Positions 1 to 64,000 of a stretch of DNA of 64,000 nucleotides are shown one piece after another (within the stretch, counting starts at the first letter, position 1; each line of letters starts with the position of its first letter). The notes below the pieces were generated by a model. It was not told the origin of the DNA and made no database searches. It saw nothing but the letters and a program-made list of their open reading frames with translations. A program made the translations under genes and the position numbers. The DNA comes from Adineta vaga (taxonomy: Eukaryota; Animalia; Rotifera): assembly GCA_021613535.1 (NCBI GenBank), contig CP075493.1, forward strand, positions 1,736,001 through 1,800,000, read 5' to 3'.

Positions 1-1502
<1,502 letters not shown>

Positions 1503-2124
1503 TGTTTTGTCTATAAGATTTCTACTTGATTCTAATGATGGTTGAAAAAGAAAAAGAAACTAAGAAAAGCAACTATCTATACCGTTTGCTCGCTTATTTT
1601 ATTCTATACAGATAGAACACAACGACACTAGTCGTCTTCCAATAAATACCAATGAAAGATTAACGCAACGTTGCAATCATATAGGAAACAGTGATGGCTA
1701 CTGACAACGTCACAATGCATGAATGTGTATGATAGATAATAGATGTCGCTCATTGTCAACTCCATATATTCTAACGTTCGTTATTGCAATACAATTTCTC
1801 AATCATTTTCAAATAATTATTTATTTTATTTCATAAAAAAAATTTGACTTTTACACAAAAAACTTTCGATTTCTTATTCATATTACGAACTACGATTATC
1901 TCGACTAAATCTTATACCCACACTATAAAAATAGAAAATATTGATTATTTATCCTTGGAATGAAAAAAAAAGAAGCAATGACGAATAAATATTCTAACAT
2001 ATGGTTGAATCTCAAGACTCTATCATGAAATATACAAATCTAAGACCGGGTTAACTAAATCAAACTACGAAATTAAAAAAATGATAAAAATAATATAATA
2101 TATATTTTTCTTCTTTTGCACTTA

Positions 2125-4756
2125 TTAATGTGTTGACGTTAAATGATCAATAACACCAGGAGGAAGTACATCACGTGCAGCTTTTAAAACAGATTCTCTT
2201 GTTATAAGACTTGGTTGAGATTGCCAATAATTTGTTTTTGATAGTGATGGAGAATGTTGTAATGTTTGTATACCGATGGGATAGGTATTATTAGTAATTT
2301 TTGTTGGCATTGTATTTGACCATCGTCCTGAATCGATTAGAGATGAATTTGATGTTCTTTCAAATGAAATATTTTGTATCATTGGATTCATATCTTGTTT
2401 TTTTAAGTCAATTAAATCAATCGTGGAAGATTTTGGACGTGGTTTAGTATAATTTGTACTCATCAATTTCGTTGGTGTTGGAAGAAATGACATCTGTTTA
2501 AGAGCTTTTAATGTTTCTTTCATTTCAATCATATCACTATCAGTATCACTTAATCCTTCATCATCATCATCATCGTTTTGAGACATTGTTTGTACATTAT
2601 TAGATGTTCGATCAATGTGTGAATTATCATCATTATCTAAATGAATTGAGAAAGATTTTTGTGGATGTGAAATGTCCATTGTTTTTAATTCAAGTTCCGT
2701 ATCTTGAAGTTTACGTTCTAGAGAAGATTTTTCTCCACGTAATTGATCGATTGTTCGTTGAATAGTTAAACAAAATTCATTTTTCTAAACGAAAACAAAA
2801 CTGACAATTCAATCTTTGATATTTTCCAATAATTTACTTCTTTTAAACGTTTTTCGAAAGTATCTTTATCAATTTTCATCTTTTCATATCGTCGTGTTAA
2901 ATCTTCAATTTCATTCTTATATCGATTTTCTGCATTACGTAATTTCTAAAAAAAATTCACGAAGATTATAATTAATATTGAATTTTAAGATCAACTAAAC
3001 CTCTTCATATTCATGTTTGATTTGTAATAAACGAATTTGAATGTTAACATTATCTTGTTGTTGAAGATTGAGATCTGCTAACATATCCGCTCTTAATTTC
3101 GTTTGTAATTCTTGTTTTTCTTTTTCAATAGTTTGTTTAACCAATTTTAGTTCATTTTGTTGTCGATTCATTAGTAATTTCTTTTCTTTTTCCAAATTTT
3201 CTCGAAGATTTTCTTCGGTTAATCTATAAAAAAAAGAAGTTTTTTCAAACATATTTATAAAGATTTACTTACTTTAATTCGGATTTGATCTGTTCACGAA
3301 ATGTTCGTTCGTCTTGTTCTTTTTTTATTTGTAAATCAGATTTAAATTTTTCCATAGACACTCGATTGTCTTCGAGTAATTGCAATTTTTCTTCATTTGC
3401 AGATCTGCAAAAAAGTCAAATAAGATATTTTTCATAAGAAGATTTCCCCCTACTGTTCAAGTCGTTGTCGTAATTTTGTAACTTCAAAATCTTCACGTGG
3501 TGTAATTAAAATATTTTCCTACAAAAAAGAATCGATTGAATATTTTACACAAAATCAACTTCTACATTACTTCTGTAATCAGTTTATTTACACTCAAACG
3601 ACGTTCAGCTGCTTGAGCAGCTAAATTCGCAATTCTTACACGATTGATATTATTCTCTAAAATACAAACATCGAATGTTTTTGCTAAGACTAAAAATCAT
3701 TTTCATACCTGAAGTATTGACAGTAGACGTTGTAGGTAATCCAAATGGTTCGTTTTGTTCATGATCAATTCGTGCTGATAGTTGACGGTCAATACCTTTT
3801 TTTATAAAGAACTTATTTCTTTTAACATCAATTCAAACACAAAAAAAAACATTTTTCAGTTCTTTCTATTGCTTTTGAACTGTCTTTTACCAGAAGTGTT
3901 ATATAAACGATTTCGTTTTTCTCTAATGACCTTCATTGTCTAGGTAACAAACTCGTTCATAAACGATCGTAAATGAAAACCGTTTCTCTTCGATACTTAC
4001 CAAAATCTACGTCTTTTTGAAAATCATTACTATTATGTTCAATATCACTTCCACTATTATTTAATTCAATATCCGATTCACTATGATGAATATCTGGAGA
4101 ATCTGTATACAAAAGAGAAATCGATGGAAAACTTTTCTAATCAAATTTTCGTACCATCATGATGATCACTTGCTTCATTTTTGCCATTCGATAGATTTTT
4201 TTCGCTTGATAGTTCACTAATACTTAATGTATTCTTCCCTGTTTGAAACAATATATTTCATATAGATTAAAGAATCATAAAATTATACCTTTGGAATGAG
4301 AATCAATCATAATTGTTGCTAAAGATTTCTTTTCTCTGAAAATATTTGTAAATTGATCATAGGAAATCAATTAAATTGTTCGATTACCTCGCTTGAATCA
4401 CACGTGCTTTATAAATATCATCATATGGATGATCCCATGACGATTTACCCGTATCAAAATTAAAATAATATAATTCACCATTTTCTTCTTGACATGCTTT
4501 CCATCCCGATGGTAATGGTTTCATTAAACCTTCTTTTGCTAACCAAAGAAGTTCCGATTCCTAATGAATAAAATGAAATTTCATTCAATTGAACGTTTTT
4601 GCTTTCCTTCACATTATCGATTACTTTTTCAGGATCAATACCAATATATGTGGCATATTCGTGAAGTTCTTCATCAGTTGGCTCATAATTTTCATCAATA
4701 TGTTCTTCTAAAATTGTTTGATTATTGAGTTTATATTGAGTATATGTTTTCAACAT
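2125..4756 (-). CDS. CEP164: CEP164-like centrosomal protein (N-terminal WW domain plus coiled coil), many exons
   Basis: Spliced N-terminus LEEHIDENYEPTDEELHEYATYIGIDPEKE..LLWLAKEGLMKPLPSGWKACQEENGELYYFNFDTGKSSWDHPYD matches the CEP164 N-terminal/WW region. E/K/Q-rich coiled-coil exons follow. Confidence 0.85.
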
Positions 4757-4973
4757 TCTTTTTTTTCAACAAAATTCATGGAAAGAATCAATTAATCAGT
4801 CTTCTCATCTTCCTTTTTCTTTTCTATCGTTGTCAAAGGAAACGAAGAAGACAACAACAAAAAAAAGTAAAGACGTCAAATAGATGTCACTAGTGATCTG
4901 TTGTTAATAGTTTTTATTAAAAGATTGATTTAATAGGAATACAATGTCTTTTATTATTTAGAAAAAAAGAAAG

Positions 4974-5493
4974 TTAACCATGAACAAAACGTTTACCATG
5001 GACAAAACGTTTACCATGAACGAAGCGTTTACCATGAACAAAACGTTTTTCAAGATCATCACTATTATCTTGAGTTTCACTATCTTCATCAATTGATCGT
5101 CCATGAACGAAACCTTTTAAAGCAGCTCTAAAAAAATCAGAACGTTTCTGATAGTACAATTTGAAATTCTTCTCTTATTTACCGTTTTGCAAATGGTGAT
5201 TGATTTGGACAAAGTTCTTGGCAGTATTTCAAGAATTCTTCAGTAGAATCTTCATATGCCGATCGAGCTACTCGATTATTTGATCTAAAAGAATTGTTTT
5301 CAAATTAAATCATCGGAAACAAGTTGACATACTCTGAGGTAGCATCGGATGACTGCAAATGAAAAATATACAATTAGATAACATGAGATACAAGTTTCCG
5401 ATTACATACGCTAGACGTAGAGAGAACAGCAGTGATAAATAAGGAAACAAGGCACATGGCCATTGTAAGTCGGACGATAAATGTGGATTGCAT
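4974..5493 (-). CDS. Neuropeptide precursor (AALKGFVH-amide plus 4x FVH-amide), 4 exons
   Basis: Exons ~5493-5410, 5353-5334, 5284-5183, 5127-4974 splice in frame to MQSTFIVRLTMAMCLVSLFITAVLSTSS-SSDATSESNNRVAR-SAYEDSTEEFLKYCQELCPNQSPFA-KR-AALKGFVHG-R-SIDEDSETQDNSDDLE-(KR-FVHG)x4-stop. This has a signal peptide, dibasic sites and amidation glycines. Confidence 0.9.
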
Positions 5494-6089
5494 GATGATA
5501 TTGAAAATGATCGAATGAATGTCTTTTGAACTCAAACGTTGTATTTATAAAAAAATATCTCAGTATGAGATCGCCGAAAAAAGAATCGATCAACATGTGT
5601 GGGAAGAGAAATGTTAAGAACAAATTGATTCTCTCTCTCTCCTTCTCATTATCAAGTCAAAGAAACCCATATGAATTGTCGGAAGGCCTTTTTCTATTAA
5701 TTTAATTATATTTATAGATTGTCTGTTTTCGTACATTTATACCTCAATTATAACATTAATCATGATTAAACGAACTATATTCGAAATGGAAAAAGTTAAT
5801 TCATATTTCGATCTCATAGATTATCATTCGATTATGAATAAATAGAATTTCTTATCGAGCAGAGAACGATCGTTTATAGAACAGGGAAATGTACATTTCA
5901 ATTAATCATCTGTTCATGTCAACTTGACTTCGATTGTAAAGAGAAAATGTTTTCATACTGTTTCATTACACATCATCATTATTTATTATAAAATGCCGAA
6001 AAAAGACAACGCTTGATTATTAGAAATATATAAACTGACATAAAAAATACTTTTCAAATAATTGCTTGATTATTGCGAATAGATTGTTT

Positions 6090-6887
6090 TTAATTTAAAA
6101 GAAGTTTTTTATTTTCACCAGCTAATGCTGTATGATCACCTAGAATTGTTGCTTTAGCTAATCCGTATAATTTTTGCATGACTGTTGTCGATGAATCCCA
6201 AAATTCTGCTTCGATAATCGTGATACTAAAACAGTTCAAAGAGAAGATTTTAAAATGCAAACATTCTTTTTTTTTGTCTTACCGAAGTAATGTGACATCG
6301 GGATCGTCAAGACCTTTGGGAAACCTAGGATAAGACGAGAAAAACCGTTTTGAAAAATGGTCTATTTTTTCTATTGAAAATTTTACCAAGCTTTAAGAGA
6401 TTCAGTCCATAGATCACGTTTTTTTGTATTATCATCGACTAAATCTGCTCGACCACTGATGGAAACATCTGTAATATTAGAAAAAAAGCACATTAATTCT
6501 ATACAAAAGAGAAAAAACTCATACATGATTGATTTTCTGGATCAGCATAGGAAACATTCACTTCTTCCGAACCTTTTTTCATTTCTATTACTTTATGCGC
6601 TAAAAAATTTCAAAGAATCAGTCAAAAAATTTTCTTCATCAAACTATTTTACCACTTCGTTGAGTAAAAAACCAAAGTTCACCATGGAATGAATCAGCTT
6701 GTTTGTTAACCATAGGTCTTGAATAAGAAAATAATAACCAAAACATCAGCAAATATTCTCCAAATTCTTACCGACTATGTAGTGTTCCATCTTCAGTCAC
6801 AGTTGTTAACATTGCATATTTAACATTATGAATAATCTTGAATAATTTTTCAAGATCTTTTCCTTTTTCATTACTTGTCGCAGTCAT
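6090..6887 (-). CDS. General stress protein 26 / pyridoxamine 5'-phosphate oxidase-like FMN-binding protein (bacterial type), 6 exons
   Basis: Not in the ORF track. Five GT-AG introns splice to MTATSNEKGKDLEKLFKIIHNVKYAMLTTVTEDGTLHSRPMVNKQADSFHGELWFFTQRSAHKVIEMKKGSEEVNVSYADPENQSYVSISGRADLVDDNTKKRDLWTESLKAWFPKGLDDPDVTLLRITIIEAEFWDSSTTVMQKLYGLAKATILGDHTALAGENKKLLLN. Family motifs: LHSRPM, LWFFT, YVSISG, AWFPKGxDDP, AExWD. Confidence 0.9.
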
Positions 6888-6974
6888 TTTTAATTAATCT
6901 ACAAAATAGTTTCATTCAAAAAAACAATTGCGTGAATAAATATTATCTAAGACAAAATCAATCTCTGATTTTGT

Positions 6975-7373
6975 TTAATTCTGAATTGCATTGACTTTTT
7001 TCAATCGTTTTTCTAAATCACCATTCTTATCCAAACGTTCCGTTTCATCACCACCACCAATACATTCTCCAGCAATGAAAACACGTGGTACTGTTTTCGC
7101 ATCAGTTAGTCTTCCCAAGACTTTTTGATATTCATTTCCATCTTTGATTTCATCGAGTTCAATCACTTTATAATCTTTTAATTTATATTTACCAAGTACT
7201 CGTTTAGCTTTGACACAATACGGGCCTTAAATAAACACAAAAGTTAGAGATGTTAGCCATCGACAAAGAAATTACGAACAATATGTTTTCGAAAACACAA
7301 TCACTTGATGATCGATGATTAATTGTTTAACTTTGTCAGCTACGGCATTGCCACCAGAACCATTAGCTGACAT
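6975..7373 (-). CDS. GLRX: Dithiol glutaredoxin (CPYC), 2 exons
   Basis: VIVFSKTY-CPYC (intron splits the first Cys codon), TVPRVFI and IGGGD motifs. Confidence 0.93.
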
Positions 7374-7508
7374 TACACGGCGAAATATTTGTCGAAATAT
7401 GGTAAATAATTGTTTGATGGAAAGGAAAATCTGAAACAAAATTTCACTTAGTTAGAGTAACAGAAAAAATTATTGATTTTCTTTTTCTTTTATTAACAAA
7501 ACAAAGGA

Positions 7509-8008
7509 TTAAGTTAACATGGTTTCAATTTTGTTCTTTCCTTGAGTTTTCTTTCGTTTTGTAACTTTTCCGGCAGTTTTCTTGGTTTTTTTCTGTTTTT
7601 CATGACGTTTTTGTGTAGCTTGTTTGGCTTGAAGACGTTTTCGTTGACGACCACTTAACCACGATGGATAGTGACCATCTTTATTCTTTAATGTTCGAGT
7701 ATTAAAGTCCGATGGAACACCACTCACTTGCATTTCTATTCAAATACAATATAACGAAAATCATTTTAAAAGAAAAAACAACCTAATTACCTTCATCATT
7801 AGATGCAGATTCTTTGACTGGTACAGTTGATGCTATGTAAAGAACAAACAAACGAATAGATTGAAAAGATAAACAAATATTATAACATACGAATAAGATT
7901 ATCTTTTTTCAACGATGCCAAACGTTTAGCTTCATCTTTTTTCGATAATTTCTCTCGAAGAAGTTTGCGCATTGCGCGCATATGTTTACTTCGTTTACTT
8001 TTAGCCAT
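7509..8008 (-). CDS. LLPH: LLP homolog (LAPS18 family), 3 exons
   Basis: N-terminus MAKSKRSKHMRAMRK and C-terminal RTLKNKDGHYPSWLSGRQRKRL, both family signatures. Confidence 0.88.
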
Positions 8009-8418
8009 TGAATTTTACTACTACTAGTTTTGTAATATATTTCAAACTATCTGTTTTCTTTTACATTACACATTTATTTAATTGATCGATTTTGATTGGT
8101 TGATTCTTTCGATAGAGGTCGCTCGATTAATTATATGATAAAAGAACTTGTTTTTTCTCTCGGAATTATTTCAATGAATCTCTTGAAAATTTTCGAATGG
8201 AATTTTTTTGTAAAGAATTATTTTTTATTTGTTTTATCTGTCCTCCTTCTATCGATTTCTCAATGGTTAGTTAACTTTACTAAAAATGGATTCTCAGAGA
8301 ATGATTATTTTCGTGTATTTACATGAAATGAAAGATACGATTTGAAAAAGAAAAAAGAAAAGAACTTCATTTTTTGTTTTATAGATCATCTTTTATTGAA
8401 CCATCCTCGTAGAAAAAG
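8009..8418. promoter_or_regulatory. Probable bidirectional promoter region between divergent LLPH and RPS8
   Basis: 410 bp between head-to-head start codons. No specific motif identified. Confidence 0.45.
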
Positions 8419-9110
8419 ATGGGTATTAGTCGGGATCATTGGCATAAACGACGAAAAACTGGTGGCAAACGACCACAACCACATAAGAAACGAAAATTTG
8501 AATTAGGTCGACCAGCTGCTCAAACGAAATTAGGTGCCAAACGTATTCATACTGTACGAACACGAGGTGGAAATAAAAAATATCGTGCTTTACGTTTGGA
8601 TATTGGCAATTTCTCCTGGGGTTCTGAGGGTGTTGCAAAGAAAACTCGTGTTATCGATGTTATGTATCATCCATCAAATAATGTTCGTATTCTACAAAAA
8701 ATTGTAAATATATATATGAAAACGAAATATTTCACTTGTTTTTTCAGGAATTAGTACGTACAAAAACTTTAACAAAATCGACTATTGTTCAAATTGATGC
8801 CGTTCCATTTCGACAATGGTATGAATCACATTATGGTTTACCACTTGGTCGTAAGAAAGGTGTGAAATTAGCTGAAGCTGAAGAAGCTGTTCTCAATCGT
8901 AAACGTTCAGCTAAATCACAAAAGAAAATTGCCATTAAACAACGTCGTGCTAAAGTTGAACAAGGACTTGAAGAACAATTTCAAGCTGGTCGTGTTCTTG
9001 CTTGTGTTGCTTCTCGACCTGGTCAATGTGGTCGTTGTGATGGTTATGTACTTGAAGGCAAAGAACTTGATTTTTATATGAAAAAAATCAAAGCAAAAAA
9101 ATCGAAATAG
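8419..9110 (+). CDS. RPS8: 40S ribosomal protein S8 (eS8), 2 coding exons
   Basis: [18 protein letters not shown]...HPSNN|[10 protein letters not shown]...[19 protein letters not shown]; intron ~8683-8747. Confidence 0.99.
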
Positions 9111-9942
9111 AGATCATCATCTTCAACATCCGTTATTGTTAAAAAAAAACAAATTTAACAAGGTTTTGAAAAATAAAAAATAAGAATTAACGTAAACATA
9201 TATTATAGCAATTGCTTTATTCTTATCTTTCATTCTCGACTATTCCCATCAGATTGACATTCAAATCAATATTTATAATGAAATTCTTTTCAACTTAATT
9301 TCCATTGAGAAGAAAAAAAGCAACACATCACGTTCATAAAATCACAGGCAATTTTCTTATGTTAAGAATATTAATTTATATAACTAGTTGCTTATAAATA
9401 CTCTATCATGTGTATTATCATAGCACGCGTTGACGTTGAAGAAAATTATAATGTATTCTTTGTCAGAAGACAACATTAAATCTATTGAATATGATTTTAT
9501 AATTGAGGTAATGTCATAATAATAAATAAATTACTGATTATATTAATAAGAAAGTCACTACTAAAGCAAATCAGTGGGTTCTTGCAGTTTTTAGACAATG
9601 GAAGAAAACATGTTTCTTTTATAATGAAAAAAAAAAGCATCTGAAAGATGACATTTTTCAAATACACGGATATCTCATTATATGATTTAACTAAAAACAT
9701 ACTTCATAGGAAATTCTTCGCTTGTATACATTTTCATAATTAGAGAATTATGACATCTTCTCTCGGATAGGTAACCATTTCCTACAAAGAGATTCTAGAA
9801 TAAAAATAAGACAAAAACTACATGAATGTCTCTCGGATATAGATGACATAGCTTCTCCGTGCATTAAAGACAAATAATAATCTCATATATATATATACAT
9901 TTTATTCAACAAAGAAAGAAACTTGAATGATAACAATTCTAT

Positions 9943-11049
9943 TCATATTGATTCGAATGGTTCTTGTTGACGAGAACACTGACAATGACAAATATATTTT
10001 TGTATACGAGTACTTTTTTGATTTGTTAAAGTTTTTCTTTGAATTTTCATACCAATCATTCGATGAATAAATGAATACATACGTTTATCAAAGAAAATAT
10101 ATGGAAAAAATCGAATTGTTAAACAAAATAAATGTGCAACTTGTTGAATCATTTGTAAGAAAAAAACTTGTTGATCAGTTAGAAATGTTTGATAACGATA
10201 TGTTAATTCCATTGTTATCAATTTACTGATTATAATTGGTAAATATAAGAGAATTGATATAATACTTATTGAAAGAATAATTAAAGAAACATCATGATGT
10301 CGTTGTTTATTAGTTAGTCGTTCTTCATGATGTGTTAATAGAGTTTCTTGTTGATTAGGTTTTGTAATTAGAAATGAAACGATTTGTTTAGAATTTTGTC
10401 GAGATGTTTTCGAAGCAATGAAATAAATAATAAGAAGTATAATCCAACCAATATAAACAAGTATATCTGTAACTTCAGCAAAAATATGATTCATTTTTTG
10501 AACTTTCGAAACAAGTTCAGATGTATTGATATCAATAATACAATTCTGGATATGAGGTGTTCGAATATCAGGTATTAAATCAATCGATGTTGAACCGAGA
10601 ACACTTCGTATAATAATAAATGCAAAAATAAAGACAACAGATAAACGTCCACCTAGTTGTCCTAAAACTGTCTCATAATGACGATTAAAATTTGTGATTA
10701 AATGTAATAAACAAACGAATAATAATAATGTTGAACCAGTAAATGTAAATGGGGTTAGAAAAAATGATAATGGACAAAGAATTTGATGATTAATTATATT
10801 TAAATAGGAATCAATTGTTAACGAAATACTTGTATATACAAGACAATAAAGAAAATCACAGAGTGTCATAAGAATTAATAGAAAATAAGTTGTACATTGA
10901 TGACGATGAAGAAGTAGAAGACTTATTAATAAAATTAAATTTGTTAATATACCAATACATGAAATAATAAGATTAATTAAACGAATAAATTTATTTAAGA
11001 AATCAACATTGTCAATGAATACATCTGATGTTGTTATATTTATGTCCAT
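9943..11049 (-). CDS. Divergent orphan class A (rhodopsin-like) GPCR, intronless
   Basis: Seven hydrophobic segments with TM1 GILTN, TM2 LTLCD, Cys at the start of TM3, TM6 LYLP and TM7 FFPY..FDKR. No canonical DRY or NPxxY. Confidence 0.7.
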   Translation of the reverse strand: MDINITTSDVFIDNVDFLNKFIRLINLIISCIGILTNLILLISLLLLHRHQCTTYFLLILMTLCDFLYCLVYTSISLTIDSYLNIINHQILCPLSFFLTPFTFTGSTLLLFVCLLHLITNFNRHYETVLGQLGGRLSVVFIFAFIIIRSVLGSTSIDLIPDIRTPHIQNCIIDINTSELVSKVQKMNHIFAEVTDILVYIGWIILLIIYFIASKTSRQNSKQIVSFLITKPNQQETLLTHHEERLTNKQRHHDVSLIILSISIISILLYLPIIISKLITMELTYRYQTFLTDQQVFFLQMIQQVAHLFCLTIRFFPYIFFDKRMYSFIHRMIGMKIQRKTLTNQKSTRIQKYICHCQCSRQQEPFESI

Positions 11050-13409
11050 TTTGTTCCTAATGTATGTACCTTGGTCTATGCTTTACAAATAATTAATTTT
11101 CTTATTCTGAAGTCGTTTTTTTTTGTGTCTGAAAGAAGAAAAAATAACGATAAATATTCTTCTTCCTTTTCCGCTTCAATACAAAACAATTAGAAGCTAC
11201 TATTATATTCGAACGAGAAAATACTATTCGAATATGAAAAAAAAGTGGAAAAACTATGACGTCGCAATAGATTTAATAACCATTCTATTTATAATTGATA
11301 GAAATGTTCTATATCTTTTTAAATCGAATTAAGAATAGTTTTGAATCTATAATTGTCAACATCATTTCTTACTCTATTTCTCACCTTTTAATCTTATTAA
11401 CGATGGAAGATAGGATGTAAATTCTTATCTATTATTTTCTTGTTCATCGTTGTCGAAAAACTATTTTTTCTATTAGTTTCTTTTCTCTTTTTCTCAAGGA
11501 AGCATGTGCATTCATCTTACATATAGAGAGAGATCTTCTCATTTTTCTTCTCTCTTTTTAACAATAGATGTTATTCTCAATTCTTATTCGAGGAAAAAGA
11601 ATTTAGAAAAAAAAAGGAAACCCATGCGTCGTTTAACGAACTTTAAATTAAATCTTGGGTGGACATTTAATATACACATAAAAATGTTAGATATTAATTT
11701 ATTGTAGTTAATGAAGAATAAGATCTGGATTTTAATGTTCTACGTACCCTATATAATGAAGTTATTTACGTAGAAAAATTTGATGAGCAACTATTTTAAC
11801 GAATACTTATCGGCTTCTTCCTAATCAATAGAATGATCAGTTTTTTCATGATAAGAAACATTCGATGTTTCGGAATAAGTTGACAGTCGATATTTTAAGT
11901 TATACCTGTCAAAAACAAATTTGTCTGATTCAATAATAATAAGCAGATCACCAAATCATAACAACACGCACTAAGTTTCCTGGTATGTGAATAAACTAAA
12001 GCCTATCTAATTATACGACAGGCGAACAAAGCTTGCTCTCTCTCTTCCTTGCTGTGTTTTCTTCTTTTTTTTTCTTCTATTGAAAGACATCTATTATATG
12101 TAAGAAATAGAACGATATTTCTAACATCATTGAAAAAAAATGTTATTGCCGTCATCATCGAACTATTATTTTCTTCTTCTTTTGTATATTAGTACTATTC
12201 ATCTTTAGTACAATGTATCCAATAAATTCGAAGAGATTCATTCTCATATATTTAATTCATTGATTAGATTTGAGCATTGGAAAATATAGTTAGAATTTTT
12301 TCAAGTAGATACGCAAAAAGAAAATCATTAACATATATATATATATATGAATATGATTAAATGAGTATGTGTATGTGAAATGAATAAAAATCGAGTTATT
12401 TTTTGTTATAAATCAGTTTGAATATTTGATTTAACCAATGAATATTTTTTCCTGTATGATGAAGATCGATTGATTAAATATCGAGTACTAAAAGTAGAGG
12501 ATTGTAATAATTGAAAATGACAAGCAAATGATTTTTTGAAGTAGTATTAATATATGAAAACGACATTGTTCATTTGAAGAAAAAGAATAGAAAATTTTAA
12601 TTATATTTTGTGACACGAACACATTTCTATTTGTCAAAAAAGAAATAGTAATTAAATTTAAGATTTTCAATTTATATTATTAATGTGTTATGAATAGAGA
12701 TAGACACAATTCTTTTCTAATGTATAGAATGAAAGGAAAAACATTTTCTTTCATTAAATTGTTATTCCAATGGCGAGACTTTCAAGTGAAAAATATTCAG
12801 AAAATTCTTCTTTTATTTTTCTCAAGACTAAAAGATCTTCTGAACTTCAAAGTAAAGCAATTTGTTTAGTAAATATTGGTATTGTACTTTAAAGGAATGA
12901 TAAACATGTTTGATGTTGTTATGGTTTGTTCGGAGAAGAAGAAAAAAAATGCTTTTCCTCAAGCAATCGGATAATTCAATAGTACTCCAGGCTAAATAAA
13001 TATCTAATGATTTTCGACAATAAAATGTCATTTCATTACTCTCAATGCTATTTATCATGAAAATCCGGTTTCCATTAGAAAATATTGACTCGTTAATAAA
13101 TGCAAAATTGCTCTTAAAACCTGTGTGAAATCATCCTGTTTTCTTTTCTTTTCTATTCATAATATATAATTAAAAATGGCCCGTATCAACAAGAAGATCT
13201 CTGAAAATAAATCCCAATAGGATTTCGTGCAAGTGCAGAGAAAATCTTATTATAAACTGTACCTAACACATTTACGTCCGTAATAAATTCTTTCACTATA
13301 ACGAACTAAATATATATATAACAGGAATTAGTTTCGAAAACTTGCAAATATTTTCTTCTAGAAAAATAAATAGAATATTATATACAGAATTTGAACATGG
13401 AGTTATCAT

Positions 13410-15606
13410 TTATAATCGTATATTAATTATATCAGGTTCTGGTTCGAAATTTGGATTCGTTTTTGGTTTCTTTTTTTCATATTCATGAATGACTTCTTCA
13501 CGTAAACGATGAAGTAAATCAGCTGCACTATGTTCAATTGCTTCTTGATCTTTCATGGACGCTAATAAACCACGATGTCGACCCATAAGCATTGTGATAA
13601 CTAAAATTGCTTTACTTGCCGGAGAAAGAACAGTGGCAAAACTTGATGAAACATTTGGATATCCAAGTGTTAATCCAACGGCTCCAAAAGCTGAAATAAT
13701 TTCGAAAATAATTTTAAATACTGTTATATCAGGATCAACTGGCGACATTCGACGATATTCAATGGCACAAATAAGAAATATGAACACAAATAACCAAGTA
13801 CGTGTAAGAATAACAAAACTAAGTGTATGTTTAACAAGTGCACGAGTAAAATAAATTAAAAATAAACGAATACGAATATATCGTAAACGTCGTGGTTCTG
13901 CTTCCATTCCATCTGCAAATGCAATATTAGCAAAATGTTGTCGTGCACGATCTTTTGTAACAAAACTTTGTCGACGTAAAAAACGTTCCATATGACGTAT
14001 AGGTAATGCACCACTTGCTGATGTTGATGTAAGAGATCCTCGTGGAGTTCTACCAGATGCACTGAATGTATCAAGAGCACGTGCAGCCGGATTTGTTTGT
14101 ATATCAACTTCTTCACGTGCTTGTAACGCTAACCATGATAATTCAAAAGGTGTTTCATCTAAAGCACATAACATTTGTGGTTTTGTTGCCATTAACATTA
14201 AATAAACTAATAATGTTGCTGGTGCAAATGAATTCACATCGATTGTATTAAAACCAGCAAAACGGGTATTAACGGTATGGAAAAAAAATATCAATACACG
14301 TGTACCTGATGGATACATAGCGAATGCAGTACGGTGCAAATCAAGTATTAAGGAAATAGAAACACCTAATATATATAATAATGTTGTTATTAAAAGATAA
14401 ATACGTGTTTGAACAGCTGGGAAAAGTAAAGTAGATAAACGATGATTATTTGTAAGAATATAATCAAAGACAATTTTATGACGCCATGGAGCTAATCGAC
14501 GTACTAATATGACAACATTACGTAATAAAAATGGAAAGAGAGATGTACCACTAACAACAACCTAGAGAAAATAAAGAAATTACCATGAAAAATCTCATAG
14601 AATTACTTACAAGCATGACAAATAAATTTAAATAAACATCATATACAAATCGTGAAAATCCATCTGAAAATGGTACTAAGCCGTTTTGATTAAAACCTGT
14701 TATTGTTACAATAAATGATATATAGAATGGATTAATACTCGAATTTCCTTGCAGTAATTGTTCGGGTGTATATTGTGTATGTAACCAACTACCAATTGCA
14801 ATGAATGTAATTGAATAAATCGTAAAACAAGTGACAAGAATTAAAGCAATACATGTTATATAAGCACGATAACGGAGTTGTGCTGCAGTTGGCAATGATG
14901 TTAATCGATCACGAATATGTTGTGGTAGATTTCGTCGTCGACGAATATTAAATGTGGGTAATTCATCGTCATTGTCATCTTCGATGTCGTCATGATCATC
15001 ATCAACAGTTATACCTTGAACACGTTTATGTGTATGAGCTTTGACAACTAATGCTGGTAATGTACTAATTGTAATACCAGATAGAAATGTAAATACCATC
15101 AAAACTATTTGAGAAGCCTTTGAAAGTTTAGCAAAATCCATTGTTGTCAAACCACAATTATATACACATGAACTTGCTACAAACCAAGCATCAACATAAG
15201 CAACATCGGTTTGTTGATTACGAGCTGATGAATGATTTTCAATTAACCAAACGATTAAACCACAAAAGAATCCATTGACAATAAACAATGTAATATGTAT
15301 ATAAAAATAATGACTCATTCTCCAATGATATCTTTTTTTCGGAGAAGATTTCGTTTCTTTCGTATCAGTTGCTGGTGTTTCTTCAGTAATACCCATAACT
15401 GTTGACATCGGTTGTGGATCAGGTCGAATTTGAACATATGATTGTGCTCGAGATAAGATGCTAGGCGCACGATTCTCAGACGTTCCATCTCCTTGAAAAC
15501 TTGCATTATCAATTCCAACAAGACTTAAACGATCAATGATGGTCTCTGTTGCAAGTGCTCGACTACATTGTCTTTCAAGTTGAGCATCTCGTGTAGATAA
15601 AAGCAT
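13410..15606 (-). CDS. Trk/HKT/TrkH-family potassium transporter, 2 exons (intron ~14562-14610)
   Basis: Four MPM pore loops: SCVYNCGL, TGFNQNGL, NTRFAGF, SAFGAVGLTLGY. Also SGTSLFPFLLR and the C-terminal MLMGRHRGL, typical of eukaryotic Trk/HKT. Confidence 0.92.
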
Positions 15607-16352
15607 TTGTTTCAATCTAGTGATTATAGTACCTGTTTATTTGTCCTTACAAAAATATGAGTACAACGCGAAATATTTATATTAATCGATGCAAAAGAAA
15701 TCAAATATAATGATGATTCGAGCCAGTTATTTTATAAAGAAAGAAAAAACCTGTACAGCGTCGCTAACAAACTACTCATTACACTTTTCTGTTTTCTCCT
15801 AACGAAAAAAAACAACATGTGAGTTGCATCTATATACGATCATATTAAAAAGAAATGTTTCACTTTTTTGTATAGGTTAGATTAGTATCAATATTTTATG
15901 CAATTTTATTAAATGATGATGATGTAAAAGATTATATCTACACATGACGTGTCTTTCAAAAAGAGACAATAAAACTAATTAGTCAATGTATTGTAACAAT
16001 AAATGAATAATAAATACAATTCTTTTTCTATCAGCAATGAGAAAAAGAGTATTTTTTTGTTAACGAATCGATTGTACTAATTATGGAAAGAAAACATAAA
16101 ATAATGATTTCGATATTTTTGTTTACAAAAAAATGCATATTTGTTGAATTTTTCGTTTCTTCTGCAATCAAAGCAATGTTAAACAACAAGTCAAATTAAT
16201 GTACTTTTAACAGTAATAACATATCATTCAATTATAACGCATCTGACAAACTTAATTTGATCGACCTGTATGATTTCATAAAATATTCAAATTTAAAAAA
16301 AGCAACGTTTATTTTAAAATGTTTACAATTCATTGTTATTCGTAACGTTTAG

Positions 16353-17453
16353 CTAATGATTAACAATAGCTGCCATATGATAATAAGAAGTAGCGATACA
16401 TAAAACTTGTTGTTTATTAAAAGTCTCGATCGGTCGAGGTTCATTTTCTTTATATAAATATCGATGACCTTGTGCTTCAGAATGTCCCAATCGTCCATCT
16501 GAACCACAACCCCATGTAAAAATACGTCCATCCGTAGCTAATGCACTCGAATGAATTCCACCAGTTGCGATCATTTTAAATGGACACGTTCGAGTTAATT
16601 CAATTAATGTCCATTGACCAGTAAATGGTACGTCATTATCAATTCCTAATTTTACTTTATAATTTGAACCCATTGCATAGATACAACCTTGTTCAGTCAA
16701 TAATAAAACATGAGCATGAAATTGTCCACGACTACATGAAATTTGTATTGGATGATCATTATTATCAAGTAAATCGCATTGTAACGGTTCACTGATTGAT
16801 ACATTTCGATAATTTTCTTCTTTAGAAATCTTTCCCACCGGAACAGTCGATCCCCATAGGTAAACATGACCTTGTTCAGTTATAAATCCATTTAGAGATG
16901 CACCTGTATCGATATGTCGAATGGTATCATTCATATCATTCAATTCATAGATACAAATCCATTCAGTAATAAAACCATCTCGATTAAAACGTCGTTCTTT
17001 TATCTGACGAGCATTGAGAACAATAAAAATCGAATTTTCACCACACGTACAATGAGTAATGATTTGATCAGAGACAAGAATTTGTTGTGCTACATATCCA
17101 ATACCTTTTCCAAAACCCCACAATTCTCTTCGATCAACAGTTAATAAAAGATTTGTCGATGGTCCTGATGTAATAAAACCAAACGATGGAAGTCTTCCTT
17201 TAATTAAAGTTAAAGTAGGAACGATTGTTTTATCATCACCTTGTCCAAGTCGACCATATTTTGGTTCATCACCAATAATCAGCACACGATGATTTGAATC
17301 AAGAACGAGTGTAAAATTTGTTCCACAACTTACTTGAATAAAATGACTTTCTAATCGTTGATTCGATGATATTCTCATTGGTACATGACATTTAATTCGT
17401 TTATTTGTCTGAGAATCATATACGATTCCCCATTGATAAAGATGTGTTGCCAT
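16353..17453 (-). CDS. RCC1-repeat beta-propeller protein, intronless
   Basis: Repeats VSCGTNFTLVL, YGRLGQG, IATGGIHSSAL..GRIFTWGCGSDGRLGH. Confidence 0.88.
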   Translation of the reverse strand: MATHLYQWGIVYDSQTNKRIKCHVPMRISSNQRLESHFIQVSCGTNFTLVLDSNHRVLIIGDEPKYGRLGQGDDKTIVPTLTLIKGRLPSFGFITSGPSTNLLLTVDRRELWGFGKGIGYVAQQILVSDQIITHCTCGENSIFIVLNARQIKERRFNRDGFITEWICIYELNDMNDTIRHIDTGASLNGFITEQGHVYLWGSTVPVGKISKEENYRNVSISEPLQCDLLDNNDHPIQISCSRGQFHAHVLLLTEQGCIYAMGSNYKVKLGIDNDVPFTGQWTLIELTRTCPFKMIATGGIHSSALATDGRIFTWGCGSDGRLGHSEAQGHRYLYKENEPRPIETFNKQQVLCIATSYYHMAAIVNH

Positions 17454-20400
17454 TATGAAACAATTTCTTTGCAATAAAGTTAACTATTGAATAAAAAACA
17501 TCGTACTTCTTATAGTATTTATGTCGTCATGGTGAAGCAAAAAAACATATACATCGCTAACTCAATCAATGACTCATATAAGTAGTCATCGAGCACAACA
17601 CGTGTTTTTTTAGTGAATAATGAGCGATATATGATTGTAACTATACACATGTTGAAATATATAAATCTTCCGATGTACTTATGCTTTGAACATAATTATT
17701 TACATACCATTTCTAGTCGTCGACAAAACACTAACTTTAAGAAGTTGATTTTCGATATATTCTGAGAAAATCTCCATTTCTATTTGTTTTTTTTCAACGT
17801 AGATCCATAGAATCACTGATAGATGCCGTCAATATTCATCGCTTAATCTTATAAACTATCTAAATAAATGCTTCTGTTGACAATGATATTATTCAAATCT
17901 ACAAAGCACAACAATCTTAGAAATAAAAAATTATCAATTCTAGAAAATCTAATCGACTATTGCAAAAGCATCTCGTAAAAAATCTTTAAAATTCAATACA
18001 AATGTTAACAATAAAAATAGTATAAATGATACGAAAATAAGAATTAAATGATCAGTTATAATAACACATAAATATTGACTAAAACGATAGAAACGTGAAA
18101 TAAGTCGAATTAAATATCGAGAAAATTTCCACACTATTAAAACATGTATCATACAAAATAATAAACGTAAAAGAGTTGTAAATGAACCAAAATTAAATCG
18201 ATATTGTTCCGAAAGCCACCAACAATATGAATAACCATAAAGCAAGAAAAATCATAGCGAAATAGAAATGATTTCGTATATGAAAGAAGTCTTTTTCTTC
18301 CATAAAGATCATTCCGAAAATGATTTATTAATAGAAAGAAAAAGAAAGTTTATTCTTATCATATTTTTTCTAGATAAAGAAAACTAATAGAACTGATCAG
18401 TTCACTACGCTCGTCTGAACATGAAAGAAAAATCGATGTCTAAGATATGTGCTTTTCTTTTTCTAATAGAAATGTCCCAATACACAAAGCAACCAACGTT
18501 TATTAATCAAATCTTTTTCTTTTTCTGATACAATCCGAGAGAATAAACAAAAAATTTTATTATGCGTTTATGTAGATTCTTCTCTATCATAATCACATTT
18601 TGAAAATCTGACACACTCTCGTCAAAAGCTCTCAATTGAAAAAAAAATGAAGAAATTTTCTCTGTGAATTTCAACGAAGTACTTGATAAACTCGAATGTG
18701 TTGTTACGAGATAATTATATTATATCTATCTTTTTCTATTTAAATGTACATAAAACAAACTAATGGAGGCATTTAGATAGTTAACGTCCGGCACCAGCCG
18801 TTTTTCTTCAATTATGTTTGGCTGCATGACTTATTGACATTTCCGAAAAGAGATACGATCGAACATATGCTTCTAAGATTCCATATCTATTCAACAAGGT
18901 ACCAACGAATTTGTTAAATAATCTTTAGATGAAAATCAATTGTAAGTCAATATTTGTTCGTTTGAGTTTAGAGTAATTTTAATTGACATTACATTAGAAT
19001 ATTACGATAACATTGATATTTTATAATAAAATAATGAAGAAGTTAGTTGTAAATTTTTACAGTTTTCTAATATCGATATTTTCGATCTAAGTATCATGTC
19101 ATTTATCAGTCGAGTAATAATTTATTGTTAACTAGATGACAACATTCTGACATATGTTGATATTTGTATATAAGTATTTAGTCTATCCATGTGTGTGTTT
19201 CAATAAGTTTTTTAAGGGTTAATTTACGATATTAACGATTCAAGAGAGTCGAGACAAATTCTTCGATCAAAACTGTCTTTTTAGTTTGTTAAATGCGAAT
19301 AGTTATGTTATTTTTCTCTTGTAAATAATGAGAAGACGAAAGAAAAACATCGATCAATAATGAAGATTGACAATGATTAATGATTGTACATAATGATAAA
19401 AATCTAGTTAAGATCAATTAGTATTTTACAGATATAGACAGGAGAAGAATCAACACGATCAAGTTGCATTTTTCATTTCGAATGTTTTCCAATTAACACA
19501 ACTTTTTCTTATATATATACATAAATCTACTGTGTGGAATAAAACAAACAAACAAAATCTCATGTCAATTAGCAACAAATGAGATGATATTGAAGAATTT
19601 TCGAATACAAATCATTAGAATCCACTTCGATCAATTGACTGACAGACAACAGATCAAATCAAATAGTGTTCATTTTTGACAACACTTCTCGACAGTATTT
19701 GATGTTCTTTTCAATTCCTGTTCTTTTTCTTTCTCAACCAGAATTCCTTCAAATTCACGAACCAACAACAACAACAAAATAATTATTAGTTACAGGTAGT
19801 TAACATATATCACGAGTATGATCATCTGACTAACTGAAATTAATTCTTATATGAATAATAATTTTGTTCTTCCTTATCTTCAATATAGAAAGCTCATTTC
19901 TTTTGTAGTTTAGCGTCATTTTATATAAGTAATTGTTTAGACTCTCTTACAATATACTTTATAGAAAATGAGTTTTCTTTTCATTATCGTCGTCTGTTGT
20001 TTATTCGATCCCTTCCATTAATAGGAGAAAAAAACTTCGTTGACTACAGAATGATTTTACTTCGAATATAGAAAAAATCATTCGTCTTTACTTAACATAA
20101 TGTCAAAGTACTTTCTACCCCCCACACTAAGACACATTTTCTACCGTTATATGTGACAATAGAAATATAAAAAGGAAGTCCGATTTTATGACATGCAATA
20201 AATTTATGCAAGTAGAATAGAGAAAAAATCCATTAGAATCAAGTTTGCTGATTAATTGTTTATGTAAAGGGGCAGATGCAAAGCGATTGAAGTTCTATAC
20301 TAATGAAGTAAATTTAACTTATAAAATAATTAGTAATCTCTTCTTCAAATGACACTTTTTATTAAAAAGAACATCTTTTGCCTTTACTACTAAGAAATTC

Positions 20401-20840
20401 ACTTCTTTTCTATTCTATTAAATCTTCATGAACATTTCAATTACTTTTGTTTTACTATGAATCTTACATATTTGATGAGGTGATATTCTTAGAAGATAAT
20501 AGAATAATCAGAACTTATCTCTCCTTTGAGAATTTCTTATTCTGTCTATTAGCCATATTTTTTTCTTTTCTATTTAAGTGTGTAAGAATGGTTTTCTCTT
20601 TTTTTTTTCTTCGTACTGATATATCATACATCTTTATTGTTCTTGTCAGAAGTCTTTCCCGGAAAGAAATGAATAACCGTGAGAATTAATACTTTCATTT
20701 CGTTCCCTGATGCATACTTAATCTTAATTTAACCAATATGTCAGATGAAATTAAAGCATAAAAAAAGAAAATTAAGCAATTCTTTGACGAACAATTCACG
20801 TTTTACTTTCATTTGTAGGTTGTCTATCGTTGACAAAATT

Positions 20841-22747
20841 ATGAATGATACTTTATCGATTTCATTTATTGAATCTTCATCTTTTACAATACCGATTCAT
20901 TCATTAATACGAAAGATTCTATTAGGATGTTTATTATTTAGTTTAGCAATATTTACTATCTTGGGTAATCTATTAATTTTATATGCAATACGAACAGAAA
21001 AACGTTTAAGAACTGTATCAAATTTATTTATTCTTAGTTTAGCATTTGCTGATTTAGTTGTAGGAATTTTTGTTATGCCACTCAGTGCAGCAAATATTAT
21101 TACAGGTCAATGGCCATTTTCAACAGTTTTATGTCAAATGTGGTTATCTGTAGATTATGTAGCTAGGTAAAGTTTTCTTACCAAATTGTCAGACGAAATC
21201 TTATAGATTTGAATCATAAGAAGATAATCATCTTTCTCTTGTTTGTTTTCTGAACTCGATGAAAATCAATAGTTAGTTGATTTGTTTTTCTTCTTTTAGT
21301 ACGGCAAGTATATTTAATCTTGTTCTTCTCAGTCTTGATCGTTATTGGGCTGTGGTATATCCTTTACGCTATTTGCAAAATCGATCACGTAAACAAGCAA
21401 CTAATTTTATTGTTATTGTCTGGTTTATATCTTCATTATGGGCGCCAGTTGTCATCTTTTGGTCATATATTATTCCTCAACATAGTGATATTAATAAACC
21501 TACCGAATGTGATACATCATTTCGTTCAAATAAATTATTTAAAACCATAGCAGCTCTATTTAATTTCTATTTACCATTGCTTACAATGATTCTAATATCA
21601 TGTCGTATTATGGTTGCTGTACGTTCACGTTCTCGAATGGAATTCGGTCGACGAATATCATCTGCAACACAACGACAAATGAAACAAGAACGATTGGCTT
21701 TAAATCAATTAGAAATACAAGCTGAAAATCAACGAAAACTATCAGTCAATGAAATCGTATATCTTCCTAAATCTAGATCTGCCGTAATCGATACTATTGA
21801 TGAACACATTCAAGTATCGAATCGAAATGATGATGAGGATGACACAGAAAGTCTTAGTCAACTTGAAACGAATAGATCATCTTTAACTGCTGAACTAAAT
21901 TTTTGTTTTCCTCCAATGAAACCAATGAGACATCTATTTCCATCTCTATCATCAATTAAAGAACATACTGAACGTCAAATTGGTCGATTATCAAATAAAT
22001 CTTCAAATACGAAAAACATGAAAAATTCTTTGAGTATTTCGAATAATATGAAAAATTCTGATCGACAATCAAATATAAGATCAATTAGTTTAAATCATAT
22101 TCCACGAACATCATCAATATCAAGTCTTTCAGATGAATGTCCTCAAAAAATATTCATTTATCCAGTCAAATCATGGGAAAAAAATTCAATATCAAAAGAT
22201 AAAATTACTGTGTAAGTTAAGGAAGAAATAAAAAGAAACCTACATTGACTCTTCTTTTATTTTCTTTAGACAAATCACTTCAACTTCATCATCATCATCA
22301 ACATCTTCACCAGCTCATGTCGCAAATTCAACTGATATATCTCCTAATCAATATCTATCTATTCCATCATCTCCTTCACCTATCGTTCAACCAAATAAAA
22401 TAAATATTTTGACATTTTTTGATTATATTATTAATCCAAGTCTTTCGCGTTCACTACAAAAAGAATTAAAAGCAGCTCGACAATTGGGCATGCTCGTCGG
22501 TGTTTTTACTTTTACTTGGTTACCATATTTTATTCTATTCTTAGTTGTTGCATGGTGTCAACAATGTGTATCAGATACAATCTATACCGGATCAATCTGG
22601 CTTGGATATTTAAATTCAACACTCAATCCATTAATTTATCCATTATGTAATTTACATTTTCGTCGTGCATTTAAGAAGATTATTTATTTTGAACATGCAA
22701 AAACGAAATTACCTAATTTGAATTCATTACGTGATCTTCGTAGATAG
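20841..22747 (+). CDS. HRH1: Histamine H1 receptor-like aminergic GPCR, 3 exons (20841-21166, 21300-22211, 22270-22747)
   Basis: TM3 WLSVDYVASTASIF..DRY, TM5 FKTIAALFNFYLP, TM6 KAARQLG..WLPYFI and TM7 IWLGYLNSTLNPLIYPLCN all closely track vertebrate H1. Confidence 0.82.
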
Positions 22748-23800
22748 CGTTCGATTCAACAAGAATAAAGAATTATTTTAAAGATTCGTCTTCCTTTTCT
22801 TTTCCTTTCTCTCGATTATATTAGACATTTTCTTTGAAATATGTTTCTCTAGAGAATAATCGAACAGATGATTGAAGTTCTTATTTTGATTAGATCTAAT
22901 CAAAGTATTTCTGAGTAAAAGTATCTATAAATAATATTCATGTACTTTCAATGTACTGATGTTATTTTTTACATATAGGTGTTAGATACATAGCACGAGA
23001 TGTTCTTTCAATTTAATATTCACAATATAGGAAGGGAGCTTCTTCGAAACCTTTTCGCAAAATGTTTGCTTGTGAAAATATACTGCGAAGTCTTAGCTAT
23101 CAAACGCTGAAAATTGTAGGGCTCTATCATAGTTCTTTCGAAAGTTATTCAAAAAATATTGAAGTATCTTAATTTCTGACTCTGATAAAGAAAAAGTTAT
23201 ATATTTAAATAGCGTATATCTTCCTTATTAATCGATTAAGTGTTGCAGGTAAAGGATTTAATAAAATGCACTACTCAGAAGTATTGTAGGTTTACTTTCA
23301 GTTTTTCGAACTAATTGTACCAAAAAGTTACAATTCACTCAGCTATTCTGTGCTGTATTAAAATCATGTTTCACTCGGTAGTCATTTGACAAATTAGAGA
23401 ACTTTTCTTTTCGAGGAAATTTCTTAATATACCACCAAAATATTCAGACTTCGTGTTTTTCTGGAAAAAATAATAAAAGGAAACTTTGAAGGAGCTGAAT
23501 GTAATATAGAAAGTCTTTCAAAATACGCTTTCCAAAAGGAAGCTGATATAGAAGTCAAAGAATCTTGCATTTCAATGAGTAACCATAAAAAATTTATTGG
23601 ACGTCTTCATTTTTTACTGCATCTTAAATTCAAATTGAAATGAGCAAAGCAAGGCTTCTGATATCATCCACTATACTACAACAACATACAAAGAGATAAA
23701 ATACTCTTCCATTATTTATATATCATGAAATATAACAATGATGTTCCTTTATTTCTCTTCGCTGCGTAACTTGACAATCATTTATGTTTTAAGAAGTCCT

Positions 23801-24898
23801 TATTCGTATTGTTGCTAATAATTTGTATCGTTGGTATGAAAATCCATGTACATTTAGTTACTCTACAGTCTTTTGGAATTTCTCGCAGTAAGAACATTTC
23901 TTTATTGATTTCCAGTAGTTTTTCTTTATTATACCTCTAAATGGCAAAAAGAGATCGATTGGATGGCATCAATATAGTCTATGCAACAACTGGAATGGAA
24001 TACATTTATAATAAGGTTTGAAATTGAAATTAACTTAGCCGTCTTTGTTCTCAGTTTTTGTTAGGTTTTCCTACGAATGGGTTTTCCACAAAATGAACTT
24101 GATAGTTATTTTACTGATCCTGCTTTTCTTGAGTTATTTGTTTCAGTGGAAAAACAATAGGTTTCGTATGGATAATCTTCAACAATACGGTGGTCCTCTA
24201 TCGAGTAGTTGGCATCAATCACAATTTCAACTTGCCAAACAAATCATTCATCGAATGACTGATATTGGTATCATACCAGTTTAACAAGCGTTTACTGGTT
24301 TTATGCCTCGCACTGCTCCTTCGTGAGTGGAAAACTGATTGATTTTGAGAACAAATGAAGAAAGTGTATTTTCTCATCATTGTTTAGACGCTTTCCAACA
24401 GCAAAATTTTATAGATCATCAGATTGGGTTGGCTTTGGTTGCGATGAATCCAAGTTGGTATTCTAATTAAAAAAAGGTTTGTTTTGTTATGAAATAGTTT
24501 ATACATTCTAGTTTACCCTATTTGGATCCTACTGATCCATTTTTGCAACGAGTTGGAGTCGAATTACTAAATGAAGTAGGTTGAGTTCAAAGCATATGAT
24601 GATAAATCATCTTATTCAATTCTCTATTGAATCTGATAAGTTGGACAGTTACAGCACTGAATTTAACATCTCATTATTATGCTTGTGATTTGTTCAATGA
24701 AATGATACTACCAAACAGGTAATGTATATTTATGTAATATCATGAAATATTTAATTCTTTTTTTTTTTATTTCTGGGTGATTCAATTCTTATTGCTCGAC
24801 AATTATTTAACAAATATCGTTTATCTCTACGTGACATTAATTTACCAAAAAGATCATCATCAAAAAATGGAATTTCTCTTAAATATAAGATCAATTGA
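23801..24898 (+). pseudogene. NAGLU: Alpha-N-acetylglucosaminidase (GH89) pseudogene: middle exons joined to the last exon
   Basis: ENPCTFSYSTVFWNF, WQKEIDWM, FRMDNLQQYGGPLSSSWHQSQFQLAKQIIHRMTDIGIIPV-stop, LDPTDPF, YACDLFNEM, then the last exon GDSILIARQLFNKY. Defects: premature TAA (24282-24284), frameshifting deletions and a mutated acceptor. Confidence 0.9.
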
Positions 24899-25057
24899 TC
24901 TAAACGAAACTTATACATTCCTTACTATTTGATTCCAATGAAACTTTCGCTTTTTCCTAAACATTGAATTTTCTATTTTATGATGATTATAGGAATAATA
25001 TCTTTTTATTTAAAATAAAATGAAATAGTGACATAGATTTTTTTCCAAAAAAATTCT

Positions 25058-26490
25058 TTAAGTTGATTGTCGAGTGGTTGTTTGTAGAGGAGCCGATGGA
25101 TTGTGTGTAAGGCGTTCATAATCAATGTTTTCCATCCAATCCTTGAATTTGATACATATTGCTCGAATGATCAATGGAGATACTGTATTTATTGATGTGA
25201 TATATAAGTACGAAACAATAACTACGATAGGTATTTGAGTTTTCAAATGATATGTGGAAGTTTCAGTATGATCAGATGTAGTAGAAGAGAAATATTTTAT
25301 GCAATCTTCGTATATAGTTGACTACATCTTACACATAATAGAACCCATACAAATGCCTAAAATACCTAAATAATAAATTGTATTGATATAGATTAACATA
25401 ATTCTGTCGAAGCTATAAAGTATACATTTCCAGGTATATTCACCTGTTATCTGAATAGCAGTAATAATACACACATAAAGCATAGATATACTTTTTGAGA
25501 ACTAAAAGCGATTAGATATATCTAATATGTGACAATATATGTAATACGTTTATACAAGAGCATCATGCATTCTCAAGTTTTGTTATACAAAAAACAAAAA
25601 AGCAAAACAACACAACACCTTATAAAAGGATGGATCTTCTTACATTTTCTATACGGGCTTCATCATAATGTTTTTTTATCATTAATATTCGAACTTGTAG
25701 ATTTGAATAGATCTATCATTGAAAAAGAATAACATAAACTCAAATTAACTAACACTCAGTAAGAGAATTATAAATTTTCACAATTATAACAATAGTGATG
25801 AACTTACTTGCAGCTGTAAATAACCATAACATGATCTTTGATCGAGATGAAGATGGTGATGGTGACGGAGATGGTGAAGGTTTACCATCTGAAACATAAA
25901 GAGAGAGTATATTCTAAAATCAAATATTTAGCTTCTCACTATAAGGATAGACTACCCAGGTCGACAAATCCGATATTGGATCCGATAGGACCCTATAGGA
26001 TCCAACGTTCCTACAAAACCCTATCGGATTCCTGGTGACGGATCTGTATTGGATTCTGCCAGTAAAATTTCCGTCGGAAGCTGCATATTTTATGAGCGTT
26101 CTTTTTAGCTATATTTTATTACGGCCTTATGCCCACCTATCGGATCCGTCGAAATCCGTTTTTTGGAAACTATAGGATCATGTGTTGGATCCGGATCCGA
26201 GTATCGGATTGATCGAACTGGGTACTTCATAGATGACATTTGAATCCCAGTCCCATGAATAGTTTCCATCAGCATTGAAAGGTATACTAAAAATAAAGTT
26301 GTCTCTTTCGATTATGTGAACATATTTATTTTACACAACACATATATCGATCAGAGTTATCGAATTTATATCGTATACTCAAAGCACCAGGAAATGTTTC
26401 TTTAAAATATCGACGATTAATGGTATTATCGGGCGATAACGCCAACATAATAATTTTATTTTCACGATCAGAAAATTGAACGACTCGCAT
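25058..26490 (-). pseudogene. Degraded multi-exon gene with a TDP-43 N-terminal-like domain and hydrophobic C-terminal exons (copy A)
   Basis: MRVVQFSDRENKIIMLALSPDNTINRRYFKETFPGALSIRYKFDNSDRYM|IPFNADGNYSWDWDSNVIYEV resembles the TDP-43 NTD (FPGACGLRYR...WGNLVYVV). Exon 2 is interrupted by a MITE and later exons are frameshifted. Confidence 0.55.
25955..26222. mobile_element. MITE, 268 bp, CCCAGG...CTGGG termini, ~30 bp imperfect TIR, 2-bp TSD (TA)
   Basis: Filled site gacTA[cccaggtcgacaaatccgata...tatcggattgatcgaactggg]TActtc. The paralogous empty site gacTActtc is in copy B (~58852-58860). Confidence 0.92.
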
Positions 26491-26775
26491 GATGATCAAT
26501 AATTATATCTTAATGAATCTAAAAATGAGATAATCATACAACATAGACATAGTTTTAGTTATTTAACGGGTTATAACTATATATCAATCGTCGGGTCAGA
26601 ATCACGGAGTCAGAACAAAGAAAAAAATGCCGATTACAACTGGTAAAAGCGACACCTAATCATAAATTTTGTAAATGCCATACGTAGAGCAAGAACTAAC
26701 AATAGCTTCCATTTATACACTGACGTCTATATACACTAGGTTAGAAATTACCGCCCTATATTCATTTTCTCTTTC

Positions 26776-27103
26776 CAAACTGTTTCTGATTTAATATCAA
26801 GAATATTGGATGGAGCTGTAGCCGCAAAACGTTTTGAAATCGTAGTTAATGCAAATTTAGCGGTTAATGGCAAAGATGTTTTTGAAATTTTTAATGGATC
26901 AACATCATGTTCAATACGTATATCTGCATCGACAAGTCTAGCTGCAGCTTGGGGTTTCAATTACTATTTAAAATATGTAGCAGATGGTTCAGGTACTAAA
27001 TAATAAATGTGTCACTTGAAAAATATTCATTTATTTCCTTCTATAATTTACTGGTCAGGTAAGAATAATTGGATGAATGGTTCTAATTAGTTTCAGTACG
27101 TGA
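26776..27103 (+). pseudogene. NAGLU: NAGLU pseudogene, 5' exons (lying downstream of the 3' exons in copy A)
   Basis: QTVSDLISRILDGAVAAKRFEIVV...SASTSLAAAWGFNYYLKY...YWSGKN matches the NAGLU N-terminal domain. Confidence 0.85.
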
Positions 27104-27378
27104 TATCAAATATTAGCATTCACAATGTTTGCTTTGTTCGACACGAATACATAATTCAATGAATTTTTCAATTTGGTGAATAAAATTTCTGTAGGACATT
27201 GAATTGACGAGAAAAAGATATTCTATCTATAAAGCGTTTGCGAATTCAAAATTTTCAGTTTAATTTCACGTCAAATACATGATTTGCGTTGCTTCAAAAG
27301 ATTTTCATTTTATGTGATAAGACAAAAATTTTTGTTCTTTATTTATTTATATATATATATAAATAAAACAAATTATTT

Positions 27379-28904
27379 TTACGATGAACAAGCACAAGAT
27401 GCTGCATGTTCAGCTGAATATACAAATGCTTCCGTAGCTAATACCGGATGTTGTTCAACTAATAAACGCCAATCATCTGTTTCGATGACTTGAAGAATAT
27501 TTCGCATAATAAAATTTAAAATACGTTTTTTCAATTCATGTGCATTGTGTAAATCAGCAACAATAAAAAGCATTGTACAATTAGATATCGATAATGAATT
27601 GATCATAATTAATTCTGCTTTTTGCTTCAAAAATTCTAATTGATATTTATCAGCAGCTTTGAATATTTCTATGGCATTATGTTCGTTGATATCTTCAACA
27701 TTTGAAGTGTAAATATATTCAAGTAAACAACGCACAGTTTCAGGTTGTAAATCAGTTATTTCAATTGATGAATTTTGATCTTCCAACATTGAATGAGAAA
27801 ACATTGCAGCAAATACTGGACTACGAGCCTAAACACGTAAGATGAAGAAAATGAACATATATTTTACAACTATTGTTCACATCATAGAATTGTTATATCT
27901 TTACTTACACTTAATATGCTTCGATGAACATAAAATGTCATTGTTGTAGATGTTGACGGAGTTGCTAATGCTGTTGATGTTGTTTCATCTGATGATTCAC
28001 CTGCTCCGTTACTTCCTCCTGAATTTGTACTATATCGTTTTCGTTTTATTCGACTGTTATTTCTTTTCGGCACTGATGTTGATGATGATGGTATATCTGA
28101 TGATCTATTTTCATAGGTCATGTTATTGAATTGTTCTGGTCGAACAATAATCGTAACATCATAACAACCGTCTTTCCTTGATGTTAATAATGAACCAAAA
28201 TGTGTGGATAATGACATCAAACTTTCGCATGTATTCTTTTTTTCTTCATGAATTATTGATGATGAAGATTCTCCAACAATAATAACACGAGCAAAAATTT
28301 TTAAACTTTGATCAGAATTTAATAGTTCAGATTTACGTTGTGTGGTCAATACCATACGCATTAAATATTCAGAATAACCCCAATCACCACCTGTAGGAAA
28401 TACATGATAAGGAGTTTTTCGTACAATATGAAATTCTCCACGACTATTAATTAAAGAAAATTCCGCTTTAGCTAATAGATCTGAACGACCACGAACATAT
28501 TTCACAAATAAACTAATATATTCAACTGACTTTTCATTGACACCTTTAGGATATAATTTTAAACACCAACTGAAAAACAAAGAAAAACTAGTTAATTCGA
28601 AAAATATAGAAAAAACGAATTTCTTTACCTTGTATCCGTATGGGGACCAAATGTGGGTGAAAAATATGAACTGAATAGAACACGAGGTGATTGAGGGTCA
28701 TCTATATCAATATCAAATAGAATAAAATAATGAGAAGAAAATAAAAACTCATAATAAACCTAAATATGATTGAAAATGATCAATTGTCCACAAATGTGTA
28801 AATGAAACAACTTTTCGATCAGTTAAACAAATTGAATGCGGAGGATTGGCTGAAAGTGGACGATTGCCACGAAAGTTTGAACGTTCAGTATTGCTGTTCG
28901 ACAT
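27379..28904 (-). CDS. SPOP-like MATH-BTB protein, 4 exons
   Basis: MATH: FTHLWTIDHF, WCLKLYPKG, YISLFVKY, GDWGYSEY. BTB: VHRSILS|ARSPVFAAMF, AADKYQL. BACK-like tail. Confidence 0.9.
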
Positions 28905-30238
28905 TGACTTGACTGTATGATGATTGACAGAACATAGACAAATAAAAAAGTAAACACATTATTTCTTATTGGTCGATAATAATCGACCAATGACGGTCAC
29001 ATTCTTACTGCAAAATGCAAATGTAAAAAAATCTTTCTAAGGTCGATTCGGTCTAACGAAGAGTAATTTGCATATGTATGTTTCATTAGAAATGTATTAG
29101 AAAAGGCTCAATCCTTCTTTGTATATTGTAATATCCAGCCAGAAAGGTGTTTGATAAATTTCGATTAAATGAGAATGAACAAAAGCAAATAAAAGATTTT
29201 ATGTCTTGAAAAGATTGTATATTATTCAAGCACATAAGTATTCATCAATAAACAATTTCCATTATTTAGAAGTACTGGAAGAAACATATCAGCATTTAGT
29301 CTTCCAATTCCAACTGATGAATATATCTTTAATGTGAACTATACAATGTTCGGGATTACTCTCCATGTTTCTTAGTATTGGAAACAACACGAAAACTTGT
29401 GAAACACGTAGCCAATAATTTTCTTTCGATTTCAGCACATTATTAGGATGCAAAATATTCAAAACAAGAAATCACCATTATTAAGTCATTGAGATATCGT
29501 TGTTGAAAAACTTGAAAGGATCAAAAATGTTCTCGTAATCAAAAGAAGTCAAATCTTCAACAATATCAAAGTATTGTTTCTCTTTTAATTAAAATTTTAA
29601 TAGAGAATTTTTCTTTCTTGTTCAAAAGTATTGCACATTATAATATGGCACTAACAAATAAATCATTTCTTGATTTGATTGATGATCCACAGGAAAAAAT
29701 TAGCAATAAATGTTCAATATCTATCGAACCGATTAAATGACCTTTGAAAAAAAGACCAAAAGATTGTTTTCTGTCAAATAAAAGATGAATATGATCATCA
29801 ATAGAAATGTTTGGATCATGATAAATTAGACGATGACGAATTTAGAAAATTTCTTTTAAAAGTAGTTATGATCAATAATCAGTAAAAGCTATAGAGAAGT
29901 TTGCTTTCAATAAATACAAAAACAAACAAAAATTCACACCAATTTCAGAACTTCTGGGACTAGGACATCTTTTATACGTAACGTAATTCAATGGTATGGG
30001 AATAAAAAGAAGAAAGAACTTCAATGATCGACTAGATCAAGACAAACAAGGGAATGAAAGGAAATATATAATTGGTTATTCGAAAGTGACGAATAAATAC
30101 ATTGCGAGATGACATTCCATAAGTCAAATAGGAACGAATAAAAAACGGTCTTCATAATACACACAGCCGTCGATAGTCTGATTATTTATTCTCTCTGAGT
30201 ATTATTTCAAATGTAAAAGAAAATTTAAAAAAAACAGA

Positions 30239-31378
30239 ATGGATGCAATTCACATTATAATGGCAACATCGACATCTGCCAATCCACACAATACACCAAA
30301 TGAACGTATCGAAAATATTGTGAGAAAAAGAAAGATATCGGCTATTACATTTCTAAGTTCGTTTCCAATGAAAATTTATTATTTGTTTTAAACAAAAAAA
30401 GTACTTTTCTTTTCTAGTTTTCGGAATTCTCCTAATTATCGCCGGTTCATTATTAGCATCATTCGAAAGTCAAAGATTTTCGGTTTCATTCATTGTTTTC
30501 GGGTATTATTTCATCTAACTATCATAAAAAAATATCTTTGTTACATTTTAATAGTATCATTGGAATTGTATTTGCTTTCATGTATTGGATATCAGCTGAA
30601 AAGATTTTAATTGCAGCACGAAAATACAATGCAGATAGAATGAGAGTAAAATTCATTCGATTTATTTATATATGTCATAGTAAATGAAAATATCATAATG
30701 ATATTTAGGAAATACAATTACAAGCTCACAATCCCGGTGCTTTTATTTCAGAAAATGCAAATCATAGGTACATTGTCTTCAAAAAATAACTAAGCTAGCA
30801 TTCATTAAGAATATGTTTTTCTAGGAATCTTGAACGATATAGTACTACAACTCGTACTGGTTTACCAAGTTATGAACAAAGTGTTTCTCCTCATATAGGT
30901 AAATATCGGTCGATTGGAAAAATCGTTTAACAGAAATCAGAATCTTCGAATAAGAGAAAATGCAACAATATTAACCTTCCATTACAATAAGATTAGAATT
31001 AGTAGATTATTGATAAAGATAAACAACAAATAGTTGTCGAATGACGAGAACATAATTAACTTCGATAATTCTCATTTCTATAAGTTAATGAATACTAAGG
31101 AAATTTCTAAAATTGAATATAAATCGTCGATTTTCACATATATTCGATAGTAGTATTGACATTTCAATGTCTCAAAAACCTATTTCTATGTTTTAATAAT
31201 TTCAGAAATTCCACCTCCATATGAAGAAGCAATCAAAATAAAATCATCTAGTCCTACGAATGCTAATTCTAGTCAATCATCTTCATCACCCATCCCAATT
31301 AACTCAATTTCACTATCAGTTGATCAAGCTACCAATGCATCTTCCACATCTCAAGAAATATCAACTCAAATTCAATAA
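30239..31378 (+). CDS. Small two-TM membrane protein with cytoplasmic PY motifs (LPSY, PPPY), ~6 exons
   Basis: Splices to MDAIHIIMATST...RKRKISAITFL|IFGILLIIAGSLLASF..|IIGIVFAFMYWISAEK...|GLPSYEQSVSPHI|EIPPPYEEAIK...STQIQ-stop. Confidence 0.65.
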
Positions 31379-31677
31379 TTCATCCATGTTGCTATATATT
31401 TTTTTTTGTGTCTTAATACATCTCTCAATCTTTACTATTTTTCTATTCTATTCTCATATTTGAAGAGAATGATCTAGTTTATTGGTTCTTTCTTCTTTTT
31501 CTATATTCAGCTCAATCATTGTTTTCTTTTTTTTGTATGAATGATCGATCAAATATACTAATGAAATAAAGTATGTGTAGCAATTGTGTGAATATCTAGT
31601 CGATATAATTCTTAGTTTTTTTTAAAATTTTCAACAAGAATTGTTTTTGCCTCAATGTTTTCTTTGATTGTTCAGGA

Positions 31678-32753
31678 ATGAATAAGAGTGTGCAGAGTCC
31701 AAATGATGAACCACAACTACTTTGGTTAAGACACTTCTTTGCTGGTGTCTGCGCCGGTGGTGTCAGTCGAACATGTACTGCTCCGATCGATCGTTTACGA
31801 ACTTTTTTTCAAGGTATTTCTTTTCACTTTTTTATAGTTTTTTTTTCATTATTTGAATGTTTTATTCTTTAGTTTATGGTCTTGATACACATGGACGAAT
31901 GACAATTGGTTCGACATTTATTTCAATGATCAAAGAAGGTGGTATTCGATCATTATGGCGTGGAAATTTAATGAATGTAATTAAAGTTTCACCTGAAACT
32001 GGTATAAGATTAATGTCATACGAAGCATTCAAACGCTTACTTGGACAAACGGCAACACATGAAGTAAATATTTTCCAAAAGTTTCTTTGCGGTTCAACAG
32101 CTGGTTTTACTGCTAGTGTATTGATTTATCCTATGAAAACAATCAAAGTAATAAATCCTGAAAAAGTTTTCCTTTCATATCAATAAAAGCAATCGTTTCT
32201 TTTCATTTAGACTCGTTTAACAATACGTAAAACCAACGAATATAAATCAATTGTAGATTGTATTTCAAAGATCTATCGAGGAGAAGGTTTACGAGCATTC
32301 TATAAAGGTTTGTTAGAAGAAGAAAAAACCCACCAAATTCGTTTCTGAATTACTTTCTTTTTGATAATATTTTTAGGATTATTACCAAGTGCACTAGCTA
32401 TTCTTCCGGCTAGTGGTATTGATCTTGCATTATATGAAACTTTAAAACGACAACTAGAAGCATATCATGGTTATGCAACGAATCCAATTGAAAAACTTAT
32501 TCTTGGTAATGTATCTAATGGTATTAGTCAATTTTTTATTTATCCATTATTAAATGTTCGAACACGACTTCAATCAAATGTGGATCGAACTGATACAATG
32601 ACACAGATTTTAAAACGTTTATGGACACATCACGGACTTCGAGGTCTTTATAATGGATTTTCCTTACATATGTTACGTTTAGCACCATCAAGTGGTATAT
32701 CATTTCTAACATTTGAATATATTAGTAAATTATTAGGTGCTAAAGCTTTGTAG
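31678..32753 (+). CDS. Mitochondrial carrier, SCaMC/SLC25A23-25/41-like (ATP-Mg/Pi type) without EF-hand domain, 4 exons
   Basis: RHFFAGVCAGGVSRTCTAPIDRL, KEGGIRSLWRGNLMNVIKVSPE, GIDLALYETLK, YPLLNVRTRLQ. Confidence 0.88.
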
Positions 32754-33232
32754 TAACAAAAGTCAATTCTAATAGGATATCTATTTGTGTATGTGTGTGC
32801 ATATGTATCTGAATCGATGTGTATAGGATAAAATTGCATTCTTGTTTACTGTTCACATATACTTCTGTAAGACGAAAATACTTTGTTTTCGTTTTTGTAT
32901 CCTGTCTTCCATGACTTTAAAAGAAATATTAACGAATAAAATATAAAACGATTGTGATATAAATTCATCTTGAAGAAAAGAAATCAAACAAGATCATTCA
33001 TAAATATCAATGAATTCTTTTCTATTAACATATCTTTACAGATATAATACAGAGAACAAAACAATAATAATTTTCTTCTTATAGACACATTGAATTAGAA
33101 GAATAGATATCAAATATCAATCAACATATGTATATAAACACATCTGCTAACTATAAACATATTCTTTCTAAACAGACGATAGTCTATAGTCTTCCAACAT
33201 GTTTCTATATCAATAACAATCTTGATATTAAA

Positions 33233-33867
33233 ATGCCTTTCATTTCAATTCTTATTATTATTCTAATCAAATTTAATCTATCCATGATTCATAATTGTTT
33301 TTCGATGGGTGAGAATTGCAACATCACTATTTTTGGATCAAATGAAATTTTTTTCAAATACAATTTAATCATTATCTTTAGTTCTTCCATCATCAATCAA
33401 TTCCAATACTACACATATTTTACATATACGTATACGTAATTCTTCTATTGAAACAATTGTTAATGAAAAACAATTAAATTTCATTGAAAAACAATTACAA
33501 TTAAAGAAAATAACATATCAACGAATAGAAGATGAACATAATAGTATCACTATGATCATTGGACCTTTTCTTAAACTAACAAATTCATCAATATCATTCA
33601 ATGTAACCAAACAAATGATACTTAAAAATGATTTAGATAATCAAACAACTATTCGAATAGATCTCAATGAAGGTCGATCGACATCTGATCAAGGTATATC
33701 TGTTCTTTTTCTCTCTCCTGCATTATCAATGATTCGAATTTAACTTTCTAGAATCTTACGATTTTCGTCATTGTCTTGAATTATGTGAAATTTATGAAGA
33801 TGAAGAATTTAAACCCGATCATAATTGTATTCGAAGAAAATGTTTAGAAGATATTACAGGAATTTAA
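33233..33867 (+). CDS. Orphan, probably secreted protein with a C-terminal four-cysteine module, 3 exons
   Basis: MPFISILIIILIKFNLSMIHNCFSM|VLPSSINSNTTH...EGRSTSDQ|ESYDFRHCLELCEIYEDEEFKPDHNCIRRKCLEDITGI; introns ~33309-33381 and ~33694-33751. Confidence 0.6.
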
Positions 33868-34459
33868 TAGCAAATCCAGATCCATTCCTTTTTCTTTCAT
33901 CTTCTAACAAAAATTGTAGAGAAAATCTTTGTGTTTTTTCTTCTTCTTCTTCTTCTCTTCAATACGAATCGAACTGTTTTTGTAAGAAAGCGATCGTATA
34001 CATGATCTAATTGTTTTAACTTTGAAAAGAAAATAACTTAACTATTTGACGAAATTTATTTTAACTAAGAAACAAAATCATTTTCTATTGTATACAGTTG
34101 TTAAAAAACACTGACCTCCAGGGATGTCATCGTCAAAACAAGTTTTTCTCTTAAGATATAGAAACAAAAAATTGATTTAACTATTTCATTCGAAATGAAA
34201 TCTTCGACTATTTATCAACGCAATTGATATTCAAATAAATAATTTTGCATTCAAGATCCACAAGTAATAATATTCAAAACTGCACTGAGAAAATAAAACA
34301 AACTTTCATACGTCTGTTCACTATTTACTTTCTTTTTCTTCTTCTTTTTAACAGACTATTTGTTTATTTTTGTAAAAAGCACATATAAAGACACTTGAAA
34401 ATTCTTTTGAATACAATCATTTTCTTTTCACATTTACAGTTTGCGCAATCAAAGACATT

Positions 34460-35107
34460 ATGGTAACAAATCCACATGTACAAAGTCGTGTGAAACATTT
34501 TGAACTTTTATTATCACGTGAAAAAGTTCTTCTTGAACGTCGATATGATCAAAATATTTCCACGTACAAAAAACTTGAACAAACAATTCGTCATGAGAGT
34601 AAGAAAATTCCAATTTGTAGTCGAAGAAAAGAATCCATTCCAATAGATGAACTTTATAATGAAGAAAATCGTCCAGAAAATCAACGAAAAAAACGTATTC
34701 ATTCATTTGATAATCCCTACAATAAGTCGACTACAAATCAAACACAATTTTCCAATGAAAAAACGTCTCCTTTCTTACCGAAATATCGTCGTTTATGTAC
34801 TAAAGCACATCGTTTACCTCCGATAACAGGAGCTTGTATTCCATCTACAGAAAAACGAATTCATCAACAAAGAATTCGTCAAAATGATAATGAAACAATC
34901 GATCGAGAAAGCGAAATTCTCAATGATTTAATAAAAGATATCAATGATCAATTATCCAAACGAACGACAACAGAAACAAACAAAGTCGATCGGCAAGTTC
35001 ATTCATTTATGGATACATTACCCGAATATAAAGGCTTGCAAAAAGGCTTTGATAATTTCGGTCCATCATCACTCTATTCAACTCGTGTCACAGTGGCCAT
35101 GAAATAA
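34460..35107 (+). CDS. Hypothetical hydrophilic protein (215 aa)
   Basis: Long ATG-initiated ORF with codon style like neighbouring genes, preceded by an acceptor-like tttacag. No family recognised. Confidence 0.65.
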   Translation: MVTNPHVQSRVKHFELLLSREKVLLERRYDQNISTYKKLEQTIRHESKKIPICSRRKESIPIDELYNEENRPENQRKKRIHSFDNPYNKSTTNQTQFSNEKTSPFLPKYRRLCTKAHRLPPITGACIPSTEKRIHQQRIRQNDNETIDRESEILNDLIKDINDQLSKRTTTETNKVDRQVHSFMDTLPEYKGLQKGFDNFGPSSLYSTRVTVAMK

Positions 35108-35340
35108 ATTCTTTCTTCTTTTTTTTTGTTGTTGTTGTTGAAAAAGAACATTGTATCTAGTCATCTGGTGAATTTCCTTTCAACATTGTTCTTTACATTC
35201 TTCTATAATTCCATTCTAATTAAAAAGTATTATTTTACTTCAATGAAAATAAATGTTAATTAAAATTTATTAGATTGAATCAAAAAGAAGTAAGATAAAG
35301 ATTATAGTGTCATTTGAATAACAACGTAGAAATCTATGTT

Positions 35341-37659
35341 TTAACATTGTCGAGCGAGATAAACACGTTTTTGACATTCATATATACGACGAATGTCATT
35401 ACGAAAATTAGCATTAAAAAATGAATAGATCAATGGATTACACTACAAGAAAAACATTACATACTTTGTTTATTTTTCAAGAAATCAGTTGTACTTACAG
35501 CACTATTGATATAATAAAGTAAAAATAGAACTTCACGAAATTCATTGGGTTTAATATTGAATAAAGTGATGATTATCGACGGTAAATACATTAGAATAAA
35601 GGTAGCTGTAACAATAAATAATGTTAATGTGGTTCGAATATTTGCTGCACGTTCTTGTTTTTGTTGTCGTTCAAAGATTTGATTGTTTTCAACATCGAAT
35701 GTTGAACCACGACATGTTGATATAATCGAATTTCGACCTACATCAGGTGATAATGAATGATGATTATTTAAATGTGTTGTCAATTGATGATGCGATGGTG
35801 ATGATGTTCTATTTAATTGTATACTTAGAGGATCTTCTACAATACAATGTTCTTCTGGTTCGGATGAATTGACTAGAAGAAAAAGAGAATGTATTAATTT
35901 CCGGATAACATTTTTGTTATTTCTAATTAAAAAAAGAAGTTAAATGAATCGAATGCATTCAAAGGACATACGACATGAACTAATTGTCAAATAATTTATC
36001 CTTACGAAATGAAACTTTTCGTGGATTTATTAAAACATCCGATGATCGTGGTTGTTGTCGAATTGATAGAGTATTACTTGATTTTCTTGCCATTGTTGGA
36101 TGAAGTAAATTCAATGATGGTGAAATATTTCCCAATGATTCATTATCATTCGAATGATTCTCTTTGATATTGATTTCATTTGAACAAATCGATGATGAAA
36201 CAACTTGTCCAGGTACTGTTAGAAATGGTGAATTTGAAGATCGTAAATGTGTTGATGTATGAAGTGAACTTTCTGTTGTTGATGATGATGATTGTTCTGT
36301 TCCACAATATGTTGTTGCAGCTATGGAATTGACTCTTGAACGTATTAAATTCGTTGGTGATGTTTCATCCCAAATTCCACTCGTAAAATATGTCATTGAT
36401 GTCATTGAAATTGCTGAATAACGTTTTCCACGTGCACCATTAATTTCTAGAATAATTTGTTCCGGTTTTTTCTTAATCATTAATGATTTTTCATGTAAAG
36501 AATATTTGAGTTTATGTTCATTACGATCATCATCATCATCATCGAATGATTGATGAAATTTTTGACAACAATAACAACATAAATAAACTAAAATAGAATG
36601 TCGATGAATACGTTGTCGATTTTGACCGGTTTTAATTAGATAAGATTGAAAAATTCTTTGATAAGTCGATATTTTTTTTGTACGTGTACGACGACGTTGA
36701 TAAATTGCATTATAAATAAATAAATACAAAATAAGGACAAGAATAATACATATGGCAAATAAAGTACTATGAAATATTCGATAAAGAATTAAAAATTTCG
36801 ACATATGAAGATCTATATCAAATAATAAAAGAATAAATATTTCAATAGAAATTGAATTTACATACTTAAACTAAATCTTGGACTACATTTTACATCCGTT
36901 ATATTTACAACTGCAAATGGTAATCTATCAACATTTGTGTTGATATGTTCAACATGTGTATAAACAATCGATTGATCTGTATGAGACGTTTCAAAAGATA
37001 ATTTATCGGAATGATTACTATGCAATTGAAGAACATGTTCAACAGTCGAATATTCACTCATAGGTATAATTGCTAAAAAAGAACGATAGGAACAATATTT
37101 ATTCGAATGTTTTCATTCAAAATTTTACCAAATAATGAACATAAAAAACCACAGAGAAGAACAATGATATGTGCACGACGAATTGTAATGATTTTATATA
37201 ATGGCCAACAGATACAAAAATATCGATCGAATGCAATAACTGTAATAAGAAATGTAGAATAGAGAACATGTGCATTGAGAAAACCATATAATTTGCATAT
37301 GAATTCATGTCGAATACCTAAAAAAGAGACGTTCATTTTGAAAATTATTTATCATTCATACCTGTTGTTGTTTGATATAAATCTAATGGTGCCAGAATTA
37401 AACAAATGATTAAATCAACAATGGCTAACATTTTAATGAAAAATGTACATGTTTTATTATCATTTCGATTAATATAAACATAAAGAACGAGAAGATTACC
37501 AGTTGAACCAAAAACAATTGTAATGATTAAAACGAACCAAACAGAAATAAATATGAATAAATGTAAGAGATGAATATGATCATTATTTTCAATCGATGTT
37601 TCATTCAACATAGGAGATGATGTTGAAAATATTGATGGATAATAGAAGAGTGTTCCCAT
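35341..37659 (-). CDS. Class A peptide-receptor-like GPCR with a very long ICL3, ~6 exons
   Basis: GSTGNLLV, LAIVD, IAFDRYFCICWP, FILMYLP, YYINSA|CNPLIYSFFNANFR. Confidence 0.88.
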
Positions 37660-40233
37660 TATAGTGAACAAAATATTATGTCTAAAAAAAGAGACATTAA
37701 ATAAACGAAAAGATAAGACTAATGTTTTATTTTCTTCTTCTGTCGTTGTTTTCTCTACTTGTCATGTGGTTTAATTATATTAACTAATAGAAAAATTCTG
37801 TTTTTTTTTCTTTCTCAACTTGCTCACACTGAGAGATAGAGTAGTTAATACTTCCATGAAACAAAGCACGCAATATCATGTCGCTATCTCTCTAATTAAA
37901 ATAGTAGTAGTAGTAGTAGTACGATCAATGGTGTTACTATTTGAAAGTCAATTATAATCAAAAGAAAAATACAATGAACGTAATATGATAACTTTTCTTT
38001 CATCTAATAGAAGAAAGTAAACTCAAATGAGACTTGATAGAGCGAAAAAAAAGTTGACTAATAGATTAAAATAACTTCGTATATATATATTTATATTCAC
38101 GTTCTTAAACGCTCGGGAAATAAAGATAATTGACTTCTTAGAACCTAGTGAATCTCTGTCTTTAATATTTTATTCAAATAAACTCTATTCTATGCATCAA
38201 AGATGAATATATATGTGTGTGTGTGTGTGTGAAGGAGAAAAAAAAAGAAAAAGAAAAAATTCATTCGGAAATTCAATTATTCTCTTTTTCTTTTCATCTT
38301 GAAGGCGTTTCTATTCATGCAAAATATAATCTTTATTTCACATATACAATTCTAAATAAGAAAATCTTACCAGTCCATGACAAGCAAGTCAGACAGTAAG
38401 GGAGATTATCTGCTGTTGACATAATCATTTTCTTTAGTTAAGAAAATAATCAACAAACACTCGAGGTCATAGTTATATTAGACAAAAATCACACACGCAC
38501 ATCAAATACAGTATTACTTTCTGAAACAAACGTAAAAGATCTTCTTTGAAAGAAAGAAGAGCAAGTGGAAAATCGCTTTTCTTCTTTTTCTTTCTTTATA
38601 TCAACATTAATCTTTCATCATATCATCAACTCAATAGGCAACATGTCATTTTTTCCCCTCTATCCTTTAGATTTCTAACAAGAAAATCATCCGTTTGAGT
38701 CTGAATAAAAGTAGTTGAATATGAATGACTAAGATGCTTTCAATAGAATCTTTATGATGAACAAAACAATAAACTAAATGAATTTTCCTAATAAAAATGA
38801 AAGACAAAGAAAAGTTACCCAGTAGTGAAATAATATGTCAAAAGGAATAAGATTATCAATTATAATAATAGAAAAATGTTTTTTAATGGAACTATATATA
38901 TATATATAACAGTAAACTCTATTCTTCGAAATAAATAACGAATTAAATTTGAAAAATAAAGAAAGAATAGAATAATTTATAGAAGCTAAATATAACGAGA
39001 CAGTATCATGAAATGTAGGATGTACTTATATTAACTTGATCTCTGATGACAACTATGAGTAGGAACGTTGATGAAGAACATGTGTTGAACGAAAATAATA
39101 AACTTACATCTATGAATAAGAAGTATGTGATCATGAGAAATCGAAGATTAAGTAATGCTTTTTAGTTACTCATGCACACACTTGAATAAGTTAATAAACT
39201 AATGCATCAATACAAGATTGAATGAATAGGAAAAAAGAGTTCATTCGAGATTAATTCTCAATGAAATATATCATTTGTTAACATAAAGAATAGGTTTACA
39301 TTTCTATTCTCAATTTAAAAAAATACATAGATAAACGAAGAAATTATATACCATTAATTTTCTTTCTCTCTCTATCTAATGATATATTATCGTAGAAAAA
39401 TATCTAACATGCAAATGAGATCTTCCAACGATGTAGACAAGAATTAAAATAATAAAGAAAATGAGATTATATTTCCATTCTATTATCGGGAACAAAAGAA
39501 ATATTTCTTTATCTATTCTTTTCAACAAATCTTATAAGGTGTTATTTATTCAAATTCATCATATATATATATATATAGTTAGGTGTCAAACATATTTACC
39601 TGAAGATTCAAAAATGAAAAACTGTCAGTGAATTTTTGATTAAATTATTTGACTATAAGCACAATGTCAAAGATGCCCTATATTAAAGACTAAATTGTAA
39701 AAGACTTTAGTTTATATTTCTATCAATTGAATTTTCCGACACATGATTTTGTTTTTCTTTCAATTAAATAATAAAACAAAAGACTCACACTGTAGAATAA
39801 ACAGAAGCAAAAGCAAGAATTCAATTGCGTGTTACAATCAAATAGTATTCAATGAGTTTATGATTAAATTCTATATTAGTTTTTCATACTAACATTACAA
39901 TTCATTTCTATGATTTTATCATCAGAAACATTACATAGTCAACAAATGATTAGAAACATAGGAGATGTTCTATAACATCAAAGATTGTATCAATCAATCA
40001 AGACAATATATCTATTCAATCGATTTATCATCAGTAATTTATTTGCATATATGTTTTGACATTGTTATTCATTAATCAAGAAAGCAAAGTTCACTTTTTG
40101 TTGTTGTTGTTTTTTTTTATTCTAACGCTAAGATCGTGATAAAAAATGAAAATTTTTTAACAAAAAAAAAAGAAAACGGAATAACTGAGAATATAGATCT
40201 ACTAGTGCATCATACATGAAAAAGAAAAACATA

Positions 40234-41729
40234 TTAGATCTTTGTTGATGTTTCTTGTGACTAAAATAAACATCAAAGAAAATTAGAAGTAATTCATTAA
40301 AAATAATGACTTACTTCTGGTTCAAATAGACCATCTTCATCGAAATGATTTTCTTCTTTTGAAACTTTTAGATGAAATAAAAAATCAACATGAAACATTT
40401 CAATAACAAAGGAAAACTTATAAAATAGATTATGTACCTGTTGATTTTTCAGTTGATGAACTTGTTCGTTCTAATGATGTATCATCATGTCCATCGATTT
40501 TTTCACGTTTAAGTGATTCATTGACATGTGTTTTACCTACTGTTTCAAGATCTAAATATATATATGTAAACAAATCGTTTGAAAAATCTTGATAAAACTT
40601 TAACATACTGAGATTACGAACGACGTATGTGAAAATTGTTGTTTCAATATCAGAAGCACCATCAATAACGCAGGAATACATACGTTCAGTCATATTACGA
40701 TCAAGTGTTAATTCAATTGAATAATCATTTGTTGATTTAGGGAAGATTCGACGAAGTCGATCACCTTTATATTGATTTGTAGTTAAATAATGATTGATAA
40801 CAAGATTATTTTCAACAGCATCACCAACAACCCAAAATACATTTGTTGGACCTAGAATAATGAACCATGTTTGATTTAATCAATGAAAACAAAACAAAAA
40901 AAGGGTTTTTCTTCTTACGATTGTATGATTTGACAACGCATTGAAGAAATGCTGTTTGATAAGCATCAATGATTGTCGGTGAAGTAGTACGCATAGCCGT
41001 AAAACAAGGTAATGTACCAGGATTTGAATGACATAAACGTGCACCTGAAAAAAGAGAATTGATCGAAAGATTTCAAAAGAAAACAACATACCAGTTAAAT
41101 TAAGATTGTAGGTAAGAGATGTTTTTTTCAATTCATCTTTGATAAGTAAAAGTTCCATTTGTTCAATTGGATCGGTCGGTATTGGACGAATAACACAACG
41201 ATAAATACCGCTATCATCAACGTTCACATATGGTAATAAGATTGAGGCATCGATGATATCAGTTTCATTCAAATTCTTTGAATATGGTGTTAAACTTGTA
41301 ACAAAACGAAGAACAGTTGGACGAACTGGTGGATAAACTGGATAGATTTTGATATCCATTGTTTTTTGTGGATCAGAGTACCACCATTCAACAATTGAAC
41401 CTTGAAGAAAATCAATGACGAACTTTTTTTTAAAAACAAAAAAAAAAGAGAATTTCATTCGCTTACGTTTTGAACGAGCAACATGACATGGTAAAACAAG
41501 ACTATTGCTTGATGTATGTAAAGGAACTGGATTAGTTGTTGATGGTGCAAGATAACAGGGTGCATCTTTATCATCGGTTGATGTTAATTCATTACAAAAT
41601 AACGCAGTTGATGATAAAAACTAATGAAAATCATTGCGAATTATATTTTATATTAAAACATACAAAGATTCTTACTGTAATTATAAAAACAAAAGAGCAC
41701 AAGTTAAAATGGCGGTAAGTTATAGACAT
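40234..41729 (-). CDS. Secreted two-immunoglobulin-domain protein, ~8 exons
   Basis: Signal-like N-terminus. Ig1: LVLPCHV..VEWWY..DSGIYRC. Ig2: AFLQCVV..VFWVV..MYSCVI. Acidic tail, no TM segment seen. Confidence 0.75.
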
Positions 41730-42983
41730 TTTGTTTTCGTCTAATCTGTATGTTGGACTAGTAAGAAGTGAAACGAACGAAAAGAAATTTCAGTAAAAAT
41801 ACCTAGGGTGATTACATGTACTTTCATATCAAACATAAACAAAGAAGATATATGTATATATCGATTTAGAATAGATGTATATCGTTCTATCTAAACATAT
41901 ATCTAGGGTTTGATATATATACTATATTTTTCGATCGATCGTTTTCATGTAGAAAAAGATGTCCGTCGGAAACTTTTGGAAGAAGAAATAATAGAGATGT
42001 TTTTATATTAAAATCTATTCAATGGTTTCCAGAATTCAATGAAAAACATCAAAAACTTCCTTTGAGATTTCAAAATATATGTTGAAAATTCTCTATTTTA
42101 TTTGTATTTGCATGAGTCATTAGAAAACAATGCGTATGAAAATATATTATGTGAGTAATCACACCTGTATATTTATCATAAAAAAAACGAGCTTAATCCT
42201 TTTTCTATGCAAATCAAATTGACTAAAAAGATCACACTTCGTCTTCTTTCTTTGTCGCGTATTTCATTGATAACGGTCTTTGATTTTCGATAGAAAAAAA
42301 AAGAAAATTCCATATGTTTCACCGGAGGAGAAATCTCTCAATCGATTCATTGCAAACACTTGAATAAAGTTTTCTTTTTTTTTCGCAACTACGCATGGTC
42401 ACTTTTTTACATCTACGTTTGTACCCGAATGACAATGATTATTAATCGATGCATTCATGCCATCCAGTAAAAAAATGTTTGTCATTCTTAGGAAAGAACA
42501 GATACAATCAAGTACATTTGAACATGGTTAACCAGAATTGCAATGATTTTAATGAAAAAATTCTCTTCGATCGTTTCTTTTTCTTTTCTGATTCTTAAAA
42601 TAATTGCTGAAGTCTTATAATCATTTTCTTTTCGATCGTGTATATATATATACATATACGTTCGTCAGCCCACGATACTCTATTTATTTGTCCATATCGT
42701 CAAGAGGTCGAAAAAGGTTTGATTAATTGAACATGATCGTCATGTTGCTCAATAAACACCTTTTGAAGGTTGATGCCAATACTTCATTGAATGTTTCTTT
42801 TCTCCCGAATCGAAACGAAGAATTTCATTTCTTCTCTTCGCTCTTTTTTCTTTCTTCTTTCAGTCAATCAAAAGAGTGACATTCTTTTTCTCTTAATATT
42901 GGAGAGTGAGAGAGAAGAGAGAAAAGGAAAAGGTTGAATTCTTATTATTTTCTTTTTTTTTGTTGAATAGATTGAAATCAGTC

Positions 42984-43711
42984 ATGTTTTTTCTTATTAC
43001 TTTCGGTTGGCATGTTGCAGCTAGTTTTGCATTTCTTCTTGCAATTTTAACACCCAATTGGATAACTGTTCAAATATTGCCAACATGGAAAAATCTTTTT
43101 CTTCAACGAGGTATTTTCTATGTATGTGATTTAACAGGAAAGAATAGCACATATGAAACAACTCAATGTACTTCGATTATTGGTATTGATACCACTATGA
43201 ATTCAACAGGTAGATGGGATTATAGTAAGTATTCGATTTTGTTAGTATATTATTTCTCATTTGAACTTATATTTGATAGAAATTGCAACTGCATCAGCAT
43301 CAGTTGCCATTGCTTGTGCAGGTATTAGCGTGATTATTATCTGGTTATGTGGTATTTATTTTAATATTCATCGAAAAAGATCTTGGAGATTATGTATACT
43401 TGTTACGATTTCGATTTTATTATTTATAACTTGTAAGTTGAGAATTATTCAATGGATTTATTCTCAATTAATTCGTTTTAGTTTGTGCATCGTTCGTTGT
43501 TTGGATTTTACTCATTTCGGAAACACTTGTCATCGGTTATAAAGTTGATCGTTCAATTTTTCGTTGGCCTATGTGGTTAGCTGTCGGTGCAACAGGTGGT
43601 TATTTAATGGCATTTATGACAACATTGATTCATCTTTGTTCGTTGGCTTGTCGTCGACGTAAAAATCCTGATCAATATAAACTATCTGAACTGACAAGAA
43701 ATCAATTTTAA
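42984..43711 (+). CDS. Claudin/PMP22-like four-TM protein, paralog 1, 3 exons
   Basis: LAILTPNW...RGIFYVC...C loop, ASASVAIACAG, WPMWLAVGATGGY. Confidence 0.72.
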
Positions 43712-43827
43712 CAATTCATCCGAATTTTTCTGCTTTCTTTTTTTATTTCTTTACAATCAAATAAAAAGACATTAATCAATATGGACGGATCGAATGATGT
43801 TTACGCACGAACATATAGATTCGATTT

Positions 43828-44466
43828 TCAACAATTTTTACAAATAGCGATTATGTAAATGAAAAATGTATAAAAATAAGAACCCGATGCACCAATATTA
43901 ATCCATAATGAAAAACCAAAATCTTTCAGACGTATGTCTTTTATATTAGTATCATTTTGATGTAGATTTGTTGTTAACATAATTGCCCAAACAATACATG
44001 AAAGGAGAACTAAAAATCGAGAATAAAAGGAAGACTTTCAGATATTTAAAAATAGAACTATTACATACAGCTTAATAAAATACAAAGTATTGTTAAAACA
44101 AGTAACCATTTTGAACCAATATCACCGGAAAATCGTTGAATATACCATGAACTAAGAACTAAACTGATTAGACTTAATCCGGCACATGCAACCGCTGCTG
44201 AAGCAGCAATTAATGGTAAAACTAAAGAAGAAAATCATTTTATTCATAAATATGATTCAAAGTATTATACTTTTTTCAATTGATATTTGCCCTGAAATGG
44301 GCACAAGTGTCCAACGACATGCATATGGATTTGTATTACATATTTCAAAAACATTTCGTTTTGTTTGCAAATTTGGTGCTGTATACCAATTTGGAATCAG
44401 CACAGCTGCAATAAATACGAACGTTGCAATTAGTAAAGTATGATGTCCATGTAAAGCTAACGACAT
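43828..44466 (-). CDS. Claudin/PMP22-like four-TM protein, paralog 2, 3 exons
   Basis: AVLIPNWY..RNVFEIC..C, AASAAVACAG, FGFSLWINIGASG; same exon layout as the paralogs. Confidence 0.72.
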
Positions 44467-45087
44467 ATTCTCGTCTTTGAATTCAACTAAAAAGAATGCA
44501 AAGTTCTCTAGTGTCAATCTCTTTCCTTTTTTCTTTTTGTTTTAACGTTGTGTTAATGTCACTAAGCAAAACACCATTTTCTCTTCTATAATCTAGTCAC
44601 GACATTTTATCTCTTCTTTTTTTTTGTGTCATTTTCCCGTCGATGAAATTGGTTTAGAAGTAGGAAGAGAGAAAAGAATCTAATCCAAACAGTGTGTATA
44701 CCTATGAGCATTCTTTTTCTTTCCTTCCATTTCTTTTGGACGGATATATAATATTTGTTTGGTCATGCGAATTTCTTCCGATGTTGTTCGAAGATGAAAC
44801 AGATGTTCATGTCAGTCGAGAAAGGATTTTCCAGGATTGAAGTAGGATCTTTTGATTGAATATGACTCATCTTTTTTTTTCTTCTAATGTAACATTATCA
44901 ATGAAATATTCCACGAGGAAGTGACAAATATAAAGATACTAATTATATCTTTGAGGAAGAAAAAACAAGAGCAATTAGTCATCAGCAGAAAATTCTCATT
45001 TGCATATCTGAGACGGCATTTCAATTAGTATTACTTTTAAAAAAAAACTACGCAATTCGAATGAATCATCATCATGTCTGTGAAGTT

Positions 45088-47055
45088 TTATTCGTAATTT
45101 GTTTTGGGTTGAAAAATAGTTTTTGATACATAATCTTTGGCTGGACCTTTGACGGTATATGTTATTTGAAATTGAGATAAATTGATTCCATTAAATGCAA
45201 ATGAATATGAAACTGAATAATGATCTTGACTACATAAATGTTCACCAGTAGCAATCCAACTAGTTGACGATGTTTGTTTTGGTTGAAAATCAATTTTATG
45301 AAATAATGAAGCACGTTGGTTATTTTCATTTACAAAATAAACAGTTAAAACATCGTTTTTTTCATCATAATTATAAATATATTTTTGTGTAATATCTAAT
45401 GGTATTTGAGATGATAATGTTAATTTTCCTTGTTCTTTATAGAGTAATTCTGCAGATTGAGAGAATAGAAATTGTGCTTGGCCATGTACTGTACCGTCCG
45501 ATGGTTTTCCTATTAATATACGTTCAAATGTCCATGTACTATCATGAAGTGCTCGAAAAACGGCACCAGCAATAAAACGACCTGAATTTGCTTCTTCACA
45601 TAAACGATTCATTTCATCCATTACAGATTGATCAGGACTATTCGGATGATATTGGGCTGGAATAACAATATCACTAGAATTCGAAGATGTTAACAAATCA
45701 ATTTCTTTGGCTAGACCATTAAGAACACCAACATAATCACTATGTGGAAATTGTGGTCGAGGTTGTTGAGCACGTATACGTTGTTCTACTTCTAAACCAA
45801 TCTGTTGTGTAGTTATTGAAGGAAGAGATAAGAGGCCAGCAAATGTTGAAGCAACCCACCGAGCTTGTAATTCAATGATGGCCCAAAATGTGCCACGATA
45901 CATACCAACAAAAGCAAGATTTGGTAGTGTCGGATGAAAAACACTACGATGAAGAATTAAAGGACAAAAAAGATCGTCAGATTTATAGGATAAATTTTCA
46001 AGAATATCTTTGGAAAAATAATCAAAACATGGTCGATATCCCGTACATAAAATCAAAATATCATTACAGGTAGTTGGAAATCGAAATCCATTGTTTAATT
46101 TCAATGTTCCATCGGCATCTATTTCCATCAATCGTCCTTCTTGTAAAATGATTTTACCGGCTCGAGTCCACTGAGCATACATGTCTGAAATAACAATAAG
46201 TGCTGGTTTTTCATCGTTCGCATCGTTTATCATCGACGATTTTTGATTATTTCCCGTAGTTGCTCGTAAGTTTTGGTTAATTTTCTTATTTTCATCTGTC
46301 GTTCGAATGATAGTCTCTTCATCTGATGTTCGTATTGATCGACGATTATAAACGAAATCAATTGGAAGAAAACATGAAACAGGATCAGAAGATTTCAATG
46401 GAATCAAACGTGGTACAGACCAAAACCTGTGTGGAACAATATGAATAATATGTTTGGCACTTGTTGCCATATCAGCAGCAATTTCTGCAGCGCTCATTGA
46501 TCCACCGACAATAATTACTCGTTTATCATGTACTTGATCCGATGAATGATAATCTGAACTATGTATTATTTTACCAGGAAATGATGATAAATTCATAATC
46601 TTATCCGATATATGTGGTGAACTAAAGAAACCTGAAGCAATAATAACAAAATCAAATTCTTCAACTGTCATCGAATTGTCTTGAGCACATAATTGAATTT
46701 TCCATTTATTATTAAAACGAGAGATATTCGTCACATGAGTATTGAATCGAAAAACATCGTTGGGTAATGATTGTTGAATATAATTTGATAGATATGTATA
46801 AACTTCTTCTTGACTTGGAAATAGTGATGTATCGTTAGGCCAAGAATAATCTGATAAAGCTGTTGAAAATTTTGAAATATTTGTTCGCATTGATTTCCAA
46901 CAGGGTCTTAAATTTGAATTCCACATACCGCCAAGATCCGATGCTTTTTCGAATACAATTGGTTGAATACCAACTCGATACATATTAACTGCTGACACAA
47001 GACCAGATACACCAGCACCAATAATAGCGACACATTTGCTTGTATCTTTTGACAT
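45088..47055 (-). CDS. Flavin-containing monooxygenase (class B) fused to a C-terminal DUF6314-like domain, intronless
   Basis: GAGVSG FAD motif, FMO signature FPGKIIHSSDY, GGSMSA NADPH motif, LCTGY, IELQARW. C-terminal ~150 aa (LLYKEQG..EHLCSQDHY..YTVKGPAKDY) is DUF6314-like. Confidence 0.9.
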   Translation of the reverse strand: MSKDTSKCVAIIGAGVSGLVSAVNMYRVGIQPIVFEKASDLGGMWNSNLRPCWKSMRTNISKFSTALSDYSWPNDTSLFPSQEEVYTYLSNYIQQSLPNDVFRFNTHVTNISRFNNKWKIQLCAQDNSMTVEEFDFVIIASGFFSSPHISDKIMNLSSFPGKIIHSSDYHSSDQVHDKRVIIVGGSMSAAEIAADMATSAKHIIHIVPHRFWSVPRLIPLKSSDPVSCFLPIDFVYNRRSIRTSDEETIIRTTDENKKINQNLRATTGNNQKSSMINDANDEKPALIVISDMYAQWTRAGKIILQEGRLMEIDADGTLKLNNGFRFPTTCNDILILCTGYRPCFDYFSKDILENLSYKSDDLFCPLILHRSVFHPTLPNLAFVGMYRGTFWAIIELQARWVASTFAGLLSLPSITTQQIGLEVEQRIRAQQPRPQFPHSDYVGVLNGLAKEIDLLTSSNSSDIVIPAQYHPNSPDQSVMDEMNRLCEEANSGRFIAGAVFRALHDSTWTFERILIGKPSDGTVHGQAQFLFSQSAELLYKEQGKLTLSSQIPLDITQKYIYNYDEKNDVLTVYFVNENNQRASLFHKIDFQPKQTSSTSWIATGEHLCSQDHYSVSYSFAFNGINLSQFQITYTVKGPAKDYVSKTIFQPKTNYE

Positions 47056-47634
47056 TATTGTTTTTCAATAACCTATTTTTGTGTTCTTCTTTTAGTAACA
47101 GTATGTTAAGCAAAGGTTATCAGCTTTAAAAATAACGATGTCATGTGAATAAGTCTTTATTCTATTACTTTTTTTATAGTGATAAGGTTTTATGCTCGTG
47201 ATTCATCGATGAATGATTCATTTTGACGAATAACACATGGTCGGTCGATCGGCTAAACGCATTGTATATCTGTAAAGTTCAATTGTCGAGACATTGTTTA
47301 TTATCGAATTCCTTTCAATTGTTCTCAAACGGTAAAATTGCTCGAATATGTTCATTTATTTCAAAAAGCAATTATATACAAAAGAAGAGAAAAAGAGTTC
47401 ATTCTTGTTTGTTTTTCATAAAAGCTGAATAGTAAATCAATTCAATAAAATACAAGGACAATACATAAGAAAATGACTTACATGAGACATCAAATTTCAA
47501 TATTTATATTAGCATGACAGAGTAAAAAAAACGTTTCTTTTCTTTTTCTTGACTAACATTTAATGAATGAGAGAGAGAGAGTTGCATATCACATGACTCA
47601 AAAGTGCAACACTGAAGAAAATATCTACAAATCA

Positions 47635-48365
47635 TTAAAATCGACGTGAATTCGGATCTGTGCCTTTGACATATTTTCGACGACTAACTTGAATACGATA
47701 GAGTATAAATACAATAAAAGCAAGTAAATAACCCCCACTTGCACCAACTGCAATCCATGTTGAAAAACCGATATTTTCTCGACGAATTTTTAAATTCTCA
47801 TCACGATTCATTGTAATCATTACTACCCATATGACTACACTTATCCAAACTAAACATTATCGAAGAAAGTCAGTTTTAATGAATTCATTTAAAGGCAAAA
47901 GAAATTTTCAACTTACAAACGAATAAGGTTAAAAGAGCAATGGAAAGAACACAATTAGGTGCAAGACGTCGACGACGAATATATAGATATCCACCAACAA
48001 GCCAAAGAAGAATGATCGATAATGATGCACCCGCAATGGCTAATGATGCACAAGCGATTGCATAAGCTAAAAGAATTTTAATCAATCCGGAGCTTTGAAA
48101 AAATCAATCAATTTTTAATTAACGTACTTGGTCGACAAGCTGCAACTGAATCTTGATAAAGTAGAATCCAATCTCGACATGTTCCATTCGGAAATCCAGC
48201 ATCAACATAGAAAATACCTCGATAATTTGAAATATTTGGTGATGATGGATTAGTATTCGATACTGGTAAAGTATTTGGATAGATCCATCTTGGTGTAAGA
48301 ATAGCAACAATAAATGCTATTGTACTTGTTACAGTTATTAGATAACCAACGAAGAAAAGTGCCAT
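47635..48365 (-). CDS. Claudin/PMP22-like four-TM protein, paralog 3, 3 exons
   Basis: VAILTPRW...RGIFYV..C..C, ACASLAIAGA, IGFSTWIAVGASGGY. Confidence 0.72.
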
Positions 48366-51296
48366 TATTTATCTAAAAAGCAAAGAAAAGAAAGTCTAAG
48401 TTTATGATGAATTAGTCTTTTTCCTTCTTTGATGTGAAGAAAGAATTTCTAACGCAATTTTTTTTCTTCTTCTCTTTTCATGAACACATTTTGACGCACT
48501 ATGAGGAATAGCATATGTCCTTCTCGCTTCCGTTCAAACATGTTAAATAAAATAAAGCATCGAGAAAAAAAAACGAAGAAAAAGAATCTATCCAACTACC
48601 TTGGAGTGGAGTTCAACGTAAAGTAAGAAGAAGAAGAAAAGATAAAAAATCTCTTTTTTTTCCTATTTGACATTATTAAAAAGTAAAAAATCCAACTCAT
48701 TTCTGCTAATAATATTCTTAACAAATGTCAATTAAGTATTGAAATCGATCATCAATAATCTTATACAAATAGTGATGATTCATTACAATAGTACTGTTTG
48801 ATGTCTATGTTACTACGGTATATACATCATGAATTCTCGTCAAAAAGAAAGAAAATCTATTGATTTACTTCTTTTCTTATAATGTCTACACATGAGTCAG
48901 CTTGTCAGCAAGGAAAAAACGTAAAATCTCTAAAATAGAAACGTTGCAGCTGCTGTTTGATCAAATAGTAGAAAAGAGATGAACTAGAAAAAGAAAAGAA
49001 AAGAAAAGAAGATTCGACAACGTATGAAGAGCACATCTTTAAAAATACAATGAATAGAAGAAATATGTGAACAGAAGACCTTTAAAAGATAAAATATAAA
49101 CGTCAAGGTCAAGGATGTTCTTTGAAATATTCTCCTAAAATCATCATTCAACAAATCAATGACTATAATTTGAACATGATTTTCAATCGAATATGAACAC
49201 ATTTTATCGTTTAAACAATGTTCGTCGAAATTAAATGAATTTATACTGATGTTAACATATACAAATCGAACATGTCTGTCTCGAAGATAGCTATTAGTAA
49301 TTTGAACTTAATGAAAAAAAGAAATGACTTATCATTTTCAAATTGCATCATTGGATACATTGCAAATGAGCATTGAAAAGTGAAAAGAAATCGACATATA
49401 CATGTGTTTGTATGAGAAATGAAAGAAGTGTATACTATTGTTCTCTTGTTTGCCTTTTTCTTTCATTAAAATGATTATGAATTTGGTCTCAATTGTTTAA
49501 GAACTTTCAATAAAGAAATTATTTATCTAAAATTTTCGATAATGAAATCAATTGTTATCAAACTTATTGATACAATCATAAGAAGCTTAGTTTCATTTAC
49601 ATTTTATACTAATGATTCTATTATATAAGTTTTTTTTTATGTAATTAAGATAATACGATTTTCTTATATATTTAATTGAAGTGATTAGAATTTTCTATCG
49701 TTTAAAATACCTAAAAAGCATCTCATTCTCTTTTTATCTATCCTGTGACAATTACTATTAATGTCGATTATGATAGGCAAATTTAGAGCATTTCTTTGCG
49801 TAGAAAAAGTTATCAGATTCGTTTCTTTTCTATTATCTTCATGATATTCATTGAATCATATAGTTTTATATTGAAAATCAGTAAGTAACATTGAAAAGAC
49901 TAGAAGTACTTCAATTCCATTTAACGATTATATCTTTCTTCATACTACTTGGAATTTATCATTCTAATCATAGATTTCTTAAGATTATATATACATCGTA
50001 ATTTATACATTAAAATAAAGAATTTCAAACTTAACATGTTCTTTATCATATCAACAACGAGTTCAAATAAAGCTCTCATGATATCATTGAGTACTACAAT
50101 CAATAACTTTCATTTATGATGAATTTTATTAGTACATACAATAATGATTGATTAGATATTGAATAATTCTAAATATAACACTCATATGATGACAATGACA
50201 TATTTTTAATAAAGTCCACGTCTTTTTTGTTCTATTTAACTTTCCTCAATCTCATCTTGATTCTCTTAAAATATGTCTCTTGTTGTGTTTTTTTTGTTTG
50301 TCATAAATAGATTGACAATCTCTTCTCGATATCATCTAAAATCTTTCATTTCATTTTCATCTTCTCCTTTATCCATCGTTCTTATTTTTCTTTCTCTGAC
50401 AAGCATCCTTTTTAGATGTCCGATAGGCAAGCAAATTTCATTATTACTCAACAGTTTTTCTCCCTTTATCAAACATATGCACTTACATTATGAAATTTTA
50501 CTATGTCTAACATCACCGTTACCTAAGGGTAAGAAAGAAAGAAGAAAAGAAAGAAAGAAAGAAAGAAAGAAAAAAAACCGAAAGAAAAAGAGAATTATGA
50601 GTGTTCTTCTTGTTCAAACATTTTATCATTCTCTCTTTTGCTCACTCCAATGTTGTCATATCACAAAGTTTTAGTTTCTATTTAACAAGTTCTAGATAGG
50701 TTCTATATCTTAGAGAAAATTCAACAAAATCGATATGTTTAATAATATATCAAGGTATACCTTGTCTTCTCATATAATATTACCTAAGAATGTCATAGGT
50801 AATTTGCATAAGAGTTGCTTATGACAAGTAGATCACTTCTTTCTTTTCATATTACATTGACTTGTTCGATTTTAGATTGAAGTATGTTGTTACATAAGTC
50901 AGTAGATTTTCTTAGATTCATGGCGAAATCATTCCGTCCAATGACAAATATGATCGAAGATTGATTTGGATTTTCTTTATTTATTCATTCATTTTTTATT
51001 CAACTACGAGCACAAGCCATCAAAGCAGCATAATCCTGTGATATGCATTGTATAGAAACTATAAATGTATACGTTTTGTTTTTATTTTCCCATGTGTCTA
51101 TGTGAATAAAATTATTAAAGATTTAGAATTGATTTATTTGCTTTTCTAGCTGCAAAAAAAGAGAAAAATATTATATCAATGAATCTAATCATAGACAATT
51201 AATACATAATAAAGACGTGCATATAAAGAAGAGAAAAATAAATGTTTTTTTTTTGTCTTATATACAAACACATAACAACATAGAAAATTGAACTTA

Positions 51297-54200
51297 TTAT
51301 TTGCCAGTATTCGTTTTACTTGTTGCAGCATTTTGAAATAGAGAAAAACTGAAAAAAAAAGGAAATGAGATGTTTAATATTCTTTGTTCTTTTCACACAT
51401 ACGCTTCGAAATCAAGTTTTTGTTTTGATATACCACTTAGAATAAATTCTTCACTAACAATTGATATTCCTTTTTTGAATAAATCTTCATATTCACTTTT
51501 ATGAATTTGTGCAACAATACAGATAATATCTTTGACAGGTTTATTCATATTGATTTTTTCGATTAATTTTCCTCCAGCAGCTTCAATGATATCTTTTAAA
51601 TCGTCATAAGGTGGTGATGTGTCTTTTGTACAGAAAAATTTATAATCTTTAAAGATTGGACCTTGCTTAGCAAGACGAACACTCTCACGTAATTGAAAAC
51701 CATAACGTGTTTCAGCATTGGTATCTTCTAAATAGTATTTTTCATAAGGAATATAACGATTTTCTTTAATCATGATTTCAATCCATGCAGGCGATAAGAT
51801 TAATGCACCACGTGCAAGACACATGAAGAATTTTTTTGTACGTCGTATACGATCGACAACAAGAGCATCAACTTGACAAGATTCATCCATAATTTCAAAA
51901 CCGAATTTACGTAAGGTTTCGAAATGAGTTTGATCAAAATTCTAAATAATAAAGTTTCGATCATTGAGAGAAAAAAACAAACAAACGTGAACGTTTATTT
52001 ACTAGATGACTACTGAGAGCAATGCGAACAGGTCGATCATCAGTTGCATTTGGTTTTTCTGGCGATTGTTCAACTGGTGTCGCTTGTTTCGTAGATTTGC
52101 GACCACGTTTTGGCGTTACCGTTGTAGTTGTAGCAGGAGGAGGAGGAGGTGGAGGCGGGGGAGCTTGTTTTTGTCCACCAGTTGTACGTCGACTAGATTT
52201 AGTGACTGTTGGAGATACTTCAACAGAAGATGTTTGCTTACGACGAGTATTGGCTGTTGGTAATGTTTGTGGTGTTGCTGGACGACTAAAGTAAAGATGA
52301 ATATTAATCAATAAATGAATCTTGATTGATTCGCTATGAAAGAGAGGGAGGGAGAGACAATCAATTATTTCTCACCTTCGTTTTGTAGCGACTGCTGCAA
52401 TTGGTGTTGTACTTTTTCGTTTGCGACCACCAGTTTTTGGTGTGAGCTCTTTATTTTCTACGGCAGTGTCCATTTGTTCGTAAACATCTGTTTTGTTTTC
52501 TTGTTTCGAATTGTCTGTTGCATCAATAGGTTGTTGTCGAAGACTGATTCGTTTTTGTGGTGATGCTGAACGACGTCCGCGATTTGATGCACGACCAGGC
52601 GATTTTGTTGTTGGTGTTAGTGTTGTCGTTGGTGTTGTTGTTGCTGCACTCGTTTTTGATCGTTTGTCAAGATCATCTAAATCCACATAGTCATCTGTAT
52701 ATGGAAATTGGCGATTGCGACCACTTGAAGCACGTTCTTTTATTCGAGCTATAACAATAAAAAGTACAATATATTAGAATTTCAATATAATAAAATAGTT
52801 CCTACCAGAAAGTCGAACATTTGAATTTGTATCTGTGGAAATAGGTTCTTGACTAGGAGTAACCGTTTCAGTCTTCTTCCTAGATCGTCTTTCTTTCACT
52901 TCTGGAGTTGAAACGACTTTTTTCGGTGATTCTTCAGGTTCCGTGCTTACTGTTTCTTCCAATGTTGTGTTATTCTCTTCGTTACTGATTGCAGGAGGTA
53001 CAATTGGATTACGACGTCCACTATGTAGACGAGTACTTACAACACGAGCACGAGCTGCTGCACCACGTCGACCTCGAGCACGACGAGCAGTTTTTCGAGG
53101 AACACCACGACCAGAAACTGCTGCTGATCCTTCAGCTTGCTTGTTTGCTTCTTCTTCCTCTTCTTCTTCTTCTTCTGCTTCTTTTTCTTGGTCGCCTTCT
53201 TCAGCAGAAGTTGACGATATTACTGCTTCACCTGTAGCTATACAAAGAAAATAAAGTTATTAAAAATCATCACTAACTATGAAATAAGGTAAAAAAATAA
53301 ATACATACGAGCAGAATCATCAATCTTTTCTACTGGTTCTGTCGATGACGTTGTAAGTGATTTATTGGCATCCGATGCTGTTTCTTCTTCCTAATAAAAA
53401 TAGAATAACAAAGGAATTGATCATATTTTTAAAAAAAAAATTTTACCATTGTAATTGGTGGAATTTCTGTTTGTGCTTTATTTGTTTCATCGATAGCCAT
53501 ATCATCAGTAGTGACAGTTGGTGCAGCAGTTTCAGCTTCCATTTCGTTAATATTCTCTTGTTGCTTATCATCGACGATCATTGCTGGAGATTCTATAAAA
53601 TAGTAAATTTTATATAAATTTTCTATATAAATCATTTTTACCACTAGTTTCATCAGTTTCCATTACTTCTTCGGGCACATTTTCTTTTGTACCTTGTTGA
53701 TTCGATGTATCATCTGTAATATTATCAGATTCATCTATTTGTTCCACTACTTTTGCCGGTGAATTATCCATTTTTTCTTCGAGATTAACAATAGGTCTAT
53801 CAGCAAATGTTGATACTTCCATATCTGATCGTGGAAGATTTTCAGTTATAGTTGGAGTATCGGATGGAGGAGGTGTATCTTCCATTTCGGTAGGTACTAT
53901 TGGTTCATTTGAAAAATTCTCTTTTACTTTTGGTGATGATAGAATTCCCTGTTGATCATTTTTATTTAATTCTTTTGGTTCAATCACTGATGGAACATTT
54001 GGTGGTACTGGTGTTGAACCAATTATTTGATTATTATCATCATCATCATCATCAACATTATCAGTATTCACGTCTGTTGAAGATGAATACGGAACAAAAG
54101 ATGACGAAGATTTATTCGGAGATTCATTAATACCATTTGATTTCGATACGACATTGATTGAAGCTGTAAAAATAAAAATGAAATTTTAGAAAGATAAAAT

Positions 54201-55088
54201 ATCCGGTTTATTATTCAAATATGAGAGACTCTTCTCAACTATACTAAATGAAAAACTTCGATTGAAGTAGCTTTGAATGCATTTTAGAACGATAAAATTT
54301 TATTAAAACTTACAATTAATATCATCTTTATTTGCATTCCAAATTTTGATTGGTTGTGCTGGTTCTTGATCATCATAAGAATTTGTAATTGTTAGTGTTG
54401 ATGCTAAAAGAGACTATCATATTAATTCAACATCAAATTGCACAATTTTCTTACGATTATTATTGACTTCTGGTTCAATTTTGTTTTTTGTATCCGCTTG
54501 TTTTTGTTCTTGAAATGAACATACGATATCACCGAATTTCACTTCATCACCATCATGCAATGCATAGCAGACATTTGCTTGAAGTTGAACCTATTGGAAT
54601 AGCATTGAAATCGTTTATTATATCGAATAATTATCATTAGTTTTATTTACTTTATTATGAAATGTTTTATTACTACTACCAAGATCAGTGATAAAAAATT
54701 GTCCATTACTAATTGTTATTTTTGCATGTTGTTTTGAAAGTGACTAAAAACAGATGATAGTGAAGTGTTTAATTGGAAAAAAAAGCCACTTACCGGTGCA
54801 GGAATAATTAAATCAGATGGATTTGATCGACCAATAGTTGTCTCGTCTGAAAGAAAAACAATTTTGTTTTGTAAATTAAAAAACTCGTTTAGCATACGTA
54901 CTATTTATATCATATGTCCGAGGATCAATACCACTAAGAACTTTTAGTGATGCTTTCTAAAAACATGTTAAAATAGGCGATTATTGAAAATGAAGAAAAA
55001 TTGAATAACATACAGTATCAGTCGTCGATGAGTTTTCTGTAAGACTTTCATCAGCTGCTAGAATTTCTGTACTATCAAGATCTATCAT
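51297..55088 (-). CDS. MDC1: MDC1-like DNA-damage mediator (N-terminal FHA, long disordered linker, C-terminal tandem BRCT), many exons
   Basis: FHA: TTIGRS..SLSKQHA..ITDLGSSNKT..DGDEVKFG. BRCT: DRIRRTKKFFMCLARGALILSPAWI...DIIEAAGG, close to the MDC1 BRCT consensus. Confidence 0.85.
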
Positions 55089-57070
55089 TTCAATTTGATC
55101 TAAAAGTCGAATAATTACTATTCGATAGATGAATAAATAAAGACAATGTCTGAAGAGAATGAGAGAACAAAGACATCTAGTGTCTTTCTTCAAATTTTAG
55201 ACCTTAACAGCTGATTAGTCTGTCTTTGATAAGAGAAGCACTATTTGTCATTTCGATTTTTATGAGATATTATTAGATTATAAGTTATTAACAGGCAGAT
55301 GTACTTACGGTTTATTTCTTTGTCTATGTGGATAAAAGCGACATCTTTTTTTTATCTACACAAAAATTTCTCACGTATATCTATAGTATTTAAATAGACG
55401 GATTAGAAAGAATAGCTTTTGATAGTTAGTGCTCATTATTGAACCATTCAATTCAAACAACTTTCCTTTAATCTTTTTTTCTCTCAAATCATTTTGTTCT
55501 ACGAAGATCTTCTGTTCGAAAAAGAAGTCATTTATTTTATTGAATCGATTAAAGAATGATGTTATTTTTATACAGTCCGCGTGCAGTCGTTACAATGAAA
55601 GAATAAATTGCTGTACCTAAATAAACAATCTAGCAATAAGTAGGAAAACTAGTTTCACTTACGTTACGTTGTGCATTAAGGTTGTACATACAATTTAAAT
55701 TATCTTTAATGCGAGAAAATTTTTGAATTCACAAATCAAGAAATATCATGTGTCGCATTGCAGTCGATAAGAACGTGAAGAGCTATGTCGGATCCCACAA
55801 TCGAATTATCTTGCGATAAAACATACGATATAATAGTTGAAAAATAATCTCAGTAACATAGATGAAACAAGCACAGAACATTTGCGGTGGTGGTAAACTC
55901 GAAAATTGAGTAGTGTAGAAATTGTAAACTCGATCCGCACCGAGGATTTTGAATCGTTGGAGTCTTTTAACTCTTCAACTATTCGATTATTCAACTATTC
56001 ACCGTCGTTTGGGTCAATGAATCAATAATCTCTTGTGTTTCACATTGTCAAAGTCTCAATGGATTAAAAAATTGGACGATGTGACTTTAAACCAATATCT
56101 ACAACGCGAACTATATACTATAATCCGAAGCAAACCTATTGGTGCAGCCATTATTGATTGAATGTGCGAACAATTCATCGCTGTTGACTGTATTCTTGAT
56201 TTGGCCTATTGTATATTTTACGAGTTCAAACGCTTAAGAAAATAAGGGCAATGGTGGACGATAATTGTCATGAAATCAGAAGTAATATCTGTATATAGAA
56301 ATAGAAAGTCTTTATCGTATTCGTACATAAAATGTGAACAAAAATTGAAATACTTTTTCTGAATGAAAACTATTCTGTACTTTGTAATGGTGAAATTCGT
56401 TTAATTCATTCACACGATTGGAGAATACTTATTCTAATACATTTTCCAGTTTTGTAACGTTATTTTGCAGGAATGCATATCTGTGGAAATATTCGATCAA
56501 AATCCTTGTCAACCAAATATGTTTTGATATCGAAATCTTCGTTAATCTTAATTCTATGTTCATATACATTAGACACTATTACAGAGTGTGAATGAAAATG
56601 AGTCGCGAGTTAGCAATACGGACAACATAAAATACCCAATTTCTCTCTTTCTCATGTTTCTTTAACTTTAACCTACGTATGAGATGTTTTATTCTTTCTT
56701 CAAGCGCATGTTACTATACCCGTTATCGCTTCTGTTCTATGCATAATGAACTGAAAAAATCTTTTGTCGAATAATTTATTCATTAAAAAAATATTGAAAA
56801 ATTGTAAACTGAATTTTATTCATCAATAACTTATTGTTCTATCGACAATACATATCAGAGTAGTGTTTGAGATAAAAATGAAATTCGAACTACTTGCAAC
56901 ATTATTATACGACTTGAATATCATGCTTGTTTATTTCTGATATTTCTTGTTTTCTTTTTTAATAACTGACGTGTTAACGCTACTTTGTGAACAAAGAGAA
57001 ATAGTGAGGAAGCTTTGTTAAATTCGAGGACAAATCGAGGAGATACTTCTAGTCATAAAAAGACCATCTG

Positions 57071-58051
57071 TATAAAATTTTGCTGTTGGAAAGCGTCTAA
57101 ACAATGATGAGAAAATACATTTTCTTCATTTATTCTCAAAATCAATCAGTTTTCCACTCACGAAGGAGCAGTGCGAGGCATAAAACCAGTAAACGCTTGT
57201 TAAACTGGTATGATACCAATATCAGTCATTCGATGAATGATTTGTTTGACAAGTTGAAATTGTGATTGATGCCAACTACTCGATAGAGGACCACCGTATT
57301 GTTGAAGATTATCCATACGAAACCTATTGTTTTTCCACTGAAACAAATAACTCAAGAAAAGAAGATTGTTCTTACTAAGCTAGAAAAGCAGGATCAGTAA
57401 AATAACTATCAAGTTCACTTTGTGGAAAACCCATTCGTAGAAAAACCTAACAAAAACTGAGAATAAAGACGGCTAAGTTAATTTCAATTTCAAACCTTAT
57501 TATAAATGTATTCCATTCCAGTTGTTGCGTAGACTATATTGATGCCATTCATCACCATCCAATCGATCTCTTTTTGCCATCTAGAGGTATAATAAAGAAA
57601 AACTACTGGAAATCAATAAAGAAATGTTCTTACTGCGAGAAATTCCAAAAGACTGCAGAGTAACTAAATGTACATGGATTTTCATACCAACGATACAAAT
57701 TATTAGCAATAATACGAATAGTTTCACGTACTGGAACTAATTAGAACCATTCATCCAATTATTCTTACCTGACCAATAAACTATAGTAGGAAATAAATGA
57801 ATATTTTTCAAGTGACACATTTATTATTTAGTACCTGAACCATCTGCTACATATTTTAAATAGTAATTGAAACCCCAAGCTACAGCTACACTTGTCGATG
57901 CAGATATACGTATTGAACATGCTGTTGATCCATTGAAAATTTCAAAAACATCTTTGCCATTAACTGCTAAATTTGCATTGACTACGATTTCAAAAGGTTT
58001 TGCGGCTGCAGCTCCATCCAATATTCTTGATATTAAATCAGAAACAGTTTG
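57071..58051 (-). pseudogene. NAGLU: NAGLU pseudogene, 5' and middle exons, truncated
   Basis: Same NAGLU motifs as copy A, in colinear order, with the same premature TAA after IGIIPV. Ends at RFPTAKFY. Confidence 0.88.
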
Positions 58052-58286
58052 GAAAGAGAAAATGAATATAGGGCGTTAATTTCTAACCTAGTGTATAGAG
58101 ACGTCAGTGTATAGATGGAAGCTATTGTTAGTTCTCGCTCTACGTATGGCATTTACAAAATTTATGATTAGGTGTCGCTTTTACCAGTTGTAATTGGCAT
58201 TTTTTTCTTTGTTCTGAATCCGTGATTCTGACCCGACGATTGATATATAGTTATAATCTGTTAAATAACTAAAACTATGTCTATAT

Positions 58287-58425
58287 CCCAGGTCAAACAA
58301 TACGGGCCGGTTCCGGCAGGAAAGTACCGGAAATTCCTGGAACATGGAAGCAGAATTCCGAGCGGAAATTTTCGGATTTTTTTCCGGTAAGTTCCGGTCA
58401 GTTCCCGCTGGAAAGCACAGGAAAC
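58287..58425. mobile_element. One-ended MITE fragment with CCCAGGTC terminus
   Basis: GC-rich insert starting cccaggtcaaacaat. It is absent from copy A, where ~26 bp of AT-rich sequence occupies the site. The second terminus is missing. Confidence 0.7.
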
Positions 58426-58451
58426 TCATTAAGATATAATTATTGATCATC

Positions 58452-59670
58452 ATGCAAGTCGTTCAAATTTCTGGTCGTAAAAATAAAATTGTTATGTTGG
58501 CGTTATCGCCCGATAACACCATCAATCGTCAATATTTTAAGCAAACATTTCCTGGTGCTTTCGGTATACAACATAAACTCGATAACTCTGATCGATATAT
58601 GAGGTGTGTAAAATAAATATGTTCACATAATCGAAACCCAGGTCGATCAATCCGATACTCGGATCCGATCGAATCCGATACAGATCCGTCACCAGGAATC
58701 CGATAGGGTTTTGTAGGAACGTTGGATCCTATAGGGTCCTATCGGATCCAATATCAGATTTGTCGACCTGGGAAGAGACAACTTTATTTTTAGTATACCT
58801 TTCAATGCTGATGGAAACTATTCATGGGACTGGGATTCAGATGTCATCTATGAAGTAGTCTATGCTTATAGTGAGAAGCTAAATATTTGATTTTAGAATA
58901 TACTCTCTCTTTATGTTTCAGATGGTAAACCTTCACCATCTCCATCTCGATCAAAGATCATGTCATGGTTATTTACAGCTGCAAGTAAGTTCATCACTAT
59001 TGTTATAATTGTGAAAATTTATAATTCTCTTACTGAGTGTTAGTTAATTTGAGTTTATGTTATTCTTTTTCAATGATAGATCTATTCAAATCTACAAGTT
59101 CGAATATTAATGATAAAAAAACATTATGATGAAGCCCGTATAGAAAATGTAAGAAGATCCATCCTTTTATATGGTGTTGTGTTCTTTTGTATTTTTGTTT
59201 TTTGTATAACAAAACTTGAGAATGCATGATGCTCTTGTATAAACGTATTACATATATTGTCACATATTAGATATATCTAATCGCTTTTAGTTCTCATAAA
59301 GTATATCTATGCTTTATGTGTGTAGTATTACTGCTATTCAGATAACAGGTGAATATACCTGGAAATGTATACTTTATAGCTTCGACAGAATTATGTTAAT
59401 CTATATCAATACAATTTATTATTTAGGTATTTTAGGCATTTGTATGGGTTCTATTATGTGTAAGATGTAGTCAACTATATACGAAGATTGCATAAAATAT
59501 TTCTCTTCTACTACATCTGATCATACTGAAACTTCCACATATCATTTGAAAACTCAAATACCTATCGTAGTTATTGTTTCGTCGTTATATATCACATCAA
59601 CATTGATTATGAACGCCTTACACACAATCCATCGGCTCCTCTACAAACAACCACTCGACAATCAACTTAA
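58452..59670 (+). pseudogene. Degraded TDP-43-N-like gene (copy B)
   Basis: MQVVQISGRKNKIVMLALSPDNTINRQYFKQTFPGAFGIQHK..|SIPFNADGNYSWDWDSDVIYEVVY|..GKPSPSPSRSK; frameshift in exon 4 and a ~65 bp deletion in the last exon. Confidence 0.55.
58637..58772. mobile_element. MITE, 136 bp, internally deleted relative of 25955-26222, 2-bp TSD (AA)
   Basis: Filled site atcgaAA[cccaggtcgatcaatccgata...tttgtcgacctggg]AAgagac. The empty site atcgaaagagac is in copy A (~26301-26312, minus strand). Confidence 0.92.
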
Positions 59671-59829
59671 AGAATTTTTTTGGAAAAAAATCTATGTCAC
59701 TATTTCATTTTATTTTAAATAAAAAGATATTATTCCTATAATCATCATAAAATAGAAAATTCAATGTTTAGGAAAAAGCGAAAGTTTCATTGGAATCAAA
59801 TAGTAAGGAATGTATAAGTTTCGTTTAGA

Positions 59830-59951
59830 TCAATTGATCTTATATTTAAGAGAAATTCCATTTTTTGATGATGATCTTTCTGGTAAATTAATGTCACGTA
59901 GAGATAAACGATATTTGTTAAATAATTGTCGAGCAATAAGAATTGAATCAC
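59830..59951 (-). pseudogene. NAGLU: Isolated NAGLU last exon
   Basis: tttctag|GDSILIARQLFNKYRLSLRDINLP...stop, resembling the NAGLU C-terminus. Confidence 0.7.
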
Positions 59952-61329
59952 CTAGAAATAAAAAAAACAACATGTTGTCTCGCATTGAATCAAATCAAAT
60001 TCCTACATATAATATTTTCAATAATTTGGCAGAGAGCACTCAGATAACTGAAAAAAACAACAGGCCTTACATTTGGATAAAATTGGTAATACATTTAAAA
60101 CTATTGTAACGGATCTCGATCTTTATTATTATCTTCATTATTGCTTATCAAACTTCTGATACTTAAATCTAATTTGATTTGTATAAGAAAATAAATGTCG
60201 AATAAACTAGAATAACAGAAGTTAACATCGAAAAACTGAGAATGTCACATGACGAAATCATGGAAGTTAAAGAGAACTTAGAATCCTTTTATTACACGAG
60301 TTTTTCTATAAATGTTCTTGATTATAGAAATTTTTACTATAATTTCATGGATCAGAATGTGACAAATAATTTTGCATATTGTGACATAGAAATCGTCAGT
60401 TCTAGTCCATCTGAAGTCTTGATTTACGCTGTTTCAGTCATCATTTTACAGAAAAACCATACATATACGGCTTTTCTAATTCAAAAATGTCCAGTTAGCT
60501 GAATAAAAAGAAATTTTCATCAGCATTCAATTACCCGCAACGTCTTTCAGCAGTTCATATCAGAAATTTAGTGATTTTCACTTAAAAATAACAAAACAGA
60601 GGAGCATTAACCAACCAAATGAAAAAGATTTCAATCATGATTTGTCAAATTCTTTTCAGTAACCTTATCTCTTCAGAGATTAAATTTAGACTCAACTTCA
60701 CGCAATTTATTGTATCATTCAAAATTGCATTGCTTTACATTCTAGTTGACCATGGAAAACATTTTAAAGATATTTATTCATATGGTCACTCAGACGAAAA
60801 GTCCTTGTTTCAAAGAAAAAACTTACTCGTAACAAATACGATACTAAGTATCACAATAAACTACTCTCGATGATCAGATTCATCACCAACATATCTTACA
60901 ACAATATATCGTACAAGAATACTTTACCTCCATTCCCTATATTGTGACCAAATAAGCATATTCTTCACTTCATCGTACTTTTTATCCTCAAGAAAGACAA
61001 AACACAAATACATTCAGTCACTTCTCAACGAAAACGAAGTTCAACGTTTCCAATATATTCTAACCTGCCTCTATTGAAAAATCTTATTCATTTATCAGCA
61101 GATATCTACCAAAAAAAAGCATCCACCATATTCACGATTTTCATCTTCTTTACCATATCAATCATTTTCCTCTATCCCTTTCACATATGACACCGTATGG
61201 TAACATAGCAATACACTTCAACGATTACTCGCACTTCTATAGATATCATAAGAAAAAAGGGATGAATTTCATTTCACGAACAATAATTTATTAATAAATT
61301 AAAAATAAAATCAACAAAACATAGAAAAA

Positions 61330-61951
61330 TTAAACAAAATTCGCGGGCATCGTTGCATAAAAGTCAATCATCGGTACCTCTGTATTCCACAATTCAATTG
61401 AAGCAACCATTTCATTTACACGATCAAGATGAACAGTACCAAAGATTTCTTCTGGATTTTTATCATTATAATAGATTTGATTGATAATTGCTAGTTGTAA
61501 TTGACTTTCTAAAATGAACAAGAATTACTTAAATAACTATTTAAAACGAAAAATATATAACTTACTTCTTGCCCAACGAGGAACTTTCTTCGATTCACGA
61601 TGTGATAATGCTACTTGTGTATCATCAAGTTCATCATCATGAAAAACAGTCATATCATAATTACTAGCAATATCCGATGATTCATTTTTTTCACAAATAA
61701 CTTCACGCAAAACATTTGATCTAAGAAAAAGAACAATCTAATCATTAAAATTCAGTGAAAAAATCATATTTACCCTTTAATTCGTTGAAATTTACGATTC
61801 GATTGTTGTTTTTGTATTGGTCGACGGATCGGTGATTGACATTTATTAAGCGAAGTTGTTTTCTTAAAAAGTTGACGACGGAAAAGAGTTTTAAGTGATT
61901 TCGATGGATTATTAACGAAGGTAAGCATAGATGAATCAGCGGGACGCATAC
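61330..61951 (-). CDS. INCENP-like IN-box (Aurora-binding) region, last 3 exons; upstream part unresolved and possibly degraded
   Basis: Splices to ...NYDMTVFHDDELDDTQVALSHRESKKVPRWAR|KSQLQLAIINQIYYNDKNPEEIFGTV...WN, matching the IN-box pattern (acidic patch, K.IP.WA, L..AI..Q.Y, IFG). Confidence 0.65.
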
Positions 61952-64000
61952 ACTAAATACAAACAATATTATTTTCATCAAATATAAATTCAATATGTAC
62001 GTACTGGATTACAGAAAGCCATTGTTCCAAATAGAATGTGTAGAGAAATATTGTGATCGAAGAAGTATGTTATGAAGCTATTGTAATGGTATGCATTTAT
62101 ATCAACGAAATCTCATTTGGTTAAAATGGCTCAAACTGTTCCAATTATGCATTTTATCAAAGAATTGTTCCGATAAGTAGGATTGATCAATTAACTTTTC
62201 GAGCCAATCAATCGATCAATGACTTAACTAATCAATTTTTATCTTTCTCTCTTTCTCGTTCATATCGTGACACGAAATAAGTGATTGGAAATATTTTCAA
62301 TGGAGGTAACTTTAAACAAGCGGACGATTGATAATCATAATTGATGAATTTTATTTAGAAAAAAAAAACAAGAATGGATCGATACAAAAGAATGTTAAAA
62401 TGGTTCCTGATTGATGCTGATCATGTCAGAAATTGGTTCTTGGGTTTGTAAGTTGTTATAATGTTGAAAGCACTGCTTTATTGAATTACCAACAAGAGTT
62501 TCAGTTGATTAAGTTGATTAAGTTCGTCTTTGTGAATGGATTATAAAAATGATGTAGGAAGTCGAAAAACATGTTTTTTGAAGTCTTTTTTGGTTTATTA
62601 TCTCTGATAATTGTGGTGGGTGGAACTGATTAACTATAATTGAATTGATTTGTGAAATTGTGAGTTACATTGTGCTGAAGAAATGTTTAATAGCTGTCAG
62701 GACTTAATCAATTTGATCTCGTTTAAACATTTGTCGTATCGGAAATTTGTTTTTTACGGCAAAAAACGTTGAAAGTATTTTATGTTGTTGTAGAAAATCG
62801 TGTTTTTCTTAATTTGATAGATGAGAACAATGTATCATAATAATATTTCTTTTCGAAATGATGAATTTCAACAAAGATGTTTTCTGTTATCCGACGATAT
62901 CGTTCTTCAAACGAAGATAGGTGGTAGTAATCAAATTTTTTAATACCAGTCGTTTGCTTTTGGATGAATGTAGATTAAAAAGGAAGAAATTCAAACGTTG
63001 TTTTAAATCGATATGTGTACATTGTACTATGAATAATTGCTGAATGACCTGAGCGGATTAGTATTTTTTTTGTCGTTAAGTACATTTGTACATCGTATGA
63101 GACAAATGAGAAGGAGAGATGAAGAAAGAAAGAACGAACAATATCGTTTGTGTTATTTTTTTCATTGTCAACATTTTTTGTAGTTCTACTTGATTTCATC
63201 TGCTTTTGCTTATGAGTGAAAAAGAACGAAAGAAATATATACTTATATTATGTCGATGTTATTTCTTGAGGATAAACGAATAAGTTCCTTGGAGAAATCA
63301 ATTTGTAATCGTAGTCTTATCAAACAACGACCTTCGTTATGTTATTTTACATTGAATAAAAGTCAATAGAACTGCGTGAGACAAAGAAAAGTCGTTTTTT
63401 TTTCATTACAAAATCCGAAGCAAATATGATTGATAACATATTGAAAGAGAATAAACATTCAAAAGAAATGAGTTAGTTGAACTATCTTGACTGAAATTAT
63501 GATAGTATTCTTAATTCTCATTCGTCGATGATATGTACTTTTTGTCATGAAAAAACAACATTTTTCTCGTCAATCCATATCGAGTAAACCGAAGACTAAT
63601 TAATCATATACGATATTATTTGAAGTATAATATGGCATAAAGGTAAAAATGATTCAGTTTACACAAGCGCAGAAAGAAGAGAAATAAATGATTCATCAAT
63701 ATTCTCCGATAAACCAATGAATAAACAGCGCTACTTTCTTCTGTAATTGATTTCAGTGAAAAAAATCGGAAATATTTACTTTTATTTATGAAAATGTTTT
63801 ACAATGAATATCGTTCGTATTCGAATAAAACTTTTATATTTTTCTCGAATCTTTTATCTGATTGGTTAGAGAACGGAATGAATCTTTCCATCATCGTCAA
63901 CAACAAACGTTTTTTTTCGCGTACATTACATTGTATTTATTGTTTTTTTCCTTTCTTTTCTTTCATAGGAAAAAAAATCTCATAGTGATCGTCTAATGTC

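Follow-up and report, generated by a model that had tools for sequence, protein, structure and literature searches.

In this study, a 3.3 kb segment (copy A, 23801-27103) of a 64,000-nucleotide window of the Adineta vaga genome was found by blastn to be a cyclic permutation of a second segment of the same window (copy B, 57071-60006, minus strand), with the blocks running X-Y-W-N in A and W-N-X in B. We tentatively believe, with a little less than even confidence, that A arose recently as a dispersed copy of a B-like pseudogene segment of the order W - J1 - N - X - Y, made via a circular DNA of one unit. Block X of A (23801-24413) matched B 57720-57071 at 92.8% including a 37-nt indel, with 1.6% substitutions, and the following part Z (24758-27103) matched B 59970-57724 in seven blocks of 92-99%. 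The E-values of 0 rule out chance for these matches. For block Y (24414-24757), no counterpart in B was found by blastn. The right end of A (..CAGTACGTGA) and its left end (TATTCGTATT..) are neighbours in B, where AAC alone (57721-57723) stands between them; in the intact gene C, the ends of A are likewise 3 nt apart (AAC, G000:C1:1493922-1493924). The break at AAC falls within a NAGLU coding exon. The preliminary description had presented A as a circularly permuted duplicate of B with ends 3 nt apart in a NAGLU exon, and had the Y/Z junction fusing two NAGLU introns at a T tract where homology to B stops; blastn and a base-level check bore out both points.

The blocks of A lie on the plus strand. 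X carries NAGLU TIM-barrel exons (PF05089 positions ~16-146) with a premature stop that is common to A and B. Y (24414-24757), which continues X in A as it does in C and in the ohnologue D, holds the next NAGLU exons and the initial 36 nt of the intron behind them. The junction J2 (24722-24778) is a hybrid 57-nt intron and the candidate closure point of a circle; it starts with the GTAATG donor that follows the Y exon, runs through a T11 tract (24758-24768) at which A-B homology begins exactly, and ends with the acceptor part of the last NAGLU intron, in which AG is mutated to GG in A. W (24758-26724) comprises the end of the last intron, the last NAGLU coding exon (~24777-24905) and, beyond it, non-coding 3' flank of about 1.8 kb. 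About 1.9 kb of Z is thus the last exon and its 3' flank rather than the body of NAGLU. A MITE-like insertion with 23-nt TIRs and a TA target duplication (25955-26222) is present in A only. The J1 filler (26725-26775) is 51 nt long, links the end of W to the middle of the NAGLU N-terminal exon and is common to A and B. N (26776-27103) is the exon of the NAGLU N-terminal domain (PF12971) with the start of the next exon, and it stops 3 nt short of the gene position where X starts. The N exon of A is annotated on the public chromosome (P0011). At the borders of A (23801 and 27103), no TIR or TSD was found, with nothing above chance, as had been described before. The sequence flanking A is genome-unique except for one 96-bp repeat.

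On the minus strand, B consists of W (58103-60006), the J1 filler (58052-58102), N (57724-58051), the AAC (57721-57723) that is kept in B and C and missing in A and that would mark the opening point, and X (57071-57720), which is cut off mid-exon at 57071. Its W includes 36 nt of the last intron (59971-60006) that A lacks; these lie upstream of the T tract and are identical to C at 28/36 positions. A 136-nt relative of the MITE is located in the W of B (58637-58772), and a cluster of changes private to B lies at about 58200-58620. B is a rearranged 5' NAGLU pseudogene fragment already bearing the rearrangement junction J1. The earlier proposal that A was derived from a B-like structure stood, and its treatment of B as a NAGLU gene did not. 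B and C keep the N-AAC-X continuity, and B keeps the natural intron upstream of the T tract; therefore, J2 and the break at AAC arose on the line to A.

The functional intact NAGLU gene is a third locus (C), 270 kb upstream. Pfam domains NAGLU_N, NAGLU and NAGLU_C are all present at C and D, whereas A and B have no more than NAGLU_N and TIM-barrel positions 16-146 and are therefore fragments. C holds all blocks, although they are 7-33% diverged from the A/B unit and J1 is absent. J1 is an end-joined junction of W to the N-terminal exon, and about 45 nt of its filler have an 88% match in a dispersed repeat. A loose end at 26732 was considered as a hidden extra copy and rejected, being the dispersed repeat related to the filler. 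W differs from C by only about 7%, against 29-33% for the NAGLU introns across J1 from it (p ~1e-35). The history is a mosaic, with a NAGLU part that is old relative to C and a young W part. Overwriting of C by D was rejected, as the C-D (30%) and A-D (33%) distances are about equal. A second paralogue or a tandem NAGLU pair in relatives was rejected: the N exon, used as a query, retrieved no gene of the A/B type from them, and in the tree A/B stands as the sister of C within this lineage. The A/B paralogue is specific to this lineage; it stayed functional for some time, was then rearranged and partly homogenised with its parent gene, and was copied once more and invaded on two occasions by one MITE family.

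A and B are sisters: they have 59 derived changes in common and only 7 and 4 of their own, and they share the premature stop and diverge little. For alignment to C and D, one script set the N and X-Y blocks of A in gene order with an NNN spacer, and codon counts were made per exon block. The pN/pS values and the shared stop indicate one long-lived pseudogene lineage followed by a recent A/B split, after which the MITE of A was inserted. The copies differ by about 1-3.6%, or by 0.8-3.7% when taken block by block (W 0.8-1.3%, X 1.6%, N about 3.5-3.7%); X and most of W are near 1%, and one 300-bp patch reaches ~10%. This unevenness implies later gene conversion or clustered mutation, and it counts against the circle.

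The interval at the A site was 0.2-0.75 kb in five related lineages and 4.6 kb here. In the divergent lineage X16, the two flanks are linked by one contig and stand about 613 bp apart; about 300 bp to the left of A (~23500-23800) is missing from X16 too, a point that counts against the circle. An empty site joining the two flanks in relatives had been put forward as a check on the insertion, and this is what was seen: L038-L041 have 186-744 bp between the flanks, free of NAGLU DNA, against 4586 bp here. These results indicate that A is a true insertion and that it postdates the split from a wild lineage. No identical entry was on record for the protein of the flanking BTB ORF. The ohnologue interval matching the A site contained unrelated genes and no NAGLU, from which it follows merely that NAGLU was not there ancestrally. 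A staggered-break inversion duplicating the blocks was rejected by reasoning: one event of this kind would leave the copies inverted yet collinear, without any permutation, and the 30 kb separating A from B are collinear with the ohnologue. In-place rearrangement, with the flanks of A as diverged 5' and 3' parts of NAGLU, was also rejected, since blastn-short and tblastx found no homology.

Because A is a true insertion and the derived copy, its ends are neighbours in the source, and two introns are fused at the T tract, a one-unit circular intermediate is the most economical last step. In this process, end-joining of the intron after the Y exon to the T tract of the last NAGLU intron would have closed the circle and created J2. 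The circle would then have been opened within the exon at AAC with the loss of 3 nt, and reintegrated in inverted orientation, without target duplication, about 30 kb away in the short spacer between convergent GPCR and BTB genes. Afterwards, each copy would have received its own MITE insertion, and Y would have been lost from B or was already lacking. One circle explains both novelties of A, J2 and the AAC break, at once. The circle is known here only as a static footprint in the sequence; the circle itself, the microhomology at closure and a donor at the present site of B are inferred, and the later loss of Y from B is assumed. No single source carrying the whole inserted unit was found, B being without Y.

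We consider it unlikely, though deserving serious attention, that no free circle was involved, and that a tandem duplication of the B-like segment, at the donor or after the arrival of a collinear copy at the A site, made J2 and left A as a linear slice or as the remnant after two deletions. Tandem duplications are common, and a partly deleted tandem duplication is exactly the false positive for the circle signature described by Takahashi & Innan (PMC7188851). The truncation of B on both sides shows that deletions did happen here, and the presence of J1 in the lineage beforehand implies a complex history with a higher prior for tandem or multi-step intermediates. The two cuts must nevertheless land no more than 3 nt apart in homologous positions, and by a rough estimate a random linear slice of a 3.3-kb unit has neighbouring ends only ~0.3% of the time. 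No additional block copy adjoins A or B, and the sequence beside them is free of other NAGLU or W homology. The copies are separated by 30 kb and 270 kb with none adjacent head-to-tail, and the genome has no other copy. The depth of W sums to about 3-4 times that of the flanks, which fits A, B and C and so leaves no hidden array. An array elsewhere that already carried the Y/Z junction had been named as the finding that would overturn the circle; neither the genome search nor the depth revealed one. A slice over two old tandem units, which makes the X of A older than its W and N, was rejected: the divergence of X does not stand above that of W or N (X 1.6%, W 0.8-1.3%, N 3.7%) and has the same stop as B, so the X blocks of A and B do not come from different old repeat units.

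It is distinctly unlikely, in our opinion, that a different circle was popped by homologous recombination from a tandem array with the J1 junction, or closed at J1 from a full-length paralogue, and integrated separately at A and B, J2 being a later 1.6-kb internal deletion in A. J1 is common to both copies and resembles an end-joined closure with captured filler, and A with the deleted part restored is exactly one period opened at AAC. The distances of W (~7%) and the introns (29-33%) from C imply, however, that W and N-X were not one paralogue unit without extra gene conversion, and this explanation presupposes a donor that has since vanished, two integrations and a subsequent deletion. The W boundary of B lies only 36 nt from the J2 point of A. 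This proximity counts against closure at J2, and here it requires a coincidence between the boundary of B and the end of the deletion in A. The single pseudogene lineage that pN/pS and the shared stop indicate before the recent A/B split also counts against it.

Template switching of the FoSTeS/MMBIR type, in which an end that had broken or stalled at the A site was extended by copying X-Y from the donor, switched back to W at the T-tract microhomology, copied W-N and returned to the A site, seems very unlikely. The location of J2 at the T tract, the junctions without target duplications, and the donor and insertion 30 kb apart on one chromosome are all consistent with it, but it gives no reason for copying to end no more than 3 nt from its start, and the similarities between the left flank and A are at chance level (a 14-nt exact match, E ~0.01).

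Contigs from three same-species studies bridge the left junction 23800/23801 (23502-23841) and J2 at 24757/24758 (24384 or 24403 to 24805); no contig among those listed bridges 27103/27104, and one begins at 27108. Junctions without supporting reads had been regarded as the mark of an assembly artefact; the left junction and J2 have such support, and the contigs listed neither support nor contradict the right one. The contig over Y and J2 had about half the flank depth in three runs; this and the right junction, unbridged among the contigs listed, count against the circle and would fit a misassembled mix of B-like and C-like reads. We find such an artefact hardly credible, given that the bridging contigs are error-free and come from runs of three studies of 2013-2022, that A has private substitutions and its own MITE insertion, and that its N exon is on the public chromosome. 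Capture by a Pack-type element or Helitron was rejected, as the block borders have no TIRs, element ends or target-site duplication, and a retrocopy was rejected, as the introns and 1.8 kb of 3' flank are kept.

The circle route has precedents in yeast, cattle and humans. In cattle colour-sidedness (Cs29/Cs6), a germline-fixed duplicated segment reportedly has a permuted order implying that a circle was opened elsewhere and reintegrated. The cattle case spans hundreds of kb, is interchromosomal and has a phenotype, whereas A is a 3.3 kb pseudogene without evident function. The KIT translocations concerned, via circular intermediates, have been discussed (PMC12235870). A swap in the order of two blocks is the call for eccDNA-mediated insertions in humans, which are mostly intrachromosomal (PMC7188851; preprint 10.64898/2026.09.03.749254). 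Similar to A, the human duplications of Takahashi & Innan (2020, PMC7188851) show swapped blocks at a distant site on the same chromosome, junctions checked with reads, and outgroup genomes that separate donor from recipient. In contrast, the A. vaga donor is itself a rearranged fragment of a pseudogene and no longer contains the complete unit, closure here is between two introns of one gene, and the organism is a bdelloid rotifer. The polymorphic germline AB->BA insertions of the preprint (10.64898/2026.09.03.749254) are likewise mostly intrachromosomal and joined by end-joining or microhomology, but their calling required a unique source, covered to 95% or more, whereas here Y is missing from B and there are three paralogous loci. 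In PMC7450558, a circle is likewise inferred from reversed block order, at the different scale of large human segmental duplications. In the literature, we found no report of the circle route in rotifers.

The inserted DNA is a pseudogene fragment without evident function, and the value of A therefore lies in evidence on mechanism rather than function. A link between this duplication and desiccation is speculation. We regard it as quite improbable that dispersed duplicates in bdelloid rotifers arise repeatedly in the germline by way of small DNA circles, formed when desiccation-fragmented chromosomes are repaired, with A as one footprint; such a route could also bring in foreign DNA. How shattered genomes are repaired and how new DNA is acquired are central questions in bdelloid biology. 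The locus shows the rapid reshaping of a gene family in this lineage, and if the one-unit circle holds, A would be a clean, datable case in which an extrachromosomal circle returned to the germline, and this in an animal that is asexual and tolerates desiccation.

A comparison of 23001-28000 with the window by blastn confirmed the permuted duplicate reported in the preliminary description. Block X of copy A (23801-24413) aligned with 57720-57071, and block Z (24758-27103) aligned with 59970-57724 as seven blocks, in swapped order relative to copy B; Y (24414-24757) had no counterpart in B in this comparison. When the ends of A were placed on B, only the three nucleotides AAC (57721-57723) parted them, as claimed. 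A third locus, C, was found at C1:1489599-1494253 on the minus strand in a search of the genome (six contigs, 100.8 Mb), and it bore out that the break lies within an exon. The Y/Z junction, J2, is a hybrid intron of 57 nt running from a GTAATG donor through a T11 tract to the acceptor region. The proposed fusion of two NAGLU introns was also borne out by C, where both sources can be seen: the donor site of the intron that follows the Y exon, and the last intron's T tract and acceptor. The repeat search gave chance-level matches only for TIR or TSD at the borders of A, in line with the absence previously noted. The reading of Z as gene body needed correction, because about 1.9 kb of it is block W (A 24758-26724), which begins within the last NAGLU intron, contains the last coding exon (GDSILIARQLFNKY...) and is otherwise 3' flank, with convincing coding potential absent on this strand.

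The Pfam search showed that C is a complete NAGLU gene with NAGLU_N, TIM barrel and NAGLU_C, as is its ohnologue D on contig 4 (13400229-13402958). The domain content of A and B was limited to NAGLU_N and TIM-barrel positions 16-146. The N exon of A had an identical protein match, the annotated Adineta vaga hypothetical protein I4U23_000468. The block orders are N-X-Y-R-W in C (R, the rest of the gene), W-N-X in B and X-Y-W-N in A; relative to C, B too is permuted. Downstream of C (C1:1477856-1481771), three tandem units of ~1.3 kb with 75-77% identity were observed.

Copy A is a real insertion that is specific to its lineage. In contigs assembled from runs of three same-species studies (2013, 2015 and 2022), the left junction 23800/23801 was spanned without branching at about flank depth (23502-23841), and J2 was spanned from 24384 or 24403 to 24805 with zero mismatches. 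No contig among those listed spanned 27103/27104, and one began at 27108. The expected empty site was seen in relatives. In a 2.6-kb contig of run X16, of the same species label and strongly diverged, the flanks were joined over ~613 bp, compared with 4440 bp in the window. Four related-genome contigs, one labelled Adineta ricciae (GCA_905250095.1), were located via the flanking BTB ORF. All four kept the convergent GPCR and BTB genes, with a spacing of 186-744 bp against 4586 bp in the window, and NAGLU-like DNA was absent from all four. Window 20903-55090 was collinear with the ohnologous contig 4 in inverted orientation, and the GPCR-BTB interval there (C4:12951901-12956624, 4.7 kb) holds unrelated ORFs, including an HSP20/alpha-crystallin-like one. 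The latter is lacking both in the interval on contig 1 and in the short spacers of the relatives. Since C and D are syntenic, C is the ancestral NAGLU site, and A and B are derived.

The Y/J2 contig (24384-24805) had about half the flank depth in three runs (18.5 vs 26-31, 18.4 vs 33-38 and 59 vs 104-119), which could reflect hemizygosity or AT-rich coverage bias. In the left flank of A, contigs of about half depth linked 23043/23045 with 23247/23315 across opposite strands, which suggests a heterozygous inverted structure (23043-23341). The 96-bp repeat at 23246-23341 has copies on other contigs, and ~300 bp left of A are also absent in X16.

Copies A and B are sisters. Of the derived changes in N and X, they have 59 in common, against 7 seen in A alone and 4 in B alone, and the C branch carries 47. 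Both also have the same premature stop (IIPV*QAFTG) in the TIM-barrel exon. Substitutions between them amounted to 1.6% in X, 0.8-1.3% in the greater part of W and 3.4-3.7% both in N and at the end of W. The divergence peaked at ~10% in one patch (58200-58620 in B, 26322-26620 in A), from 22 B-private substitutions within ~300 bp, where other stretches have ~1 per 100 bp. This patch could have arisen by clustered mutation, or by conversion from a copy that was not sampled. One MITE-like family (TIR CCCAGGTCGACAAATCCGATA) inserted twice independently, once in A (25955-26222, 268 nt, TA target duplication) and once in B (58637-58772, 136 nt, internally deleted), at sites 85 bp apart in homologous coordinates and both empty in C. 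Related copies number at least 40 (73-97% identity) over all six contigs, so the family was active once A and B had separated.

Compared with C, A and B differed by 29-33% in NAGLU introns, 12.5-13% at coding sites and just 6.9% in non-coding W (introns vs W, Fisher p ~1e-35, C1:1491160-1494300). The NAGLU part of A and B thus comes from an old paralogue, today fragmentary, and the ancestry W shares with the W of C is much more recent. The young W could result from gene conversion, from a C-derived fragment captured at J1, or from a paralogue formerly located just downstream of C. In a tree of N-exon translations, A/B was sister to C and nested inside the nearest relative's copy, so the paralogue arose within this lineage. 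Synonymous change was the same on the C and A/B branches (0.108), and pN/pS was 0.13 and 0.57, respectively; by our rough calculation, these values agree with a paralogue that kept its function for about half of the time and decayed thereafter.

The W-to-N junction, J1, is common to A and B. Here, the similarity of W to C ends at C 1489599, 51 nt of filler follow (26725-26775 in A, 58052-58102 in B), and the similarity of N begins midway through a coding exon of C, at 1494253. Approximately 45 nt of the filler align at 88% identity (41-48 nt span) with a dispersed repeat that occurs at C6:8335647 and C5:11246119. This makes J1 a rearrangement junction formed by end-joining rather than a natural intergenic spacer. 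N-AAC-X continuity is intact in B and C, and B still has, upstream of the T tract, 36 nt of the original last intron, 28 of them identical to C. J1 therefore predates J2 and the AAC break, both of which arose on the line to A.

We propose, as the preliminary description did, that the last step passed through one circular intermediate, with J2 as its closure point and AAC as its opening point, a reading that we consider quite possible, if not yet probable. It is weakened by the loss of Y from the donor, which leaves the closure microhomology putative, by the W boundary of B lying 36 nt from J2, by other rearrangements in the lineage, by the patchy A-B divergence, by the half-depth Y/J2 contig and by the ~300 bp missing in X16. 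A tandem route without a circle, with A as a linear slice of an array or as what two deletions left of a tandem duplicate at its site, seems unlikely: both cuts would have had to land no more than 3 nt from homologous positions (for a 3.3-kb unit, ~0.3% by chance on our rough estimate), and no extra flanking block, further genomic copy or depth excess suggested an array. Other circles, for example one closed at J1 from a single full-length unit, are somewhat less likely again, and the old/young discordance across J1 disfavours a single unit. Template switching is improbable, and an assembly artefact very improbable, with the left junction and J2 bridged by contigs of three studies.

The swapped-block circle signature itself is already known from human and cattle cases. 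Work on human duplicates describes this signature, the false positive that tandem duplication can produce, validation with reads and the use of outgroups for polarity (PMC7188851). Among human polymorphic insertions, 82 of 327 source-resolved cases are classed as AB->BA eccDNA insertions, mostly intrachromosomal and enriched in terminal microhomology (2026 preprint 10.64898/2026.09.03.749254). Further cases are large human segmental duplications (PMC7450558) and the cattle KIT colour-sidedness alleles (discussed in PMC12235870). Of four papers that a full-text search gave for bdelloids together with extrachromosomal circular DNA, none, judged by title and abstract, concerns a circle-mediated insertion in rotifers, and the word "circular" is absent from the text of a 2026 A. 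vaga repair paper. In A. vaga, the discordance between W and the introns points either to ectopic exchange between loci that lie 270 kb from each other or to a chimeric origin, and a single circle would cover both A-specific novelties in one event, together with the exact one-unit length of A.
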